NCBI GenBank assembly: GCA_049967855.1 | Contig: JBMFRX010000002.1 | Location: 32,001 to 96,000 of the forward strand | Direction: 5' to 3' | Length of the DNA: 64,000 nucleotides | DNA from: Caldisericaceae bacterium | Lineage (GTDB): Bacteria; Caldisericota; Caldisericia; Caldisericales; Caldisericaceae | Shown here: piece by piece, positions 1 through 64,000 of the stretch | Position numbering within the stretch: the stretch's first letter is position 1 | How the letters are laid out: each line of letters begins with the position of its first letter | Translations under genes and position numbers: made by a program | Notes under the pieces: model-generated | Database searches by the model: none | What the model was told of the DNA's origin: nothing | What the model saw: the letters and a program-made list of their open reading frames with translations, nothing else

Positions 1-1
1 A

Positions 2-436
2 ATGAGAGGAAACACTGCTCTTACTAAAATTGCTGAGTCTATTGATATTGAACTTCCCAGGAAATTTATTGAGCATGATGTCGATGATCGCATAAAAGAA
101 CTCGAAAAAAATTATCTTAAGAGGGGTTATAAACTTGAAGAAGTGCTCAAGAAAGAAGGAAAAACCATTGAAGACCTTCGAAAAGAGATTGAGAAACAAT
201 CAGAAAAAGACTTAAAAGAGGATTTGGTATTAAGGTCGCTTATCTTGAAGAAAGATATACAGGTTACTGATGACGAAATAAAAGATGAATTTAACCACAT
301 TGTTGAAACCGAACTTGCAGGCAAAAAAGTTGCCTTAACAGATGATCTTAAGAAATACATAAGACAGGAGATACTTCGTTCTAAAGCAGTTTCAATATTA
401 AAAGAAAATGCTATAATTAAAACGGGAGGTGAGTGA
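2..436 (+). CDS. tig: Trigger factor, C-terminal part (5' end lies outside the window)
   Basis: Helical SurA-like C-terminal domain ([13 protein letters not shown]...IQVTDDEI) directly upstream of clpP-clpX-lon, the canonical order. Confidence 0.85.
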
Positions 437-437
437 C

Positions 438-1040
438 TTGCCTATTATTCCGTATGTTATTGAAACAACCGGCAGAGGAGAACGTAGTTACGATCTTTAT
501 TCAAGACTTCTAAAAGATAGGATTATTTTCCTAACAGGAGAGATAGACGGTATCCAGTCTGATTTAATTGTTGCAGAACTTCTTTTCCTTGAGGCACAGG
601 ACCCTTCCCAGGATATTTATCTCTACATAAACAGTCCAGGAGGCGAAGTTACACCTGGTATGGCAATTTATGATACAATGCAGTATATAAAAGCTCCTGT
701 TGCCACAATTTGTCTTGGACAAGCTGCTTCCCTGGGTGCAATTATTCTTGCTTCGGGGGCACCTGGCAAACGATTTGCACTTCCTCATTCGAGGATACTT
801 ATCCACCAGCCCTGGGGAGGTACTCAAGGGCAAGCAACTGACATTGAAATTCAGGCACGCGAGATGCTTAGAATAAAGCAAATGATAAATGAGATACTTG
901 CAAAACACACTCATCAGACAATCGAAAAGGTGCAGAAAGACACCGAGAGAGATTACTATATGTCTCCAGAGGAAGCAAAAGAATATGGATTAATCGACAG
1001 TATTGTGGAGCGTTCGCTTGAGCTTGGGGGTAAAGAATAG
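438..1040 (+). CDS. clpP: ATP-dependent Clp protease proteolytic subunit
   Basis: [25 protein letters not shown] (catalytic Ser), IHQP. Start placed at TTG 438 behind the GGAGGTGA SD; ORF track gives 429. Confidence 0.97.
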
Positions 1041-2269
1041 TGTCTTCAGATGAACCTAGATGCTCGTTCTGTGGAAAGAGCCATTTAGATGTAAAAAGGC
1101 TAATTGCAGGGCCTAACGGAGTTTATATATGCGACGAGTGCCTTACTAAGGCGTATCGAATTCTTCAGGCATCTGAAAAGGAGAACCATTTAAAGCAGAT
1201 AAAAGACCTCCCGAGTCCTCCAGAGATTTATGCAGAACTTGATAGATATATAATTGGCCAGGAAAGCGCAAAGAAAACTATTTCTGTTGCTGCTTATAAC
1301 CACTACAAGAGAATAATTTCAAATAAAGATGAGAACACTTTTATCGAGAAGAGTAATGTTCTTCTGATAGGGCCAACAGGCTCTGGGAAAACGCTGTTTG
1401 CTCAAGTGCTTTCCAAAATTATTGGGGTTCCACTTGCGATTGCGGATGCCACTTCCATAACAGAAGCAGGTTACGTTGGTGAAGATGTGGAGTCAATTAT
1501 ACAAAGGTTGCTCCAGGTTGTTGATTATGATGTGAACAAAGCTGAAGAAGGCATTGTTTATATTGATGAGATTGACAAGATAGCACGAAAAAGTGAAAAT
1601 CCTTCTATCACAAGAGATGTATCAGGAGAAGGAGTGCAGCAAGGTCTATTGAAGATACTTGAAGGCACAACTGCCAATGTACCGCCTCAAGGAGGCCGCA
1701 AACATCCCTACCAGGAGTTTATTAAAGTTAATACCAAGGATATACTTTTCATTGGGGGCGGTACTTTCGAGGGAATCGACAGGGTGATTGAAGAACGCAC
1801 AAGCAAGAGAAAAATTGGTTTCAGAGGAGAACAAAGCGATGATTCAGGCAATACCAAAATTATCCCTCATGACCTGATTAAGTTTGGTATGATTCCAGAA
1901 TTTGTTGGACGTTTCCCTATTGTTGCGACACTTGGAAAGTTAACGCACAAGGAACTTGTAAGAATACTCACTGAGCCTAAAAATGCAATAATATCACAGT
2001 ATAAGAAGATGTTTGCCCTCGATGGAGTTGAACTCGAATTTGAGCAAAGTGCACTTGAATATGTTGCCGATAGAGCAGTTGAGCTCAATATAGGAGCAAG
2101 AGGATTAAGGTCAATTTTAGAGCAATCAATGATTGAATTGATGTATATGGTTCCAGAAATGGAGCAGGTGAAGAAGTGTATTGTCACTGAAGGATTCCTT
2201 GAAGGAACTGAGGGCGTCGTATTTTTAGACGCAAGCGGAAAAAGAGTTGAGCAGAGAAAAATAGCATAG
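1040..2269 (+). CDS. clpX: Clp protease ATP-binding subunit ClpX
   Basis: C4 zinc finger CSFCG...CDEC, Walker [28 protein letters not shown] loop. Confidence 0.98.
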
Positions 2270-2277
2270 GAGGTTTT

Positions 2278-4596
2278 ATGGATAAGAATTGGAATTTAGC
2301 AGAAGCACCTTTCATTCCATTGCGCAATGTTGTTTTATTTCCATATACTGTTGTGCCGCTGACAGTTGGAAGAATGAAGTCTGTTAATGCAATAGAACAG
2401 GCTTTGGCACATAACAAGATGATTGTTGTTGCAACACAGAAGAACGGGCTGGTTGAGGACCCAGAGCCTGGAGATGTATACGACGTAGGTGTGGGATGTG
2501 AAATAGTGCAGGTCCTCAAACTACCCGACGGGACCTATAGGATTCTGGTTGATGGTCTTAAGCGAGTAAAAATAACTAACTTTGATACTTCAAGAGACTT
2601 CTGGAGTGTTTCCGTTAGCCCAATTGAAGATATCGAAGAACAATCTATTGAAGTTGAGGCACTCACAAGAGGCGTTTCAGAGAGGTTTGCTATTTACTCT
2701 GAGATGAACAAAAAGGTGCCTCAGGAAGCAATTGTCAACATCTCAAACGTTGAAACAATCGAGAAATTTATTTCAATGGTTGCCTCGAACTTGTTTGTTC
2801 CTGTTGAGGATAAACAGAGAATTTTGGATGAACCTGATACAAAAAAGCAGCTTAAAGATCTCATTACTTTGCTTGAAAAAGAGAATATTATTCTTGAAAT
2901 TGCCCAAAAGATAGATGATGAAGTTAGGAATAAGATTGAGAAAAGCCAGAAAGAGTATTACCTGCGAGAAAAATTGAAGGAGATTGAAAAGGAACTCGGC
3001 GAAGAAGGAGAAGGAGTCGGAATTGTTTCTGAAATTAAGAGGAAGCTTAAAGGCAGAAAGCTTCCTAAATATGTTTCTGATAGAGTTAATGAAGAGATTG
3101 ATAAACTGAAACGTACTCCTGTTTTGAGCCCAGAGAGTGGCGTTATTCAGAATTACCTTGATTGGTTAATTTCTCTCCCCTGGGATAAGAGCACTGTTGA
3201 CACTGTTGATGTTGTGAAAGCAAAAGAAGTTCTTGATAAGAATCATTATGATCTTGCTGATGTGAAAGAGCGAATCGTAGAATTGATTGCTGTTAAGAAG
3301 CTCAAAAAAGATTTAAAAGGTCCCATAATTTGCTTTGTCGGGCCTCCAGGAGTTGGAAAGACTTCTCTTGGGAAATCTATTGCAGAGGCTTTAGGTAGAA
3401 AATTTGTCAGAATGTCTCTCGGAGGAATACGCGACGAAGCTGAGATTAGAGGACACAGGCGTACCTATGTAGGAGCACTTCCTGGAAGGATAATTCAGGG
3501 AATAAGAACAGCAGGTGTCAAGAACCCCGTGTTTCTGCTTGACGAAATTGACAAGGTTGGGGCAGATTTCAGAGGAGACCCCACTGCTGCTTTATTGGAG
3601 GCGTTGGACCCAGAGCAAAATAATACTTTCTCAGATAATTATCTCGAACTTCCTTTTGATTTGTCTGAGGTACTTTTTATTACAACTGCAAATATGATAG
3701 ATACTATACCGCCTGCTCTGCTCGATAGAATGGAAATGATAATGCTTCCAGGATACATTGACGAGGAGAAGCTGCACATAGCTAAAGAATTCATTATTCC
3801 TAAGCAAATCAAAGAACACGGACTTGAAAAGACAGACGTTGAATTTTCAGATGAAGCAATTTTAAGAATCATAAATGAATATACAAGGGAAGCAGGACTC
3901 CGTAACCTTGAGCGTTCAGTAATGAAGGTCCTTAGGAAGGTTGCGAAGCAGAAAGCTCAGGATGGGAGTTTGCATTTGCGTATTACCGAGAAGAAACTTA
4001 CAAAGTATCTCGGAGCGCCCGACTTTATGAGGGAATCTGCTGAGAATAGGAATTTGATTGGCGTTGCTTGTGGGATGGTGGTAACTCAAGCTGGCGGTGA
4101 TATTGTATACATAGAGGCGACAAAAATGCAAGGGAAGGGAGCGCTTCTCTTAACTGGTCAGCTTGGAGATGTTATGAAGGAAAGTGCTCAGGCTGCGATG
4201 AGTTATATCAGGACTTACGCAGATAGGCTTGGGGTTCCTCAGGACTTCTACGATAAGTTTGATGTGCACGTTCATGTACCTGAAGGCGCAGTTCCTAAGG
4301 AGGGACCATCAGCAGGAGTTACTATTTTTGTTGCGCTTGTTTCAGTGCTCAAAGGAAAATCAGTTAATAAAGATGTTGCAATGACAGGTGAAATAACCCT
4401 TCGAGGAAGAGTTCTGCCTGTCGGTGGGATAAAAGAAAAAGTGCTTGGAGCTTACAGGGCTGGTATAAGAAAGATTATACTTCCGAAGGCAAATGAAAAA
4501 GACCTTGAGGAAGTGCCTAAGGCGGTATCAAAGAAAATTGAGTTTTATCTAATAGACAACGTTGAGGAGGCGTTAAAAGTTAGTCTGGAAGAATAA
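2278..4596 (+). CDS. lon: Lon protease (LonA)
   Basis: LON N domain, GPPGVGKTS, RGHRRTYVGALPG, PKEGPSAG catalytic Ser, GGIKEK. Confidence 0.98.
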   Translation: MDKNWNLAEAPFIPLRNVVLFPYTVVPLTVGRMKSVNAIEQALAHNKMIVVATQKNGLVEDPEPGDVYDVGVGCEIVQVLKLPDGTYRILVDGLKRVKITNFDTSRDFWSVSVSPIEDIEEQSIEVEALTRGVSERFAIYSEMNKKVPQEAIVNISNVETIEKFISMVASNLFVPVEDKQRILDEPDTKKQLKDLITLLEKENIILEIAQKIDDEVRNKIEKSQKEYYLREKLKEIEKELGEEGEGVGIVSEIKRKLKGRKLPKYVSDRVNEEIDKLKRTPVLSPESGVIQNYLDWLISLPWDKSTVDTVDVVKAKEVLDKNHYDLADVKERIVELIAVKKLKKDLKGPIICFVGPPGVGKTSLGKSIAEALGRKFVRMSLGGIRDEAEIRGHRRTYVGALPGRIIQGIRTAGVKNPVFLLDEIDKVGADFRGDPTAALLEALDPEQNNTFSDNYLELPFDLSEVLFITTANMIDTIPPALLDRMEMIMLPGYIDEEKLHIAKEFIIPKQIKEHGLEKTDVEFSDEAILRIINEYTREAGLRNLERSVMKVLRKVAKQKAQDGSLHLRITEKKLTKYLGAPDFMRESAENRNLIGVACGMVVTQAGGDIVYIEATKMQGKGALLLTGQLGDVMKESAQAAMSYIRTYADRLGVPQDFYDKFDVHVHVPEGAVPKEGPSAGVTIFVALVSVLKGKSVNKDVAMTGEITLRGRVLPVGGIKEKVLGAYRAGIRKIILPKANEKDLEEVPKAVSKKIEFYLIDNVEEALKVSLEE

Positions 4597-5282
4597 TGGA
4601 TATCGGTAAAGCATTAAGGGAAAAAAGAGAAGAACTTGGTTTATCACTTGATGATATAGCGGAAAGAACTCTTATAAGGCAGTATTATCTTGAGGAGATT
4701 GAAGATAATAAATTTCCTTCGTACGATGGTTACACTGCTGCATACATTAGAAAATATGCCGAATCCCTTGGTCTTGAACCTGAGCCTCTCATTGAACAAT
4801 ATAAAGAGCTTTTCAAGGGGAAGGAAGATGTTTTAAAACCGAAGGACAAGCACAGGTCAAATTCATTAGCTGTTATTGTTATAGTTATTGCTATAATCGG
4901 TTTGTTGCTACTTATAGTTTATAATAACAGGGTGAAAGCTCCTACGGTAAATCCTTCCCAGGAAACCTCAAATCCCTCTTTGCCAGTAACGCCTGTAACG
5001 CCATCTCAGCCAAATCCTTCCCAAAATAACCAGACATCTCCTCAAGAAACAGGGGTGCACCTCGTATTAAAAGGGACTGGTCTTTGCTGGCTTGGGGTGA
5101 CTATCGATGGTAAATATTCTCAGACTTACATTCACTCAGGTGAAACACTTGAGTTCAAGGGAACGCAATATATTACAATCCGTTATGGTTTTGCTCCATA
5201 TGTCAGTGTCACAAAGAACGGCAAAGAGCTTGGGGTAGTTAGCACTAAAAATAAGGTTGTTGAAATTACTTACACTCCTTGA
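4596..5282 (+). CDS. rodZ: RodZ-like HTH membrane protein with DUF4115-like C-terminal domain
   Basis: N-terminal HTH (IGKALREKREELGLSL...YIRKYAESLGL), one TM helix, P/S/Q-rich linker, CWLGVTIDG; upstream of rimO. Confidence 0.85.
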   Translation: MDIGKALREKREELGLSLDDIAERTLIRQYYLEEIEDNKFPSYDGYTAAYIRKYAESLGLEPEPLIEQYKELFKGKEDVLKPKDKHRSNSLAVIVIVIAIIGLLLLIVYNNRVKAPTVNPSQETSNPSLPVTPVTPSQPNPSQNNQTSPQETGVHLVLKGTGLCWLGVTIDGKYSQTYIHSGETLEFKGTQYITIRYGFAPYVSVTKNGKELGVVSTKNKVVEITYTP

Positions 5283-5300
5283 TTTTAATAAGTAAAAGGT

Positions 5301-6620
5301 ATGGTTATGAAAAGAGAGCGTGTTTCTATAGTAAGCCTTGGTTGTCCAAAGAATCTTGTGGACAGCGAAAGGATACTTGGGATTTTCAATAAAAATGGTT
5401 TTACTGTAACATTTGATGCAGATGAAAGCGATATTGTTGTTATTAATACTTGTGCTTTTCTTCAATCGGCACGTGAAGAGTCTCTTGACGTTATTGGTGA
5501 ATTTGCTAGCAAGAAGAATAAAGGCCTTATCAAGAAAATTGTTGTAGCAGGTTGTTATCCATCGCTTGATGGCAAAGCTCTTAAAGAAAGATTCCCTGAG
5601 ATTGACGCTATAATTGGCACCAATAATATAGGCGATGTTGTTGATGCCGTAAAGAAAGGCAAAATAGATATTTCAAGAAAATATGAACCATTTATGTACC
5701 AACGCGTAAAAGCGACTCTTCCACACTATGAGTATCTTAAAATAGCTGATGGCTGCAATCATAGATGCGCTTTTTGCATAATCCCTAAAATTAAAGGGCA
5801 CACCCACAGTTTCTTAAAGGAGTCAATTATCAATGAATCAAAAGCTCTCGTAGAAAGTGGCGTTAAAGAGCTCATTGTAATTGCTCAGGATATAACTCAG
5901 TATGGCATAGATTTGTACAAGAAGAATGAATTATTATCGCTACTTGGCGCCATTGATAAGATAGAAGGGATTTCATGGATAAGGCTTATGTATACTTATC
6001 CATCTCTATCAATGCTTGATTTGATTGACTTTATGGTTGATTCGGAGCATATAGTGCCCTATATAGACATTCCTATACAGCATATTAGTGATAGAATTCT
6101 TAAACTTATGCGAAGAGCAACAAATAGAAAAGACATCGAGACTATTTTTACTAAACTCAAGAATAACGGTATTGCCATACGTACATCAGTAATTGTCGGT
6201 TTTCCTCACGAAACAGAAGCTGACTTCAATGAGCTTAAAGGTTTCCTGGCAGATTATCAGGTAGACCATCTAGGAATTTTTGAGTATTCAAACGAGGAAA
6301 AAAGCGTAAGTTATAAGATGACTGAACAAGTATCACCCGAAGACAAGTCGAGACGTTTTGAAGAACTATCTCAAGTTAGAGATTTGAATGCTTTTAAACG
6401 CTCACAAAGCCTTCTTGGAAAGACAGTAGATACAATAGTTGACTACTTTGACGAAAGTGCTAAAAAGTTTGTTGGTAGAACTATTTTTGATGCGCCTGAA
6501 ATCGACGATATTGTTTATTTTATGGGAACGCAGACTTCAGGCGAGATACTTAAATCCAAAATTGTTAATGCAAAGCCATATGAGTATGTTGCAAAGAGAA
6601 TTAAGGAAAGCCGAAGATGA
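5301..6620 (+). CDS. rimO: Ribosomal protein S12 methylthiotransferase
   Basis: SLGCPKNLVDSE, INTCAF, radical SAM CNHRCAFC, DAPEID TRAM domain. Confidence 0.95.
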   Translation: MVMKRERVSIVSLGCPKNLVDSERILGIFNKNGFTVTFDADESDIVVINTCAFLQSAREESLDVIGEFASKKNKGLIKKIVVAGCYPSLDGKALKERFPEIDAIIGTNNIGDVVDAVKKGKIDISRKYEPFMYQRVKATLPHYEYLKIADGCNHRCAFCIIPKIKGHTHSFLKESIINESKALVESGVKELIVIAQDITQYGIDLYKKNELLSLLGAIDKIEGISWIRLMYTYPSLSMLDLIDFMVDSEHIVPYIDIPIQHISDRILKLMRRATNRKDIETIFTKLKNNGIAIRTSVIVGFPHETEADFNELKGFLADYQVDHLGIFEYSNEEKSVSYKMTEQVSPEDKSRRFEELSQVRDLNAFKRSQSLLGKTVDTIVDYFDESAKKFVGRTIFDAPEIDDIVYFMGTQTSGEILKSKIVNAKPYEYVAKRIKESRR

Positions 6621-7159
6621 GGACATTCATTGCATTGAAAACGCCTCCTTTTGAGGAAGAGCTTTTCGCAATCGAAACAAGCTATAAAGAAATTATTAGT
6701 GATGTTAGTTGGGTTGGATGTGATAATTTACACGTTACTGTTAAGTTCCTTGGTGAAATTGACGCGAAGATTCTGATTGATGTTGGCAATATGCTGCAAA
6801 TAATAGCTGAGAAACAAAGCCCTTTCAATTTTTCTATCTCAGGAGTATCTGGTTTCCCTGTCAGCAGTAACGCGCGAGTACTATTTTTCAGGATAGACGA
6901 TGGCTACCATACAATAAGCTCTCTGATGAAAGAAGTAAGCCTTAGCCTGACTAAATTTGGTTTTGAGGAAGAGAAAAGTTATGTTCCTCACATTACTTTT
7001 GCAAGGGCGAAGCGTTCACCTGTTAATCTTGATAAAATAGCATTTGAAAGATTTACAATTCAATCAAAAGCAACAGGTTTGATTATTATGAAAAGCGATT
7101 TATCTAGAGGAGAGCCAGTTTACTCTGTTGTAAGTGAATTTGATTTCTTTGGCAAGTAA
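6617..7159 (+). CDS. thpR: RNA 2',3'-cyclic phosphodiesterase (2H family)
   Basis: MRTFIA start and two HxT motifs (LHVTVKFLG, PHITFAR). Confidence 0.92.
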   Translation: MRTFIALKTPPFEEELFAIETSYKEIISDVSWVGCDNLHVTVKFLGEIDAKILIDVGNMLQIIAEKQSPFNFSISGVSGFPVSSNARVLFFRIDDGYHTISSLMKEVSLSLTKFGFEEEKSYVPHITFARAKRSPVNLDKIAFERFTIQSKATGLIIMKSDLSRGEPVYSVVSEFDFFGK

Positions 7160-7167
7160 GTTATAAT
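7140..7167 (+). promoter_or_regulatory. Putative sigma70 promoter for recA
   Basis: TTGATT-16 nt-TATAAT, about 80 nt upstream of the recA start. Confidence 0.45.
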
Positions 7168-7249
7168 AAATTGAAGGTTTTTAGAGATAATATTTCTGAA
7201 GTAGCTAATTTTTAATAATATTTTAAGAGCGGAAAAAAGGAAGGTAAAG

Positions 7250-8293
7250 ATGGCAAACAATGCGAATAACAATGAGCAAGATAAAGAGCAAGCCTTAAAG
7301 CTTGCTATGGCGCAAGTAGAGAAGGATTTTGGTAAGGGTTCAGTTATGCGATTGGGAGATAGGCAGTCTGCTTTAAATATTGAAGCGATACCTTCTGGTA
7401 TCTATTCATTAGATAAAGCACTTGGAGTAGGGGGATTTCCTCGCGGTAGAATCGTTGAGATTTTTGGCCCCGAAGGTGGAGGCAAGACCACTCTATCTCT
7501 TGAGGCTATCGCGATGGCTCAGAGGAGTGGAGGCAAAGCTCTTTTTGTTGATGTAGAGCATGCTTTTTCCCCAGAATACGCTCAGAAACTTGGAGTAGAT
7601 GTTGAGAACCTAATTATCTCTCAGCCTGATTATGCAGAGCAGGCGCTTGAGATAATTGATACCTTTGTGAGGTCAGGTGCTATTGATATTTGTGTTCTTG
7701 ACTCAGTTGCAGCACTTGTCCCAAAAACAGAGCTAGAAGGAGACATGGGCGATTCATTTATGGGAGTACAGGCTCGACTTATGTCGCAGGCTCTAAGGAA
7801 ACTTGCTGGTTCTATCAGCAAATCTAAAACCGTTATGATTTTTATTAATCAGCTTAGAGAGAAAATAGGAGGCTACGGAAATCCTGAAGTAACACCTGGA
7901 GGCCGTGCTCTTAAGTTTTATTCTTCTGTGAGAATTGATGTGAGGAGAACTGAGAGCATCCTTGGAGATAATGGGCAACGAGGCAACAGGATTCGCATTA
8001 AAATTGTTAAGAACAAGGTTGCTCCACCATACAGAGAAACTCAAGTTGATTTGATTTTTGGTGAAGGTGTTTCAAAACTGTCTGACGTGTTCGATTCTTC
8101 AGTAGAGTGTGGAATAATTAAGAGGTCTGGCTCTTTTTATTCTTTTGGCGACATTAAGTTGGGTCAGGGAAAGGACAATGCTGTTAAACTTATTCAAAAT
8201 AATGCTGAACTTCTCGAAAAAATAAAGAAAGAGCTCGATGAAAAATATTTCCCAAAATCAGTCAAAGAGGAAGAAGAACCAGTTGAAAAATGA
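7250..8293 (+). CDS. recA: Recombinase A
   Basis: GPEGGGKTT, DSVAALVPK, QARLMSQALRK, FINQLREKIG, GGRALKFY; normal length, no intein. Confidence 0.99.
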   Translation: MANNANNNEQDKEQALKLAMAQVEKDFGKGSVMRLGDRQSALNIEAIPSGIYSLDKALGVGGFPRGRIVEIFGPEGGGKTTLSLEAIAMAQRSGGKALFVDVEHAFSPEYAQKLGVDVENLIISQPDYAEQALEIIDTFVRSGAIDICVLDSVAALVPKTELEGDMGDSFMGVQARLMSQALRKLAGSISKSKTVMIFINQLREKIGGYGNPEVTPGGRALKFYSSVRIDVRRTESILGDNGQRGNRIRIKIVKNKVAPPYRETQVDLIFGEGVSKLSDVFDSSVECGIIKRSGSFYSFGDIKLGQGKDNAVKLIQNNAELLEKIKKELDEKYFPKSVKEEEEPVEK

Positions 8294-8720
8294 CGATCGT
8301 GAAATGAATTATGCGCTTTTTCTTTTGGCACGCAAGGACTATTCAAGCAAAGAGATTTTTGATAAGATTGCCTTGAAGTTTGACAGAGAAAAAGCAAATG
8401 TAGTTGTTGAGGAGCTGTTGAGGAGAGGTTTAATTTCTGACGAACAGTATGCGGTGAAAATTATTCAAAAATATGCTTTTACTAAAAAGTATGGCTATTT
8501 GAAGGTTGAGGAAGAACTCAGAAAAAGAGGCATAAATAAAGACGTCTACTTGGAACTATTGAATGATATGTATCCACTAGACAGAGAGCTTGAAAATGCT
8601 AAGCACTTTTTACGCATAAAACCACCTGAAAAAATCCGCTTTTATCTCTTAAGCAGAGGCTTCAGGTTTGATACTGTTCAGAAATTACTCTCCGGTTTCA
8701 ATCATGTTGAACTAACTTAA
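8283..8720 (+). CDS. recX: RecX regulatory protein
   Basis: LLARKDYSSKEI, GLISDEQYA, YGYLKVEEELRKRGI, LLSRGF; follows recA; start uncertain (8238, 8283 or 8304). Confidence 0.88.
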   Translation: MKNDDREMNYALFLLARKDYSSKEIFDKIALKFDREKANVVVEELLRRGLISDEQYAVKIIQKYAFTKKYGYLKVEEELRKRGINKDVYLELLNDMYPLDRELENAKHFLRIKPPEKIRFYLLSRGFRFDTVQKLLSGFNHVELT

Positions 8721-8748
8721 GAAAAAGATTGAAAGGGAGGTGATTATA

Positions 8749-10305
8749 TTGTTTAGCGGAGATGTTCCATATTTTTTGTATGTTGTAATAACGATCCTTA
8801 TGTTTGTTATAGGAGCTTTCATAGGTTGGGTTATAGAAGGATATATCTATAAGTCAAAAATTGGCTCAATAAATGAATACTTTAAAAAGAAAGAGCAGGA
8901 TTTTGAAAAAGAAGTTGCACAGGAAAAGCGAGAACAAGCACTTCAGATAAAAGAGGAGCTTGAGCGAAAATCTTTTGAGCTCGAGAAAAAATACAAAGAA
9001 CGTCAGAGAGAAATACAGGAAATAGAAGACCGCCTTTTGAAAAAGGAAGAATTTGTAGACAAACGTCTTTTGACAGTTGATAGGCGAGAAAAAGATCTCA
9101 TCAAAAGAGACGAAGAAGTAAACGCTCTGAAGCTTTCCCTTAGCGAAAAACACCAGCAAATCGAAGACGAACTTTACAAAGTTGCCAATCTTTCTGCTGA
9201 GGAAGCACGTAATATAGTGCTTAAAAAGGCGGAAGAAGAAATACAGAAAGACTATGCAAAGCGGATTGCTCAAATAGAAGAGGAAATTAAAGAAAATTCC
9301 GAGCAAAAAGCGAAAGTCATTCTCTCGCAAGCAATGGAGAGTTGCTCTATTGAATATGTATCGGAGACAACTGTTTCAGTAGTCCCTTTGCCATCGGACG
9401 AGCTTAAAGGAAGAATAATAGGAAGAGAGGGTAGGAATATTCGTACCTTTGAAACTCTTACAGGGGTTGACATTCTTATTGATGATACACCCGAGGCTGT
9501 AACATTATCATGTTTTGACCCAATGCGGAGAGAGGTTGCAAGAAGAACTCTTGAGAAGTTAATCATTGACGGCAGAATACACCCTGCAAGGATTGAGGAA
9601 TTTGCGCAGGAAGCAGAAAAGGAACTTGAAGTTGCCTTAATAAAAGAAGCAGATGATGCACTTTCAAGTATCTCTCTCTTTGGCTTTAATACAGAACTTA
9701 AGAAGCTAATTGGACAGATGAAATTCAGAACAAGTTATGGACAGAATCTATTGCAACACTCTCTTGAAGTAGCTGTAATAGCAGGGATCATTGCAGAGGA
9801 ACTTGGTGAGAATGTTGTGCTTGCAAAAAGAGCGGGTCTCCTGCACGATGTTGGAAAGGTAATTACCGCAGAAAGTGAAGGCCCTCATGCTATTGTTGGT
9901 GGAGATATACTGAGGAAGCTTGGCGAGAATGAAGCTGTTGTGCATGCAGTTCAGGCACACCACAACGATATTAAGCAAGAAACTGTCCTTGACGCAATAA
10001 TCCAGGTTGCAGATACGTTATCCGCAACTCGTCCTGGAGCTCGTCGCGAGAACCTTGAAACTTACATTAAAAGAATGGAAGAGCTCGAGAAGATTGCATC
10101 TTCTATTCAAGGAGTTAAGAAGGCTTTTGTTGTACAGGCAGGCAGAGAAATAAGAATAATTGTCAATCCTGAAGAGATTCACGAAGAGGAGGCGTTTAAA
10201 ATTTCTCACGACATTGCCAAAAAAATTGAGCAGGAGATGGTATATCCTGGAATAATAAAAGTGACAGTGGTTCGTGAGACAAGATATATAGACTATGCAA
10301 AATAG
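8749..10305 (+). CDS. rny: Ribonuclease Y
   Basis: N-terminal TM, coiled coil, KH (KGRIIGREGRNIR), HD (LLHDVGK). TTG 8749 follows a GGAGGTGA SD; ORF track gives 8740. Confidence 0.97.
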   Translation: MFSGDVPYFLYVVITILMFVIGAFIGWVIEGYIYKSKIGSINEYFKKKEQDFEKEVAQEKREQALQIKEELERKSFELEKKYKERQREIQEIEDRLLKKEEFVDKRLLTVDRREKDLIKRDEEVNALKLSLSEKHQQIEDELYKVANLSAEEARNIVLKKAEEEIQKDYAKRIAQIEEEIKENSEQKAKVILSQAMESCSIEYVSETTVSVVPLPSDELKGRIIGREGRNIRTFETLTGVDILIDDTPEAVTLSCFDPMRREVARRTLEKLIIDGRIHPARIEEFAQEAEKELEVALIKEADDALSSISLFGFNTELKKLIGQMKFRTSYGQNLLQHSLEVAVIAGIIAEELGENVVLAKRAGLLHDVGKVITAESEGPHAIVGGDILRKLGENEAVVHAVQAHHNDIKQETVLDAIIQVADTLSATRPGARRENLETYIKRMEELEKIASSIQGVKKAFVVQAGREIRIIVNPEEIHEEEAFKISHDIAKKIEQEMVYPGIIKVTVVRETRYIDYAK

Positions 10306-11941
10306 TCTAAAATTCCCAGAAGAACTAACTTTTCTTCCCGCTGTTCCAGGTGTTTATTTAATGAAGGACCTGAGCGGGAAGATTATTTATGTAGGTAAGG
10401 CTAAATCACTCAAGCACAGAGTTGCCTCTTACAGGCATCCTCATGATCCCAAGACGGCGGCTCTGTCTTCTAACATAGCTACTGTTGAATTCATTGTCAC
10501 CTCTTCACAGGACGAAGCATTGTTGCTCGAAAACAACCTAATCAAGAAATATCTACCTCACTATAATATAAGGCTTGTAGATGACGAGAACTATCCTTAT
10601 ATTAAAATAACGGATGAGAAGTATCCGCGCATGATGAAAGTTTACCATATCAGAGGAGAAAATGGCTTTTATTTTGGACCTTTTCCTTACGGTCGTGCAG
10701 TTGACCTTACTATTAAAGCTATTCGCAAAATTTTTCCTGTCAGGACTTGCAATGTCAAAATCAACGACAAGAAGCCTATCACTCCTTGCCTTGCATATCA
10801 CATAGGTTTGTGCACTGCTCCTTGTGCCAACAAGATTAGTGAAAAGGAATATGCAACGATTGTAGATTCGCTTAAACGTTTTCTAAATGGCGAAACAAAT
10901 GGCGTAATAAAACAACTAAATTCATTACTTGACGAAGCAAAAAATAATATGAAGTTTGAAGAGGCTATTATTTACCGTGACGAACTGAAAAGCATTGCGT
11001 CTCTGATGGAAAAACAACGCGTAGTTGTCAATCAAAATGTTTCTTTCGATGTGTTTGCAATGGAAGTTGGTGAAAAGCTTTCTTGTGTTGTAAAGGTGAG
11101 CGTTCGTAGCGGCAGAGTTCTTGCATCCTATCCTTTCATAATCAATACTCCAAAATATGATACGAAAGGAGAGATTATACAGCAATTCATTATGATGTAT
11201 CCTTTTCATGCACAGGCCGATAAGATTTATTTTGACTTGTCAATTCCAAATAGAGTTTCTTTGGAGCATTTTATCTATGAAAAAACAGGTCGCAAGGTAT
11301 CTCTATTGAAAGCTCGTGGTGCTTTGTTTAAAGATATACTTTCCTTTGCACACGATAATGCTAAGACTCAGCTTTTAAGCTATTTAGAGAAGCACAACGG
11401 ACTGGCTGAAGAGCATTTAATGTTATCAATAAAGGATTTGCTTAGACTTACGCGCATTCCCAGAAGGATTGAGGGGTATGATATTTCTAATGTAAGTGGG
11501 GTGTTTGCAGTTGGCTCAATGGTTGTTTTTGAGAATGCAAAACCATCGAAAAAAGAGTACAGGAAGTTCCGAATTCGTCTCTTCAATAAGCCTAATGATT
11601 ATGGGATGATGTTTGAAGTACTTGCGCGGCGTTTCAAAGAAAAAGACGCTAATTTTGCTTCCTCAAAACCAGATTTACTTTTAATTGATGGAGGGCTTGG
11701 TCAACTTGCCGTAGCTTCCAAAGTTAAGTCGTTCCTGAATGTAGATGTTGACATTGCCTCTATTGCCAAGAAGGAAGAGCTTATATATGTTGAGGGTTGT
11801 AAAGAACCAATAAAGTTAGAGAAAGGTTCTAAGGAGCTTATGTTGCTTCAGCAAGTGAGAGATGAGTCTCATAGATTTGCCAAAGCTTATTTTTCAAAAT
11901 TGCATATCAAGAGTATAAATCAAACAAAAAAAAGGAGTTGA
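10295..11941 (+). CDS. uvrC: Excinuclease ABC subunit C, lacking the C-terminal HhH domain
   Basis: GIY-YIG (PGVYLM..IYVGKAK), Cys cluster, UVR domain, RNase H-like domain (IEGYDISN, LIDGGLGQ, RDESHRFA). Confidence 0.95.
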   Translation: MQNSLKFPEELTFLPAVPGVYLMKDLSGKIIYVGKAKSLKHRVASYRHPHDPKTAALSSNIATVEFIVTSSQDEALLLENNLIKKYLPHYNIRLVDDENYPYIKITDEKYPRMMKVYHIRGENGFYFGPFPYGRAVDLTIKAIRKIFPVRTCNVKINDKKPITPCLAYHIGLCTAPCANKISEKEYATIVDSLKRFLNGETNGVIKQLNSLLDEAKNNMKFEEAIIYRDELKSIASLMEKQRVVVNQNVSFDVFAMEVGEKLSCVVKVSVRSGRVLASYPFIINTPKYDTKGEIIQQFIMMYPFHAQADKIYFDLSIPNRVSLEHFIYEKTGRKVSLLKARGALFKDILSFAHDNAKTQLLSYLEKHNGLAEEHLMLSIKDLLRLTRIPRRIEGYDISNVSGVFAVGSMVVFENAKPSKKEYRKFRIRLFNKPNDYGMMFEVLARRFKEKDANFASSKPDLLLIDGGLGQLAVASKVKSFLNVDVDIASIAKKEELIYVEGCKEPIKLEKGSKELMLLQQVRDESHRFAKAYFSKLHIKSINQTKKRS

Positions 11942-11947
11942 TGTTAA

Positions 11948-12304
11948 ATGAAGTCACGTTTCATATGGGGATTGTTTATTAACTCGGTGGCTTTTTATCT
12001 TGTGAGCCTTGTTGTTCCTGGGTTCGTTTTCACTAACACTGTCTCAATTATCATTGCAGCATTAGTGCTTGGTATTGCAAACACAATTATAAAACCCATT
12101 TTCATGCTAATTTCAATACCTTTCACTATACTTACGCTTGGCCTATTTATCTTTGTTGTAAATGGAATAGTTATAGAGATAGTAGCATTTCTTTCGCCAG
12201 GCTTTTCGATAACATCTTTTGGAACAGCGGTTTTAGGAGCCTTTCTACTTTCTGTGTTCAGCACTGTTCTCACGTGGTTGTTGTTTCCAAAGAGGGTTGG
12301 CTAA
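11948..12304 (+). CDS. YvlD/DUF360-type 4-TM membrane protein (phage holin family 4-like)
   Basis: AALVLGIANTIIKPI...LTLGLFIFVVNG signature, four hydrophobic helices. Confidence 0.85.
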   Translation: MKSRFIWGLFINSVAFYLVSLVVPGFVFTNTVSIIIAALVLGIANTIIKPIFMLISIPFTILTLGLFIFVVNGIVIEIVAFLSPGFSITSFGTAVLGAFLLSVFSTVLTWLLFPKRVG

Positions 12305-13561
12305 TTGGGTAGCAAAGTAGTTCTTGTAGAAACAATTGAGCCTCAGAGAAAAATAATTTCAGAGGAATTGTTTAACGAATTTAGGCTTCTAATAGAAACT
12401 CTTAGCTTTGAGATTGTTGTTGAGACAAGTCAGGTGATAAAAGATGTTAATTTCGGCTACTTCATCGGGAAAGGCAAAGTAGAAGAAATAAAGCAAATTG
12501 TTAGACTAACCGCTGCCAATTATGTTTTCATAGATGCTTCGCTTACGTATCTTCAGCTTAAAAATTTGACTCGCGAAATAGGAGTTCCCTGTATTGATCG
12601 ACCAAGGCTCATATTAATGATTTTTTCCAAACGTGCTAAAACTGCTGAAGGGAAAATAGAGGTTGAACTGTCAGAACTAAAGATGCGATTGCCCGAAATA
12701 GTGCACAGTGACACCAATCTTGACCAGCAAACTGCTTCACTAATGGGGCTCAAAGGTCCAGGGGAAAGAAAAACTGAGCTTAAACGCAGGTATATAGAAA
12801 AAAGGATTCAATCATTGGAAGACAAGCTGAAAGTGATTAAGAAAAATAGAGAAGAACGAAGAAAAAAGCGAAAGAAAAGTGGAGTACCTCTTGTAGCAAT
12901 TGTTGGATACACGAATAGTGGAAAATCAACCATTATGAACAGGCTCTCTTCCGTCAATGATGCTTACGTGGAGGATATGCCTTTTGCAACACTCGACACA
13001 CTTGTACGCGATACTGATTTTGGAGATAATTTCCATGTTTTACTCATAGATACGATTGGTTTTATTAGAGACCTTCCACACTCTCTCATTTATTCTTTTC
13101 ATTCTACTCTTGAAGAAATACTTGATGCCTGGCTTCTTCTGAACGTAACAGATATCTCAGATGCAAACTTTCCTGAGAAAATGCAAACTGTTGCTGAAAC
13201 CGTTGAAGAGCTTGGAGCGAAGGATATACCAGTAATTAATGTTTTCAACAAAACAGATAAAGTCTCTGAGGATACGTTGAATGAGCTAAAATGCAAATTC
13301 AAAGATGCGGTTTTTGTTTCAGCGCTCAAAGGAGATGGAATTTCGGATTTGAAAAGTGCTATCGAATCAATGCTCGGCAAGTCACTCGTAAGAGAAAACA
13401 TTTTCATCCCATCTGACAGAGTGGATGTATTGAATTCTTTAGAGCAGTTTGGAAGAATACTTTCAAGAAGAGTTCTACCCACAGGGTTTGTCCTGGAGGT
13501 GGAAGCTCCACTTAAAGAACTAAAATCATTCAGCGCCTATTTTATAAAGAGCAAAGAGTAA
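12305..13561 (+). CDS. hflX: Ribosome-splitting GTPase HflX
   Basis: GKGKVEEI, GPGERKTE, GYTNSGKST, FATLD, DTIGF, NKTD. Confidence 0.96.
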   Translation: MGSKVVLVETIEPQRKIISEELFNEFRLLIETLSFEIVVETSQVIKDVNFGYFIGKGKVEEIKQIVRLTAANYVFIDASLTYLQLKNLTREIGVPCIDRPRLILMIFSKRAKTAEGKIEVELSELKMRLPEIVHSDTNLDQQTASLMGLKGPGERKTELKRRYIEKRIQSLEDKLKVIKKNREERRKKRKKSGVPLVAIVGYTNSGKSTIMNRLSSVNDAYVEDMPFATLDTLVRDTDFGDNFHVLLIDTIGFIRDLPHSLIYSFHSTLEEILDAWLLLNVTDISDANFPEKMQTVAETVEELGAKDIPVINVFNKTDKVSEDTLNELKCKFKDAVFVSALKGDGISDLKSAIESMLGKSLVRENIFIPSDRVDVLNSLEQFGRILSRRVLPTGFVLEVEAPLKELKSFSAYFIKSKE

Positions 13562-13562
13562 C

Positions 13563-13637
13563 TGGTGCGCCTGAGGAGAATTGAACTCCTATCTACGGCT
13601 CCGGAGGCCGTCGCTCTATCCGTTGGGCTACAGGCGC
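13563..13637 (-). tRNA. tRNA-Arg(CCG) with encoded CCA
   Basis: Reverse complement GCGCCTGTAGCCCAACGGATAGAGCGACGGCCTCCGGAGCCGTAGATAGGAGTTCAATTCTCCTCAGGCGCACCA folds as a cloverleaf; anticodon loop CT-CCG-GA; T-loop TTCAATT. Confidence 0.96.
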
Positions 13638-13644
13638 AGCTTTG

Positions 13645-13932
13645 CTATTTCTTTATGAGTATCGAATATAAAGCGAGTATTGCGATGAGAACCGAGATTA
13701 CAGTGTGTAACCTTCCAATAGCTATTGAGCTTTTTACAAAAACAAAGATGATTAAAAGTATGCCAAGAATAACTCGCAGCAATAAACGTGCAAACGGTTT
13801 TGGGTATAACAGACCAAAGAATATAAGAACAACTCCCACAGAAACATAAACAAGAACATTCAAATAAGTTTCTTTTATTAGGCTCGAAAGAATTAATGCC
13901 ACGGCAGCTATGATAACTGCTAACGCATCCAT
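13645..13932 (-). CDS. Small hypothetical membrane protein (about 4 TM)
   Basis: Highly hydrophobic 95 aa ORF starting 1 nt after the fur-family stop codon. Confidence 0.7.
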   Translation of the reverse strand: MDALAVIIAAVALILSSLIKETYLNVLVYVSVGVVLIFFGLLYPKPFARLLLRVILGILLIIFVFVKSSIAIGRLHTVISVLIAILALYSILIKK

Positions 13933-13933
13933 T

Positions 13934-14350
13934 TTACTTTTTGTTCTTACAGTCTTTGCACAAACCGTATATATTTAAAGATGTTTCCTGTATTTCCCAT
14001 CCTTGGGCTTCTGCAAGTTTTCGAAGATCAGAGAAGTCAAATGGCAAATCCTGAATTTTGCCGCATTTTAAACAAATTAGGTGTACATGATCTTGTGTGT
14101 TACCATCATATCGTTTCTTATTTTCTGTTGTTGCAAGCTCTTTAACAACACCTTTTTTGACAAACAGGTTAACAACGTTATAAATGGTAGCGTAGCTTAT
14201 ACCTGGCAACTCTTTCTTTACGCCGCTGTAGATTTCATATATAGACGGATGTGTATAATTGTTTTTCAGGTAATTATAAATTGCAAGCCTCGTTTTTGTT
14301 ACTTTAAGGTTATTTTCCTTAAGCAATATTTTCAATTCTGTATCTTTCAT
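13934..14350 (-). CDS. Fur-family transcriptional regulator (PerR-like)
   Basis: HPSIYEIY, SYATIYN, RYDGN..HVHLICLKCG, GLCKDC zinc site. Confidence 0.93.
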   Translation of the reverse strand: MKDTELKILLKENNLKVTKTRLAIYNYLKNNYTHPSIYEIYSGVKKELPGISYATIYNVVNLFVKKGVVKELATTENKKRYDGNTQDHVHLICLKCGKIQDLPFDFSDLRKLAEAQGWEIQETSLNIYGLCKDCKNKK

Positions 14351-14390
14351 AGCACATATTATATTTATATTTCAAATTATTACAAAACAA

Positions 14391-14972
14391 TTATTTACAA
14401 TGACCTTCTAGTTTCTGTTTCTCTGCTCTCTTGTAAACCACAAGTTGTCCAAAATCTTCTGGGACTATTTCAAGAATTTCAAAAGGCAGATTTTTAGCAT
14501 CTTCAATCTCTTGAGAGATTTCTGTCTTTTTGCCAAGAACTACAAGAGAGGTTTCTTTGGTAACAGGCAAACTCCAAGAAAGAACAGTTCTTATTCTGTT
14601 GACTGCTCTTGCGCAAACAACGTCAAAATGCTCGTTCAATTTTTTGAGATCATTTGCGTCAATATTGAAAAGCTTAACGTTTTCAAGGTCAAGATAAGTT
14701 TTAACCTGACTTAGAAAGTCTATATGGGTCTTTTTCCTATCAACAAGATAAAATGATGCCGAAGGCATCATAATTGAAAGTGGTATTCCTGGAAACCCAA
14801 CGCCTGTCCCAATATCCAGTACTTTATCACCGCTCTTAACATACGGAAGATATATTTTTGCTTCCTCGACATGTTTGCTCATTAGAGCGTGTTTCTCGAG
14901 TGGTGACATTGTCACTGCACGTTTTGGCGCTTTCATGATGAGCTCTAAATACATTTCAATTTTATCCTGCAT
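14391..14972 (-). CDS. rsmG: 16S rRNA m7G527 methyltransferase
   Basis: LDIGTGVGFPGIPL, FDVVCARAV. ATG 14972 follows GGAGG; ORF track gives 14990. Confidence 0.92.
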   Translation of the reverse strand: MQDKIEMYLELIMKAPKRAVTMSPLEKHALMSKHVEEAKIYLPYVKSGDKVLDIGTGVGFPGIPLSIMMPSASFYLVDRKKTHIDFLSQVKTYLDLENVKLFNIDANDLKKLNEHFDVVCARAVNRIRTVLSWSLPVTKETSLVVLGKKTEISQEIEDAKNLPFEILEIVPEDFGQLVVYKRAEKQKLEGHCK

Positions 14973-15224
14973 AGTAACTTTTTCCTCCAAATTATCTGCT
15001 TCTCACTCAAGTTTGGAAATTTCACATCATTTATTGCCTAATTCAAAGATATTGAAGAACCCGACTACATCAATACAATTTTATACATAAAGAAGCAATA
15101 TTAAAACAGCAGGAGATGTTTTTGCGGATAAAATAGTGTTTGAGAATTTATTGTCTTGTCCTTAAGTTGCTGATTCCCGTAGCGTCCTTTTGTAAATTTG
15201 AATTTTCATTTATAATAATTTGTT

Positions 15225-17102
15225 ATGAATATTAGAATATACGGTGTCATAGTTGTTGGCGGTGGACATGCGGGTGTTGAGGCTGCTCTTGCTTCTGCAA
15301 GGATGGGAGTGGAGACATTGCTTGTCACTATCGATAATGATAGTTTTGGATGGATGCCGTGCAACCCGTCGATAGGAGGCCCTGGTAAATCTCAAGTGGT
15401 CCGTGAAATAGACGCGCTTGGCGGGGCAATGGCACTGAATACAGATGAAACTCTCACTCAGATTAAAATGCTTAACATGTCACGTGGTCCGGCAGTATGG
15501 AGTTTGCGGGCACAGGCAGACAAGTGGCAGTATTCTCTTGGAATGAAAAGAAGAGTTGAAAATCAAAACCACTTGCACCTTAGGCAGGGAACTGTTGACA
15601 GACTCATTGTTGAAGCTGATAGAGTAAAAGGTATCGTAACTGCAGACAATACAGAATTTTATGCAGATGCTGTTGTGCTAACGGCTGGCACATACCTCAA
15701 AGGAAGAATTTATATTTCTACATGGTCGGCTCCTGCAGGACGCTGGTCAGAACCACCTTCAAACTCTCTTTCTGACAACCTGAAGGAACTCGGATTCAGA
15801 ATGAGTCGTTTTAATACGGGAACCACGCCGAGGATTGACAAAAGAAGCATAGACCTTTCGAAGTTTGAAGAGGAAAAGGGCGATTTTGTTCCTCTGCATT
15901 TCTCTTTTTGGAATAAGCCGAAGGTTTATGAAGGGCAAATTTCTTCTTATCTTGGTTGGACTAATGAAAAGACTATTGAAGTAACCAGAAAGTATATGAA
16001 CCTCTCACCTTCAGTGATGGGTATTATGGTCAAGACAGGCCCGCGTACCTGCCCCTCTATGGAGGAAAAGGTTCGTTGGTTCCCTGACAAAATTCGCCAC
16101 CAGTTTTTCCTTGAACCAGAGGGATTTAATACTAATGAAATATATATGCAGGGAATGTATATGTCGATGCCTTACCCTTATCAGGTAGAGCTCTTGCAGA
16201 CTATCCCAGGCCTGGAAAATGTCGATATTATAAGACCAGCATATGTTATTGATTACGATTACGTTATTCCAACACAGCTCAGTCTGAACTATGAGACTAA
16301 AGTCATTGAAGGGCTTTTCATAGCGGGACAACCCAACGGAAGCACTGGTTATGATGAAGCAGCAGGACAGGGACTGCTTGCAGGAATCAACGCTGCATTA
16401 AAAGTCCAGGGGAAAGAGCCTTTTGTAATAAAGAGAAACGAAGGATACTTAGGCGTAATGACTGACGACATTCTTACAAAAGAATTATTTGAGCCATATA
16501 GAATTACCCCGTCTCATTGTGAGTATAGACTTCTTCTGAGAGAAGACAACGCTGACTTACGTCTTACAAGAAAAGGTTATGAATTGGGAGTTATAGAAGA
16601 GGACAAATACGCAATATTTCTTGAGAAGGAACGTATGATTTCTGAAGTGCGCGAGGCGCTTGAACTAAAACTTCTGACTCCAAACATCGAGACAGCCAAG
16701 AAACTGAAAGAGCTTGGAATCCAGGAAATAAGTCAACCTATGAAGCTTTTTGAGCTGCTCAGACGGCAGGACTTCACTAAAGATAGCCTTAAGCAACTTG
16801 ACCCAAGGTTCGCAGGTTATCCCGATGAAATACTTGAAATTGTAGAAACTGAGGCAAAATATGCAGGATACATTGCGCGTGAAACAAGTAAAGCAAAGGA
16901 GTTCGCAAGGCTCGATGATTTTCTCATTCCTAATGATTTGGACTATAATTTGGTGCCATCTCTTTCAAAGGAAGGAAGAACACGGCTTGCCCAAATAAAG
17001 CCTGCTTCGCTTGGCCAGGCAATGAGAATTTCAGGAGTTAGGCCAGCTGACATTCAGATGCTGGTCCTCTATATAAAGAATTCAGGAGGTAATAATGAAT
17101 AA
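15225..17102 (+). CDS. mnmG: tRNA uridine-5-carboxymethylaminomethyl modification enzyme
   Basis: [59 protein letters not shown]. Confidence 0.97.
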
Positions 17103-17847
17103 CTTCAAAGTTGTTTTTGTTAGACATGGTGAAAGCGAGTGGAACAAGGAAAACCGTTTCACCGGATGGACCGATGTTGACTTGTCTCAAAAAGGTCTTG
17201 ACGAAGCCCATTTTGCTGCAGATTTGCTTAAAAAGCAAGGTTTAACATTTGATATCTCTTTCACATCTGTTTTAAAGAGGGCTATAAAGACGTTGTGGAT
17301 TATGCTTGAAGACTTGGATTTGATGTGGATCCCCGAATTTAAAAGTTGGAGATTAAACGAGAGGCATTATGGAGCATTACAAGGTTTAAACAAGATAGAA
17401 ATGGTAAAGCAGTATGGGGAGGAGCAAGTTTTGATTTGGAGAAGGTCTTATGATGTTCCACCCCCAAAACTCGAACCATCAGATCCTCGAAATCCCGCCT
17501 TCGATAGCAGGTATAGTGACTTAACAACAAATGAGCTTCCTTTAAGCGAATCGCTCAAGGATACTCTTGCAAGGGCTGTCCCTTATTGGGAAAATGTCAT
17601 AGTTCCGAAAATCAAAGAGGGCAAAAGAGTTATTGTCTCAGCCCATGGTAATAGTCTTAGAGCAATCGTGAAATATATTGACAATGTTTCTAATGAAGAA
17701 ATCACTGGTTTGAATATTCCTACTGGTATACCTTTTATCTACGAGTTTGATGAAAATATGGAGCCTTTAAAACACTATTATCTTGCAGATGAAGCTACCG
17801 TAAAAGCAGCCGCAGAGAAGGTTGCTTCTCAGACAAAAGAGAATTAG
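17095..17847 (+). CDS. gpmA: 2,3-BPG-dependent phosphoglycerate mutase
   Basis: [34 protein letters not shown]. Confidence 0.97.
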
Positions 17848-17878
17848 CAGCAATTTAATTTTTGAGTTTATAGGTTTC

Positions 17879-17924
17879 AGGCATAAAGCAAGCAGTTTAG
17901 ATATATTGCTACTTTATGCCTTTT
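17879..17924 (+). terminator. Putative intrinsic terminator after gpmA
   Basis: AGGCATAAAG...CTTTATGCCT inverted repeat followed by TTT. Confidence 0.6.
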
Positions 17925-18116
17925 ATTCTGTACTTCCATCGTAGAAGAATGTAGATTTTTCTGAGAGGTTTTTCGATACTGCTAAATTGCTCTAGAATAA
18001 TTTCGCATTACGTTTTAGCAAAATATTATAAGTGAGAATTGTTTTTTAATATGTTATTTAACATAAACTAGGAAGCTAAGAATCAAATTCCCGTCTGTTT
18101 TCCAAACAGAACTTAG

Positions 18117-18229
18117 TTATCCACAATATCCACAAGTGCCTGTGTATAAGTTTAATTCAATGCTGACAATTTATGATATTTTTAGCATCAGTATGACGCT
18201 TTTAAATATCGAATATGAAGTTTTGCACA
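18117..18229. promoter_or_regulatory. DnaA-box cluster (oriC-like or DnaA titration site)
   Basis: TTATCCACA 18117-18125, tandem ATATCCACA 18126-18134, reverse TGTGTATAA 18141-18149, TTTTGCACA 18221-18229; AT-rich tract just upstream; inside a 410 bp convergent intergenic gap. Confidence 0.65.
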
Positions 18230-18257
18230 AGAAATTCTCGCAGGACGCACAAGATGT

Positions 18258-18953
18258 TCAAAACCTAAGTAACTCGAAAAGATATATTACTATTGGAAGA
18301 TAAACCAGAGACGGAAGCAGATTGAGCACCTTCATTTTCTTTATTGAAAGAAGCTCAAATCCTATGGCAATTATAAGTACTCCTCCTAATCCCGTCAGAT
18401 TATTTATATAAATATCTCTTGTTAGAAACTGCAAATGACTTCCAAGAAGTGTTAGACTTCCCTGGATTACAAGAACAGAAACAGCCGAAAGCATAACTCC
18501 TATTCCAAGCCCTGAAGCAAGTGTGAGTGAAGTGATACCATCCATTATTGATTTTGTATAGAGGAGAGTGGCATCTCCAGTAAGTCCTTCCTGTATTGAA
18601 CCTACCACGGTCATAGCCCCTACGCAAAATACTAAAGTTGCGGTAATGAAACCTTCAACAAAATGCGGAGAATTAGGTGATATGCGGTTCTTAATGCTTT
18701 CCATAGTGCTATCTAACCTTGAGTCAAGACGTAAGGCTTCTCCTGTGATTCCACCAACAATCAGGGATATGAAAATCTCTATTAAATTTTGAGACTTAAC
18801 AACCATTGTTATTCCGATTAGAATTGTGAAAAGGCCAATAGCCTGAAGCACTATTTGTTTGAATCGCTCTGATAGTTTACCCTGAAGCAATATACCAAGG
18901 CTGCTCCCGACGATCACTGTTGCCACATTAACAATTGTTCCTATCATCACCAC
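18258..18953 (-). CDS. DUF554 family membrane protein
   Basis: GTIVNVATVIVGS, FCVGAMTVVGSIQEG, KSIMDG. Confidence 0.9.
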   Translation of the reverse strand: MVMIGTIVNVATVIVGSSLGILLQGKLSERFKQIVLQAIGLFTILIGITMVVKSQNLIEIFISLIVGGITGEALRLDSRLDSTMESIKNRISPNSPHFVEGFITATLVFCVGAMTVVGSIQEGLTGDATLLYTKSIMDGITSLTLASGLGIGVMLSAVSVLVIQGSLTLLGSHLQFLTRDIYINNLTGLGGVLIIAIGFELLSIKKMKVLNLLPSLVYLPIVIYLFELLRF

Positions 18954-19064
18954 ACCCGCCTTATTACTCTAATTTAAGTAATTATATTGATTCTTTTGAA
19001 ATTGCAAAATGGATTATAGTTTACAAAACTAAGTGGTATAATATTTATGATTTAAGGAGGCTTT

Positions 19065-19859
19065 ATGTGTAGAATACTCTATCTTTCGGGCAACAATGGT
19101 AGCCTTGCAATTGCTAATTATTTTATAGATAGTTTTGTTGAGGCTTCCGAAAATGATGTTCTGGGCAAAGATGGTCCGATTCAGCATGGCGATGGATTTG
19201 GATACGTTATCTTTGGAGTGCATAATGGTAAGCGCAAGGAATTTTCTTTTAAAAGCATTAAGCCAGTATTCGAATCCAGTGAAGACATAAATGTTTTGAA
19301 GAGCACCTTAGGACAACTTGATAAATTTGCGCTTGGCATCCACTCAAGAAAAGCTTCGGCGGGAAGTGTAAACTTGTTTAATGTTCATCCGTTCCACTTT
19401 TCAACCAAGGCAGGCAGTTCCTTTTACTTAATGCATAATGGAACACTCAGCAAGGATAAACTTGAATCTGATGTTGGAATTGCTTCCGATAATGATTTGA
19501 CAGATTCATATATTCTTGGGTTGCTGTTGTCAAGAAAAATTGAAAAATTGGAGTCTGGTTTTGTGTTTGATTTCTTCAAAAATTCTCTGCAGTATGTGGA
19601 GTCAACTCTCAATGTAATATCAATGTTTAGGACAGTTGACAATAAGCAAAAAGCCTTTCTTACGGCTTACTCAAAAAAAGACTTTGATTACACAAAAATA
19701 TTCACGTACAAAAACGATTATACTTTTGCTTTGGCGTCGTCTACAGTGAGCCTTTATGCTGAAAAGATAGGAATTCAAATGGAGCTTCTTCAAAATGGGC
19801 AGACTGTTTTTATTGAGGATGTTTTTAAGAATGAAATAATGTTTAATTCTCTATTGTAA
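19065..19859 (+). CDS. Class II glutamine amidotransferase / Ntn-hydrolase (YafJ/EgtC-like)
   Basis: N-terminal MCR nucleophile, HGDGFG, HSRKAS, HPF, HNGT, TDS. Confidence 0.85.
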   Translation: MCRILYLSGNNGSLAIANYFIDSFVEASENDVLGKDGPIQHGDGFGYVIFGVHNGKRKEFSFKSIKPVFESSEDINVLKSTLGQLDKFALGIHSRKASAGSVNLFNVHPFHFSTKAGSSFYLMHNGTLSKDKLESDVGIASDNDLTDSYILGLLLSRKIEKLESGFVFDFFKNSLQYVESTLNVISMFRTVDNKQKAFLTAYSKKDFDYTKIFTYKNDYTFALASSTVSLYAEKIGIQMELLQNGQTVFIEDVFKNEIMFNSLL

Positions 19860-19881
19860 AATATCTTTAGGGGGTGAAAGT

Positions 19882-20670
19882 ATGGATTTGGGATTGAGCA
19901 GTAAAGTTGCTTTTGTTATGGCAGGAAGCAAGGGTCTAGGGAAAAGTGTTGCTCTCAAACTTGCAGAGGAAGGGGCAGACATTGCAATTGTTGCGCATAA
20001 TGCTTCCAACCTTGAAAAAGCAAAAGAGGAAATTGAGGCAAAAACAGGGCGTACAATTCTTTCTATTGTTGCTGATGTTACTAAAGAAATCGAAGTTAAA
20101 GACGCAGTTCTCAAGACAATAAATAAATTTGGAACTGTACATATACTATTCGCCAATGCAGGAGGCCCGCCATCTGGAGGATTCTTTGATGTCAGTCCTG
20201 GAAACTACCTGGAGGCAGTTCAACTTAACCTTATGAGTACAATATATGCTGTATATGCTATAGTGCCTTATATGAAGGAACAAAAATGGGGACGCATTGT
20301 TGCATCAACTTCAATCAGTGTTAAACAGCCCCTGGACAACTTAATTTTATCTAACGTTTCACGTGCAGGCGTTGTAGCATTTGTGAAATCAGTTTCAAAT
20401 GCTCTTGCCCCTTTTGGAATCACTGCAAATTCGATAGCCCCAGGCTATACTATGACGGAAAGAGTCGAAAACCTGCTTAAGGCACGCACGGAAAAAGAGG
20501 GAATCTCATTTCAAGAGGCGGAAAATGGTATGGTAAATAGCATCCCAATGGGTAGAATTGGAACAGTAGAAGAATTCTCTTCGACAGTTGCTTTTTTATG
20601 CTCTGAGAATGCCTCTTATATTACTGGCATTACCCTGCCTGTAGATGGCGGTTTTATAAAAGGGGTTTAG
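19882..20670 (+). CDS. SDR-family oxidoreductase (BKR-like subgroup with SxxxR in place of YxxxK)
   Basis: AGSKGLG, ANAGGPP, LSNVSR, PMGRIG, YITGITLPVDGG. Confidence 0.9.
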   Translation: MDLGLSSKVAFVMAGSKGLGKSVALKLAEEGADIAIVAHNASNLEKAKEEIEAKTGRTILSIVADVTKEIEVKDAVLKTINKFGTVHILFANAGGPPSGGFFDVSPGNYLEAVQLNLMSTIYAVYAIVPYMKEQKWGRIVASTSISVKQPLDNLILSNVSRAGVVAFVKSVSNALAPFGITANSIAPGYTMTERVENLLKARTEKEGISFQEAENGMVNSIPMGRIGTVEEFSSTVAFLCSENASYITGITLPVDGGFIKGV

Positions 20671-20674
20671 CAAA

Positions 20675-21178
20675 ATGTTCAAATTAGAACCAGAGAAGGA
20701 TAATTCAGTATTAATTGAGCTTGCTGAGAAGATATGTGTTGCAGCAAGGACAGCGCCAAAAGCAAATGGGCGAGACTTTATAGTGACCGCGATTGTTTAT
20801 GGCGATGAACTTAAATTAATTCAAGATGAAATGAGGCGCTTTGGTGAACAGAAAAATCTTCAGTACTTTGTGAGAGACGCCTCTAACATTGATGGCAGGG
20901 TTGTAGTGCTCATAGGCACAAGGCTCAAAGGGGAAGCTCATGGTTTTGATGATTCAAAGGGAGAAGACCTGAATAACCACTTGTCTTCTGCAGTTGATCT
21001 TGGAATTGCTATTGGTTCAGCAGTATCAGTTGCAGCAGACTTGAGAGTTGACAATAGAGTTATGTACTCTATCGGGAGAGCTGCAGTAAATGTTAAATTA
21101 CTCGGCGAAGATGTTAAAATTGCATATGGTATTCCTTTAAGCGTGTCTGGGAAGAATCCCTTTTTTGATAGGAGGTAG
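20675..21178 (+). CDS. DUF2148-like protein (nitroreductase-like fold)
   Basis: AARTAPKANG, RDASN, DLGIAIGSA, VDNRVMYSIG, GIPLSVSGKNPFFDR. Confidence 0.8.
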   Translation: MFKLEPEKDNSVLIELAEKICVAARTAPKANGRDFIVTAIVYGDELKLIQDEMRRFGEQKNLQYFVRDASNIDGRVVVLIGTRLKGEAHGFDDSKGEDLNNHLSSAVDLGIAIGSAVSVAADLRVDNRVMYSIGRAAVNVKLLGEDVKIAYGIPLSVSGKNPFFDRR

Positions 21179-21180
21179 AG

Positions 21181-22311
21181 ATGAAAGAATTACTTTTGAT
21201 TCCAGGTCCAACACCTGTAAGCACTGAAGTACTCGCTGCTCTCTCTCAGGAGACAATTTCTCACACTGATGAGAGGTTTGTCAGGATTATGTCAGATACG
21301 CTCTCAAAAACTAAGTTGGTATTTGGTGCGGCAAGTGGTTATCCTTTTGTTGTTGCAGGTTCTGGAACTCTTGGCATGGAGATAGCTTTAACAAATATTC
21401 TCAAAGATGATGAAAACTTGCTGGTTGTATCACACGGATACTTTGGCGATAGGTTTATAGACATTGCCAAGGCATTAAACGTAAATGCGGACTATTTGAA
21501 AGCTCCTACCGGCTGTACTGTGCCGATAAATGACATTGAAAAATCCATTAAGTCTAAGCATTACGATGCAGTCACCATTACTCATGTTGATACTTCAACT
21601 GGAACACTCGCTGATTTGGAGCTAATTGCAAAGTCTATACGCGAAGTCTCTCCTTCTACTCTTATTGTAGTTGATGCAGTTTGCGCAGCAGGTGGAGTCA
21701 GTGAGAAATTTGATGATTGGGGGATAGATGTCATATTTACTGGCTCTCAAAAAGCTATTGCAGTGCCGCCAGGCTTGACTATGCTTGCGTTCTCTGAAAA
21801 GGCTATTGAGAAAAGGAAATCTGTGCAGAAAGTTAGAACTTATTATGGAGACATCTTACGCTGGCTTCCTGTTATGGAGGACCCACACAAGTATTTTGCA
21901 ACGCCAGCCGTGAATATGGTGTATGCTTTGAATAAATCACTGAATGATATTGTTACTTTTGGACTGAGTAATTACATTGATAAGCATTACAAACTTGCTA
22001 AGCTTGTTCGAAGATCAATGTCTTCAATGGGATTTGAGCTTGTGAGCAAGAATCCTGCACCCACATTGTCTGTATTCAGGTACCCTCAAGGGGTAAACGA
22101 TTTGGATTTCAGAGACAGATTGTATAAAAAAGGCGTTGTTGTTGCGGGAGCTTTAGCAGAGCTTCAGGGTAAAGCTTTTAGAATGGGGCATATGGGTAGT
22201 GTAACAGAGGATGAGCTCTTCGTTGCAGTCAAAAAGATAGCTCAGGTGCTTGGAGAATACGGACTAGATTATAATTATGGAGAAGTTTTTTCAGGATTTA
22301 CTGAGAAATAA
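21181..22311 (+). CDS. Class V PLP aminotransferase (alanine-glyoxylate/serine-pyruvate type)
   Basis: LLLIPGPT, GSGTLGME, HVDTSTG, GSQKAIAVPPG, FRMGHMG. Confidence 0.9.
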   Translation: MKELLLIPGPTPVSTEVLAALSQETISHTDERFVRIMSDTLSKTKLVFGAASGYPFVVAGSGTLGMEIALTNILKDDENLLVVSHGYFGDRFIDIAKALNVNADYLKAPTGCTVPINDIEKSIKSKHYDAVTITHVDTSTGTLADLELIAKSIREVSPSTLIVVDAVCAAGGVSEKFDDWGIDVIFTGSQKAIAVPPGLTMLAFSEKAIEKRKSVQKVRTYYGDILRWLPVMEDPHKYFATPAVNMVYALNKSLNDIVTFGLSNYIDKHYKLAKLVRRSMSSMGFELVSKNPAPTLSVFRYPQGVNDLDFRDRLYKKGVVVAGALAELQGKAFRMGHMGSVTEDELFVAVKKIAQVLGEYGLDYNYGEVFSGFTEK

Positions 22312-22403
22312 CTTTAGAAGGTTAAATAATATTACTCGGTCAGTTTTATAGGATTGCGTTTCAATAACAGATATTATGGAAGATTTGGTTTTATAGGAGG
22401 AAT

Positions 22404-23066
22404 ATGGGAATATTTGATATTATTGGTCCAATTATGATTGGGCCGTCAAGCTCACATACAGCTGGGGCTGTAAAAATTGGGTACTTTGCATCAAGAATAG
22501 CTGGAGGTAACTTTGATTCAGTCGAGGTTAACCTCTTTAATTCTTTTTCCGAGACAGGCAGGGGTCACGGAACAGATATTGCAATAATTGCTGGAATTCT
22601 TGGTTTTGGTGTTGACGATAAGCAAATAGTTGATTCCTTTGAGATTGCAAAGTCGAAGAACCTGAATTTCAAGATTAATTGGAAAGGGGAAAATGAAAAT
22701 TATCCTGAAAACTGTGCAGAGCTTATTTTCCACAGCAGTAGAGGCTTGTATGATATCGTGGGTAATTCGATAGGTGGTGGAGAAGTTAGTATCATAAATA
22801 TAAATGGATATGACGTGAGTCTTTCATTTAAACATCCAGTTCTAATGATTTTTTCGTTTGATGTACCTGGTGTTATAGCCTATGTTGCCAGTATAATTTC
22901 CGTAAACGGCATTAATATTGCAAAAATGGAAGTAGAGAGAGATTCTTCAAGGGGTGAATCGCTTGCAGTATTTAAACTTGATAGAGACTTTCCACCTGAT
23001 GAAATTAAGTTAATTAAGGAGAATAAAAGCATAAAAGAAGTCATAATTTTGGAGAGGTCAATCTAA
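22404..23066 (+). CDS. sdaAB: L-serine dehydratase beta subunit (with ACT domain)
   Basis: FDIIGPIMIGPSSSHTAGA, GRGHGTD, SIGGG, DVPGVIA ACT domain. Confidence 0.95.
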   Translation: MGIFDIIGPIMIGPSSSHTAGAVKIGYFASRIAGGNFDSVEVNLFNSFSETGRGHGTDIAIIAGILGFGVDDKQIVDSFEIAKSKNLNFKINWKGENENYPENCAELIFHSSRGLYDIVGNSIGGGEVSIININGYDVSLSFKHPVLMIFSFDVPGVIAYVASIISVNGINIAKMEVERDSSRGESLAVFKLDRDFPPDEIKLIKENKSIKEVIILERSI

Positions 23067-23962
23067 TGAAGATAAAGTTTAAGACATTTTCTGATTTGAA
23101 AAGGCAAGTTTCAGAAAGCGGGCTTGGTATTGGCAAATTCCTGATAGCTTACGAAGCTCTTAATCTAAATGTTCCTGAGGAAAAAGTAATCGAGAGAATG
23201 CAGAATACTCTTTCTGCTATGAGGGGATCCATTGAGGCTGGGCTAAGCCATAAAAATACATCACGCACAGGGTTTGTTAATGGTTGGGCAAAGAGTATGC
23301 TTGATTTCTCTAGCAATGTTGAAAATCTACTAATTTCAAAGGAGTTCACAGAGATCATTTTTAGAACGTTAGCGGTATCTGAAATGAACGCATGTATGGG
23401 GCGGATAGTTGCAGCACCTACTGCCGGTGCTTGTGGTGTGCTGCCAGGAGCGCTTTTGACGGTGGCTGATCACAAAAGAATCTCAGAGGATAAAATCATA
23501 GAGGCTCTTTTTGTTTCTGGTGGCATTGGGGAGGTAATCAAGAACCAAGCAAGCCTTTCTGGGTCAAGGCACGGTTGTCAGGCTGAAATTGGTTCTGCTT
23601 CGTCGATGACAGCAGGAGCTATTGTATCAATGTTTACTGACGATGTTGATACAATAGAAAGTGCAGCTGCATTTGCAATGAAAAATATCCTTGGTCTTGT
23701 GTGTGACCCTATTGGAGGGTATGTTGAGATTCCTTGTATAAAGAGAAATGTAGCCAACACATTTAATGCTATATCTTCTGCCGAAATGGCACTCGCTGGC
23801 ATAAGGACTCTTATACCTTTTGATGAAGTTATAATAGCTATGAAACGCATAGGAGAAACTATGCCTGCTGCTCTAAAGGAGACCGGAATTGGTGGCATTG
23901 CTGGGACCCCAACTGCGCAATTGTTGCTGAAAAAGTATAAAGATGATAATCGACATAATTAG
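23066..23962 (+). CDS. sdaAA: L-serine dehydratase alpha subunit (4Fe-4S)
   Basis: IVAAPTAGACG, GCQAEIG, GLVCDPIGGYVEIPCIKRN, LKETGIGG. Confidence 0.95.
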   Translation: MKIKFKTFSDLKRQVSESGLGIGKFLIAYEALNLNVPEEKVIERMQNTLSAMRGSIEAGLSHKNTSRTGFVNGWAKSMLDFSSNVENLLISKEFTEIIFRTLAVSEMNACMGRIVAAPTAGACGVLPGALLTVADHKRISEDKIIEALFVSGGIGEVIKNQASLSGSRHGCQAEIGSASSMTAGAIVSMFTDDVDTIESAAAFAMKNILGLVCDPIGGYVEIPCIKRNVANTFNAISSAEMALAGIRTLIPFDEVIIAMKRIGETMPAALKETGIGGIAGTPTAQLLLKKYKDDNRHN

Positions 23963-24061
23963 AACTTCTCTTGATTTTATTAAAGCTTGTTCATTGGGTG
24001 GTTTTCTCTATGGATAATTGTGATAACAATACTTGATGCGAATTTTATTTAAATAAACTGG

Positions 24062-24090
24062 AACAGAGGGTAATTTTACCCTCTGTTTTT
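24062..24090. terminator. Likely bidirectional intrinsic terminator
   Basis: AACAGAGGGTAA-TT-TTACCCTCTGTT then TTT, between convergent sdaAA and the Mo-subunit gene. Confidence 0.75.
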
Positions 24091-24119
24091 AATCAACTAA
24101 TGTTATGGTGAAAAATTAG

Positions 24120-26432
24120 TTACTTCTTCTCCTGTACGGCTTTCAAGACCCGCTCTGGCGTATAAGGAGATTTATGCATTCTTACACCAAGTGCGTCATA
24201 AATTGCGTTTCCAATTGCAGGTATTGGTCCGTTTATTCCAATCTCTGCGACTGATTTTGCTCCATATGGACCGGTAGGTTCGTATGTTTCCACCAGGATT
24301 GGCACTATTTCAGGGATATCTCTTGAAGAAGGTATTCTGTATTCCATAAAGTTTGGATTTAGCATTTTGCCGTTCTCTCCGAATTTGTATTCCTCAGTAA
24401 GAGCATAGCCAATTCCGTTTACTACAGCTCCAATGACTTGTCCCTTGGCAAGTTCTGGATTTAATGGGACTCCGCAATCAACTGCTGCAACATATTTAAT
24501 AGGAGTCACAATACCAGTGTCTTCATCCACTTCTATTTCAACAAAATGAGCGGCAAAAGGCGGCGGTGAATATGGAGAAACAAATGAACTCACTGCCATT
24601 ATCTGATGGTGGTTTTTGACATAAAGTGTTTGATAAGCTATTTCTGATAGCGTTACTGACTTACCACTTTTTTTGCTTTCAACCATTCCATCTTTGAAGA
24701 CGAATTCCTTTGTATCAAATTCACCAAACATTTCTTTTGCTACTTCTTCGATTTGCTCGCGTAGTTTTATAGCAGCATTTAAAACTGCTCCTCCAGATAT
24801 GTAAGTGCCGCTTGAAGCGTATGCACCAACATCAAAAGGAGTCATATCTGTATCTGAAGGATAAACGATTACTTGCTCGGTTTTTATTCCAAGTGTCTCT
24901 GCAACTAATTGCGCTGAAACAGTATCGAGACCAGTACCAATATCCGTACCACCGTATAGCACGTTGACAGAACCATCTTCGTTAAGTTTTATGGAAGCTG
25001 CTCCCATATCCACAAGGGGTATGCCTGAGCCTTGCATGTGAAGTGACATTCCTAATCCACGTACTTTTGAGCCGTTTCTATTCTTCTTTCCCCATTTTTC
25101 GTACCATCCAATTTCTTTAGCTCCAAGCTCAATAAGCTTATCAATCGCTTCGCTCTGAATGTACTGTGTTACTCCTTCTCTTCCTTCTCCAAGGGCCTGG
25201 AATATAGGAGAAGTCTCGCCCTTTCTTATGTGATTCTTAAGTCTTATTTCTAAAGGGCTAATGTTTAATTTTTCTGCAAGGATATCAATTGTCTGCTCAA
25301 GAGATGCGTAACCCTGTGTTGCACCGTATCCTCTGTATGCCCCAGAAATTGGTAGATTCGTATATACTACATCTGCAACAAATTCAACGTTAGGAGCTTT
25401 GTTATACAAAGGAAGGGTTTTTGAACCAGCATTTGAAACTACCGTGAGACCATGAGTTCCATAGGCTCCTGTATTGCTCAATGCGTACATTTTAATGGTA
25501 TTTATCATTCCATCTTTTTTTGCTCCGATTTTAACAGTAATTTTCATAGGGTGTCTTGTTCTTGCCGATATGAACTCTTCCTCTCTTGAGTATACCATTC
25601 TTGCAGGACGTCCTGTTTTCAGCGTTACAAAAGCGCATATTTCTTCAAGAATTATCTCCTGTTTTGCTCCAAATCCTCCACCAATTCTTGGTTTTATTAC
25701 TCTTATTTTCTGCACAGGTATTTCAAGAGATTGAGCCACAATTCTACGCACATGGAAAGGTACCTGAGTTGAAGTGCGTATAACAATTCTTCCATACTCG
25801 TCAAGATAAGAAAGAGTCTCATGAGGCTCTATGGGAGTGTGCTGTGCGTAATGTGTCTCAAAGGTGTTTTCAACAACAACATCTGATTCGGCAAAACCCT
25901 TTTCGATGTTTCCTGCTCTCACTTCGACGTGTGCAACTATGTTCTTTTTTGGGTCGTACGCTCCACTTATTCCTTCTTCATCATGGATTACTGGGGCGCC
26001 TTCTTTCATAGCCTCTTCAGCATCAAGAATTGCTGGAAGTAACGAGTATTTAACCTTGATAAGCTTTAAGGCAGCTGTGGCCGCCTCTTCTGTTTCAGCA
26101 ACAACGGCAGCAACTCTATCACCGACAAAACGCATTTTTTTGTTGAACATGCACGTATCATAAGGAGAAGGTTCTGGCCATCCCTGTCCTGCTGTTGTGT
26201 GGAGCACTTGTGGAGTATTTTGATACGTTAGCACCATCAGTACACCAGAAAGCTTCATAGCTTCACTTGCATCGATATCTTCGATTACAGCATGTGGGTG
26301 TGGCGAATATAGCAATTTAATCTGAAGTGTGCCAGGCAGTGCAACATCGTCAGTGAATAATGGCTGTCCTGTTGCAAGAGCCATTGCATCAATCTTGTCA
26401 ACGCTTTTGCCAACTGTATCAAAATTACTCAT
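24120..26432 (-). CDS. Xanthine dehydrogenase-family molybdopterin-binding subunit (XdhD/YgfN-like)
   Basis: GQGWPEPSPYD, STQVPFHVRR, IGGGFGAKQ, AYRGYGATQG, DVGAYASSGT, GPYGAKSVAE. Confidence 0.9.
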   Translation of the reverse strand: MSNFDTVGKSVDKIDAMALATGQPLFTDDVALPGTLQIKLLYSPHPHAVIEDIDASEAMKLSGVLMVLTYQNTPQVLHTTAGQGWPEPSPYDTCMFNKKMRFVGDRVAAVVAETEEAATAALKLIKVKYSLLPAILDAEEAMKEGAPVIHDEEGISGAYDPKKNIVAHVEVRAGNIEKGFAESDVVVENTFETHYAQHTPIEPHETLSYLDEYGRIVIRTSTQVPFHVRRIVAQSLEIPVQKIRVIKPRIGGGFGAKQEIILEEICAFVTLKTGRPARMVYSREEEFISARTRHPMKITVKIGAKKDGMINTIKMYALSNTGAYGTHGLTVVSNAGSKTLPLYNKAPNVEFVADVVYTNLPISGAYRGYGATQGYASLEQTIDILAEKLNISPLEIRLKNHIRKGETSPIFQALGEGREGVTQYIQSEAIDKLIELGAKEIGWYEKWGKKNRNGSKVRGLGMSLHMQGSGIPLVDMGAASIKLNEDGSVNVLYGGTDIGTGLDTVSAQLVAETLGIKTEQVIVYPSDTDMTPFDVGAYASSGTYISGGAVLNAAIKLREQIEEVAKEMFGEFDTKEFVFKDGMVESKKSGKSVTLSEIAYQTLYVKNHHQIMAVSSFVSPYSPPPFAAHFVEIEVDEDTGIVTPIKYVAAVDCGVPLNPELAKGQVIGAVVNGIGYALTEEYKFGENGKMLNPNFMEYRIPSSRDIPEIVPILVETYEPTGPYGAKSVAEIGINGPIPAIGNAIYDALGVRMHKSPYTPERVLKAVQEKK

Positions 26433-26901
26433 CTTTCTTACCTCCTTTCATAAGTTGTGCGGCGTACTTTATGGCTTCAATCTGCTGGACATACCCAGTG
26501 CAGCGGCATAGGTTTCCGTCTATTGACTTTTTTATTTCTTCGTCTGTTGGGTCAGGATTTTTCTGAAGCAGTGCATAAGCCGAAACTATTGTCCCAGGAG
26601 TGCAAAAACCGCATTGAACTGCGCCTTTTTCAACGAACGCCTTTTGCAAAGGGCTGGGATTCATAATGGTCCCTATGCCTTTTACCGTCGTTATTGTAGC
26701 ACCGTCTATTTGTGCAGCAAGCGTCGTGCAGCTTGTCTTTGGTGTTCCATTTATTAGTACTGCACAGGCACCACATGTACCCATATAACAATTGCCTTTT
26801 ACCTCTGTGTAGCCGTAACGTCTGAGCACATCAAGAAGGACTTCCCCTTCTTTAATCTCGAATTCCTTGACTTCTCCGTTTATTGTATATTTAACTTTCA
26901 T
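26425..26901 (-). CDS. Xanthine dehydrogenase-family 2Fe-2S subunit
   Basis: CYMGTCGACAV, QCGFCTPG, GNLCRCTGY. Confidence 0.93.
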   Translation of the reverse strand: MKVKYTINGEVKEFEIKEGEVLLDVLRRYGYTEVKGNCYMGTCGACAVLINGTPKTSCTTLAAQIDGATITTVKGIGTIMNPSPLQKAFVEKGAVQCGFCTPGTIVSAYALLQKNPDPTDEEIKKSIDGNLCRCTGYVQQIEAIKYAAQLMKGGKKDE

Positions 26902-26902
26902 C

Positions 26903-27754
26903 TCATTCCTCCATAAATGCTTTTAGTATATTGCGCGAAAAGACATCTGCAATTTTCGCTCTGTACTCTCTGCTCACTCTGACGTCCCCTTCAACATCAG
27001 CATTCTGGGAAGTGAAAGCTCCAAATTCATCTGCCAGGGCATCGTTTAGAGCTCGACTTTTCAGGTATTCCTCTCCTTTGGCGAATTCGACCGAAGGTCC
27101 AGGCCTGGATCCCATAATAATTTTGTTTTCTTCAAGAATGCCGTTTTGAATTTTTGACAGAATTGCAAGGTTCATTAAAGGGATGTCAGTAGCATTTCTA
27201 ACGTATCTATTCATACCAAATTTGTAAGAGTTATCATACTTCTTGAGTTGAATTTCTTTGATTATCGACGTTGATAACATTTCTCTGAAACGCGATGCAT
27301 AAAAGTCATTAATATTTACTTGTGAGTCTTTGTTGCCGTCGTTTAGAGTTATTTCTGCATTCAGCGCCATAAGAAGCGTTGTTATGTCAGAATAGGGCTC
27401 TCTTTGTGCTACAGACCCGCCAATTGTAATTTGATTTCTAAGTAACTCCGAGGCAATACTGTCTAAAACATTTTTCACTGTCTTGTTAAGGTAGGTTATA
27501 ATTGGTTGAGATTCTGCAAGTGATGAGATTGTGGTTGTTGCCCCAATTGCTATTGTTGATTGAGTTTCTCTTACGTAATTTAGGTTCAAATTATTAAGAA
27601 AAACAAGAGTCTTTATTGATGGGTTTGGGAAAACCGTAAGGTGCAGACCGCCTCCAACTACCCGTGCCCTGCCATCTCTTTCCTGCAACATCAAGGCTGC
27701 TTCTTCTATACTATGAGGGTAGAGGCATTCTTCAACTTCTTTTAGTTTCAACAT
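26903..27754 (-). CDS. Xanthine dehydrogenase-family FAD-binding subunit (YgfM-like)
   Basis: VVGGGLHL, IGATTT, RNQITIGGS, DVRVSREYR; operon with the Fe-S and Mo subunits. Confidence 0.87.
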   Translation of the reverse strand: MLKLKEVEECLYPHSIEEAALMLQERDGRARVVGGGLHLTVFPNPSIKTLVFLNNLNLNYVRETQSTIAIGATTTISSLAESQPIITYLNKTVKNVLDSIASELLRNQITIGGSVAQREPYSDITTLLMALNAEITLNDGNKDSQVNINDFYASRFREMLSTSIIKEIQLKKYDNSYKFGMNRYVRNATDIPLMNLAILSKIQNGILEENKIIMGSRPGPSVEFAKGEEYLKSRALNDALADEFGAFTSQNADVEGDVRVSREYRAKIADVFSRNILKAFMEE

Positions 27755-27973
27755 TTCATACTACCTCCTATATTTATTTCTTTATTTAATTATAATACAA
27801 AGTATATTACGCTAAAATCGTCTATAGAAATTTGTTTTAAAGGGCATTTCCATTTAGGCGTGTTTTGTTAGAGCTAACCAATTATAACCGAAATTAAAGC
27901 TTGTTCAAAAGCTGTGTAATTATCAAAAAGTCTGGCCTTTTGCAAAAAAAATCAAAAGGTATAAAATCAGTGT

Positions 27974-29035
27974 GTGAAAAAAATTTTATTAGGTGTTTTT
28001 ATATTTATTTTTGCTTCTGTTCCCGTGCTTGGATGCGGAAGGCATACTGTTCAGATAGAGCTCTCCGATAAGGTAAATGCACTTGGGACTCTATATGCAA
28101 AAAGTTGCACTGTAGATGGAAAGAATGTTGCAATTAATTCTGGCAAAATAGACATACTCCCAGGACAACATACCGTAAGAGTTCCTGGTTATTATGATGC
28201 AGAGATTAATGTTGGAAAAGATTTGAAAGATACAAAAATCGTTTTAACCCCCAGGGCATATCTCGAAATTTCTACAAACGTAGTCGGAGAAAAAATTTTC
28301 CTTGATGATGCTAACTATGATTATGTAAGCTCTAATTCTATAACATTTTCTGCTGTAGAAAATTTCTCTTTCGAACCGCTTGTAATAGTAATATCGCCCC
28401 TATCTGTAGGAGAGCATTCGATTCTTCTAACAAATAAGTATTTTAAAGATTTCTCAACCATGACAGATGTTAAGGAAGGCAAAAACACTCTTGATGCTTT
28501 TATGAAGCCAGATGAACAGCAAATAATTGGGCTTCTCAATTCGATTTCATTTCCTGAGGACACACAAAATTTCGACTTCAAAATTGACTTAAGTGGCTCT
28601 TTGAATGGTGTTAACCTTAGCAACTCAACGCTTAATGGCAAGGTAAGTAGCAAAAAAGTAGTTGAAATTTCTGATACAAATATTGACTATACGCTTGATA
28701 AAGGCAAGCTGTACATTGGTAACACAGAAGTTGAAGATAGTGAAAAATCTCAGGCTCTTTTGTTTGCAATTAATACAGTCCAGGAATTTATCGAAAGCAA
28801 AAAATTGATGACTCAGATACTGCTCTCTGCAAGTGCAGAAAACGTTCGCATTAGTTATGATGGCAGTTCTGGAACAATTGGTTTTATTTCTACTAAAGCG
28901 TTTGAAGATAGGCCTGTAAGTGAGAAATATATTGTGGGCATTAAGGATAAGTTTGTTGAATCTGTTTCTATTTCTGTTGATTCAGACCCTCTTAAAACAA
29001 ACCTTAGAGTTTTTCTTGATATAACTAGGAGGTAA
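27974..29035 (+). CDS. Hypothetical lipoprotein with PEGA-like repeats
   Basis: Signal peptide ending in lipobox VLG-C; PGQHTVRV and VGEHSILL PEGA-like strands. Confidence 0.65.
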   Translation: MKKILLGVFIFIFASVPVLGCGRHTVQIELSDKVNALGTLYAKSCTVDGKNVAINSGKIDILPGQHTVRVPGYYDAEINVGKDLKDTKIVLTPRAYLEISTNVVGEKIFLDDANYDYVSSNSITFSAVENFSFEPLVIVISPLSVGEHSILLTNKYFKDFSTMTDVKEGKNTLDAFMKPDEQQIIGLLNSISFPEDTQNFDFKIDLSGSLNGVNLSNSTLNGKVSSKKVVEISDTNIDYTLDKGKLYIGNTEVEDSEKSQALLFAINTVQEFIESKKLMTQILLSASAENVRISYDGSSGTIGFISTKAFEDRPVSEKYIVGIKDKFVESVSISVDSDPLKTNLRVFLDITRR

Positions 29036-29037
29036 TT

Positions 29038-32000
29038 ATGTCTTTTACTCATCTTCATCTTCACACAGAATACAGCCTTTTGGATGGACTTAATAAAATC
29101 AATTTGTTAGCAGAGCGTATTAAAGAACTTGGTATGGATTCCGTTGCAATAACTGACCATGGAAGTATGTATGGAGTAGTTGACTTTTACTCGACTATGA
29201 AGAAAGCAAATATTAAGCCGATCATCGGTGTGGAAACTTACGTTGCTCCGAATGGCATCGAGGTAAAAGATAGAGAAAGCGATAGGTTTCATCTTATTCT
29301 CTTAGCAAAGAACAATGAAGGTTACAGGAACTTATTAAAGATAGTTTCTAAGAGTTATATAGACGGCTTCTATTACAAGCCTCGAGTAGATTACAAGATA
29401 CTTGAACAGTACCATGAAAACTTAATTGCAATGAGTTCATGCATTCAAGGAGAAATTGCTCAAAAGATTTTAAAAGCAACAAAGAAGGAAGCCAAAGAAG
29501 CTTTATATAGATACCTTGATATCTTTGGAAAGGGCAATTTTTTTCTTGAAGTTCAAAATCATGGAATTGAAGATGAGTTTAAAGTTATTAAGGGAATGTT
29601 GGAGCTTTCAAAAGACGAGGGGATTCCACTTGTGGCTACTAATGACGCACACTACCTTACGAAAGAAGATGCAAAAGCGCATGATATACTCTTGTGCGTG
29701 CAAACACTCTCAAATGTAGACGACCCAGAGAGAATGCGTTTTGAAACCCAGGAGTTTTATGTGAAGTCAGAGCAGGAGATGCGAGAAGCTTTCAAAGAAA
29801 TGCCAGATGCAGTTGACAATACTCAGATTGTTAAGGATATGTGCAATGTGGAAATGGATTTCTCAACTTATCATTTGCCGCATTTTACTGAAGATGGCAA
29901 AGAATGGAACCAGGAAGAAAATAATAAGCTCCTTGAGCAATTAACCTTTGCGGGCCTGAAAGAGCTGTACAAAGATAATCTGGAGGAACTTGAGAAGAGA
30001 GCCCGCTTTGAGCTTGATGTTATTGAAAAAATGGGTTTCACTGATTATTTTTTGATAGTACAGGACTTTATAAACTGGGCAAAGAAAAATAATATTCCTG
30101 TTGGCCCTGGGCGAGGCTCTGCTGCTGGAAGTATAGTTTCTTACTCACTTCACATTACCGAAATCGACCCAATAAAATACCAATTGTTCTTTGAACGTTT
30201 TCTGAATCCTGAACGCATCTCAATGCCCGACATTGATATTGACTTCAGTGACAGAGGTCGCGATAAGGTTATCGAGTACGTGAGAAATAAATATGGGGAA
30301 GACCATGTGGCACAAGTTGCTACATTTGGCAGGATGGAAGCAAGAGCTGTAATAAGAGACGTCGGAAGAGCGCTTGGGTTTACTTATGGTGAAATGGACA
30401 GATTTGCAAAACTAATTCCTATGGGAATGTCACTAGGAGACGCCATTTCTACTATCGCTGATTTGAAAAGTAGCTCACAGGACCCTAAATACAAAGAGCT
30501 TTTTGAAATTTCTCTTAAATTAGAAGGAGTAGTAAGAAATTTCTCTACACATGCAGCTGGCATTGTAATAGGTGATGCACCACTGACTGAGTATGTGCCG
30601 CTTCAAAAAGACAAAGATAATTCTATAATTGCGCAATTTGATAAGGATGTAGTAGAGCACATAGGATTACTTAAAATGGATTTCTTAGGGCTTAAGAACC
30701 TTACTATAATGCAGGATACGGTGGAATCTCTTAGGAAGACTGGGATTGATATTGACCTTAGAACAATTCCTGAAAACGATGAGGCAACATTTGCAATGTT
30801 AAAGCAGGGAGACTCTGTTGGCGTGTTTCAGCTGGAAAGCAGTGGAATGCGCAAAGTGCTTAAAGGTGTGCAACCTGAGAGCATTGACGACCTCACTGCT
30901 GTGGTTTCATTATACAGGCCAGGCACGATAAAGGCAGGCGGTATTGATGATTACATCAATCGAAAAAAGGGTGTTACTAAGGTCAAATACCCTCATCCAA
31001 GCCTTGAGCCTATCCTAAAAGGTACTTATGGTATTATAGTTTATCAGGAGCAAGTAATGCAGATTGCTAATACGCTCGCAGGGTATACGCTTGCTGAGGC
31101 AGACACTCTCAGAAAAGCTATAGGCAAAAAGATACCTGAAATAATGCAGGCACAGAGAGGTACTTTTGTTGAAAAGGCAATGCAGAAGGGAATAAGCAAG
31201 AACATTGCAGAGGATGTTTTTAATCTTATTGAATATTTTGCAGGATATGGGTTTAATAAAGCTCATGCGGTTTGCTATGCTACTATTGCCTATAGAACTG
31301 CCTATCTCAAGGCTCATTATCCAAGAGAATACTTTACTGCGATTCTTAACTCTTATATTGATAACCAGGACAAACTAACTCAAATTCTATATGAAATAAA
31401 ATCTAAAGGCATTAATATTTTGCCTCCTGATATCAATAAGTCAGACGTCTACTTCAAAGTTGAGAATGAATCAATAAGATTTGGGCTTCTTGTGATAAAG
31501 AATGTTGGTGAAAAGGCCCTTTCTGAAATAATTGATGAAAGAGAGAGGCAAGGGGAATTTACTTCTTATAATGATTTTGAAAATAGGGTTAAGTCACTCA
31601 AAGTGAACAAGAAAGTTTCAGAAAGCCTTGTAAAGGCAGGTTGTTTTGATTCTCTTAATGAGGATAGAAAGACAATCCTTCAGGGAGGGAATCATAGTGG
31701 GGAGAGTATTTCTCTTTTTGGGGGAGAGCCTTCTTCTCCGACAAAGCGTTATCAGACAACTGCTTCTGACATTATGAGTTATGAAAAGGAAATCTTTGGT
31801 TTCTACATTACGAATAATCCGCTCAACTCGTATATTCCCTTGCTAAACGAAAAGAATATTCCGCTTGTATCAGCTATTTTCGACGAAGAGCTAGATGGAA
31901 ACGTAGCAATAGCAGGTGTTATTAGCAATGCAAGGAAAACTAAGACCAAAAACGGCAATTTTATTTTCAGGTTTGACTTTGAGGATGGGATATCAAAAGT

Positions 32001-32421
32001 TGACACTCTTGTTCTCCCGAAATTTCTCGAGAATTTCGAGAAATATATTAGCGCAGAAGGGATAGCAGTGATTGAAGGCTCTATAAGAAGAGAAGAGGAT
32101 GCGGTGACACTGTTCGCCGAGAAAATTTCGTCATTTCTTACTGAGAAAGACTTGAAAAAGAAAAATGAATACAATGCAGTTCATCTTTACATAAGAGACA
32201 TTGAGCAGAGTGAATCGATAGAGAAATTGAGAAAACTGAGAGAAGAAATTACAAATTGTAGAGGAGGTAATCCGCTTATTCTACATATGATGGTGGAGGA
32301 TGTTGATGTAAAGATTACCGTTTCTCCAAAGTACTTCATTAACAACGCTAAATCTTTTGAAGAAAAGTGCATTGCTCTTTTTGGAAAGGATTGCTTAAAA
32401 ATAAAATCCTGGACCGACTGA
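29038..32421 (+). CDS. dnaE: DNA polymerase III alpha subunit
   Basis: PHP HLHLHTEYSLLDG, GRGSAAGS, MPDIDIDF, YGFNKAHA, OB fold. Confidence 0.98.
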   Translation: MSFTHLHLHTEYSLLDGLNKINLLAERIKELGMDSVAITDHGSMYGVVDFYSTMKKANIKPIIGVETYVAPNGIEVKDRESDRFHLILLAKNNEGYRNLLKIVSKSYIDGFYYKPRVDYKILEQYHENLIAMSSCIQGEIAQKILKATKKEAKEALYRYLDIFGKGNFFLEVQNHGIEDEFKVIKGMLELSKDEGIPLVATNDAHYLTKEDAKAHDILLCVQTLSNVDDPERMRFETQEFYVKSEQEMREAFKEMPDAVDNTQIVKDMCNVEMDFSTYHLPHFTEDGKEWNQEENNKLLEQLTFAGLKELYKDNLEELEKRARFELDVIEKMGFTDYFLIVQDFINWAKKNNIPVGPGRGSAAGSIVSYSLHITEIDPIKYQLFFERFLNPERISMPDIDIDFSDRGRDKVIEYVRNKYGEDHVAQVATFGRMEARAVIRDVGRALGFTYGEMDRFAKLIPMGMSLGDAISTIADLKSSSQDPKYKELFEISLKLEGVVRNFSTHAAGIVIGDAPLTEYVPLQKDKDNSIIAQFDKDVVEHIGLLKMDFLGLKNLTIMQDTVESLRKTGIDIDLRTIPENDEATFAMLKQGDSVGVFQLESSGMRKVLKGVQPESIDDLTAVVSLYRPGTIKAGGIDDYINRKKGVTKVKYPHPSLEPILKGTYGIIVYQEQVMQIANTLAGYTLAEADTLRKAIGKKIPEIMQAQRGTFVEKAMQKGISKNIAEDVFNLIEYFAGYGFNKAHAVCYATIAYRTAYLKAHYPREYFTAILNSYIDNQDKLTQILYEIKSKGINILPPDINKSDVYFKVENESIRFGLLVIKNVGEKALSEIIDERERQGEFTSYNDFENRVKSLKVNKKVSESLVKAGCFDSLNEDRKTILQGGNHSGESISLFGGEPSSPTKRYQTTASDIMSYEKEIFGFYITNNPLNSYIPLLNEKNIPLVSAIFDEELDGNVAIAGVISNARKTKTKNGNFIFRFDFEDGISKVDTLVLPKFLENFEKYISAEGIAVIEGSIRREEDAVTLFAEKISSFLTEKDLKKKNEYNAVHLYIRDIEQSESIEKLRKLREEITNCRGGNPLILHMMVEDVDVKITVSPKYFINNAKSFEEKCIALFGKDCLKIKSWTD

Positions 32422-32436
32422 TTATAGGAGGGTAAA

Positions 32437-33768
32437 ATGGATAAGGAAAAAGTATTGAAGGAAATTGTTGACAACTCTATAGACATCGTTTGGCTACAAT
32501 TTGTCGATATCCTGGGGTTCCCAAAACTTGTTGAGGTAAGCTCGAAGGCTTTATCGAAAATCCTTGAGGAAGGGATTGCATTCGATGGCTCCTCAATTGA
32601 AGGATTTGCGAGGATTGAAGAATCTGATATGATGCTCAGGCCTGATATTAAGACTTTCACTGTCCTTCCCTGGACTTTGAACTCTGATATTAAAATTGCA
32701 AGAATCATTTGCGATGTATATAATGGTGATGGAAAACCTTTTGAGGGAGCTCCTCGCAATGTTTTGAAAAAAGTTGTTGAAACAGCCAAGAAACTTGGGT
32801 TCAATATGCAAAATGGTGTAGAAGAGGAATTTTTCCTTTTCAAACTTGGGCAGAACGGAGAACCTACAACTCAACTCGTCAACAATGGCAGTTATTTTGA
32901 AATGCTTCCTGAGGATATAAGCGAAAAAACACGATCGTTAATTGCAAAGAATCTTGAAAGAATGGGATTCGAGATAGAAGCATCGCACCATGAAGTTTCA
33001 CCATCTCAGCAGGAAATTGACTTTAGATATTCTGATCCAATAACAACTGCTGACAGAATAATTACTTTCAAAATTGTTGCAAAAACGATAGCACTTTCGA
33101 ATGGTTTATATGCTAGTTTTTTGCCAAAGCCAATATTCGGAATAAACGGTTCTGGAGCGCACACTAATATTTCTATTGTTGATAACAATGGCAAAAACAT
33201 TTTCTATGATGCTGAAGAAGAATTTGGGCTTTCAAAGATTGCTAAACACTTTATTGCAGGTATTTTTGCTCATATTGATGCCATTACAGCAATCACAAAC
33301 CCTATTGTTAACTCGTACAAGCGAATTATTCCTGGATACGAAGCACCTGTATATGTTTCCTGGGCTCAAGTTAACAGAAGTGCTCTAATCAGGATACCGA
33401 AAGCTGATGATAACTCAAAGAGGATTGAGTTTAGAAGCCCAGATGCAACTGCAAACCCATATTTATCATTTGCAGTAATTTTGAAGGCCGGGCTCGACGG
33501 AATTGCTAACAAGATGGAAGCTCCAATCCCTGCAAACGGTATTAACATTTTTGAGCTTAGTGAAAAGGAAAAAGCTAAATTTGGGATACGTACTCTTCCA
33601 GGAACATTGAAAGACGCAGTTAATGCTCTAAAGAAAGACAAAGTTATACTCGAAGCACTAGGCGACGATGTTGCAAAAACCTACATCGAGGCAAAAGAAA
33701 AAGAATGGGAAGATTACAGAACATCTGTTACTGACTGGGAGATTAAGAATCTGTTGCCTTACTACTAA
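32437..33768 (+). CDS. glnA: Glutamine synthetase type I
   Basis: FDGSSIEGF, HHEVS, PKPIFGINGSGAH, NSYKRIIPGYEAP, NRSALIRIP, RIEFRSPD. Confidence 0.97.
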   Translation: MDKEKVLKEIVDNSIDIVWLQFVDILGFPKLVEVSSKALSKILEEGIAFDGSSIEGFARIEESDMMLRPDIKTFTVLPWTLNSDIKIARIICDVYNGDGKPFEGAPRNVLKKVVETAKKLGFNMQNGVEEEFFLFKLGQNGEPTTQLVNNGSYFEMLPEDISEKTRSLIAKNLERMGFEIEASHHEVSPSQQEIDFRYSDPITTADRIITFKIVAKTIALSNGLYASFLPKPIFGINGSGAHTNISIVDNNGKNIFYDAEEEFGLSKIAKHFIAGIFAHIDAITAITNPIVNSYKRIIPGYEAPVYVSWAQVNRSALIRIPKADDNSKRIEFRSPDATANPYLSFAVILKAGLDGIANKMEAPIPANGINIFELSEKEKAKFGIRTLPGTLKDAVNALKKDKVILEALGDDVAKTYIEAKEKEWEDYRTSVTDWEIKNLLPYY

Positions 33769-33800
33769 TTTTTTGATTTTTTGGAATTTGTTATATAATC

Positions 33801-34565
33801 GTGTTGGTGATATGGATGAATAGTGTTTTTATGGAATCAGCGCTGGATAGAGAAGAGTACTTATTTTTCTCAATTTTGGTGCCAGCGCATAATGAAGAGA
33901 AATATATTTCTAAAACTCTTGGTTATTTGAAGGGCCTCGATTACCCAAAAGATAAATATGAAGTAATTATTGTTGAGAATGGCTCTACAGACAATACTCT
34001 TTCTATCCTCGAGCAGCACAAAAACATAGAAAACGTTTTCATTTTTTCTTCGAAGGAAAGAGGTGTTTCAAGAGCAAAGAATCTTGGTATTAGCAAAATC
34101 TCTGTTAAATCTGATTGGACGATTTTTCTCGATGCTGATACGATATTGAAGAAGGGCTTCTTGAAAAACCTCAACAGTTATTTAAGAGAAAAAAGCAATA
34201 TGAATATCGTTATTGGTACAACTTCCGTACTACCTGATTCCAATTCGAAATATGCACATTTATGGTTCAGTTTTTACAATTTTGCACACTGGCTTATCAA
34301 GGTCTCATTTTCAATTCAAATTGCAAGAACAAGTGTTGCTTCCAAGATAAGGTTTGATGAACATCTCTCATATGGAGAAGACTATAAATTTGTAAGAGAT
34401 TCCCAGAAGTTTGGCAAGTTCTTCTTTTTCAGGACCGATGAAGTGCTGACATCTACACGAAGGTTTGAGGAAGAGGGCTGGTTTAAACTATTTTTTAAGT
34501 GGATTGTGAGAGGTATGTTGCCCGAAAAGATAAGAAGAAGAGTAAGTTATGAGGTAATAAGATGA
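33801..34565 (+). CDS. Glycosyltransferase family 2
   Basis: ILVPAHNEE, NGSTDNT, FLDAD (DxD), GED, TSTRRF; start uncertain. Confidence 0.9.
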   Translation: MLVIWMNSVFMESALDREEYLFFSILVPAHNEEKYISKTLGYLKGLDYPKDKYEVIIVENGSTDNTLSILEQHKNIENVFIFSSKERGVSRAKNLGISKISVKSDWTIFLDADTILKKGFLKNLNSYLREKSNMNIVIGTTSVLPDSNSKYAHLWFSFYNFAHWLIKVSFSIQIARTSVASKIRFDEHLSYGEDYKFVRDSQKFGKFFFFRTDEVLTSTRRFEEEGWFKLFFKWIVRGMLPEKIRRRVSYEVIR

Positions 34566-35353
34566 ATGAAAGATTGAGAATTCTGATAACTAACGATGAT
34601 GGTATATATGCGGATGGGATAAACGTGCTTGCTTCCACGTTATCTTCAATATATGATGTAACGGTAGTCGCCCCAGATAGGCAAAAAAGCGCTTCAGGCC
34701 ATTCTCTGACTATTGATGACATTCTTGTTATCAAAGATGTAACAATGCCCTCTGGCCTAAGAGGAATAGCTGTTGTTGATGGTACTCCAACAGACTGTGT
34801 GCTGATTGCAGTCAAAGATATAATGAAAGATAACCCTCCAGACATTCTTATCTCTGGAATAAACCATGGTGCAAACCTCGGTGGAGATGTCATTTACTCT
34901 GGTACTGTGTCTGCTGCGCTTGAGGGTTTGACTCAAGGTATAAAATCTTTTGCAGTTTCTCTTGATATGTTTGAGAAGGGTCATTTTGAGACGGCAGCTC
35001 GTGTAGTTATGAGAATAATTGAAGAGCCAGAATTTTACAGAGACATAGTTCAAGAGAAATCAATACTAAACATCAATGTCCCAAACATTCCTTATGAGAG
35101 AGTTATGGGAATTTCGATTACACGTCAAGGCAACCTTTCATATCAGAATTACGTAGAAAAATACTCAAGTCCCACAAAGAGGACTTTTTATTGGATTGGC
35201 GGCGACAGGCCTCCTCATGAAATTGATGAAGAAACTGATTCTTACGCTCTGTCTCAAAAAATGGTTTCTGTAACACCCATAAATATAGAGCTTACGAACT
35301 TTAACCTTATTCCAAGACTAAAGAAGGCTGTAGTTAAATTGAGAATACCCTGA
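34562..35353 (+). CDS. surE: 5'/3'-nucleotidase SurE
   Basis: ILITNDDG, VVAPDRQKSASG, GTPTDCV, SGINHGANLG, YSGTVSAA. Confidence 0.97.
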   Translation: MNERLRILITNDDGIYADGINVLASTLSSIYDVTVVAPDRQKSASGHSLTIDDILVIKDVTMPSGLRGIAVVDGTPTDCVLIAVKDIMKDNPPDILISGINHGANLGGDVIYSGTVSAALEGLTQGIKSFAVSLDMFEKGHFETAARVVMRIIEEPEFYRDIVQEKSILNINVPNIPYERVMGISITRQGNLSYQNYVEKYSSPTKRTFYWIGGDRPPHEIDEETDSYALSQKMVSVTPINIELTNFNLIPRLKKAVVKLRIP

Positions 35354-35356
35354 GTC

Positions 35357-36664
35357 TTAGAAGAATCTGTAGACTCTCCAGGTAAAACCCTTTTTGCCCA
35401 TCTGGAGGAGCGGGTTTACCATTTGTTTGTTTGTATCTGCAATTTGTGAAGCACTTGAATAAGTCATACCCAAGGCCAATCCATTATCGAATGTTTTCTC
35501 GTAGAGAAGGGCATCGAGTCCAAGTCTTTTTTTCAGAGTGCCAAGTATAAAAATCCTGGCTGAGTCAAAAGATTTTTTCTTTAGAGAATCGTTGATTGCA
35601 AGAAATATTTTGATATCGCGTTTCAGGTCACTGACGGAAATAGCGCTGTCAGATGGCATGAATTCACTGAATAAGGTACTGTCAATTCTCTTAATAACTG
35701 TATTGATATTTGGTATTGTTACTGAAACTCCGATTATATCTTTATTATGGGCAGGACAGTCTTTGCATTCTTCTTCTGCAATGAATATAATATCTTCAAG
35801 CGCAATCGTTTTTAACGATGCTGCAATGTAATCAAACTCTTCGTTTGTGAACTTTTCAAACTGAGGATGTTCTACTGTATCCCATGCTATATTGTAAACG
35901 TACTTTATTCTTTCAATCTCCTTCTTGAAATCTTTAAGTGAAGCAGTTCTTACAGTAATTCCATTTTTTTTCAAACGTTCTTCCAGAGAATCTCCGTTTA
36001 CTGTGAATTCCTTTATTTTGTTTACGTATCCTATAACGCTTTTGTAATCAATTAAAAACGAATACCAATCATTTTCGCGCTCGCCAAACGAATCAAATAT
36101 ATCTTTATAATAAGGTGGATTGTAAGGCTCCATAGGCATTGGCGTTAAATCAAAACCATCTATTAATAATCCTGCTTCTCCTGAGGCGTTGAATCTCATA
36201 GGTCCGATAATTTTCAGCGCATTGTTTTCGCTCAGGTCCTTGATTGCGGCTTTTATAAGGGATTCTCCAACTTCTTTTGTCTCTGCCTCAAAAAGACTTA
36301 TGATTCCAACCTTGCCTTCGAATTTCTTCTCTTTGTAGTTTTTGTCTATTACTGAGGCTATTCTCCCTAAGGGCTTGCCGTCGTTTGCGTAAGCAATATA
36401 GTATTGTAGGAATTCAAGATGCTTGAAAAAAGGGTTGGACCCTGGGAGATACTTTTTTATATGACCGTAATCTGGATTGAGATCCATCATCTCTTGAAGA
36501 ACAATAGGAAAGACTTTCCTTGATTCAGGTTGCCTGTACCAGGAGATATGCCAGGGCACAGAAACAAACTTCTTTAGTTTGCTGTAAGAAATACTGAAAA
36601 GGGAGTTCCCATTATAAATAACTCCATGAGGATTCTCAATTAACTTATCAATTCTGTAATCCAT
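35357..36664 (-). CDS. Tandem-GNAT protein resembling the bacterial ceramide synthase (bCerS/YghO-like) family
   Basis: NPFFKH, GRIAS, GIISLFE, IIGPMRF..SGEAGLLIDGF, PMEPYNPPYY, YNIAW, GLDALLY, DTNKQM, WRVY. ATG 36664 follows GGAGGT. Confidence 0.7.
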   Translation of the reverse strand: MDYRIDKLIENPHGVIYNGNSLFSISYSKLKKFVSVPWHISWYRQPESRKVFPIVLQEMMDLNPDYGHIKKYLPGSNPFFKHLEFLQYYIAYANDGKPLGRIASVIDKNYKEKKFEGKVGIISLFEAETKEVGESLIKAAIKDLSENNALKIIGPMRFNASGEAGLLIDGFDLTPMPMEPYNPPYYKDIFDSFGERENDWYSFLIDYKSVIGYVNKIKEFTVNGDSLEERLKKNGITVRTASLKDFKKEIERIKYVYNIAWDTVEHPQFEKFTNEEFDYIAASLKTIALEDIIFIAEEECKDCPAHNKDIIGVSVTIPNINTVIKRIDSTLFSEFMPSDSAISVSDLKRDIKIFLAINDSLKKKSFDSARIFILGTLKKRLGLDALLYEKTFDNGLALGMTYSSASQIADTNKQMVNPLLQMGKKGFTWRVYRFF

Positions 36665-36842
36665 GATTACCTCCATAACCAAAACTCGCTTTAGTCTATC
36701 ATAATTTCAAATTTTCTCAAAAGGCTTTGTAAGATTTTGGCAGCATTATTAGATACTGAGAATGGCTCCAGGTTTTTGATTTTGCTAATGTAGATAATTC
36801 GATAAAATATAATATGAGTATTTGTGAATATAGGAGGGCATA

Positions 36843-37271
36843 ATGGGCGAAGTGAGAGACGAAGCAACTGGTTTGTTTAGCAGGGCCTTCTTTGATGCAG
36901 AACTGGAAAGATTGAGTAGAGCAAGAGGTGTTAATGTCGGCATAGTTGTTTGCGACGTTGAGCCGTCAGATAAAACTACTGAGAGCTTTAATGTAGAAGC
37001 TGAGTTCACGGGAATTCTTAAGAGTTCTTTCAGAGAGTCAGATGTTGTTGCAAAATTAAGCACTAACGAGTTTGGAGTTATTATTGAAGATGTGACCGAA
37101 GACACTGTCGTAAAAGCTACCGAAAGATTGCTTAAAAAGGTTGAATCCTATAACAGCAAAAATGTAGAACGAAAGATCAGTGTTTATGCAAATTGGTCTA
37201 TGAGCGGGAATTTCTTTGGAGACGCAAGAAAAACCTTTGAAAAGTTGCACTCAAGCAGGAATAAGCATTGA
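36843..37271 (+). CDS. Stand-alone degenerate GGDEF-domain protein
   Basis: DEATGLFSR start motif, VVCDV, RESD-VVAKL-STNEF in place of RxxD-xxxRx-GGDEF. Confidence 0.8.
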   Translation: MGEVRDEATGLFSRAFFDAELERLSRARGVNVGIVVCDVEPSDKTTESFNVEAEFTGILKSSFRESDVVAKLSTNEFGVIIEDVTEDTVVKATERLLKKVESYNSKNVERKISVYANWSMSGNFFGDARKTFEKLHSSRNKH

Positions 37272-37296
37272 CAAAGGTTGAATCCCATTTTAATAT
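37268..37296 (+). promoter_or_regulatory. Putative sigma70 promoter for the DUF763-yigZ genes
   Basis: TTGACA-17 nt-TAATAT. Confidence 0.5.
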
Positions 37297-37362
37297 TAGC
37301 AAGAATCATATTTTTGAAATATTCGGGTTTCATAATGTGCAATGTGTGATGCAACATAATCT

Positions 37363-38427
37363 ATGAAAACGGGTTTTGTTGATTTACCTCTTCATAGAGG
37401 ATCGGCTCCGCCCTGGCTTTTTAGCAGAATGAAGCTTCTTGCAAGGGAAATTATTCTATCTATCCTTATTAATTTTGACAGGGAAGAGTTATATTTGAGG
37501 CTTTCTGATCCAGTATGGTTTCAATCGTTCGGCTGTGTACTCGGCTTTGATTGGCACAGTTCTGGGTTAACCACGGTAACTACAGGGGCAATCAAAGAAG
37601 GTCTAAGAGAAGAATCTAGCCATATAGGCATTTTTTTTGCGGGAGGAAAAGGCAAAAGTTCCTTGAATACCCCGATGGATATAGAGAATTCTTTCGAGAA
37701 GGGATTCATCGGATATGATTATAAAGAAGAACTCAAAAAAACTTCGCGACTTGTTGCAAAAGTAGATTCAAATGCAGTCCAATCAGGTTATAAGCTTTAT
37801 CATCACTTTATGATATACGACAAAGATAAAAACTGGGTAATTATTCAACAAGGAATGAAGGGTAACTCTGTTTATGCAAGAAGGTACCACTGGAGTTCTT
37901 ACGGACTTGAGAGCTTTGTAAAAGACCCACACAAAGGTGTCATAGCTTCTCGCAAAGAGTCACCTTTAAATTTAGTAGACTCTTCAATAGATTTTACAAG
38001 AAGTCAGATAGTGAATCTTGCGAATGAAGATGCAAAGCTAGTTGCAAGAGAATTGAAAACAATCAAACTGCCGCAACATCATCCTCTCTTTCCATCAGAT
38101 TTTAATGTGAATTACATTGAGAAGGTAATGAAGAAAGCTAATGAAGAAAACCCAAAGGACTTTGAGAAACTTCTCCTTGTAAGAGGCCTTGGGGAAAAGA
38201 CTCTTCGTGCGCTCGCCCTGCTTGCAAATCTTACCTACGGAGGAGAGCTCTCGTTTAAAGATCCTGCAAATTTCTCTTTTGCCCATGGCGGTAAGGATGG
38301 CTATCCCTTCCCTGTTGAAAGAGACACTTACGATAAGTCGATCGAGGTATTCAGGGTTGCTATCAACCATGCAAGGATTGGTGATTTAGAGAAATTCAAT
38401 GCACTTAGGCGCCTTAAAGAATTATGA
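37363..38427 (+). CDS. DUF763 domain protein
   Basis: DLPLHRGSAPPWLF, WFQSFGCVLGFDWHSSGLTT, ARRYHW, FAHGGKDG. Confidence 0.92.
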   Translation: MKTGFVDLPLHRGSAPPWLFSRMKLLAREIILSILINFDREELYLRLSDPVWFQSFGCVLGFDWHSSGLTTVTTGAIKEGLREESSHIGIFFAGGKGKSSLNTPMDIENSFEKGFIGYDYKEELKKTSRLVAKVDSNAVQSGYKLYHHFMIYDKDKNWVIIQQGMKGNSVYARRYHWSSYGLESFVKDPHKGVIASRKESPLNLVDSSIDFTRSQIVNLANEDAKLVARELKTIKLPQHHPLFPSDFNVNYIEKVMKKANEENPKDFEKLLLVRGLGEKTLRALALLANLTYGGELSFKDPANFSFAHGGKDGYPFPVERDTYDKSIEVFRVAINHARIGDLEKFNALRRLKEL

Positions 38428-39014
38428 AATTCAGGACTGTAAATGCGCCGATTACTGTTAGAAAGAATATTAAAAAATCTATCTTTATTGGTTCTTTGAG
38501 TCCAGCTGAAGATGTTTTCAGTGCGAAGAATTTTATTGAGGAAATAAAGTCTGCCTATAGAAATGCAAACCACAATGCATACTGTTTCAGGGTGGGAGTA
38601 AAGAGCGAGCAAGTTTTTTATTCAGATGACGGTGAGCCATCAAGGACTGCAGGCCTTCCAATTTTTAATGCTATACGCTCTGCAGATTTGACGAACGTGG
38701 TTATGGTAGTATCTCGCTTTTTTGGTGGAATAAAGCTCGGAGTTCCAGGACTTATTGAAGCCTACGGCGAAACCTCAAGATTTGCGATAGAAAATGCTGA
38801 AATAGTTGAAGAGACAGTCAAGGTAACTTTCCAACTTTCCTTTGCGTACAACGAACTTCAGTTTGTAAATTATGCAATTGGCAAGTTCTCAGGGGAGGTA
38901 ATTCAAAAGCAATTTGGCGAAAATATTGAGTTTACAGTGCGAACCTGTGAGGAGATTTCAAATGATTTCAAGGAATTTCTATTGCAATACGGGCATTATG
39001 TTACCATAAAATAG
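38424..39014 (+). CDS. yigZ: YigZ/IMPACT family protein
   Basis: IKKSIFIG, ANHNAY, SDDGEPSRTAG, RFFGGIKLG. Confidence 0.93.
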   Translation: MKFRTVNAPITVRKNIKKSIFIGSLSPAEDVFSAKNFIEEIKSAYRNANHNAYCFRVGVKSEQVFYSDDGEPSRTAGLPIFNAIRSADLTNVVMVVSRFFGGIKLGVPGLIEAYGETSRFAIENAEIVEETVKVTFQLSFAYNELQFVNYAIGKFSGEVIQKQFGENIEFTVRTCEEISNDFKEFLLQYGHYVTIK

Positions 39015-39094
39015 AAAACTTTGCGTAAGTTTTGCATTAGTATTATAATAAAGTTGTTCAAGTTTATTGTATATGTGTTTTTTGGAGGTATTCG

Positions 39095-39310
39095 ATGAGT
39101 GACTTTAAAACAAATGCAGATGAAATAGTTGGAAGCATTGGTGATGTTATTCAGGAAATTACAAAGGATAATGATGGCAGAGTTCGTATGAGAGGTACTA
39201 CGTGGGAGGCTTTTACTGACGAGGATACGCCGATAAGAGTTGGCGAGAAAGTAATTGTTATTTCTATCAGTGGAAATAGGTTGAAAGTCAAAAGAAAGGA
39301 GGCAAGATAG
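39095..39310 (+). CDS. Minimal NfeD C-terminal (OB-fold) protein
   Basis: GRVRMRGTTWEA...IRVGEKVIVISISGNRLKV; GGAGGT SD; directly upstream of the SPFH gene. Confidence 0.85.
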   Translation: MSDFKTNADEIVGSIGDVIQEITKDNDGRVRMRGTTWEAFTDEDTPIRVGEKVIVISISGNRLKVKRKEAR

Positions 39311-39311
39311 T

Positions 39312-40274
39312 ATGTTAGGCACTATTTTTACAGTAATTATTATCATTGTTCTTTTAGTTATTCTTATCAAAGCAATTGTTATTGTGAGACAAGGTAGCAA
39401 TTCAATTGTTGAGAGGCTCGGTAAATTTGCAAGAGTGTTGAAGCCTGGACTGCACTTTGTTATTCCAATAATTGAGTCTGTTAGAAGCGTTGTCGATATG
39501 AGAGAACAGGTGTGGGATTATCCACCACAAAGCGTAATTACAAAGGATAATGTTCCAACAAATATAGACACTGTTATGTATTACTATATACTTGATCCTG
39601 TAAAGTCTGTCTACGAAGTGAGAAACCTTAATGAGGGCATCTTGAAGCTTACAATGACAGCTTTGAGAAACATAGTAGGAAGCCTCACCCTTGATGAATT
39701 ACTTACAAGCAGAGAACAGATTAACGAGAAGCTCAGGATTATTGTTGATGAGGCAACTGACCCCTGGGGAGTAAAAGTAACAAGAGTCGAGGTAAAAACA
39801 ATCGCACCCCCGGAGGAAATTCTTGAAGCAATGACTAAGCAGATGAAAGCTGAGAGGACAAAGAGAGCTTTAATTCTTGAGGCAGAGGGAATTAAAGAGT
39901 CAGAGATAAGGAAGGCAGAAGGAGAACAACAGGCTACTATACTTCGTTCAGAGGCACAAAAACAGCAGGAAGTTCTTCTTGCCGAAGGTAAAGCCCTCGC
40001 TGTGTTAAATGTTGCAAAAGCGCAAGCCGAAGCTGTCAAGGTTTATTATAGTGCTATTCATGAGGGTAATCCAACTAAAGACCTCATTGCCATAAAATAT
40101 CTTGAAGCTCTTGAAAAGATTTCTGAAAACCCGTCAAACAAAATCTATATACCATATGAATCGTCAGCATTAATGGGTTCTATTGGTGTTATAAAAGAAC
40201 TCTTTTCCTCCCAAAAGCCTGAAGAGCCATACTCAGAAGAGTCGGACAAGAATAAAATTCAACCTAAAAAATAA
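39312..40274 (+). CDS. SPFH/band 7 (stomatin/QmcA-like) protein
   Basis: VERLGKF, QSVITKDN, WGVKVTRVE, KQMKAER, AEG repeats. Confidence 0.93.
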   Translation: MLGTIFTVIIIIVLLVILIKAIVIVRQGSNSIVERLGKFARVLKPGLHFVIPIIESVRSVVDMREQVWDYPPQSVITKDNVPTNIDTVMYYYILDPVKSVYEVRNLNEGILKLTMTALRNIVGSLTLDELLTSREQINEKLRIIVDEATDPWGVKVTRVEVKTIAPPEEILEAMTKQMKAERTKRALILEAEGIKESEIRKAEGEQQATILRSEAQKQQEVLLAEGKALAVLNVAKAQAEAVKVYYSAIHEGNPTKDLIAIKYLEALEKISENPSNKIYIPYESSALMGSIGVIKELFSSQKPEEPYSEESDKNKIQPKK

Positions 40275-40326
40275 ATGTTTTCAAAAGGCCTACTCCTTTG
40301 CGTAAGAAGCAGGCCTTATTGTACGT

Positions 40327-40354
40327 TTGACTGGATGGAATAATTCGTTAAAAT
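40327..40354 (+). promoter_or_regulatory. Putative sigma70 promoter for a leaderless transcript
   Basis: TTGACT-16 nt-TAAAAT, then 7 nt to ATG 40362. Confidence 0.55.
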
Positions 40355-40361
40355 AGTAGGT

Positions 40362-41513
40362 ATGAAAAAGAAAAATATAGTTCTTAAAAAGAGTTTTTGG
40401 ACAAAGAGAAATATAATTTTGTTAGCATGTATAATTCTGTTGGTTGCGTTAGGTTCTTTGTTTGCGGTGCACTACTTAGAGGTTTCAAACTCTATGCTTT
40501 CGAGCCACTTGATTTATACATTGCAGAACAATGTAGTTAAGAGTATAGCTGTTTCTGAAAACCTGTTGATTGGCACTGACAAAGGAGATATAGTTCTTAT
40601 GTCTCCAACAGGAAAGATTGTATGGAGGCAGTCTGTAAAATCAACGGTTTATACTTTAGATTGTAGCCCTGATTCTAATTATGTTATTGCAGGTGGAACA
40701 TCTTTTCATCTTTATGATATCAACGGAAAGGAACTCTTCGACAAAGGTATTGCAAATTATATACCCTACAAATCCAGATTTATTGACAACAAGACTATTG
40801 CCCTGTTATATCAGTCTTTATCTGATTTGTCTTTCTCTTGCTTAACGGTCGACTATACTGGCAAGACCATTAATTCTCAGAAGATAAACGACCTTGGCGA
40901 GACGGCATCTTTGGATTTATCACAGGATGGGTCGGTTCTGTTTGCTGGAGAGAGAGGAGAGGTTTACAGGATTGCAAATGGAAAGCTTGTGAGTGATGCT
41001 ATTATAGACAAAAAACTTTCTACTGTTCATCAAATATTTGGTTTCTACCTGAACAACAACACAGTAGTAGTTGGGTACGAAATCTCAAGTAGTACTGATT
41101 CTAGCAACGTACCTGTTTACTTCTATGATAATAACCTGAAGCTTGTTAAGTCGATTGATGTGCCTGGTAACATCAACAACTTCTCAATTGACAACGGAAA
41201 CGTTATTTTTGCAACCGACGGAGGATTTTTCACTTATTCTCAGAATGGAACTTTGCAGGGGCAAAAGACACAGTCAGACTTGATAGGACTGGAATTTGGT
41301 CAAAATCCCGAATACGATATGTATGTGTATGAGAAAAAACCAGTTCAGGAGAAGGATAAACCTGTCATAAATGTTCTGCTTACTGATAAAAATGGTAACT
41401 TAAAGGGCTCTTACCTGTATACGTTTGATACAACTCCTGGAATTACTCTTTCTGCAAATGGGAAAATAATTTTTGTAACCGAGAGGAATAAAGTAAGCAT
41501 ATTGACAAAATAG
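40362..41513 (+). CDS. Membrane-anchored beta-propeller (PQQ/WD40-like) hypothetical protein
   Basis: Basic N-terminus plus TM helix; repeated GKIVW, NGKEL, TGKTI and NGNLK blade motifs. Confidence 0.65.
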   Translation: MKKKNIVLKKSFWTKRNIILLACIILLVALGSLFAVHYLEVSNSMLSSHLIYTLQNNVVKSIAVSENLLIGTDKGDIVLMSPTGKIVWRQSVKSTVYTLDCSPDSNYVIAGGTSFHLYDINGKELFDKGIANYIPYKSRFIDNKTIALLYQSLSDLSFSCLTVDYTGKTINSQKINDLGETASLDLSQDGSVLFAGERGEVYRIANGKLVSDAIIDKKLSTVHQIFGFYLNNNTVVVGYEISSSTDSSNVPVYFYDNNLKLVKSIDVPGNINNFSIDNGNVIFATDGGFFTYSQNGTLQGQKTQSDLIGLEFGQNPEYDMYVYEKKPVQEKDKPVINVLLTDKNGNLKGSYLYTFDTTPGITLSANGKIIFVTERNKVSILTK

Positions 41514-41525
41514 TATTATGGTTGA

Positions 41526-43565
<2,040 letters not shown>

Positions 43566-43612
43566 AGGAAAAAATACTCACCAGTTTTAAGACTTAGAAG
43601 GAGGAAACTAAA

Positions 43613-43888
43613 ATGATTGATTTGGACAAAATCGAAGCACTTGCATCCCTAAAACTTAGTGGAAGTGAGAGGGAGAACATACTCAAAGACCTTGACGAAA
43701 TAATTGATTATTTCAAGGTTTTGAATGAAGTTGACACCGATGGCATTGAACCTCTTGTGTATACGAAAGGAGTAAAACTTTTTTTGCGCAAAGACCAAGT
43801 TAAAGAGGCAATCAATGTAAAAGAGCTTGAAAAGAATAGAAGGCTTTTTGGAGACAACTTCTTCAAAGTAAGACGTATTATACAATAG
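43613..43888 (+). CDS. gatC: Asp/Glu-tRNA amidotransferase subunit C
   Basis: LASLKL, LNEVDTDGIEP, FFKV; precedes gatA and gatB. Confidence 0.9.
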   Translation: MIDLDKIEALASLKLSGSERENILKDLDEIIDYFKVLNEVDTDGIEPLVYTKGVKLFLRKDQVKEAINVKELEKNRRLFGDNFFKVRRIIQ

Positions 43889-43914
43889 TGGAACGAATAT
43901 ACTAAAGGATAGCG

Positions 43915-45339
43915 GTGAATTACATGGATTTAGATAGATTATCAATAAGTGAGATTGCAAATAATATAAAAAGTGGAGATTTGAGTGCAACAGAGATTGT
44001 TCAGTTCTATCTTGATAGAATTGCCTCAAAAGACTCATCAATAAGCTCTTTTCTTTATGTGGACTATGAAGGAGCACTCAAGCGTGCACAGGAAATTGAT
44101 AACCAAACGCAGAAAGAAGGAAAACTCCTCGGTGTACCCGTTGGCATAAAGGATAATATGAATGTTATTGGGCTTGAGGCAACCGCTGGCTCGAGAATTC
44201 TAAAAGGATACAAAGCTCTTTATGATGCAACGGTTATAAGCAAAATAAAATCTGAAGGTGGAATTATAATAGGGAAAACAAATCTCGACGAATTCGCAAT
44301 GGGCTCCTCCACAGAGAATTCTGCTTTTATGTCAACAAAAAATCCACTGGATGTTTCGTATGTCCCAGGAGGATCTTCCGGTGGTTCTGCTGCAGCTGTT
44401 GCGGCTGGTTTTGTCCCAGTTGCCCTTGGCTCTGATACTGGTGGCTCTGTCAGACAGCCTGCGGCTTTTTGCGGAGTTGTTGGCTTAAAACCGACCTACG
44501 GAAGAGTATCAAGATATGGGCTTATTGCTTTTGGCTCTTCCCTTGATGTTATTGGGCCTCTTACCAGGACTGTTAAGGATTCTGCCTTAATGCTCAGCGT
44601 AATTGCTGGCTTTGATAAAAATGATGAAACAACAGTCAATACTGGCATTGGAGATTACACTTCTCACATCAGTGAGGGTGTCAAAGGGATGAAAATTGGC
44701 TTGATTAAAGAGATAATGGACTTCAAAATTGATAGTAGTGTAGTAGAATCTCTGAAAGAAGCGTGTAGAAAGCTTGAAACACTTGGCGCACAAATTGTTG
44801 AGATCTCAATTCCGCACCTTAAGTATGCACTGCCGACTTATTATATCGTTGCTCCTTCTGAGGCTTCAGCAAATCTTGCAAGGTTTGATGGAGTGCGGTA
44901 CGGTTTTGAGGGAGAAGGGGATAGCATCAAAGATTTCTACGAAAATACACGTACAAGAGGTTTTGGAACAGAAGTCAAACGAAGGATTTTAATCGGAACT
45001 TTTGCACTTTCTTCTGGGTTCTATGACGCATATTACCTCAAGGCAGCGAAAGTAAGACGAGTCATAAATAACGATTTTGAACGTGCTTTTGAGAAAGTGT
45101 CAACGATTATTCTACCTACAACTCCAACAACTCCTTTCAAGTTCGGCGAAAAGAAAAGCCCTCTTGATATGTATATGAGCGATATCTTTACCATCCCTGT
45201 TAACTTAGCTGGTGTTCCTGCAATATCAGTTCCTTTTGGAAAGGATGACAAAGGGTTCTCAATAGGCATACAGCTTATTGGAAAGTGGTTTGATGAAGAA
45301 ACTCTTCTCAGAGTTGGCTTTGCGCTCGAGAATCTTTAG
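43915..45339 (+). CDS. gatA: Asp/Glu-tRNA amidotransferase subunit A
   Basis: IKDN, GKTNLDEFAMGSS, PGGSSGGS, GSDTGGSVRQPA, EVKRRILIG. Confidence 0.98.
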   Translation: MNYMDLDRLSISEIANNIKSGDLSATEIVQFYLDRIASKDSSISSFLYVDYEGALKRAQEIDNQTQKEGKLLGVPVGIKDNMNVIGLEATAGSRILKGYKALYDATVISKIKSEGGIIIGKTNLDEFAMGSSTENSAFMSTKNPLDVSYVPGGSSGGSAAAVAAGFVPVALGSDTGGSVRQPAAFCGVVGLKPTYGRVSRYGLIAFGSSLDVIGPLTRTVKDSALMLSVIAGFDKNDETTVNTGIGDYTSHISEGVKGMKIGLIKEIMDFKIDSSVVESLKEACRKLETLGAQIVEISIPHLKYALPTYYIVAPSEASANLARFDGVRYGFEGEGDSIKDFYENTRTRGFGTEVKRRILIGTFALSSGFYDAYYLKAAKVRRVINNDFERAFEKVSTIILPTTPTTPFKFGEKKSPLDMYMSDIFTIPVNLAGVPAISVPFGKDDKGFSIGIQLIGKWFDEETLLRVGFALENL

Positions 45340-45348
45340 GAGGTAAAA

Positions 45349-46806
45349 GTGGATAATTCTTCGATAAATGTACGACCAACAATTGGTCTTGAAATACATG
45401 TCCAACTTGCAACAAAGTCAAAAATATTCTGTGGATGCTCGACAGAATTTGCTAAAGAACCAAATACTCAGGTTTGCCCTGTTTGCCTTGGACTTCCTGG
45501 AGCGCTACCCGTTCTGAATGAACAGGTTGTTGAATATGGGGCAAAACTTGCTCTTGCACTTAATATGACTGTTAACAAATTTTCGACATTTTACAGAAAG
45601 AATTACTTTTACCCAGACCTTCCAAAGGGTTACCAGATTACTCAGTATGCAATACCTATCGGTTCTGAAGGTTTCCTTGAGGTGCCAGGTTCTCCTGAGA
45701 AGAAGAGAGTAAGGATTTTAAGAGGGCACATTGAGGAAGATTCAGGTAAATCAATACATGCAGCAGATATAACTGAATCAGAGTTTTCTTACATTGACTT
45801 TAATCGTTCCGGTGTGCCACTTATGGAAATTGTTACATATCCAGACATAGAGACAGGTGATCAGGCTTATGAATTTCTAGTGCTTTTGAGAAGTATAGTT
45901 CGCTACATTGGAGTTTCAAGCGGTGATATGGAAAAGGGCGCAATGCGTTGTGATGTGAATGTTTCTGTCTCTGAAACCGAAAAGATGGGTACAAAGGTAG
46001 AGATAAAAAACCTCAACTCCTTCAAAAGCGTAAAAAGGGCACTTGAATATGAAATTGCACGACAGACGGAATTGCTGAAGAAGGGAGATAGAGTAATTCA
46101 GGAAACCAGGCACTTTGATGAGCATGACGGTACTACAAAACCTATGCGTACCAAGGAAGAACTCAATGACTACAGATATTTTCCAGAGCCTGACCTTCCC
46201 CCACTTTCCTTGAGCGATGAATTTATTGAGAAAGTAAAACAACAGATTCCTGAGCTTCCTTATGTTAAAGAAAAACGTTTCGTGGAAGTTTTCGGAGTCC
46301 AGGAGGATTATGCTAGAGCAATTGCCTATTCTCAAAGGCTTTCAAATTACTTTGAGGAGGTTGTTAATTTTGCTGGTCACCCAAAAGAAGTTTCAAATCT
46401 GCTAATGGTTAATGTAGTTGGGTTTATGAATGACAAAGGTATAGGTTTGGATGACATTAGCTTCGAAAAGAGCAAGTTTAAGGAATTGCTTGAGTTTGTT
46501 GATAATAAAGTCATATCTTATAACATTGCAAAAGAAGTCCTAAATGAATCTATGTTGACAGGGAAAACGCCCAAAGATATCATTCAAGAGAAAGGACTCG
46601 CTCAAATAACCGACGATGATTCTATAAGAGCATCTGTGCTTGAAGTGATCAGCGAAAACCCAACTCCTGTAAGCCAATATGTTTCAGGCAAGAAGCAGGT
46701 TTATGGTTTCCTAGTAGGTGCCGTAATGAAAAAAACGAAAGGTAAGGCAAATCCAGAAATATTGAATATTATTCTTAAAGAGGAATTGGAAAAATTGACT
46801 CGATAA
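45349..46806 (+). CDS. gatB: Asp/Glu-tRNA amidotransferase subunit B
   Basis: IGLEIHVQL, RKNYFYPDLPKGYQI, YRYFPEPDL. Confidence 0.98.
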   Translation: MDNSSINVRPTIGLEIHVQLATKSKIFCGCSTEFAKEPNTQVCPVCLGLPGALPVLNEQVVEYGAKLALALNMTVNKFSTFYRKNYFYPDLPKGYQITQYAIPIGSEGFLEVPGSPEKKRVRILRGHIEEDSGKSIHAADITESEFSYIDFNRSGVPLMEIVTYPDIETGDQAYEFLVLLRSIVRYIGVSSGDMEKGAMRCDVNVSVSETEKMGTKVEIKNLNSFKSVKRALEYEIARQTELLKKGDRVIQETRHFDEHDGTTKPMRTKEELNDYRYFPEPDLPPLSLSDEFIEKVKQQIPELPYVKEKRFVEVFGVQEDYARAIAYSQRLSNYFEEVVNFAGHPKEVSNLLMVNVVGFMNDKGIGLDDISFEKSKFKELLEFVDNKVISYNIAKEVLNESMLTGKTPKDIIQEKGLAQITDDDSIRASVLEVISENPTPVSQYVSGKKQVYGFLVGAVMKKTKGKANPEILNIILKEELEKLTR

Positions 46807-46923
46807 TCGCAATATTGTTTTTAGCATTTATTAGGTTTTTTCTTGAGTATACGTATTCATATTTATTTCACAATTTAGATATAATATTAGGAAGAGTTAA
46901 ATATAGATTAGGAGGTAATTTAT

Positions 46924-47565
46924 ATGGAAATTAGAAATGCGAAACTAATGGGGGGTATTGGCGCGATTCTCACCGTCCTTGCTTTTATCCCGGAAGTTGG
47001 ATGGCTTTTTGCGATAACAGGCCTTGTGCTTGTGTTGTTGTCTATTAAGGAGCTTTCTCTCGCCGTGAATAACAAAAAGATTTTTGATAACTATCTCGTT
47101 GCTTTTATCCTGAATATTGTTGGTTCTATTGTCGCGGTCGTAGCAGGTGTTGCAACGTTCTTAGGCGTATTTGGGCTCAGAGGACATTCTGGAGTTGCTA
47201 TGCGTGGTAATATGATCAACGGAGAAAGATTCTTCGGTAATTTCAGCGGAGGATTTTTTGGGGCTGGTATTATCGCTATTATAATTGTTGCTCTTGCTGC
47301 TCTTGCCGTTGTAATAATCGCAAGCTATTTTACAAAACTCAGTTTTGAGGGTATTTCAAAGGGAACAAATGTTGAATACTTCAAAACTTCAGGAATGTTA
47401 ATTTTCATAGGTTCAATACTTCTTGTTGTTTTTGGAGTAGGGGCAATTGTCATGTTTGTAGGTTTAATACTGGAGATAGTTGGCTTCTTCTCTCTTCCTG
47501 ATAAGCTTGAGAGACCAATTACCGATAATAATTTGCCGTCAGGTTCTGCAAGCGTAAGTCAATAA
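46924..47565 (+). CDS. DUF996 family membrane protein
   Basis: [12 protein letters not shown] start, IFDNYL, FKTSG..IFIGSIL, VGFFSLP. Confidence 0.82.
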
Positions 47566-47587
47566 AAAATTTAAAAGGAGGCACAAA

Positions 47588-48136
47588 ATGCTATTAGCGA
47601 TTGTATTAGGAATTATCCTTATCCTTGCTTTCTGGTTCATTGCAATTTACAATGGGCTCGTCACGCTTAGAAATAGGGTTAAAAATGGGTGGGCACAAAT
47701 CGATGTCCAGTTGAAGAGAAGATATGACCTTATCCCTAATCTGGTTGAAACAGTTAAGGGATATGCTGCGCACGAGAAGGAAGTTTTTGAGAAGGTAACG
47801 GAGCTTAGGGCAAGCGCGATGGGTGCTCAGTCAGTTAAAGATATTGGAGAGACTAATAACCAACTGACACAAAGCTTGAAAACACTCTTTGCTGTTGCAG
47901 AAAATTATCCTGAACTCAAGGCAAATGAGAATTTCCTGAAACTACAGGAAGAGCTCACAAATACAGAAAACAAAATCGCTTTTGCTCGCCAGTTCTATAA
48001 CGACGTTGTAATGCAGTATAATACAGCACAGCAGAGGATTCCCGATAATTTTGTCGCAGGTTTTATGCACTTAACACCTGAGGAGTACTACCCGATTGAC
48101 GAAGCTGAAAAAGGACCAGTAAAAGTTCAGTTTTAG
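47588..48136 (+). CDS. lemA: LemA family protein
   Basis: [42 protein letters not shown]. Confidence 0.96.
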
Positions 48137-48141
48137 GAAAG

Positions 48142-49047
48142 GTGGTTGCTTTGAAGAAGACTCTTTATGAATTAAGGGAGCAGAACATTCGCAACACGAT
48201 TCTGTTTATTTTTGTTTTCTCCCTTATGCTTTTTGCAATTGGATATTTTCTTGTTTATGAGTTCAACTGGGGTTCAACAGGTATTGTAATACTTGGTGTT
48301 ATTATTATTGTTTACAACTTGATTGCATACGAGTACTCCGACAAAATTGCTCTTGCTTCAGCGGGGGCTGTTCCTGCGGATCCTGAACAGTATTACGAAC
48401 TGCACAATGTTGTGGAGGAGGTGGCACTTGCCGCTGGAATTCCGAAGCCCAAGGTATACATTATGAATGAAGCTCAACCAAATGCTTTTGCAACTGGCAA
48501 GAACCCTAAAAATGCTTCAATTTGCGTTACAACAGGGCTGCTTCAGATGATGAACCGTGAGGAATTGCAGGGTGTTATAGCTCATGAGATGTCGCACATA
48601 AGGAACTACGATATTCTCTTGATGACAGTAGTAGGAATAATTGCTGGTTTAATTATCATAATAAGAGATGTTGCGTTCCGTGGTATGTGGTTTGGAGTTG
48701 GCGAAAGGCGAGGTGGAAGAGATAGAGATGAGGGAGGAAACATTCTTATGATTATTGGTTTATTGCTTGCAGTTATATCTCCCATCCTTGTAGCTTTAAT
48801 TCGTGCGGCTGTCTCACGTCAAAGAGAATTTCTTGCCGATGCTACTGGCGCTTATATAGTTCGCGACCCTAATGGTCTTGCTTCAGCACTTGGCAAAATA
48901 GGCTCTTATGAAAAACCAATGCGAAATGCGACAGAGGCTACTGCTCATATGTTCATAAGTAGTCCCTTTGGGCATATCAATGAAGCTTTTGCTTCTCATC
49001 CTCCGATTGAGGAAAGAATTAAGAGGTTGCTTTCTCTTACTGTGTAA
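48142..49047 (+). CDS. htpX: HtpX-like M48 zinc metalloprotease
   Basis: PNAFATG, HEMSH (HExxH), [17 protein letters not shown]. Confidence 0.94.
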
Positions 49048-49074
49048 TTTGGAATCAATATGATAAATAAAATT

Positions 49075-49098
49075 AAAGGGCGCTAGAAAGCGCCCTTT
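49075..49098 (+). terminator. Intrinsic terminator / repeated hairpin, copy 1
   Basis: AAAGGGCGCT-AGAA-AGCGCCCTTT after htpX. Confidence 0.8.
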
Positions 49099-49168
49099 TG
49101 CTATAATTTGCTAATGTGATGGCAAGGTATTTTTCAAATTTGCATTTTTTTATTATAATTACGCCAAT

Positions 49169-50425
49169 ATGGACAGAGTGCTTAAGTGTGTAAGGTGTGG
49201 AAAAGAGTACGATTTATTTTCGTCTCGTTATAGGTGTGATTGCGGGGGACTGCTTGAGGTTGAGATAAAGGATCCCATAAGTCCATCACTAAAGGAAGTT
49301 TTCCAGAGTAGAAAGCTTTCAAATAACCCAGCTGATTTTAGTAACGTTTGGAGATATAGAGAATTAGTTCTCGACATTCCATGTAATTCCATTGTAACTC
49401 TTCCAGAAGGAAGGACAAACCTTTACAGAAAAGATGTTTTGGGAATGGAAGTGTTTTTCAAACACGAAGGCGAAAACCCAACAGGTTCGTTTAAGGATAG
49501 AGGAATGACTGTTGGTGTAAGTGTTGCAAAATACCTTGGTTACAAAGTTACTGCTTGTGCGTCAACAGGAAATACTTCTGCATCTCTTTCAAGCTACTCG
49601 GCTCATGCAGGCTTAAAAAGTATTGTATTCATACCAAAAGGGCACGTAGCCATAGGAAAACTTTCGCAGGCGCTGGCTTATGGAGCTTATGTTTTTGAGA
49701 TTGCTGGTGATTTTGACGATTCGATGAAAATTGTTGAAAAGATAAGCGAAGAGTATAAAGTGTACCTGCTGAATTCTCTTAATCCACTTCGTCTTGAAGG
49801 CCAAAAGACAATTATCATAAATATACTCGAGGAACTTGGTTGGCAGGTGCCAGACTGGATAATTCTTCCCGGAGGAAACCTTGGCAATACAAGCGCTTTT
49901 GGAAAGGCTCTTAAGGAATTATACAAATTTGGTTTTGTTGACAAGATTCCCCACATTGGAGTAATTCAGGCAGAAGGAGCATCTCCTTTTTACAAAGCAT
50001 ATCTGCGTGATTTTGAAGAGTTCGAGCCTGTAAAGGCAGAAACCATTGCCACTGCAATTCGTATAGGAAATCCAGTAAACTATGAGAAGGCAAAGGAGAC
50101 TATAAAGTTTACGAAGGGCGTTGTGGAAGCCGTTTTTGATAAAGAAATCCTTGAAGCAAAGCAAAATATAGATCGGCTGGGCATTGGATGTGAACCTGCG
50201 TCTGCTGCAAGTCTTGCAGGACTTAAGAAACTCGTTGATAGAGGAATTATAAAGAAAACCGATACTGTTGTTTTGTTGCTTACGGGAAGTATCTTAAAAG
50301 ATCCTGAAACAACAATTAAATTACATTCTGGTCAGCTAGGCAGTTTCCCCGAAAATAGATTCTTCAAAATAGATAATTCAAATGCACTTGATAAAATTTT
50401 AGGCTCTCTGTTTTTGGATAGGTGA
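49169..50425 (+). CDS. thrC: Threonine synthase (with N-terminal zinc ribbon)
   Basis: CVRCG..CDCGG, NPTGSFKDRG, CASTGNTSAS, PGGNLGN, CEPASAA. Confidence 0.95.
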   Translation: MDRVLKCVRCGKEYDLFSSRYRCDCGGLLEVEIKDPISPSLKEVFQSRKLSNNPADFSNVWRYRELVLDIPCNSIVTLPEGRTNLYRKDVLGMEVFFKHEGENPTGSFKDRGMTVGVSVAKYLGYKVTACASTGNTSASLSSYSAHAGLKSIVFIPKGHVAIGKLSQALAYGAYVFEIAGDFDDSMKIVEKISEEYKVYLLNSLNPLRLEGQKTIIINILEELGWQVPDWIILPGGNLGNTSAFGKALKELYKFGFVDKIPHIGVIQAEGASPFYKAYLRDFEEFEPVKAETIATAIRIGNPVNYEKAKETIKFTKGVVEAVFDKEILEAKQNIDRLGIGCEPASAASLAGLKKLVDRGIIKKTDTVVLLLTGSILKDPETTIKLHSGQLGSFPENRFFKIDNSNALDKILGSLFLDR

Positions 50426-52806
50426 GATTTATGATCGTGCTAAAATTTGGTGGCACATCTGTAGGAAGTGCAAAGGCAATAAAACAGGTATATGAAATTG
50501 TTTCAGGTATCACTGAGTCAAGAGTTGTTGTTGTGTCAGCGATGAGCGGTGTTACAGACAGCCTTATTAAAGCATTGACTCTTGCTGCGTCTAATGACAA
50601 ATCTTATGAAGAAGTATTCAACACTATTAAGGATAAACACAACGATGTTTCTCTTGAACTTTTTGGGGAAGAGATCGATTCAATTAAAGAACTTCTTTCA
50701 GAGCTTGAGCAAATTTTGTTCTCTATATACAAATTAGGCGAAGTTTCAGATAAAGCAAATGCACTTGTGCAGTCTTTTGGCGAAAGACTTAATGCAAGAA
50801 TTGTGTCGAGATATTTTCAGGCGAAGGGTTTGAAATCGTCTCCAGTTGATGCAACAACTTTTTTGATAACAACTACTGACTATCTTGACGCAAATCCACT
50901 ATACGATGAAAGCAAAAGAAGAGCCTCGAAGGTTTTAGGCAGATACATAAAAGAGAATTCTGTTCCTGTAGTAACAGGATACGTGTGTAATGATAAATCT
51001 GGCTCAATCACGACGCTTGGAAGGGGCGGTTCCGATTTTACCGCAACAATTTTGGGCAGACTCCTTGATGCAAGAGAAATCTGGATTTATACGGATGTTA
51101 ATGGAATACTTACCGCAGATCCAAAGATTGTAAGAGAAGCAAAGACTATCGAGAAGTTAAGTTTCAGAGAGGTTAGAGAACTCTCTTATTTCGGAGCAAA
51201 GGTAATGCACTCAAAATCACTTATCCCTGCAATGGAGGGAAATATTCCGATTCGGGTAAAGAATACATTTAATCCCGAAGGACCACATACTCTTATCTCA
51301 GCTGAATCAGCAAGTTTTAATGCAAAAGCAATAACCTCAATCAAGGATGTCGCTCTTGTTTCTATTCTTGGTTTGGGGATGCAGGGACTTAAAGGTATTT
51401 CTAAAAGAGTCTTTGAAACTGCTTCAAAGAGTAATTTTAATGTTGTTATGATCGCACAGTCTTCGTCAGAGCAAAACATAGATATCTTTGTCAGAGAAAG
51501 CGATAGCGAGAAATTTGTTACTGCGTTAAAATATGAATTTGAAAACGAGATGAAACTTAAACTAATTGATATGGTCAGTGTCAGAAAAAATCTTTCCGTC
51601 ATTTCCATTGTTGGCGAAAACCTCAATAATATACAAAACGTAAAGAAGGAAATATTTAGAATCACTTATTCTTACAATATAAATGTAATTTCTGTTGTGC
51701 AGGGTTCATCTCTAGATAGCATATCCTTTGCAGTAAAAAGAAGCGATTTGCAAAAGACAATCAGAGCACTGCATACAGAGTTAGGGCTCATTGGGCATAA
51801 GCTTAAAACAATTAACATCTTCCAATTCGGAGTAGGTGGCGTAGGAAAGGCACTAATAGAACTTACATCAGAGAATAGTAAAATAACTGAAGAACTCGGA
51901 ATCAAAATAGACTACCTAGGACTTGCAAGGTCTAGTTCATTTGCAACTAGTGAAGAGGTAAAGGAGCATATAGATAAGATGGATTTTGGCTTTAAACACT
52001 CAGGCAGTCCTTTGAACTACATAAAAACACTACCAAGAAATACTGTGATTTTGGATTTAACAAACTCCACTGAAATTGCAAATGATTTACTTGAACTTCT
52101 TTCTTTAGGATACTATGTGGTTACCTCAAATAAAAAGAACCTTGCAGCTGACTTTGACGCATTCCAAAAGTTCACGAAGAATAACAGGCAATTCCTATTT
52201 GAAGCGACAGTCGGAGCATCTCTTCCTATAATAAAGACGATTAAGGATTACTTAAGAACGGGAGATGTTGTTGAAAAGATTATTATGCTTCCATCAGGAA
52301 CGCTTTCATTTATATTTACACTTTTCAATACGGGCGTAGACTTGAAGACAGCAATTAATAAAGCGATTGAATTTGGATATACTGAGCCGAATCCAATTGA
52401 AGATCTTGTGGGCATGGATCTACTGAGAAAAGGAAAAATTATTGCATATCTCATTGGAAAGAACTTTGATTCTTCTCAAATCGAGTTTGAATGTTTCACA
52501 AAGGCAAAGAATATAGAAGAATTTTTTGAAAACGATTTTGAACGGTTTCTTAAAAAAGTAGAAAAGCTTTCACGAATTGGTCTGGTCTATCCTGTTGTTG
52601 AAATAAGCGATAAATTGAAAATTCATTTGACTGCCTTTGGAAAAGATTCCTCTTTTGGAAGCTTGAGGGAAGGAGAAAATGTTTTCGAGATTTATTTGAG
52701 GAACTTCTCTGGGATGCCTGTAACCATAAAAGGTTTGGGTGCAGGATACAGAGTAACCGCCGAGGCTGTCCTTCAGGATATTTTGAGTTTGGAGGCTTAT
52801 ATATGA
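50422..52806 (+). CDS. thrA: Bifunctional aspartokinase / homoserine dehydrogenase
   Basis: LKFGGTSVG, LGRGGSD, TDVNG, two ACT domains, GVGGVG, VTSNKK, EATVGA, GYTEP. Confidence 0.92.
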   Translation: MRFMIVLKFGGTSVGSAKAIKQVYEIVSGITESRVVVVSAMSGVTDSLIKALTLAASNDKSYEEVFNTIKDKHNDVSLELFGEEIDSIKELLSELEQILFSIYKLGEVSDKANALVQSFGERLNARIVSRYFQAKGLKSSPVDATTFLITTTDYLDANPLYDESKRRASKVLGRYIKENSVPVVTGYVCNDKSGSITTLGRGGSDFTATILGRLLDAREIWIYTDVNGILTADPKIVREAKTIEKLSFREVRELSYFGAKVMHSKSLIPAMEGNIPIRVKNTFNPEGPHTLISAESASFNAKAITSIKDVALVSILGLGMQGLKGISKRVFETASKSNFNVVMIAQSSSEQNIDIFVRESDSEKFVTALKYEFENEMKLKLIDMVSVRKNLSVISIVGENLNNIQNVKKEIFRITYSYNINVISVVQGSSLDSISFAVKRSDLQKTIRALHTELGLIGHKLKTINIFQFGVGGVGKALIELTSENSKITEELGIKIDYLGLARSSSFATSEEVKEHIDKMDFGFKHSGSPLNYIKTLPRNTVILDLTNSTEIANDLLELLSLGYYVVTSNKKNLAADFDAFQKFTKNNRQFLFEATVGASLPIIKTIKDYLRTGDVVEKIIMLPSGTLSFIFTLFNTGVDLKTAINKAIEFGYTEPNPIEDLVGMDLLRKGKIIAYLIGKNFDSSQIEFECFTKAKNIEEFFENDFERFLKKVEKLSRIGLVYPVVEISDKLKIHLTAFGKDSSFGSLREGENVFEIYLRNFSGMPVTIKGLGAGYRVTAEAVLQDILSLEAYI

Positions 52807-53828
52807 AAAAGAAAGTTGCAATTATGGGAGCGACGGGGATGGTGGGGCAGAGATTTGTGAGTTTGCTTGACGAACACCCATATTTTGAGGTGACAAGTCT
52901 ATATGCAAGTAAACATAGCGAAAATAAGAAATACGGGGATACTGTAAATTGGATGCTTGAGAAGCCAATTCCGCAATATGCGCAATCGATGACCGTGAAA
53001 TCATTTGAAGGAAATGAAGGGGTTGAAGAAAGTATCTTGTTCTCAGCACTTCCTGCTGACGTTGCAAACATCTTAGAAGTGGAGCTTGCAAAGGCTGGAA
53101 AATTCGTTTTCTCTAATACATCTTCCCATAGATATGACCGTTATGTCCCAATCCTGATACCAGAGGTAAACCCTGATCACTTTGAAGCAGTGAGATTTCA
53201 AGAAACAAGAGGATTTATTGTAACTAATGCGAACTGTTCTACAACTGGACTCGTAATACCTTTAAAAGCACTTTTAGAAAGATTTGCCATTCGTTCTGTT
53301 TTTGTCGTGACTATGCAAGCAATCTCTGGAGGAGGATTAAATGGTGTTTCTGCTCTTCAGATTACTGGGAATATAATTCCTTTTATTGAAAAAGAGGAAG
53401 AGAAAATTGAGCTTGAAACTCGTAAAATTCTTGGTAGCTTCAATGGAGACTTCATCTTGAATGACATTTTTATCTTTGCAAGAGCAAATAGAGTACCTGT
53501 TCGTGAAGGTCATACAGAAGTGGCATTTGTTGACTTAGATGCAAGTGTTGAAGAGGTGAAAGAGGCGTTTTCGGACTTTAGAGGGATTCCTCAGGAGCTA
53601 TTATTGCCAACTGCACCAAAAGAAGTAATCAGAGTATTTGATAATGTTAATCATCCTCAGCCGATACTTGATGTAAATGCAAATTCTGGTATGAGCGTGA
53701 GTGTTGGACGAATAAGAAAAAGTGGAAACTTCATAACCTTTACTCTTCTCTCTCACAATACAGTGAGAGGAGCTGCAGGCGGTAGTGTTCTCAATGCAGA
53801 ATTTGCCTACAGGAGAGGCTGGATATGA
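52803..53828 (+). CDS. asd: Aspartate-semialdehyde dehydrogenase (archaeal/fungal type)
   Basis: GATGMVGQRF, IPEVNPDH, TNANCST, QAISGGG, HNTVRGAAGG. Confidence 0.95.
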   Translation: MKKKVAIMGATGMVGQRFVSLLDEHPYFEVTSLYASKHSENKKYGDTVNWMLEKPIPQYAQSMTVKSFEGNEGVEESILFSALPADVANILEVELAKAGKFVFSNTSSHRYDRYVPILIPEVNPDHFEAVRFQETRGFIVTNANCSTTGLVIPLKALLERFAIRSVFVVTMQAISGGGLNGVSALQITGNIIPFIEKEEEKIELETRKILGSFNGDFILNDIFIFARANRVPVREGHTEVAFVDLDASVEEVKEAFSDFRGIPQELLLPTAPKEVIRVFDNVNHPQPILDVNANSGMSVSVGRIRKSGNFITFTLLSHNTVRGAAGGSVLNAEFAYRRGWI

Positions 53829-54835
53829 GTTTTAGAAGAGGCACCTTAAACGACATCTTTAAAGATTACATTGTGTTTCGGGAGCTTAGACCGATAAAAG
53901 AAGGGTTATCTAGTTTTGAAGAGTTAGGTAATAAATCCCATAAGGGATTCCCAAGGAAAAAGGATAAGGAATATGCTGCCATTCTTTGCCAGATTTTCAG
54001 AAGTGCAATGAGTTTTTCCAAAATTGTTTACATTGGGGACACGTTTTTGTCTGATCTTGCTGTGATTGAAAATATCAAAGAACTCGGATACGATGTTTTT
54101 GGTGTTATTACTGATGAAACTGGCAAAAACTCCGAAAGCAAATATCCTTACATAGTGTTTAATAACTCCTGGGATCAATTGAGTAATTATGTTGTCGACA
54201 AGATAAACAATGAGACAGTGCTTGTTGTTGATATTGATAAAACTGCAATTGGAGCTCGTGGGAGAAATGACTCGTCAGTTGACAAAGCAAGGACCGATGC
54301 GATTTTAGATTTAGCAAAAAGAGTATTCAAAAACCCAGAAAAGGACGAGTTTATGAGGCTTTACCATTATATACATGCAAAGGACTTCTTAAATTTCACA
54401 CAGGATAATCAGGATATTGTTTCGATACTCTCCCTTATTATATATTCTAACGCAATTTCTTTTGATGATTTTTCAAGTTTTGCGAAGACACGAAAGTTTG
54501 AAGAATTCATTCAAGATGTTAAAGTACAAGGCGAGCTCGTGCCTCTGGTAGACGAGGTGAGGACAAATATTAGGGAAGACAATGCAACACTTTTCCCTAC
54601 CTTTAGAAGAATTGAGCTTGAAAAGACTTTAAATAGAATGGATTTTTTGCCAGATGATACGCCAATTGAAAAACTTCTTGAAGAAGAAATATTAATCACG
54701 GGAGAAGTTTATAGAATTGGGATACGTGCAAACGAGAAAGGTGCACTTGTTTTTGGCGTTTCAGACAAACCAGAGAAAGCCTCATTTAATGATAGCAAAG
54801 CACTATTCAGAAAGACAGCCAAAATATATCCATAG
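53825..54835 (+). CDS. Hypothetical protein with circularly permuted HAD-superfamily motifs
   Basis: PRKK (motif III), YIGDTFLSD (IV), LVVDIDKT (I), FGVSDKP (II); ATGA overlap with asd. Confidence 0.6.
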   Translation: MSFRRGTLNDIFKDYIVFRELRPIKEGLSSFEELGNKSHKGFPRKKDKEYAAILCQIFRSAMSFSKIVYIGDTFLSDLAVIENIKELGYDVFGVITDETGKNSESKYPYIVFNNSWDQLSNYVVDKINNETVLVVDIDKTAIGARGRNDSSVDKARTDAILDLAKRVFKNPEKDEFMRLYHYIHAKDFLNFTQDNQDIVSILSLIIYSNAISFDDFSSFAKTRKFEEFIQDVKVQGELVPLVDEVRTNIREDNATLFPTFRRIELEKTLNRMDFLPDDTPIEKLLEEEILITGEVYRIGIRANEKGALVFGVSDKPEKASFNDSKALFRKTAKIYP

Positions 54836-54908
54836 TACCGATGCGCTTAATTTGTTTTTGCTTGTTCAAGGCAAATTTGCATAGATGAATGCTACCTCAT
54901 CATAAATT

Positions 54909-54932
54909 AAAGGGCGCTTTCTAGCGCCCTTT
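54909..54932. terminator. Bidirectional terminator / repeated hairpin, copy 2 (reverse complement of copy 1)
   Basis: AAAGGGCGCT-TTCT-AGCGCCCTTT between the convergent HAD-like gene and pckG. Confidence 0.8.
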
Positions 54933-54989
54933 TCTGTATGGCTTTTAATCATCAACTGCAAGGCTAGACTTGCAGATTTCTTAATCGTT

Positions 54990-56864
54990 TTATGCAAATC
55001 TGTCGGGAGGAATGTAGTCACCAAAATCTTTTTGTGCCTTTAGTAGGCGCTTTTCTTCTTCATCGTAGAGTTCAAAAACTCTCTCTGGGGTGTTCTTTAT
55101 CTCTTTGTAAATCTTTCTGAGTCTAGCAATTTTGGAGATATTTTCAGGGACTCTGATAGTAAATTGTTCAACGTACTCTTCATATGTGTATTCTTTGTCT
55201 AATACCCTTTGGAACAATTCACGCAGGTCGTCATATTTGGGTAAAAAACCTACAGGTGTCTCAATTGCGCCTACATCATTGTGTACCCTCATTTCCATCC
55301 ACTTTATCCAAACTTTCTTGTCATTCTTTTCATTCAAGAATTTGCCATCATTCCCTTTAAGGAAGTAGTTTACACCGAAAATTGCTGGTGGGTTAGTGAG
55401 TTTGCTCCCAAAATCGAGGTTGATTTTAACATATTTGCCAATCGGTATGGAAAGGAAGTCTAGATTAGACATCGGATTGAAAGCCCTTACTCCAACACTT
55501 CCAAGTGTAGCTGCGGTAGTCTCTGACTCAATTGAAGCCCCTTTCAAGACAATGCCATGCTCCCAATTAAAAGACTGACACACAGGAACCCAAGTGTCAG
55601 AATCCCTTCCTCCGTAGATTATTCCACCGACAAGAGCTCCATCTGGGTCATGCAGTTTTGGGTCTATATTATCGAGTGTTTCAAGATGAAGCGTAAATCT
55701 TGCATTTGGGTGCGAAGGTGGAATTTCTTTACCTTTTGCATCAACCTTACCCTTAAACCAGTCCCCTGAATGGTTAATCCCTTTTTCCGGAACAGGCCCA
55801 TCATGTCCTGTCCAATAGACAGAACCATCTTCAAGCATTAGTACATTTGAAAAAATAATTTCTCCTTCGTTATGAAGTGCTTTCCATTGTATAGGGTCGT
55901 CTTTGGAGTTTACCCCTTCAATAATGCCAAACATACCTTTTTCTACATTCACGGCAAATGCCTTACCTTGTTTTTCTCTTATGTAGGCTATGTCATCTCC
56001 AACGATTGATTCTCCTTCGAGCATTGAAGTTGATGTCTTTCCACACATAGATGGGAAAGCGCCTGTAAAATATGTGACCCTTCCATTTGGCCCGTGTACC
56101 CCCATAAGAAGCATATGCTCGTTAAGCCACCCTTCATTTGATGCTCTGTTGATTGCAAGTCGCATTGCAAGTTTCTTAAGACCGATAGTATTGCCACCAT
56201 ATTGTGTATTGACTGAATATGTTGTTTCTCCTTTGAGGTCTATATAGATTCGCCGATTCTGGAGATTTTTGCAAACGTGTCTTTCGTCAAGTTCACCCTG
56301 TGAATGTATAAATCTAAAGAATCTTCCATTGTCCCCAAGTCTTTTGAATTCATTATAGCCCTGTCGGTAAAGGATGTTATCGGAGTGAGCTACGTATGCA
56401 GAGTCAGTAATCTGAACAGAGGGTATAGAGAATATTGAGTTTTCAGGGCCAAGCGAAAAGAAACATACAAACATCTCTCGTCCAAGCATTATATTCCTCA
56501 TAATTTCATGAACTTCTCGAAGATTCTCTTCTTTTTCTCCTGTAACAATTTGGCTGCCAAGGTCAACTCCACTCTCAACTAAGATTTTAGTGTGTTCTTT
56601 GTCCCTGCCCTGGTCACCGTAGGCATCGAAGTGTAGAGTATGGCCTTTAATCTTAAGATTAACCTCTTCCTCATTCCTTAGAGCCTTGTCTTTAATGTAT
56701 TTAAGGTCTTTTTCAGAACCATCAGAAATAAAGATATTCTGAGGATTGCAAAGCTCAATATACTTTGCAATGAATTCTTCAAGTTGGTGGTTTCCCAGAG
56801 CAACAAGCTTGCGATAATTCTCCCCATCAAGCTTTTCTCTTAGAGTTTCATTTGCAGTTTTCAT
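54990..56864 (-). CDS. pckG: GTP-dependent phosphoenolpyruvate carboxykinase
   Basis: QITDSAYV, YGGNTIGLKK, WLNEHM, AFPSMCGKTS, VGDDIA, HPNARF, IIYGGRD. Confidence 0.95.
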   Translation of the reverse strand: MKTANETLREKLDGENYRKLVALGNHQLEEFIAKYIELCNPQNIFISDGSEKDLKYIKDKALRNEEEVNLKIKGHTLHFDAYGDQGRDKEHTKILVESGVDLGSQIVTGEKEENLREVHEIMRNIMLGREMFVCFFSLGPENSIFSIPSVQITDSAYVAHSDNILYRQGYNEFKRLGDNGRFFRFIHSQGELDERHVCKNLQNRRIYIDLKGETTYSVNTQYGGNTIGLKKLAMRLAINRASNEGWLNEHMLLMGVHGPNGRVTYFTGAFPSMCGKTSTSMLEGESIVGDDIAYIREKQGKAFAVNVEKGMFGIIEGVNSKDDPIQWKALHNEGEIIFSNVLMLEDGSVYWTGHDGPVPEKGINHSGDWFKGKVDAKGKEIPPSHPNARFTLHLETLDNIDPKLHDPDGALVGGIIYGGRDSDTWVPVCQSFNWEHGIVLKGASIESETTAATLGSVGVRAFNPMSNLDFLSIPIGKYVKINLDFGSKLTNPPAIFGVNYFLKGNDGKFLNEKNDKKVWIKWMEMRVHNDVGAIETPVGFLPKYDDLRELFQRVLDKEYTYEEYVEQFTIRVPENISKIARLRKIYKEIKNTPERVFELYDEEEKRLLKAQKDFGDYIPPDRFA

Positions 56865-56888
56865 TTTCTATCTCCTTTCTTGTTATAT

Positions 56889-58043
56889 TTAAATGTTGAA
56901 ATTGCTCCTAATTTGTAAGAATTTACTAACACTTTTGCCTGGCGCGATCGGTATTCCAAGATTTAAAAGAGTAGATTCAAGAGCGGCTAACGTAACAAGT
57001 ATATCATTTGAATTTATGAACCCCATATGTCCAACTCTGAAGGCTTTGCTTTTCAGTTCTCCCTGGGTTGTTGCTATTTCTACGTTGTAATTTTCTCTCA
57101 TTTTCTTTACAATTTCATCGGCATTTACTCCTTCTGGTGAATAAACTCCAGTTACGCAGGGCGATGCGTCAGCATCATTTGCAACAAACTTAAGCTGCAA
57201 TTCGGCAATAGACTTTCTTGTGAGCTCCTTGCAGAGCTCGTGTCTTTTGTATGCATTTTGCAGCCCCTCTTCGTAAAGCATTTTTAATCCCTCATTAAGA
57301 CCAAAACAGTCTGATACAGGGAAAGTGGTGAATGGCTGTCCTAGGTCTCCATTCTTTTTCAGTTCCTTTATGCTAAAATAAAAAGCGTCAGTTTCGTTTG
57401 AAAGAGCATATTCAAGTGCACGTTTGCTAACTCCTACTATCCCAATTCCTGGAGGACTCATAAGGCCCTTCTGCGACGCTGCCACAACAACATCAAGATT
57501 CCATTCTTCCATGTTTATTTCTGCAATCCCTATTGAGCTCACTCCATCAACTATTATAAGGGCATCTGTAATTTGCTTTATTTGATTCGAAATTTCCTTA
57601 ATATTGTTTATGACCGTGGACGATGTTTCGTTATGCGTTAGGAACACCGCTTTGATGTCTGTATTTGCCTTGAGTACTTCTAATATTTCTTGAGGTTCTA
57701 CAGCTCTTCCCCACGGTATCGCAAGTCTAATTGCATTTCTTCCATGAGCTATGTTAATTTTGTAGAAACGCTCTCCGAAGAATCCAGTATCGGCGATAAG
57801 TACTTTATCTCCCCTGTGAGTGAAATTTTCCACGGCAAGCTCCATTGCTCCTGTGCCTGATGATGGAATGAGAAAGACATCCTGTTTGCATTTAATCATT
57901 TCTTTAAGCATTGACACTGAATCTAAAAATATTGCTTTGAACTTAGGACCTCTATGGTTGGTCATCGGCTTCTGCATTGCTGCAAGAACGCGCGGTGGAA
58001 GAGGTGTTGGGCCTGGGATCATTAAATATTCTTTATCAAGCAT
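56889..58043 (-). CDS. Class V PLP aminotransferase (serine-pyruvate / SerC-like)
   Basis: LMIPGPT, SSGTGAME, HNETSS, ASQKGLMSPPG, FRVGHMG. Confidence 0.9.
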   Translation of the reverse strand: MLDKEYLMIPGPTPLPPRVLAAMQKPMTNHRGPKFKAIFLDSVSMLKEMIKCKQDVFLIPSSGTGAMELAVENFTHRGDKVLIADTGFFGERFYKINIAHGRNAIRLAIPWGRAVEPQEILEVLKANTDIKAVFLTHNETSSTVINNIKEISNQIKQITDALIIVDGVSSIGIAEINMEEWNLDVVVAASQKGLMSPPGIGIVGVSKRALEYALSNETDAFYFSIKELKKNGDLGQPFTTFPVSDCFGLNEGLKMLYEEGLQNAYKRHELCKELTRKSIAELQLKFVANDADASPCVTGVYSPEGVNADEIVKKMRENYNVEIATTQGELKSKAFRVGHMGFINSNDILVTLAALESTLLNLGIPIAPGKSVSKFLQIRSNFNI

Positions 58044-58118
58044 TTGTGCCTCCTAACGTTTTCTTTAGTATATTTTATCACAGAAAAGGATTAAATTAAA
58101 TTTGCTTGAATTCAGGTA

Positions 58119-59420
58119 CTATTTTTTTAGCTGAGGGACATTTTCAGCACCAATTATTCTTGTTACATTAAGCTCTTTATGGCCAAAAGCTTTCCTGTAT
58201 GTTGAGAAATAGATTAATATCGTAAGGGTGAAGACAATTATACCCACGGTTATGTGTGTAATATTTACTCCAAATCTCTCACTCATAGCACCAGTAAATA
58301 ATGAACCAAAAGGCGTAAAGCCGAGCAAGACTAAAGAATAAAAGCTCATTACTCTGCCTCTAAATTCTATTGATGATTCCATTTGTAGTAATGTGTTTAC
58401 CACATTCAAGAAGGTAACCATAAAGAACCCTGAAAAAGCTACTAAAACAAGTGTGAGCGTATAACTTCTCTGCAGGCCAAGCAAAATGAGTGTCACTCCA
58501 AGGAGAACTGAGCTTCCAAAGAAATACAGGTGTTTTAGACCTTTGTAACTTGCAATTGCAAGCAAAAGAGACGCAGTTAGAGCGCCTACGCCCATCATTG
58601 ACATCACAAATCCGTACTGTTGTGAGCTTAGCTTAAGGACATTCTGTACCAAAACCGGTATTAGAACGTTGAAATTCAGGCCAAACACATTTACTACAGC
58701 AAATACTGCAAAAGTAATTAGTATTATCGGGATGCCCTTCACATAATCTATTCCAGAAATCACACTCTTGTTTACTCCTCTAATGTCTCTAAAGTTAAAG
58801 CTGCCTTTTCTGATAGTTCTTTCACGTATTAGAAATAGTGCAACAATGACTGGTATGAAACTGATAGCATTTATGAAAAAGCACCATGCATACCCAATGA
58901 CAGATATTAGTATTCCAGATATTGCTGGGCCAAGTATTCGTGCAAGGTTGAATGTAGAAGAATTAAGTGAAATCGAGTTCATCAGATATTCTTTGTCAAC
59001 AAGGTCTGTGTAGAAAGCCTGTCTTGCGGGCATATCAATAGTGTTGATAAGTCCTGTGAAGAATGCTATTATTAGCACTTGCCAGTATTGAACAACTCTG
59101 AGTGCTACAAGCAGTCCAAGTATAAAAGCAAGCACCGTAAATGATACTTGAGTAAAAATGATAATCTTTCTTTTTGACATCTTATCAATAATAGCGCCAG
59201 CGTATAATGAAAGGAACAACGCAGGCAAGAACTGAACCGCCGTAAGCAGACCGAGTTTAAATGGAGAATTAGTTATTTGAAGCACAAGCCATCCTTGACC
59301 AATATTTTGCATCCATGTTCCGATTACCGAGACAAGCTGCCCAAAGAAAAAAAGCTTAAAATTTCTGTATCTGAACGAAGGGAAGTACAAGTCGAATTTT
59401 CTTTTTATATTCTCAATCAT
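58119..59420 (-). CDS. MFS transporter (DUF894/MFS_3 type)
   Basis: YRNFKLFFFGQLVSVIGTWMQ, DMPARQAF, NLARILGPAISG, RGRVMS. ATG 59420 preferred to ORF-track 59510. Confidence 0.92.
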   Translation of the reverse strand: MIENIKRKFDLYFPSFRYRNFKLFFFGQLVSVIGTWMQNIGQGWLVLQITNSPFKLGLLTAVQFLPALFLSLYAGAIIDKMSKRKIIIFTQVSFTVLAFILGLLVALRVVQYWQVLIIAFFTGLINTIDMPARQAFYTDLVDKEYLMNSISLNSSTFNLARILGPAISGILISVIGYAWCFFINAISFIPVIVALFLIRERTIRKGSFNFRDIRGVNKSVISGIDYVKGIPIILITFAVFAVVNVFGLNFNVLIPVLVQNVLKLSSQQYGFVMSMMGVGALTASLLLAIASYKGLKHLYFFGSSVLLGVTLILLGLQRSYTLTLVLVAFSGFFMVTFLNVVNTLLQMESSIEFRGRVMSFYSLVLLGFTPFGSLFTGAMSERFGVNITHITVGIIVFTLTILIYFSTYRKAFGHKELNVTRIIGAENVPQLKK

Positions 59421-59558
59421 TGCAGTCTTTTCCACACAAACAATTTTATCACTAAATCCTGTAAATTCAAACAGTTTTCTCTTGCCAACTTTTATAGTTG
59501 CAAAAAACATCTTTATGCGTAAAATATTTACTAAAGTGCAGAAAGGGTAGGTGAAATA

Positions 59559-60758
59559 GTGGATATATTTGGCAAATTTAAGAATTCGGATAGAGAGTCT
59601 CCTATAAACGATGCCCGATTAGCTATAGAAAAGGGTATTTATCCTTATTTTTTACCTCTTGAGGAAACTGAAGGCACCGAAGTGGTTATAAATGGTAGGA
59701 AACTTATTATGCTTGGTTCTAACAACTATCTCGGACTTACTACTCATCCTAAAGTGAAGGAGGCTGCTATTAACGCTGTAAAAGAATATGGTACAAGTTC
59801 TACAGGCTCTCGTTTTATGAATGGCACTTTGAAAATTCATCGTGAGCTTGAAGATAAACTTGCCGAGTTTCTTCATAGAGAAGCCTGTCTTGTGTTCTCC
59901 ACTGGTTATCAGACCAACGTTGGCACAATTTCGTCACTTGTTGGGCGAAACGATTATGCAATTACCGACAAGGAAGACCATGCTTCAATTATTGATGGTG
60001 TTAAAATGTCTTATGGTAAATTGGCTCGATTTAAACATAACGATGTTGATGATCTTGAGCGTGTTATAAAAACACTTCCTGGAGATTCTGGCAAGCTTTT
60101 GATTGTAGATGGAGTTTACTCTATGGCAGGCGACATTGCTCCATTGCCTCAAATGCTTGAAGTTGCTAAGAAAAATGACGTAAGGATTATGGTTGACGAT
60201 GCTCATTCCATTGGGGTGCTTGGTGACCATGGCAGAGGAACTGCAAACTACTATGGGCTAGACAAGGAAGTAGACTTGATAATGGGTACTTTCAGCAAGT
60301 CTTTTGCAAGTCTTGGAGGTTTTATTGCAGGAGATGAGGATGTAATTTTTTACATAAAGCATACTGCAAGGTCTTTCATATTCAGCGCGAGTATGTCGCC
60401 TGCAAGTACAGGAGCAGCGTTGGCATCTTTGCAAGTTATGCAAGACGAGCCAGAGCGAATTGAGCACCTCTGGAAGATAGCGGAGCGAATGAAACAAGGT
60501 CTAAAATCACTTGGATTTGATATAGGCAACAGTAGTACTCCTGTTATACCTGTTTATATACGCGATAGGTGGAAAACGATTTATATGTGGAAAGAGCTTT
60601 TTGATTTGGGAGTTTATGTGAATCCAACTGTGCCGCCTGCTGTTTCACCTAATGAGTCCCTCTTAAGAACAAGCTACATCGCAACCCACACCGAGGAGCA
60701 GATAGACAGAGCTCTTGAGATTTTTGAAAGAGCAGGTAAGAAAATAGGTCTTATTTAG
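59559..60758 (+). CDS. spt: Alpha-oxoamine synthase, most like serine palmitoyltransferase
   Basis: GIYPYF, GSNNYLGL, GSRFMNGT, DHASIIDG, DDAH, DLIMGTFSKS, FIFSAS. These match SPT rather than KBL (SVRFICGT, GTLGKA) or BioF (ASRL, GTLSKA). Confidence 0.75.
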   Translation: MDIFGKFKNSDRESPINDARLAIEKGIYPYFLPLEETEGTEVVINGRKLIMLGSNNYLGLTTHPKVKEAAINAVKEYGTSSTGSRFMNGTLKIHRELEDKLAEFLHREACLVFSTGYQTNVGTISSLVGRNDYAITDKEDHASIIDGVKMSYGKLARFKHNDVDDLERVIKTLPGDSGKLLIVDGVYSMAGDIAPLPQMLEVAKKNDVRIMVDDAHSIGVLGDHGRGTANYYGLDKEVDLIMGTFSKSFASLGGFIAGDEDVIFYIKHTARSFIFSASMSPASTGAALASLQVMQDEPERIEHLWKIAERMKQGLKSLGFDIGNSSTPVIPVYIRDRWKTIYMWKELFDLGVYVNPTVPPAVSPNESLLRTSYIATHTEEQIDRALEIFERAGKKIGLI

Positions 60759-60765
60759 CAATTTT

Positions 60766-60792
60766 TAAGGGCATCCCTGTGGGATGCCCTTA
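60766..60792. terminator. Bidirectional intrinsic terminator
   Basis: TAAGGGCATCCC-TGT-GGGATGCCCTTA perfect 12 bp stem between convergent genes. Confidence 0.85.
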
Positions 60793-60821
60793 TTATATTA
60801 AAAGCCTGCAAGCATTGGTGA

Positions 60822-61334
60822 TTATGGATTTCTTGGAGTTGTGCAATTCCCTGAGCCTGTCCTGTTTCCCTTGACTGCGCTTTTTGCCCATGAAGGTGAC
60901 CCAGTTGCAGTTCTCTCAACCATTGTTTTTACTCTTGAAAGCACTTGGGAAGAAGCACTATCAAATTGTTTCTGAGTAATCTTGCCATTTGAAAGGAGTG
61001 TTTTTAATTCATCGGTTCTCTTTGTAACAATAAACTGTACGAGAGAATCCTCGGTCTTGCCTTTTTCTGATGCAATTGTTGCAAGGCTTTTTCCTGAAGC
61101 TCTTTCTTGTTCAAGGCTACTAACTGTCATTCCAAGAAATGTGGCAATATCTGAGTTTTTACTTCCACTGTTCTTTAAAGATATGCCATTCGATTGAGTT
61201 CCCTTAAATCTTGACATACTTCCTGCTCCCGTGTCTGAAGCATTTGAAGAAGTGCTTGCATTAGCAAATCCAATACCTCCAAGCACGAGTCCTGCTACCA
61301 TTACTCCAACTAACAACCAATTAAATTTTCTCAT
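60822..61334 (-). CDS. Secreted hypothetical protein
   Basis: Sec signal ending ANA-S; IATFLGMT..GKSLATIA and GKITQKQ motifs; GAGGAGG SD. Confidence 0.75.
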   Translation of the reverse strand: MRKFNWLLVGVMVAGLVLGGIGFANASTSSNASDTGAGSMSRFKGTQSNGISLKNSGSKNSDIATFLGMTVSSLEQERASGKSLATIASEKGKTEDSLVQFIVTKRTDELKTLLSNGKITQKQFDSASSQVLSRVKTMVERTATGSPSWAKSAVKGNRTGSGNCTTPRNP

Positions 61335-61388
61335 TCTTACCTCCTCAGGTAAATAATTTTTAACTACAAGCTTATTTTAAATAATAAG

Positions 61389-61406
61389 TGTGAAGCCAAT
61401 ATGAAG
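61389..61406 (-). promoter_or_regulatory. Putative OmpR/PhoB-family direct-repeat operator
   Basis: On the minus strand CTTCATA-TTGG-CTTCACA (11 bp period), 9 nt upstream of a TAAAAT -10 at 61374-61379. Confidence 0.45.
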
Positions 61407-61671
61407 TCATATAATATTGTTTTTGGATAGCAGCCAAATAGGGAATATTAGTTCAAATTGGATTGAAAATGAAACTAGCTTTTGCAGAATGCCAAATGAA
61501 TATTCTAAGAAGATTTGTAGTCTTACTTGAGTTAAAACGGCATTCTTTCAATGTGTCCTGCATCAACTGCCAGACTCAATTTTGGCAAGCAAAAAACATA
61601 CTGATTCGTGTTTTATTTTAGAGATTCTGTTTAATGTTAAAATTGAAGACCTTTTAACAAGTATTTTCCGT

Positions 61672-63282
61672 TCAAGTGGTTTTCTTTAGACTCTTGGATG
61701 AATACAAAAGTCGATCTACAATTTCTAAGATTTCGTTAGAAATTAGTTGCACATTATTTTTTTGTTCAGGGTTTTTCGCTATGAATTCTTGGTAAAACTC
61801 CTTAAAGCTCAATTTCCCATAAGAGAACCCGAACTTAAATTGCTCTATAAATTGGCCAAAGTTTTCCCTGAATGCTACATTCAGTCTGGCAATTACAAGC
61901 TCAATTGTAGGAGGGGGAGACTCAGGAAAGAGCATTAAAAACTCGTCTCCTCCATATCTGAAAGCATAATCAATTTTTCTTATGCTTTTTAGCATCAAAT
62001 CTGCCGTCTGTTTTAGAATCCTGTCGCCCTCAATGTGCCCGAAATTGTCGTTTATCAATTTAAAATTGTCAAGGTCCATAAAAATAATTTGGAAGTTATT
62101 TTCCTTTCTGAAGAACTTGTTTATCTCGTAATTTAATACTTCTTCAAGCTTTCTGCGATTGTATAAGGCTGTTAGTGCGTCTTCCCTTGAAGCTTTTGAT
62201 AAGGCTGCATTTAACTGCTCCACATTGTGCAGGAGAGCATCTTTTTCGAATACAGTCATAATTGTTCTTGAAAGGAGTTCAATGTTTGAAACATCCGTTT
62301 CGGTAAATCTATTTGGCTTAGCTGAATCTACGTTTAATACCGCAATAACCTCTCCATTAACTATAATTGGTACTCCTATATAACTTCTTGTTGGGACTGC
62401 TTTTACCCAATATCTAAATTTATGTGTATCTTTCATAAGGATAGTGGTTTTATTTTTCATTATTTCTTCTAGATTGCTTGGTTTAACTGACCTAAAGCCT
62501 GCTTCAGTTTTCTGAATTGTTTGTTCTGGAATGTTATCCCATGCTATGAACTTCCATTCTCCATTTCTATATTCAATTATTGAAGCTGAATCACCTCCAA
62601 CTACTTCTCTTGCAATACTAACAATATGTTTAAGAATTTCCTCTTTGTTTCCAATGTATGTTGTTAGCTCAATTGTAGCTTCTCTTAGGGAATCTATTGT
62701 GAAGCGTTCTTTGTTGAAGCTGGTAAAGATTGCATTTGAGAAAAACGAAGAAAGGAGAAGGAAAAACCCAACATCCAGGATTTTCTCATACACAGATGCA
62801 AGGCTTCCCTGGTTAAGATTTTGTGGAAAGTAAGGAATCAATCCAAAGGACTCGCTTAAGAGTAAACCAATGTACAAGAGAAAAGAAATCGCGGAAAGAA
62901 AAAAAGTGTAGCTTGTTTTCCTGTATGCACTTATGCTCAGAACGACAAAGAGATACATTACAAAGAAAGGACTGGCGGCTCCTCCTGTAAAGTATGCTAG
63001 CATTGTAAAGAAAATCACTTCTATAAACGCTACAGCAAACAAATAACCAAACATTACATTTTCATTGGTAATCTTTTCAATTAAATAGTGTGCAAGCAAA
63101 GTGAAAAGTAAATACATTAGAGATGCATATAAAATAATCAGAGGCCTCATAGGAAAGCTAAAAGATTTAGAAAGTGTTGATAAAAAGCACAACAAAATCC
63201 CGAAGGCTGGGATAAGCAGTTTCAGCCTTAAGATTTTTTGTTCCATCTCTTTAAGCTCTGGAAGTGTCAGTGATTTTTTCAT
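61672..63282 (-). CDS. Membrane-bound GAF-GGDEF diguanylate cyclase
   Basis: About 6 TM helices, GAF (SYIGVPI..NVDS), DALTALYNRR, DLDNFKLINDNFGH, RKID-YAFRY-GGDEF. Confidence 0.93.
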   Translation of the reverse strand: MKKSLTLPELKEMEQKILRLKLLIPAFGILLCFLSTLSKSFSFPMRPLIILYASLMYLLFTLLAHYLIEKITNENVMFGYLFAVAFIEVIFFTMLAYFTGGAASPFFVMYLFVVLSISAYRKTSYTFFLSAISFLLYIGLLLSESFGLIPYFPQNLNQGSLASVYEKILDVGFFLLLSSFFSNAIFTSFNKERFTIDSLREATIELTTYIGNKEEILKHIVSIAREVVGGDSASIIEYRNGEWKFIAWDNIPEQTIQKTEAGFRSVKPSNLEEIMKNKTTILMKDTHKFRYWVKAVPTRSYIGVPIIVNGEVIAVLNVDSAKPNRFTETDVSNIELLSRTIMTVFEKDALLHNVEQLNAALSKASREDALTALYNRRKLEEVLNYEINKFFRKENNFQIIFMDLDNFKLINDNFGHIEGDRILKQTADLMLKSIRKIDYAFRYGGDEFLMLFPESPPPTIELVIARLNVAFRENFGQFIEQFKFGFSYGKLSFKEFYQEFIAKNPEQKNNVQLISNEILEIVDRLLYSSKSLKKTT

Positions 63283-63359
63283 TATATATAATTATATCTA
63301 AAGCCTTATGCTTCCAAAACACCTATTCAAATAAAGCCATTGTAACATTAAACAAAACT

Positions 63360-63977
63360 TCATCTGTTCTTATTTGCGCTCTTTATTTTTGAGGGAAGCT
63401 CATTATTTAGTAGTTCGACAATTTCCTTTACGCTCATAATCCTTGCTCCCATATTCTTCATATCGTTCAGGTTAGCTCTCTGCGTTTCTTCGTTATTTGA
63501 AGCAGTGCCGTCCTCCATCACCACTACATCGTAATCAAAGGATATTGCATCTGTAAAAGTTGCCCTGATGCAATTTGGTGTTTGCACTCCACACATAATA
63601 AGTGTGTTGATGTTGCTTCTGCGGAGTATCAAGTCTAATTCCGTACCAAAGAAAGCTGACCATCGTTTCTTTGTTATTACAATTTCATTGTCTAAGGGCT
63701 TAAGTTTTTCAACAATTTGTGCTCCACGGCTTCCCTCAATCAAAAAGCCACCTGTTTTACTGAATAGGTCGGCTCTTGGCTTGTCAATATCACTGCCATC
63801 CTTCCTGTGAAGCCTTCTTACAAATACTATACTCAATTGGTGCTCCCTGAAAAAGCTTAAGAGCTCACTTATTTTTCCTATAATTGCAGGCCCCTGTTTT
63901 ACAAAAAGCTCCGAATCTGGTTCAAGAAAATCATACTGCATGTCAATTATTAACAAACAAACTCTTCTCTTATTCAT
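63360..63977 (-). CDS. Isochorismatase-family cysteine hydrolase
   Basis: LLIIDMQYDF, KKRWSAFFGT, GVQTPNCIRAT (Asp-Lys-Cys triad). Confidence 0.92.
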   Translation of the reverse strand: MNKRRVCLLIIDMQYDFLEPDSELFVKQGPAIIGKISELLSFFREHQLSIVFVRRLHRKDGSDIDKPRADLFSKTGGFLIEGSRGAQIVEKLKPLDNEIVITKKRWSAFFGTELDLILRRSNINTLIMCGVQTPNCIRATFTDAISFDYDVVVMEDGTASNNEETQRANLNDMKNMGARIMSVKEIVELLNNELPSKIKSANKNR

Positions 63978-64000
63978 AATATACTAATTATATTCTAATT

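Follow-up and report, generated by a model that had tools for sequence, protein, structure and literature searches.

Gene X, the last gene of a threonine operon, encodes a protein that we read as a circularly permuted, Mg2+-dependent HAD phosphotransferase of the phospho-Asp type; it would make O-phosphohomoserine and so replace homoserine kinase. We put the probability of this reading, which draws on sequence comparisons and a structural model, at about 0.78. The first-pass annotation had proposed, as an inferred activity, that a permuted HAD phosphotransferase fills the ThrB step, and the proposal finds support in the makeup of the operon and in the mutual exclusion with thrB in three genome sets. 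The fold, the empty ThrB step, this context and mutual exclusion, Ask-X fusions, and the precedent of ThrH all speak for replacement.

Gene X closes a threonine operon in a genome with no thrB match

The operon had been described as thrC, thrA, asd, and a fourth, closing ORF chained by 4-nt overlaps, in a window (the whole 64,000-nucleotide stretch of DNA that was analyzed) without thrB. Our ORF calls agree with this arrangement and with the position given for the closing ORF (Table 1), and no thrB was found in the window or in the whole genome. The thrC/thrA overlap depends on a GTG start; homologs align from thrA residue 4, so translation may really begin at an ATG three codons downstream. 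No obvious Shine-Dalgarno sequence was seen for thrC. An identical inverted copy of the terminator-like hairpin that follows gene X lies at 49075-49098.

Table 1. Features of the threonine operon and of gene X (window coordinates)
Feature	Position	Strand	Basis or remark
Promoter-like site TTTTCA-17-TATAAT, 9 nt 5′ of the thrC start	49131..49159	+	Consensus match only
thrC, threonine synthase	49169..50425	+	TIGR00260, 258 bits, above cut-off
thrA-type aspartate kinase/homoserine dehydrogenase	50422..52806	+	PF00696 + ACT + PF00742; TIGR00657 above cut-off
asd, aspartate-semialdehyde dehydrogenase (asd_EA type), 4-nt overlap with gene X	52803..53828	+	TIGR00978, 410 bits, above cut-off
Gene X (336 aa), candidate homoserine phosphotransferase with a circularly permuted HAD fold	53825..54835	+	ORF call, motifs, half-by-half comparisons
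K45, the motif III lysine, within conserved P43-R44-K45	53957..53959	+	K in 201/204; aligned to HAD motif III Lys
Motif IV with the predicted Mg2+ ligands, G71-D72-T-x3-D77, following strand 66-71	54035..54055	+	Residues 40-84, P = 4.5e-5
Motif I D136-I-D138-K-T140 after strand 131-136; predicted nucleophile D136, predicted acid/base D138	54230..54244	+	P = 1.2e-5
Large helical C1-position cap, residues 144-304, predicted substrate-specificity surface	54254..54736	+	
Motif II S313-D-K-P after strand 308-312	54761..54772	+	P = 0.002
Terminator-like hairpin between gene X and convergent PEP carboxykinase gene	54909..54932	.	

A whole-genome search for thrB and thrH, suggested as a check, found neither gene in a source genome that is 99.99% complete. 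TIGR00191 (ThrB) had no match above its cut-off, the genome's two GHMP kinases being IspE and GalK, and TIGR02535 (HomK), TIGR02137 (ThrH), and TIGR00938 (ThrB-alt) had no match at E ≤ 0.01. The gene X protein itself scored above the family cut-off of none of these four models. It had no match in Pfam or NCBIfam (E ≤ 1) and none among PDB sequences, whether searched singly or with profiles of the whole protein or of either half.

The gene X protein appears to be a circularly permuted HAD

All of the HAD motif residues listed in the first-pass annotation (K45, G71-D72..D77, D136-I-D138-K-T140, and S313-D-K-P) are in place in gene X. The canonical order I-II-III-IV is absent; motif III comes shortly after the N terminus and is followed by motif IV, motif I, the large helical cap, and motif II. 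Among 204 aligned relatives, K45 is conserved in 201, G71 in 204, D72 in 202, D77 in 203, D136 and D138 in 203 each, T140 in 200, and S313 in 201 (with Thr in the other 3). Conserved residues of the cap are R156, T192-x-D194-N-Q-D197, R261, E264, and E294. A loose III-IV-I-II pattern matched 1 of 768 genome ORFs of at least 250 aa, namely, gene X; since the pattern was derived from gene X itself, this count speaks for specificity only.

The claim that the order is III-IV-I-II was borne out by both profile-profile and structural comparisons, in which each half matched the opposite half of canonical HADs. These comparisons support the assignment of residues 38-128 to the C-terminal half (motifs III and IV) and of residues 128-336 to the N-terminal half (motif I, cap, and motif II), as predicted from sequence profiles and an AF2 model (pLDDT 94.9). 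When three separate segments of gene X were compared with 19 canonical HADs by hhalign, the P values were 4.5e-5 (template columns 149-192), 1.2e-5 (columns 4-16), and 0.002 (columns 103-132), motif II giving the weakest match; none of 12 control pairings did better than a P value of 0.064. In the first of these alignments, K45 and G71-D72..D77 fell on the HAD pattern KP..VGDs.D. The undivided 128-336 segment was informative only when split: its best match was misregistered, and one control reached a P value of 0.036.

In the structural comparisons, all 7 of the Atlas structure rows from outside the family paired residues 38-128 with HAD models, 3 of them PF13242, with query TM scores of 0.59-0.66 over 77-88 residues, each row falling below the tool's naming bar. 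For residues 128-336, the model aligned end to end with HAD N-terminal halves (6iah 1-165, Z 5.2; 3ddh 5-141, Z 4.8; β-PGM 5olw 1-128, Z 4.8). Compared half by half, the putative Rossmannoid core gave middling scores (Z 4.3-5.2, TM 0.59-0.66). With the whole chain, Foldseek returned nothing at E ≤ 0.001, and a VIA-wide search returned generic α/β folds only (best Z, 7.1), with no HAD in the top 50. Sequential aligners would be expected to give such an outcome on a permuted chain, and we do not take it as a sign of a new fold. A likeness of the cap to T4 lysozyme (Z about 6) was taken as a generic helical arrangement.

Other searches yielded leads or little. The Atlas feature search gave no usable match for residues 38-128 and, for the whole protein, HAD matches scoring 0.78, which we treat as a lead only. 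PF00702 matched 2 of 103 family members, with a best E value of 0.003. Our search of the literature (open-licence PMC and bioRxiv) found no account of the gene X family or of a permuted HAD. Gene X looks like a naturally permuted HAD that escapes Pfam, NCBIfam, Foldseek, and sequential structure search alike.

By analogy with HAD chemistry, D136 would accept the phosphoryl group of a donor, while D72 and D77 would bind Mg2+ and S313 and K45 the phosphate. The closed cap would shut out water and bind homoserine, whose hydroxyl D138 would activate, and O-phosphohomoserine would pass on to ThrC.

Relatives of gene X are linked to asd and other threonine genes

In GTDB species genomes, at least 542 stretches carry relatives of gene X, and the named ones, e.g., those of Caldisericum exile and Chloroflexus spp., are labeled hypothetical protein. 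No relative was found on plasmids or among 78 candidates from viral contigs. We checked, as had been suggested, whether homologs sit beside thr genes where thrB is missing: at least one of ask, hom, asd, and thrC was present at 66 of 80 loci (asd at 58, ask at 46, thrC at 32, and hom at 27), while 7 of the 80 had none of the four despite >2.5 kb of upstream DNA. Wherever asd was present at these loci, it lay directly upstream of X (58/58), overlapping it or within 10 nt of it in 37 cases. At 17 of 20 further loci, asd likewise lay directly upstream of X, and at 13 of these 20 it was the sole thr gene near X.

In a quick maximum-likelihood tree of the family, the thr-linked clade spans Caldisericota, Chloroflexota, Bipolaricaulota, WOR-3, Thermotogota bins, and an archaeal bin, and the asd link holds in every one of its deep branches, at ~30% identity and through changing gene orders. 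Four clusters of proteins (78-82% identity) are Ask-X fusions. In a sister clade that shares the core motifs, the genes lie in histidine-kinase/receiver/Mrr signaling cassettes, and the motifs alone therefore leave the substrate unfixed.

Gene X and thrB are nearly mutually exclusive

The relatives of gene X are almost confined to microbes without the usual homoserine kinase. In Caldisericota, thrB was present in 0 of 20 X carriers versus 21 of 73 other genomes; in a Chloroflexota sample, the counts were 0 of 22 and 180 of 229; and among 50 further carriers, only G134 had both genes. The Fisher values for this exclusion (6e-14 and 0.005) overstate it, since the genomes are related. The rest of the pathway is retained, with hom kept in 48 of 50 and 18 of 20 X carriers and thrC in 78 of 80, and X is both thr linked and complementary to thrB where hom and thrC are kept. 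Besides G134, the exceptions to X as the lone stand-in for ThrB are G100, G101, and G132, which have HomK, and G216, which has a ThrH-like gene scoring 210 bits against a cut-off of 223 (ThrH was searched for in 5 carriers and the source genome). TIGR00938 scored above its cut-off in 0 of 80 carriers. One carrier, G007, has X, ask, asd, and thrC and no hom match. Seventeen Caldisericota genomes with a hom match lack both X and thrB; in the 4 that were inspected, none of ask, asd, and thrC lay within about 6 kb of the hom-like gene, and on the strength of these 4 we did not count the 17 genomes against replacement.

The preference of X for asd over thrC and hom, together with the loci at which asd is its only thr neighbor, would also suit a plain HAD phosphatase tied to Asd, which might hydrolyze surplus aspartyl phosphate or a damaged metabolite while another enzyme makes O-phosphohomoserine; most HADs with DxD are phosphatases. 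We consider this improbable, because a housekeeping role gives no ground for the exclusion of thrB in Caldisericota and Chloroflexota and would leave nothing to fill the step, although the genome is nearly complete and the operon has every other thr gene.

The HomK-bearing carriers raise the idea that X is half of a replacement, making or regenerating the phosphoryl donor for HomK or another phosphotransferase. The gene order in L042 is ask-asd-X-homK-thrC, homK (with the HomK-type Glu) lies directly behind X in L044 and L047 as well, and HomK's own donor is given as unknown in GapMind 2026 Appendix 3. Such a role nevertheless seems quite improbable: HomK scored above its cut-off in just 3 of 80 carriers, the adjacency occurs at 3 of 100 loci, all of one clade and two of them identical, four intermediate HomK matches carry Lys, the mutase-type residue, and the source genome has no TIGR02535 match of any kind.

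Of 40 loci scanned, 4 (L034, L065, L067, and L099) have a SAM riboswitch upstream of the operon, and so some copies of X may be methionine controlled; no T-box was found in these 40 loci or in the window. The riboswitches, and an O-acetylhomoserine sulfhydrylase gene in L067, would fit an X whose product, O-phosphohomoserine or a related phospho-amino acid, serves chiefly methionine synthesis or another aspartate-family branch rather than threonine. Against this very improbable role, thrC shares the operon here and is present at 32 of 80 loci and in nearly all carrier genomes, and SAM control of ask-hom-asd is expected anyway, since homoserine feeds both branches.

That X is a passenger of an asd cassette, absent from thrB genomes through lineage history only, is hardly credible: the thrB-positive Caldisericota do all belong to one genus-level group, and the carriers are related, but the asd link persists across the deep branches, many phyla, and shifting gene orders described above.

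Candidate phosphoryl donors

If X is a homoserine phosphotransferase, its donor is a matter of speculation. We see somewhat less than an even chance that it is β-aspartyl phosphate made by aspartate kinase, the leading single candidate because of the coupling to asd, the Ask fusions, and its near-identical shape: a single carbonyl oxygen is all that separates aspartyl phosphate from O-phosphohomoserine. Ask would then supply an acyl phosphate whose phosphoryl group moves to Asp136 of X and on to homoserine, with aspartate returned, and the cost of both phosphorylation steps in threonine synthesis would fall on aspartate kinase. The chance that the donor is instead ATP, PPi, PEP, or another compound is close to even, again speculatively. 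Phosphoserine, the donor used by ThrH, is an unlikely and equally speculative choice. We mark it down, and find it doubtful for Caldisericota carriers, because a SerA-like gene was present in 0 of 14 Caldisericota carriers tested versus 63 of 66 other carriers, although a divergent SerA may exist. The source genome has one 2-hydroxyacid dehydrogenase, far below SerA cut-offs, and one ordinary-looking ParB-domain gene.

A bolder and rather unlikely proposal is that X is an ATP-independent aspartyl-phosphate:homoserine phosphotransferase and that the whole permuted family handles aspartyl phosphate, free in the metabolic clade and as receiver phospho-Asp in the sister clade. Were aspartyl phosphate the donor, the aspartate pathway would have a new wiring and threonine engineering a possible tool.

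Comparison with known systems

When gene X is set against canonical HAD phosphatases and mutases with a C1 cap (5olw, 3ddh, and 6iah; PF00702, PF13419, and PF13242), each of its halves can be superposed on or aligned with the half at the other end of their chains. Gene X differs from these enzymes in being permuted, in having DxDKT where they have DxDGT, and in having no Pfam match.

According to PMC1079889, ThrH is a HAD phosphoserine:homoserine phosphotransferase that bypasses ThrB. ThrH of Pseudomonas aeruginosa (TIGR02137) shares with X the HAD catalytic motifs, a cap in the C1 position, and phospho-Asp transfer to homoserine, which for X is proposed. Judged by its failure to match TIGR02137, X is not a ThrH homolog; its order is III-IV-I-II, and its cap has about 160 residues, whereas ThrH as a whole has about 200 aa (model length, 203).

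HomK/ThrB2 (TIGR02535, BT2402) is a nonorthologous replacement of ThrB, as X is proposed to be, and like X it occurs in thr operons and is complementary to thrB, but it is a phosphoglycerate-mutase-like metalloenzyme with a catalytic Ser and an unrelated fold, and it is absent from the source genome. GHMP ThrB (TIGR00191) and type II, APH-fold ThrB (TIGR00938) hold the position in the pathway proposed for X but are ATP-dependent kinases of other folds, likewise absent from the source genome. GapMind 2026 counts homoserine kinase as one of four steps that account for most of the gaps still left and lists it as missing in 16 of 208 prototrophs. If our reading is true, threonine auxotrophy calls would change for hot-spring, digester, and subsurface lineages, and X would add one more unrelated way of carrying out the homoserine kinase step.

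The threonine operon and its missing step

The first-pass annotation had placed a 336-amino-acid ORF (here X) at the end of a threonine operon without thrB and had offered it as a homoserine kinase substitute. X proved to be a real ORF, the last of four overlapping genes, and the ORF calls agree with a 4-nt overlap at every junction of thrC, thrA, asd, and X. Because homologues align from thrA residue 4, the true thrA start may be the ATG three codons downstream of the called start. Consensus matching, the sole basis for both, gave a promoter-like site upstream of thrC and a terminator-like hairpin 3′ of X, ahead of a convergent PEP carboxykinase gene. The thrC ATG has a TATAAT hexamer just 9 nt upstream and no obvious Shine-Dalgarno sequence; the operon may be leaderless. 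An identical 24-nt hairpin in inverted orientation brackets the operon; these are its only two copies in the genome, even allowing two mismatches, and the pair may record a past insertion or inversion event at a terminator.

Features of the operon, its surroundings, and related loci
Feature	Location	Strand	Description
X	53825-54835	+	
thrC			first gene of the four-gene overlapping run; TIGR00260 above cut-off
thrA-type gene			fused aspartate kinase/homoserine dehydrogenase; second in the run
asd			directly upstream of X; TIGR00978 above cut-off
TATAAT hexamer through thrC start	49154-49169		
24-nt hairpin, copy 1	49075-49098		
24-nt hairpin, copy 2	54909-54932		
Class V aminotransferase	56889-58043	-	PF00266; under every NCBIfam cut-off; two genes away from X
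Second ThrC-like gene, source genome	G000:C5:41880-43133		TIGR00260, 210 bits
SAM riboswitch	L034:3723-3846		
SAM riboswitch	L065:3378-3501		
SAM riboswitch	L067:262-398		
SAM riboswitch	L099:740-851		

The source genome is 99.99% complete, and a whole-genome search confirmed that it has no thrB: the sole match to TIGR00191, at 39 bits versus a cut-off of 168, is IspE, and the other GHMP kinase is galactokinase. TIGR02535 (HomK), TIGR02137 (ThrH), and TIGR00938 had no match at an E value of ≤0.01 in the whole genome, which therefore holds no known enzyme that makes O-phosphohomoserine. Single copies of Ask-Hom and Asd are encoded, alongside a pair of ThrC-like genes and two ordinary HAD matches. 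Two or three ThrC-like genes were also present in all 13 other X-carrying Caldisericota genomes tested.

A probable circularly permuted HAD fold

The AF2 model of X (pLDDT, 94.9; pTM, 0.91) has strands at residues 66-71, 91-96, 110-113, 131-136, 308-312, and 332-335; residues 144-304 form a helical block, and motifs IV, I, and II each coincide with a strand end. Whole-chain structure searches with X listed no HAD, as expected if the chain order differs, and the halves were therefore tested separately. The model of residues 128-336 spans N-terminal HAD halves end to end (6iah 1-165; Z, 5.2; rmsd, 4.5; 141 aligned); other N-terminal-half matches were 3ddh 5-141 (Z, 4.8) and the beta-phosphoglucomutase 5olw 1-128 (Z, 4.8), and 3kbb, 6w04, and 2hoq align likewise. 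Rows ranking above these (Z up to 6.2) were confined to the cap, with lysozyme-like helices, and were rejected. On a second look at this fragment, the top seven rows align all of it from the N-terminal region of the target; six are titled HAD, and the seventh, 1qyi, we take to be one as well. For residues 38-128, the Atlas structure comparison gave seven rows from outside the family, every one a HAD model (TM by query, 0.59 to 0.66), three of them on PF13242 and each below the family-naming bar.

Three segments of X were compared with 19 canonical HAD templates by hhalign. Residues 40-84 fell on motifs III-IV (template columns 149-192; P = 4.5e-5), residues 131-143 on motif I (columns 4-16; P = 1.2e-5), and residues 293-322 on motif II (columns 103-132; P = 0.002). 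Control pairings with Ask, Hom, Asd, and ThrC, 12 in all, did no better than P = 0.064. Faint Pfam HAD-clan matches in five homologues show the same swapped order. These lines, each modest yet concordant, bear out the circular permutation read from the motif order, and on the models X is very probably a circularly permuted HAD.

An unnamed, widespread family

X has no match in Pfam, NCBIfam, or PDB sequences, and its relatives are labelled "hypothetical protein" in nearly all source records; the closest named homologues, from Caldisericum, are 60 to 62% identical. A word-seeded search returned 112 proteins, X included, and an unseeded profile search 427 representatives (E ≤ 0.001). The family is real, unnamed, and widespread. 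By record title, its members come from Caldisericota, Chloroflexota, Bipolaricaulota, WOR-3, Thermotogota bins, and single Syntrophoarchaeum and Planctomycetales bins; the Planctomycetales entry (locus L047) is probably misbinned, its X being identical to that of Anaerolineales locus L044. The predicted catalytic residues are nearly fixed among 204 near-full-length members: K45 in 201, G71 in 204, D72 in 202, D77 in 203, D136 in 203, D138 in 203, T140 in 200, and S313 in 201 (plus 3 with Thr). Proteins P0198 (816 amino acids) and P0255 (1,041 amino acids) carry the permuted HAD C-terminally, behind regions without a Pfam match; the start of P0198 resembles, by eye, a nucleotidyl-cyclase domain.

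Gene neighborhoods

At least 542 stretches of GTDB genomes hold X relatives, and the best 80, which are not a random sample, were taken as loci. Homologues do adjoin thr genes, a check that the first-pass annotation had suggested: among these best 80 of at least 542, 66 loci carry one or more of asd (58), ask (46), thrC (32), and hom (27), and 14 have none, 7 of these with <1.4 kb of upstream DNA. All 58 asd-bearing loci in this best-80 set have asd immediately 5′ of X, with an overlap or a gap of ≤10 nt in 37. In 20 extra loci (from 19 of 22 Chloroflexota carriers of X and carrier genome G007), asd adjoins X in 17, and 13 of these 17 have no other thr gene nearby. Gene order around X varies among lineages, and the class V aminotransferase is not kept beside it. 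Ask-X fusions (P0116 and P0283 to P0285) fall in four 90% clusters with 78 to 82% mutual identity and so are not assembly errors, but a single lineage probably accounts for all of them. Of these proteins, three carry the wrong source label, "bifunctional aspartokinase / homoserine dehydrogenase 1," and contain no Hom domain.

SAM riboswitches were found upstream of ask-hom-asd-X operons in 4 of 40 loci scanned; no T-box was found in these 40. At Anaerolineales loci L019, L032, L036, and L078, X lies behind dCTP deaminase, mostly also with a class I aminotransferase gene, and thrC is convergent in three of them.

Mutual exclusion with thrB

Homologues occur almost only in genomes without thrB. 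X is present in 20 of 93 Caldisericota genomes (two broken or split) and thrB in 21, all of one genus-level group, with co-occurrence in 0/93. For Chloroflexota (251 genomes, evenly drawn at ≥95% completeness; thrB threshold, E ≤ 1e-25), the counts were 22 for X, 180 for thrB (161 above cut-off; one, G254, flagged unpublished), and 0/251 for both. Fisher tests of exclusion gave 6e-14 and 0.005, values that overstate it since related genomes are treated as independent. Fifty further carriers, hand-chosen from 70 non-Caldisericota loci and sharing G121 with the Chloroflexota set, included 1 with thrB and 48 with hom. Among 80 of the 91 known carriers, 78 have a thrC-like gene, 3 have HomK above cut-off, and 0 have TIGR00938 above cut-off.

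There are exceptions. HomK with the diagnostic Glu lies directly 3′ of X in L042, L044, and L047, which form one clade (support, 100); G134 has X plus thrB, G216 has X plus a ThrH-like gene slightly below cut-off, and G007 has X but no hom match. X and thrB are both missing from 17 hom-positive Caldisericota, and the four inspected (G016, G034, G084, and G086; L194 to L197) have a stand-alone hom-like gene without thr neighbors. These cases and the SAM riboswitches fit occasional redundancy, yet they keep rival functions alive. The hom-like gene of G016 and G034 adjoins a 597-amino-acid gene resembling, by eye, aldehyde:ferredoxin oxidoreductase, and a conserved gene of ~420 to 450 amino acids lies near it in all four.

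Proposed mechanism and phosphoryl donor

HAD chemistry uses an Asp nucleophile, an Asp acid/base, an Mg2+-holding Asp pair, a phosphate-holding Ser and Lys, and a closing cap. In X, D136 would be the nucleophile and D138 the acid/base, D72 and D77 would hold Mg2+, S313 and K45 would hold phosphate, and the cap is predicted to close the active site. Conserved charged residues of the cap (R156, D194, D197, R261, E264, and E294) could bind an amino-acid substrate. According to PMC1079889, ThrH is a HAD that passes phosphate to homoserine via a phospho-enzyme.

As donor we offer, tentatively and as less likely than not, beta-aspartyl phosphate, the Ask product and Asd substrate; no genes are linked to X more tightly than ask and asd. 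This compound is one carbonyl oxygen apart from O-phosphohomoserine, so a single pocket could take donor and product, and an acyl phosphate passes its phosphoryl group to an alcohol with a strongly favorable free energy. Shared regulation alone can also explain the operon position and the fusion. Phosphoserine seems unlikely as a universal donor, because a SerA-like gene occurs in 63 of 66 non-Caldisericota carriers versus 0 of 14 Caldisericota carriers and the one 2-hydroxyacid dehydrogenase of the source genome reaches 137 bits versus a cut-off of 454; a divergent SerA or the class V aminotransferase leaves some doubt on this dismissal.

A sister clade in signaling cassettes

Divergent members, among them proteins P0200, P0208, P0210, P0213, and P0227, mostly carry DxQT and SDRP and branch apart from the rest in a quick tree of 54 rows (SH-aLRT, 99). 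K315 is invariant in the thr-linked clade, where 188 of 189 members also have K139; both are altered in the sister clade. None of ask, hom, asd, and thrC was found in 12 metagenome loci (L153 to L164) retrieved with the sister-clade alignment, and 11 of the 12 have receiver-domain neighbors, six by Pfam and five read by eye. The five upstream genes scanned are GAF-plus-HATPase histidine kinases, and two downstream receivers bear an Mrr-type nuclease domain. The recurring cassette comprises a histidine kinase, one or two receivers, a ~220-amino-acid domain without known identity (a separate gene or an N-terminal fusion), the permuted HAD, and a receiver. It looks like an undescribed signaling or defense system; from these neighbors, the permuted scaffold would also serve a cassette built on phospho-Asp chemistry.

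Comparison with known systems

The empty step, the thr-gene context, and the exclusion with thrB uphold the proposal that X substitutes for ThrB, and we put at roughly 0.8 the probability that X is a circularly permuted HAD filling the homoserine-phosphorylation step. Searches of openly accessible literature found no description of the X family or of a permuted HAD. For comparison we used PMC9026213, GapMind 2026 (bioRxiv 10.1101/2024.10.14.618325; journal PMC13759103), PMC1079889, and PMC6957218; the six text-searchable files of the GapMind 2026 supplement (PMC13759103) do not mention Chloroflex, Roseiflexus, Caldiseric, Anaerolinea, or Syntrophoarchaeum. X may be likened to ThrH and to HomK in its way of working, but it stands outside both the ThrH and the HomK families.

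Follow-up and report, generated by a model that had tools for sequence, protein, structure and literature searches.

Can a bacterium of the family Caldisericaceae make sphingolipids? This question is raised by a gene for an alpha-oxoamine synthase in a 64,000-nucleotide stretch of DNA (the window), which an earlier note had interpreted as a serine palmitoyltransferase (SPT), the first enzyme of a probable sphingolipid pathway. The gene is intact, lies on the + strand at 59559..60758, and encodes a protein of 399 amino acids. It begins with GTG, and a Shine-Dalgarno-like AGGTG (59549..59553, + strand, as read from the sequence) lies 5 nt upstream of this start codon. The open reading frame and the five motifs that had been listed for it are real: GIYPYF starts at residue 26, GSRFMNGT at 83, DHASIIDG at 140, IMGTFSKS at 241, and FIFSAS at 273. 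The protein also has the PLP lysine (K247), H141, D213, H216, a serine at the gatekeeper position (S84), and R370.

The SPT gene is flanked by a divergent MFS transporter gene and by a convergent gene for a 170-amino-acid protein without a Pfam match, which bears out the claim that no bio or tdh genes are adjacent. Directly 3' of the stop codon is a hairpin of 12 pairs (60766..60792, + strand). This is a likely intrinsic terminator, so the SPT gene is likely transcribed alone. (Our scan for hairpins with stems of at least 5 pairs found 1, as compared to 1.0 expected in shuffled sequences, so the count is at chance level. The promoter scan was also at chance level, with 3 found and 3.7 expected.) The 170-amino-acid protein (60822-61334), whose gene converges on the terminator, is hydrophobic at its N-terminus, contains low-complexity sequence rich in Ser and Gly, and matches no family. 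The remaining genes in the window are housekeeping genes (clpPX-lon, recA, dnaE, glnA, ligA, gatCAB, and thr genes). At the end of the thr operon, 53825-54835 encodes a 336-amino-acid protein without a Pfam or NCBIfam match.

The host genome (G000; we cite its contigs as C1, C2, and so on) comprises 1.30 Mb in 42 contigs and is 99.99% complete and 0.5% contaminated. Among named sequences, the SPT is most similar to homologues from Caldisericaceae and Caldisericum (72-79% identity), Dictyoglomota (76-78%), and WOR-3 (67-69%). For the SPT together with a putative N-acyltransferase from the window (see below), the closest named homologues are from Caldisericaceae, Caldisericum, and Cryosericum. 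Judging from these homologues, the host is most likely a member of the Caldisericaceae, and the earlier guess of a Caldisericota-like host is supported. The GC content at third codon positions of the SPT gene (0.33) is near the genome's value (0.37 +/- 0.04), and we found no phage match for the gene, so we rejected a recent transfer or a phage origin. The trees did not single out Caldisericaceae, Dictyoglomota, or WOR-3 as a donor.

Is the protein an SPT? Its best match in PDB is the SPT from Sphingobacterium multivorum (3a2b and 8guh), at 442 bits and without gaps over 369 residues. It is less similar to the SPTs from Sphingomonas (310-334 bits), to BioF/KBL from Thermus (273 bits), to a cysteate acyltransferase (CFAT/SulA/CapB; PDB 28eh; 256 bits, a whole-sequence score only, as is the 442 bits for the SPT), to the best KBL (241 bits), or to the best BioF-type protein (225 bits). 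Among 16 NCBIfam families, the top-scoring one was NF047600 (SerpalmtaseCFB, an equivalog from Bacteroidota), with 551.8 bits. This is below the family's cut-off of 640 bits, which the anchors from Bacteroidales pass (660-700 bits). However, scores of just 444-539 bits are obtained by spt genes that lie within spt-bCerS clusters in Gemmatimonadota, Elusimicrobiota, Aureispira, and Rubrobacter, which implies that the window protein lies outside the Bacteroidota branch but still within the SPTs.

Phylogenetic trees also placed the protein among the SPTs. In a quick tree of 100 of the 173 sequences that we collected, the protein was in a clade with SPTs from E. coli, Sphingomonas, and Bacteroidales (SH-aLRT 99). 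The support for the SPT clade dropped to 80-85 in a quick tree of 37 rows that included a long-branch sequence from Chitinophagaceae. A careful tree of 25 rows, from which we had removed 12 of the 37 (two long branches and ten near-duplicates), supported the SPT clade at 97/98. The anchors in these trees were annotated or cut-off-passing genes; ALAS and characterised CFAT sequences were not among the rows. One of the anchors, Spt from E. coli B, is described as assayed (PMC9386255).

We also compared 26 active-site positions of the S. multivorum SPT, of which 25 are named in PMC10196870 and Arg367 was added by alignment. The window protein is identical at 20 of these 26. The PLP and serine-site residues of the S. 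multivorum enzyme (H138, D210, H213, T241, K244, N52, G80, S81, and GTFSKS) are all identical. In the window's numbering, the identical positions include N55, G83, S84, H141, D213, H216, T244, and K247, as well as Y30 and F86 from the wall of the acyl site. The six differences include A79>T82, L84>M87, M271>I274, and F338>I341, which are near the substrate and acyl sites.

The earlier note had argued from its five motifs that the enzyme was an SPT and not 2-amino-3-ketobutyrate CoA ligase (KBL) or BioF. The motifs are present but are not diagnostic. A BioF from Bacillaceae has STGSRLTT and GTFSKSI, and the aligned KBLs share the HA core (with NHA instead of DHA). The gatekeeper position is a serine in the BioF of E. 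coli as well (PMC11906848). The assignment therefore rests on the scores, the tree, and the genome context.

Homologues of the window protein are named 8-amino-7-oxononanoate synthase in JGI and NCBI. If these automatic names were right, then the enzyme would be a BioF or a second KBL, which would fit with its sharing GSR and GTFSKS with the Bacillaceae BioF. However, the protein scores below the cut-offs for BioF (TIGR00858, 380 vs. 426 bits) and for KBL (NF005394, 363 vs. 460 bits), and a grouping of the window's SPT subclade with KBL (p = 1e-12) or with BioF (p = 0.001) was rejected by AU tests. Also, with E. coli BioB and BioD as queries, we found no homologues of bioB or bioD in the host genome at E 0.001. 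Finally, the host already has a KBL linked to tdh. Its one other alpha-oxoamine synthase (C27:5813-7003) is encoded directly behind tdh, has a valine as the gatekeeper, and scores above the KBL cut-off, whereas the window protein has Ser84, no tdh nearby, and a score below the cut-off. When we searched the genome with the E. coli Spt, the window gene was the best hit (293 vs. 200 bits); with the E. coli KBL, the best hit was C27:5813-7003 (332 vs. 237 bits). That the window gene encodes BioF or another KBL is, we think, very improbable. As the earlier note had proposed, it is of the SPT type: 59559-60758 encodes a bacterial SPT-clade enzyme, which likely catalyzes the first step of sphingolipid synthesis.

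While classifying these proteins, we noticed a third clade of alpha-oxoamine synthases (support 100) in five other families of the phylum (loci L096, L104, L105, L165, L173, L175, and L177). In this clade, HGVR and S/TYSYL replace TGSR and SNNYL, and there is no adjacent tdh. In the families that we call f5 and f6, these genes lie between a hutU-like gene and lgt.

Across 93 genomes from the phylum, we found SPT orthologues (at least 66% identity) in 15: 12 of the 26 genomes in the host's family and 3 from family f7. The other matches from the phylum that we sampled (not all were placed) fall with KBL or in the third clade. We found no shared neighbours of the SPT gene across the loci that we examined from Caldisericota, Dictyoglomota, and WOR-3; the gene stands alone. 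In more distantly related members of this group of SPTs, from Gemmatimonadota, Aureispira, and Rubrobacter, there are spt-bCerS-cerR clusters. Metagenomes gave 597 loci, taken from 3 of the 64 parts of the database; many of the contigs are short. Among the best 80 of these loci, which are of the window's SPT subclade, we found bCerS (12), a CerR-like gene (19), or a short-chain reductase (16) within 5 kb, with at least one of the three at 40 loci. A tdh-like gene was found at just one. SPT-clade genes also occur in plasmid records of Gram-positive bacteria. In Priestia megaterium, the gene is alone (54% identity; L208, NZ_CP137804.1), and in Rubrobacter radiotolerans, the gene order is spt-bCerS-reductase-LTA synthase family (L210, NZ_CP007515.1).

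The earlier note suggested searching the genome for KDSR (KdsR), CerR, and a dedicated ACP. Only for the first did we find a likely candidate, and it is on another contig. In a search with a profile built from 16 short-chain reductases that are encoded next to spt, C4:33508-34314 scored best (233 bits, as compared to 147 bits for the next best). This protein of 268 amino acids groups with three spt-adjacent short-chain dehydrogenases/reductases (SDRs), with a support of 100, and has the GxxxGxG and YxxxK motifs. It is a full-length match to the KdsR family, NF049977, which is its best family in NCBIfam. Its score of 303 bits is below the cut-off of 400 bits; two spt-adjacent SDRs have similar scores (292 and 300 bits).

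Within the family, orthologues of the KdsR-like gene are found in 7 of the 12 genomes with SPT and in none of the 14 genomes without it (Fisher p = 0.001, which is overstated because related genomes are not independent). For instance, G022, which is from the same genus and 99% complete, has neither gene. The five family genomes that have SPT without the KdsR-like gene are 56, 77, 80, 92, and 98% complete. The KdsR-like gene is missing from all three of the f7 genomes with SPT and from all seven genomes from Dictyoglomota, WOR-3, and related groups. Overall, C4:33508-34314 is likely a KdsR-type reductase. This gene and its co-occurrence with SPT are the new point of this analysis.

The host genome does not seem to encode a protein of the CerR clade, as both of the extended SDRs that we tested fall outside of it. 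C4:3-941 appears GalE-like and groups with RfaD. The other, C15:25696-26706, is HpnA-like and usually lies behind a TetR gene. We retain it as a minor candidate only: it is found in 10 of 12 SPT-bearing and 4 of 14 SPT-lacking genomes of the family, but it is scarce elsewhere (5 of 49 other genomes).

For the third step, there is a candidate in the window. A bCerS/YghO-family tandem-GNAT N-acyltransferase is encoded on the - strand at 35357..36682 (441 amino acids from the first start; in the databases, the protein starts at residue 7). It is 28% identical to YghO from E. coli BL21, which is encoded in an spt cluster (265 aligned residues, E = 5e-26). Its closest named homologues are from Caldisericum exile (61% identity) and Candidatus Cryosericum (47%). 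We found no second bCerS homologue in the genome. A structural model of the protein (pLDDT 93) matches tandem GNATs and N-myristoyltransferases, and so does a model of a canonical spt-adjacent bCerS from Elusimicrobiales, which we used as the control for the family. The window's protein is about 50 amino acids longer than the canonical bCerS proteins and lacks their WGF motif. We propose that this true homologue of bCerS is a candidate ceramide synthase.

The earlier note had described a bCerS-like gene about 23 kb from the SPT gene. The homology is real and the distance is 22.9 kb, but the link to the pathway is weaker than was suggested. Across the phylum, a bCerS-like gene is found in 11 of the 15 genomes with SPT and in 43 of the 78 genomes without it, including G022 (the counts for family f4 being weak matches to the canonical-length type). 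Also, in the GNAT tree, the window's protein is in a clade that is specific to Caldisericia, is separate from all of the spt-adjacent bCerS proteins, and follows the lineage and not SPT. Since this clade is present with or without SPT, the 23-kb proximity is not evidence of a shared pathway. Within the family, in contrast, the bCerS-like gene is enriched in the genomes with SPT (11 of 12, as compared to 5 of the 14 without it; p = 0.005). All three SPT-bearing genomes from f7 lack a bCerS homologue. Outside the phylum, we found one in all 15 of the genomes with the same type of SPT that we tested (the genomes covered here all being SPT-bearing).

We made two other observations that bear on these genes. 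In several genomes of the family, a second, highly divergent bCerS-like subclade (about 440 amino acids, with a long branch) replaces the window's type (L184:6496-7809, L186:5896-7212, L228, and L235). And two closely related GT2 paralogues (245 bits) might be lipid glycosyltransferases: one, in the window (33801-34565), is separated by 0.8 kb from the GNAT gene, and the other (C4:36971-37696) by 2.7 kb from the KdsR-like gene. The window's copy adjoins the GNAT in genomes that lack SPT as well.

Two other interpretations of these genes need to be weighed. The SPT-clade enzyme might act on another amino acid, such as alanine or glycine, or on a short acyl chain, and so form 1-deoxy bases or an aminoketone that is not a lipid. 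The gene lacks pathway neighbours, its protein differs from the S. multivorum SPT at six of the 26 positions (including the four near the substrate and acyl sites), and the S. multivorum enzyme itself is reported to accept Ala and Gly as well (PMC10196870). However, Y30 and F86 of the wall of the acyl site are conserved, as are N55, G83, and S84. Close relatives are in spt-bCerS-cerR or spt-SDR clusters, and the KdsR-like gene co-occurs with SPT. We consider another substrate improbable, although less so than a BioF or a second KBL. The alternative that we take more seriously, while still thinking it unlikely, accepts a true SPT that forms a sphingoid base and assigns the GNAT to some other N-acyl lipid that is found across the class. 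The base would then remain free, be acylated by another enzyme, or be a minor lipid. This would account for the many SPT-lacking genomes with the GNAT, and the separate lineage clade, the greater length, and the missing WGF motif fit with it too. But the genome has no other bCerS homologue, the gene is enriched with SPT in the family, and the models show that the tandem-GNAT fold of the canonical spt-adjacent bCerS is retained.

We prefer the interpretation that the window encodes a soluble, PLP-dependent SPT that begins a sphingolipid pathway resembling that of Bacteroides, with its genes dispersed. We put the probability of this at roughly 65%. From the family assignments and the patterns of co-occurrence, which we observed, we infer the activities of the enzymes and the lipid as follows. 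The window's SPT would condense L-serine with a long acyl chain, delivered as acyl-ACP, to give 3-ketosphinganine. The KdsR-like SDR (C4:33508-34314) would use NADPH to reduce this to sphinganine. In the least secure step, the GNAT would N-acylate sphinganine to dihydroceramide. The whole route would run in the cytoplasm, with the lipid remaining in the cell's single membrane. The SPT activity is highly probable, and the formation of a reduced long-chain base is nearly as probable; for the formation of ceramide by the GNAT, the balance tips only slightly in favor. The three genes are not linked to each other. As a caution, a Spt from Nostoc that was predicted from sequence is reported to have made no KDS; that protein did not cluster with the SPTs (PMC8895605).

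What would supply the acyl chains? We found no AMP-binding ligase (PF00501, which includes acyl-CoA and acyl-ACP ligases) in the host genome, while 12 of the 14 controls were found. By motif and homology, there is a single ACP, which is encoded inside the fab/FASII operon, and no dedicated ACP. This suggests that the SPT receives its acyl chains as acyl-ACP, on the ACP of FASII.

The host likely lacks an outer membrane. We did not find Omp85/BamA, LpxC, or LptF/G in its genome, and the controls for these searches worked. (A weak match to LptG, C1:134839, lies in a cell-division cluster between murD and murG, and we interpret it as FtsW; PF03739 matched nothing in the genome.) Caldiserica has been listed among the monoderm groups (10.1101/2021.05.31.446380; PMC12204202). 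C. exile is described as having an outer-membrane-like envelope by electron microscopy, yet it has no BamA (PMC4104836). The CerR of Caulobacter is reported to be periplasmic (PMC11087976), so a KdsR-type enzyme fits with a host that is likely to lack an outer membrane.

The host's phospholipid genes are also unusual. PlsX, PlsC, and six PlsY-family genes are present. (Six such genes in a 1.3-Mb genome are found at C2:378, C2:9700, C2:108709, C5:75132, C13:28775, and C13:38862; one of them is behind genes for a GT2 and a Crt-like flavoenzyme.) But we did not find CdsA or CDP-alcohol phosphotransferases in the host genome, even by six-frame search with profiles of homologues from the phylum. 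There is no gene between uppS and dxr, which directly adjoin each other (C3:47379-49217) in the pyrH-frr-uppS-dxr-rseP operon, so the usual slot for cdsA is empty. CdsA is missing from 48 of the 49 genomes in two families: 23 of 23 in f3 and 25 of 26 in the host's family, where the exception is one short fragment. All 44 of the other genomes from the phylum have it. CDP-alcohol phosphotransferases are found in 21 of the 93 genomes, with only 4 in the host's family and none in f3-f6; of these four whole families without them, three keep CdsA. We found no relevant titles about the loss of CdsA in Caldisericota in the open-access literature. The host is likely unable to make phospholipids that derive from CDP-diacylglycerol.

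Which lipids might replace them? The loss of CdsA extends to genomes that lack SPT, so sphingolipids cannot be the sole substitute. Glycosyl-diacylglycerols may be an alternative, as the host encodes a PAP2 protein and five GT2-like proteins. It also encodes Lgt and two PLD-family proteins. Lgt normally uses phosphatidylglycerol. The presence of these proteins makes an alternative or scavenging route to phospholipids possible and counts against a phospholipid-free membrane. (C8:58896-59909, C19:13308-14255, C28:5537-6343, and C4:17470-18423 encode the two PLD-family proteins, which have hydrophobic N-termini, as well as Lgt and a diacylglycerol-kinase-family protein. The latter is related, at 60 bits, to a protein encoded beside the spt of Parabacteroides.)

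More speculatively, the Caldisericaceae and a sister family might have lost the CDP-diacylglycerol route, with the SPT-bearing members using acyl-ACP to make (glycosyl)ceramides in the cytoplasm. These would form much of their single membrane, and perhaps also the unexplained layer that resembles an outer membrane in the BamA-less C. exile. In the relatives that lack SPT, the same bCerS-like enzyme would make another N-acyl lipid for this role. We doubt that all of this is correct.

The earlier note overrated the surprise of sphingolipid genes outside of Bacteroidota and Proteobacteria: in 2024, a study predicted proteins of the Spt-like kind across 38 phyla, in many cases with no bCerS and CerR nearby (PMC11334938). 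The main text of that paper does not name Caldisericota, although its supplement may list it. A search of titles in the open-access literature found nothing relevant on sphingolipids in Caldisericota or Dictyoglomota. On its own, the SPT is ordinary; what gives it interest is the genomic background of an anaerobe in which we detected neither the machinery of an outer membrane nor CdsA or CDP-alcohol phosphotransferases. The pathway is likely complete, if dispersed, in this lineage, and the host's membrane may in fact be built with sphingolipids. If the lipids are found, they would show a role for ceramides in a bacterium with one membrane, and the building of a bilayer by a free-living cell without phosphatidylglycerol from the usual route. 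The order of the steps, with reduction before acylation, would operate without a periplasm. Both SPT and the KdsR-like gene are present in named records of Caldisericum, among them the isolate Caldisericum sp. AR60. Also, the type strain of Caldisericum is cultured and its envelope is unexplained (PMC4104836), which makes the pathway testable.

How does this putative pathway compare to known systems? In Caulobacter and E. coli B, the cluster is described as Spt-AcpR-AasR-bCerS-CerR (PMC9386255; PMC11087976), and rhodobacteria are reported to have the dedicated AcpR and AasR (PMC9386255). The host shares with this system the SPT homologue (41% identity to the E. coli Spt type) and the 28%-identical homologue of YghO. 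It differs in lacking the clustering, a dedicated ACP, an acyl-ACP synthetase, a CerR-clade protein, and LptF/G. The studied Gram-negative producers are reported to traffic sphingolipids to the outer membrane (PMC11087976). The broad "Spt-like" clade B from Black Sea metagenomes includes 218 MAGs of Chloroflexota (PMC11334938), and Chloroflexota is the group that adjoins the window's subclade in our 100-row tree.

The closest parallels are from Bacteroidota. BT_0972 from B. thetaiotaomicron, a member of NF049977, is reported to have KdsR activity and not to be clustered with spt (PMC9278070). The SDR on C4 is likewise unlinked to spt and is a full-length match with this as its best family; it differs in that its 303 bits fall short of the cut-off (400), and it is a candidate by sequence. 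The window's SPT is 46-54% identical to SPTs from Bacteroidales, as compared to 67-79% for the copies from Caldisericaceae, Dictyoglomota, and WOR-3, and the host lacks BamA, LpxC, and acyl-CoA ligases. Nevertheless, the SPTs from S. multivorum (3a2b, 8guh) and from Bacteroides and Parabacteroides (NF047600) are in the same clade as the window's protein, and there too the gene lies apart from the other genes of the pathway.
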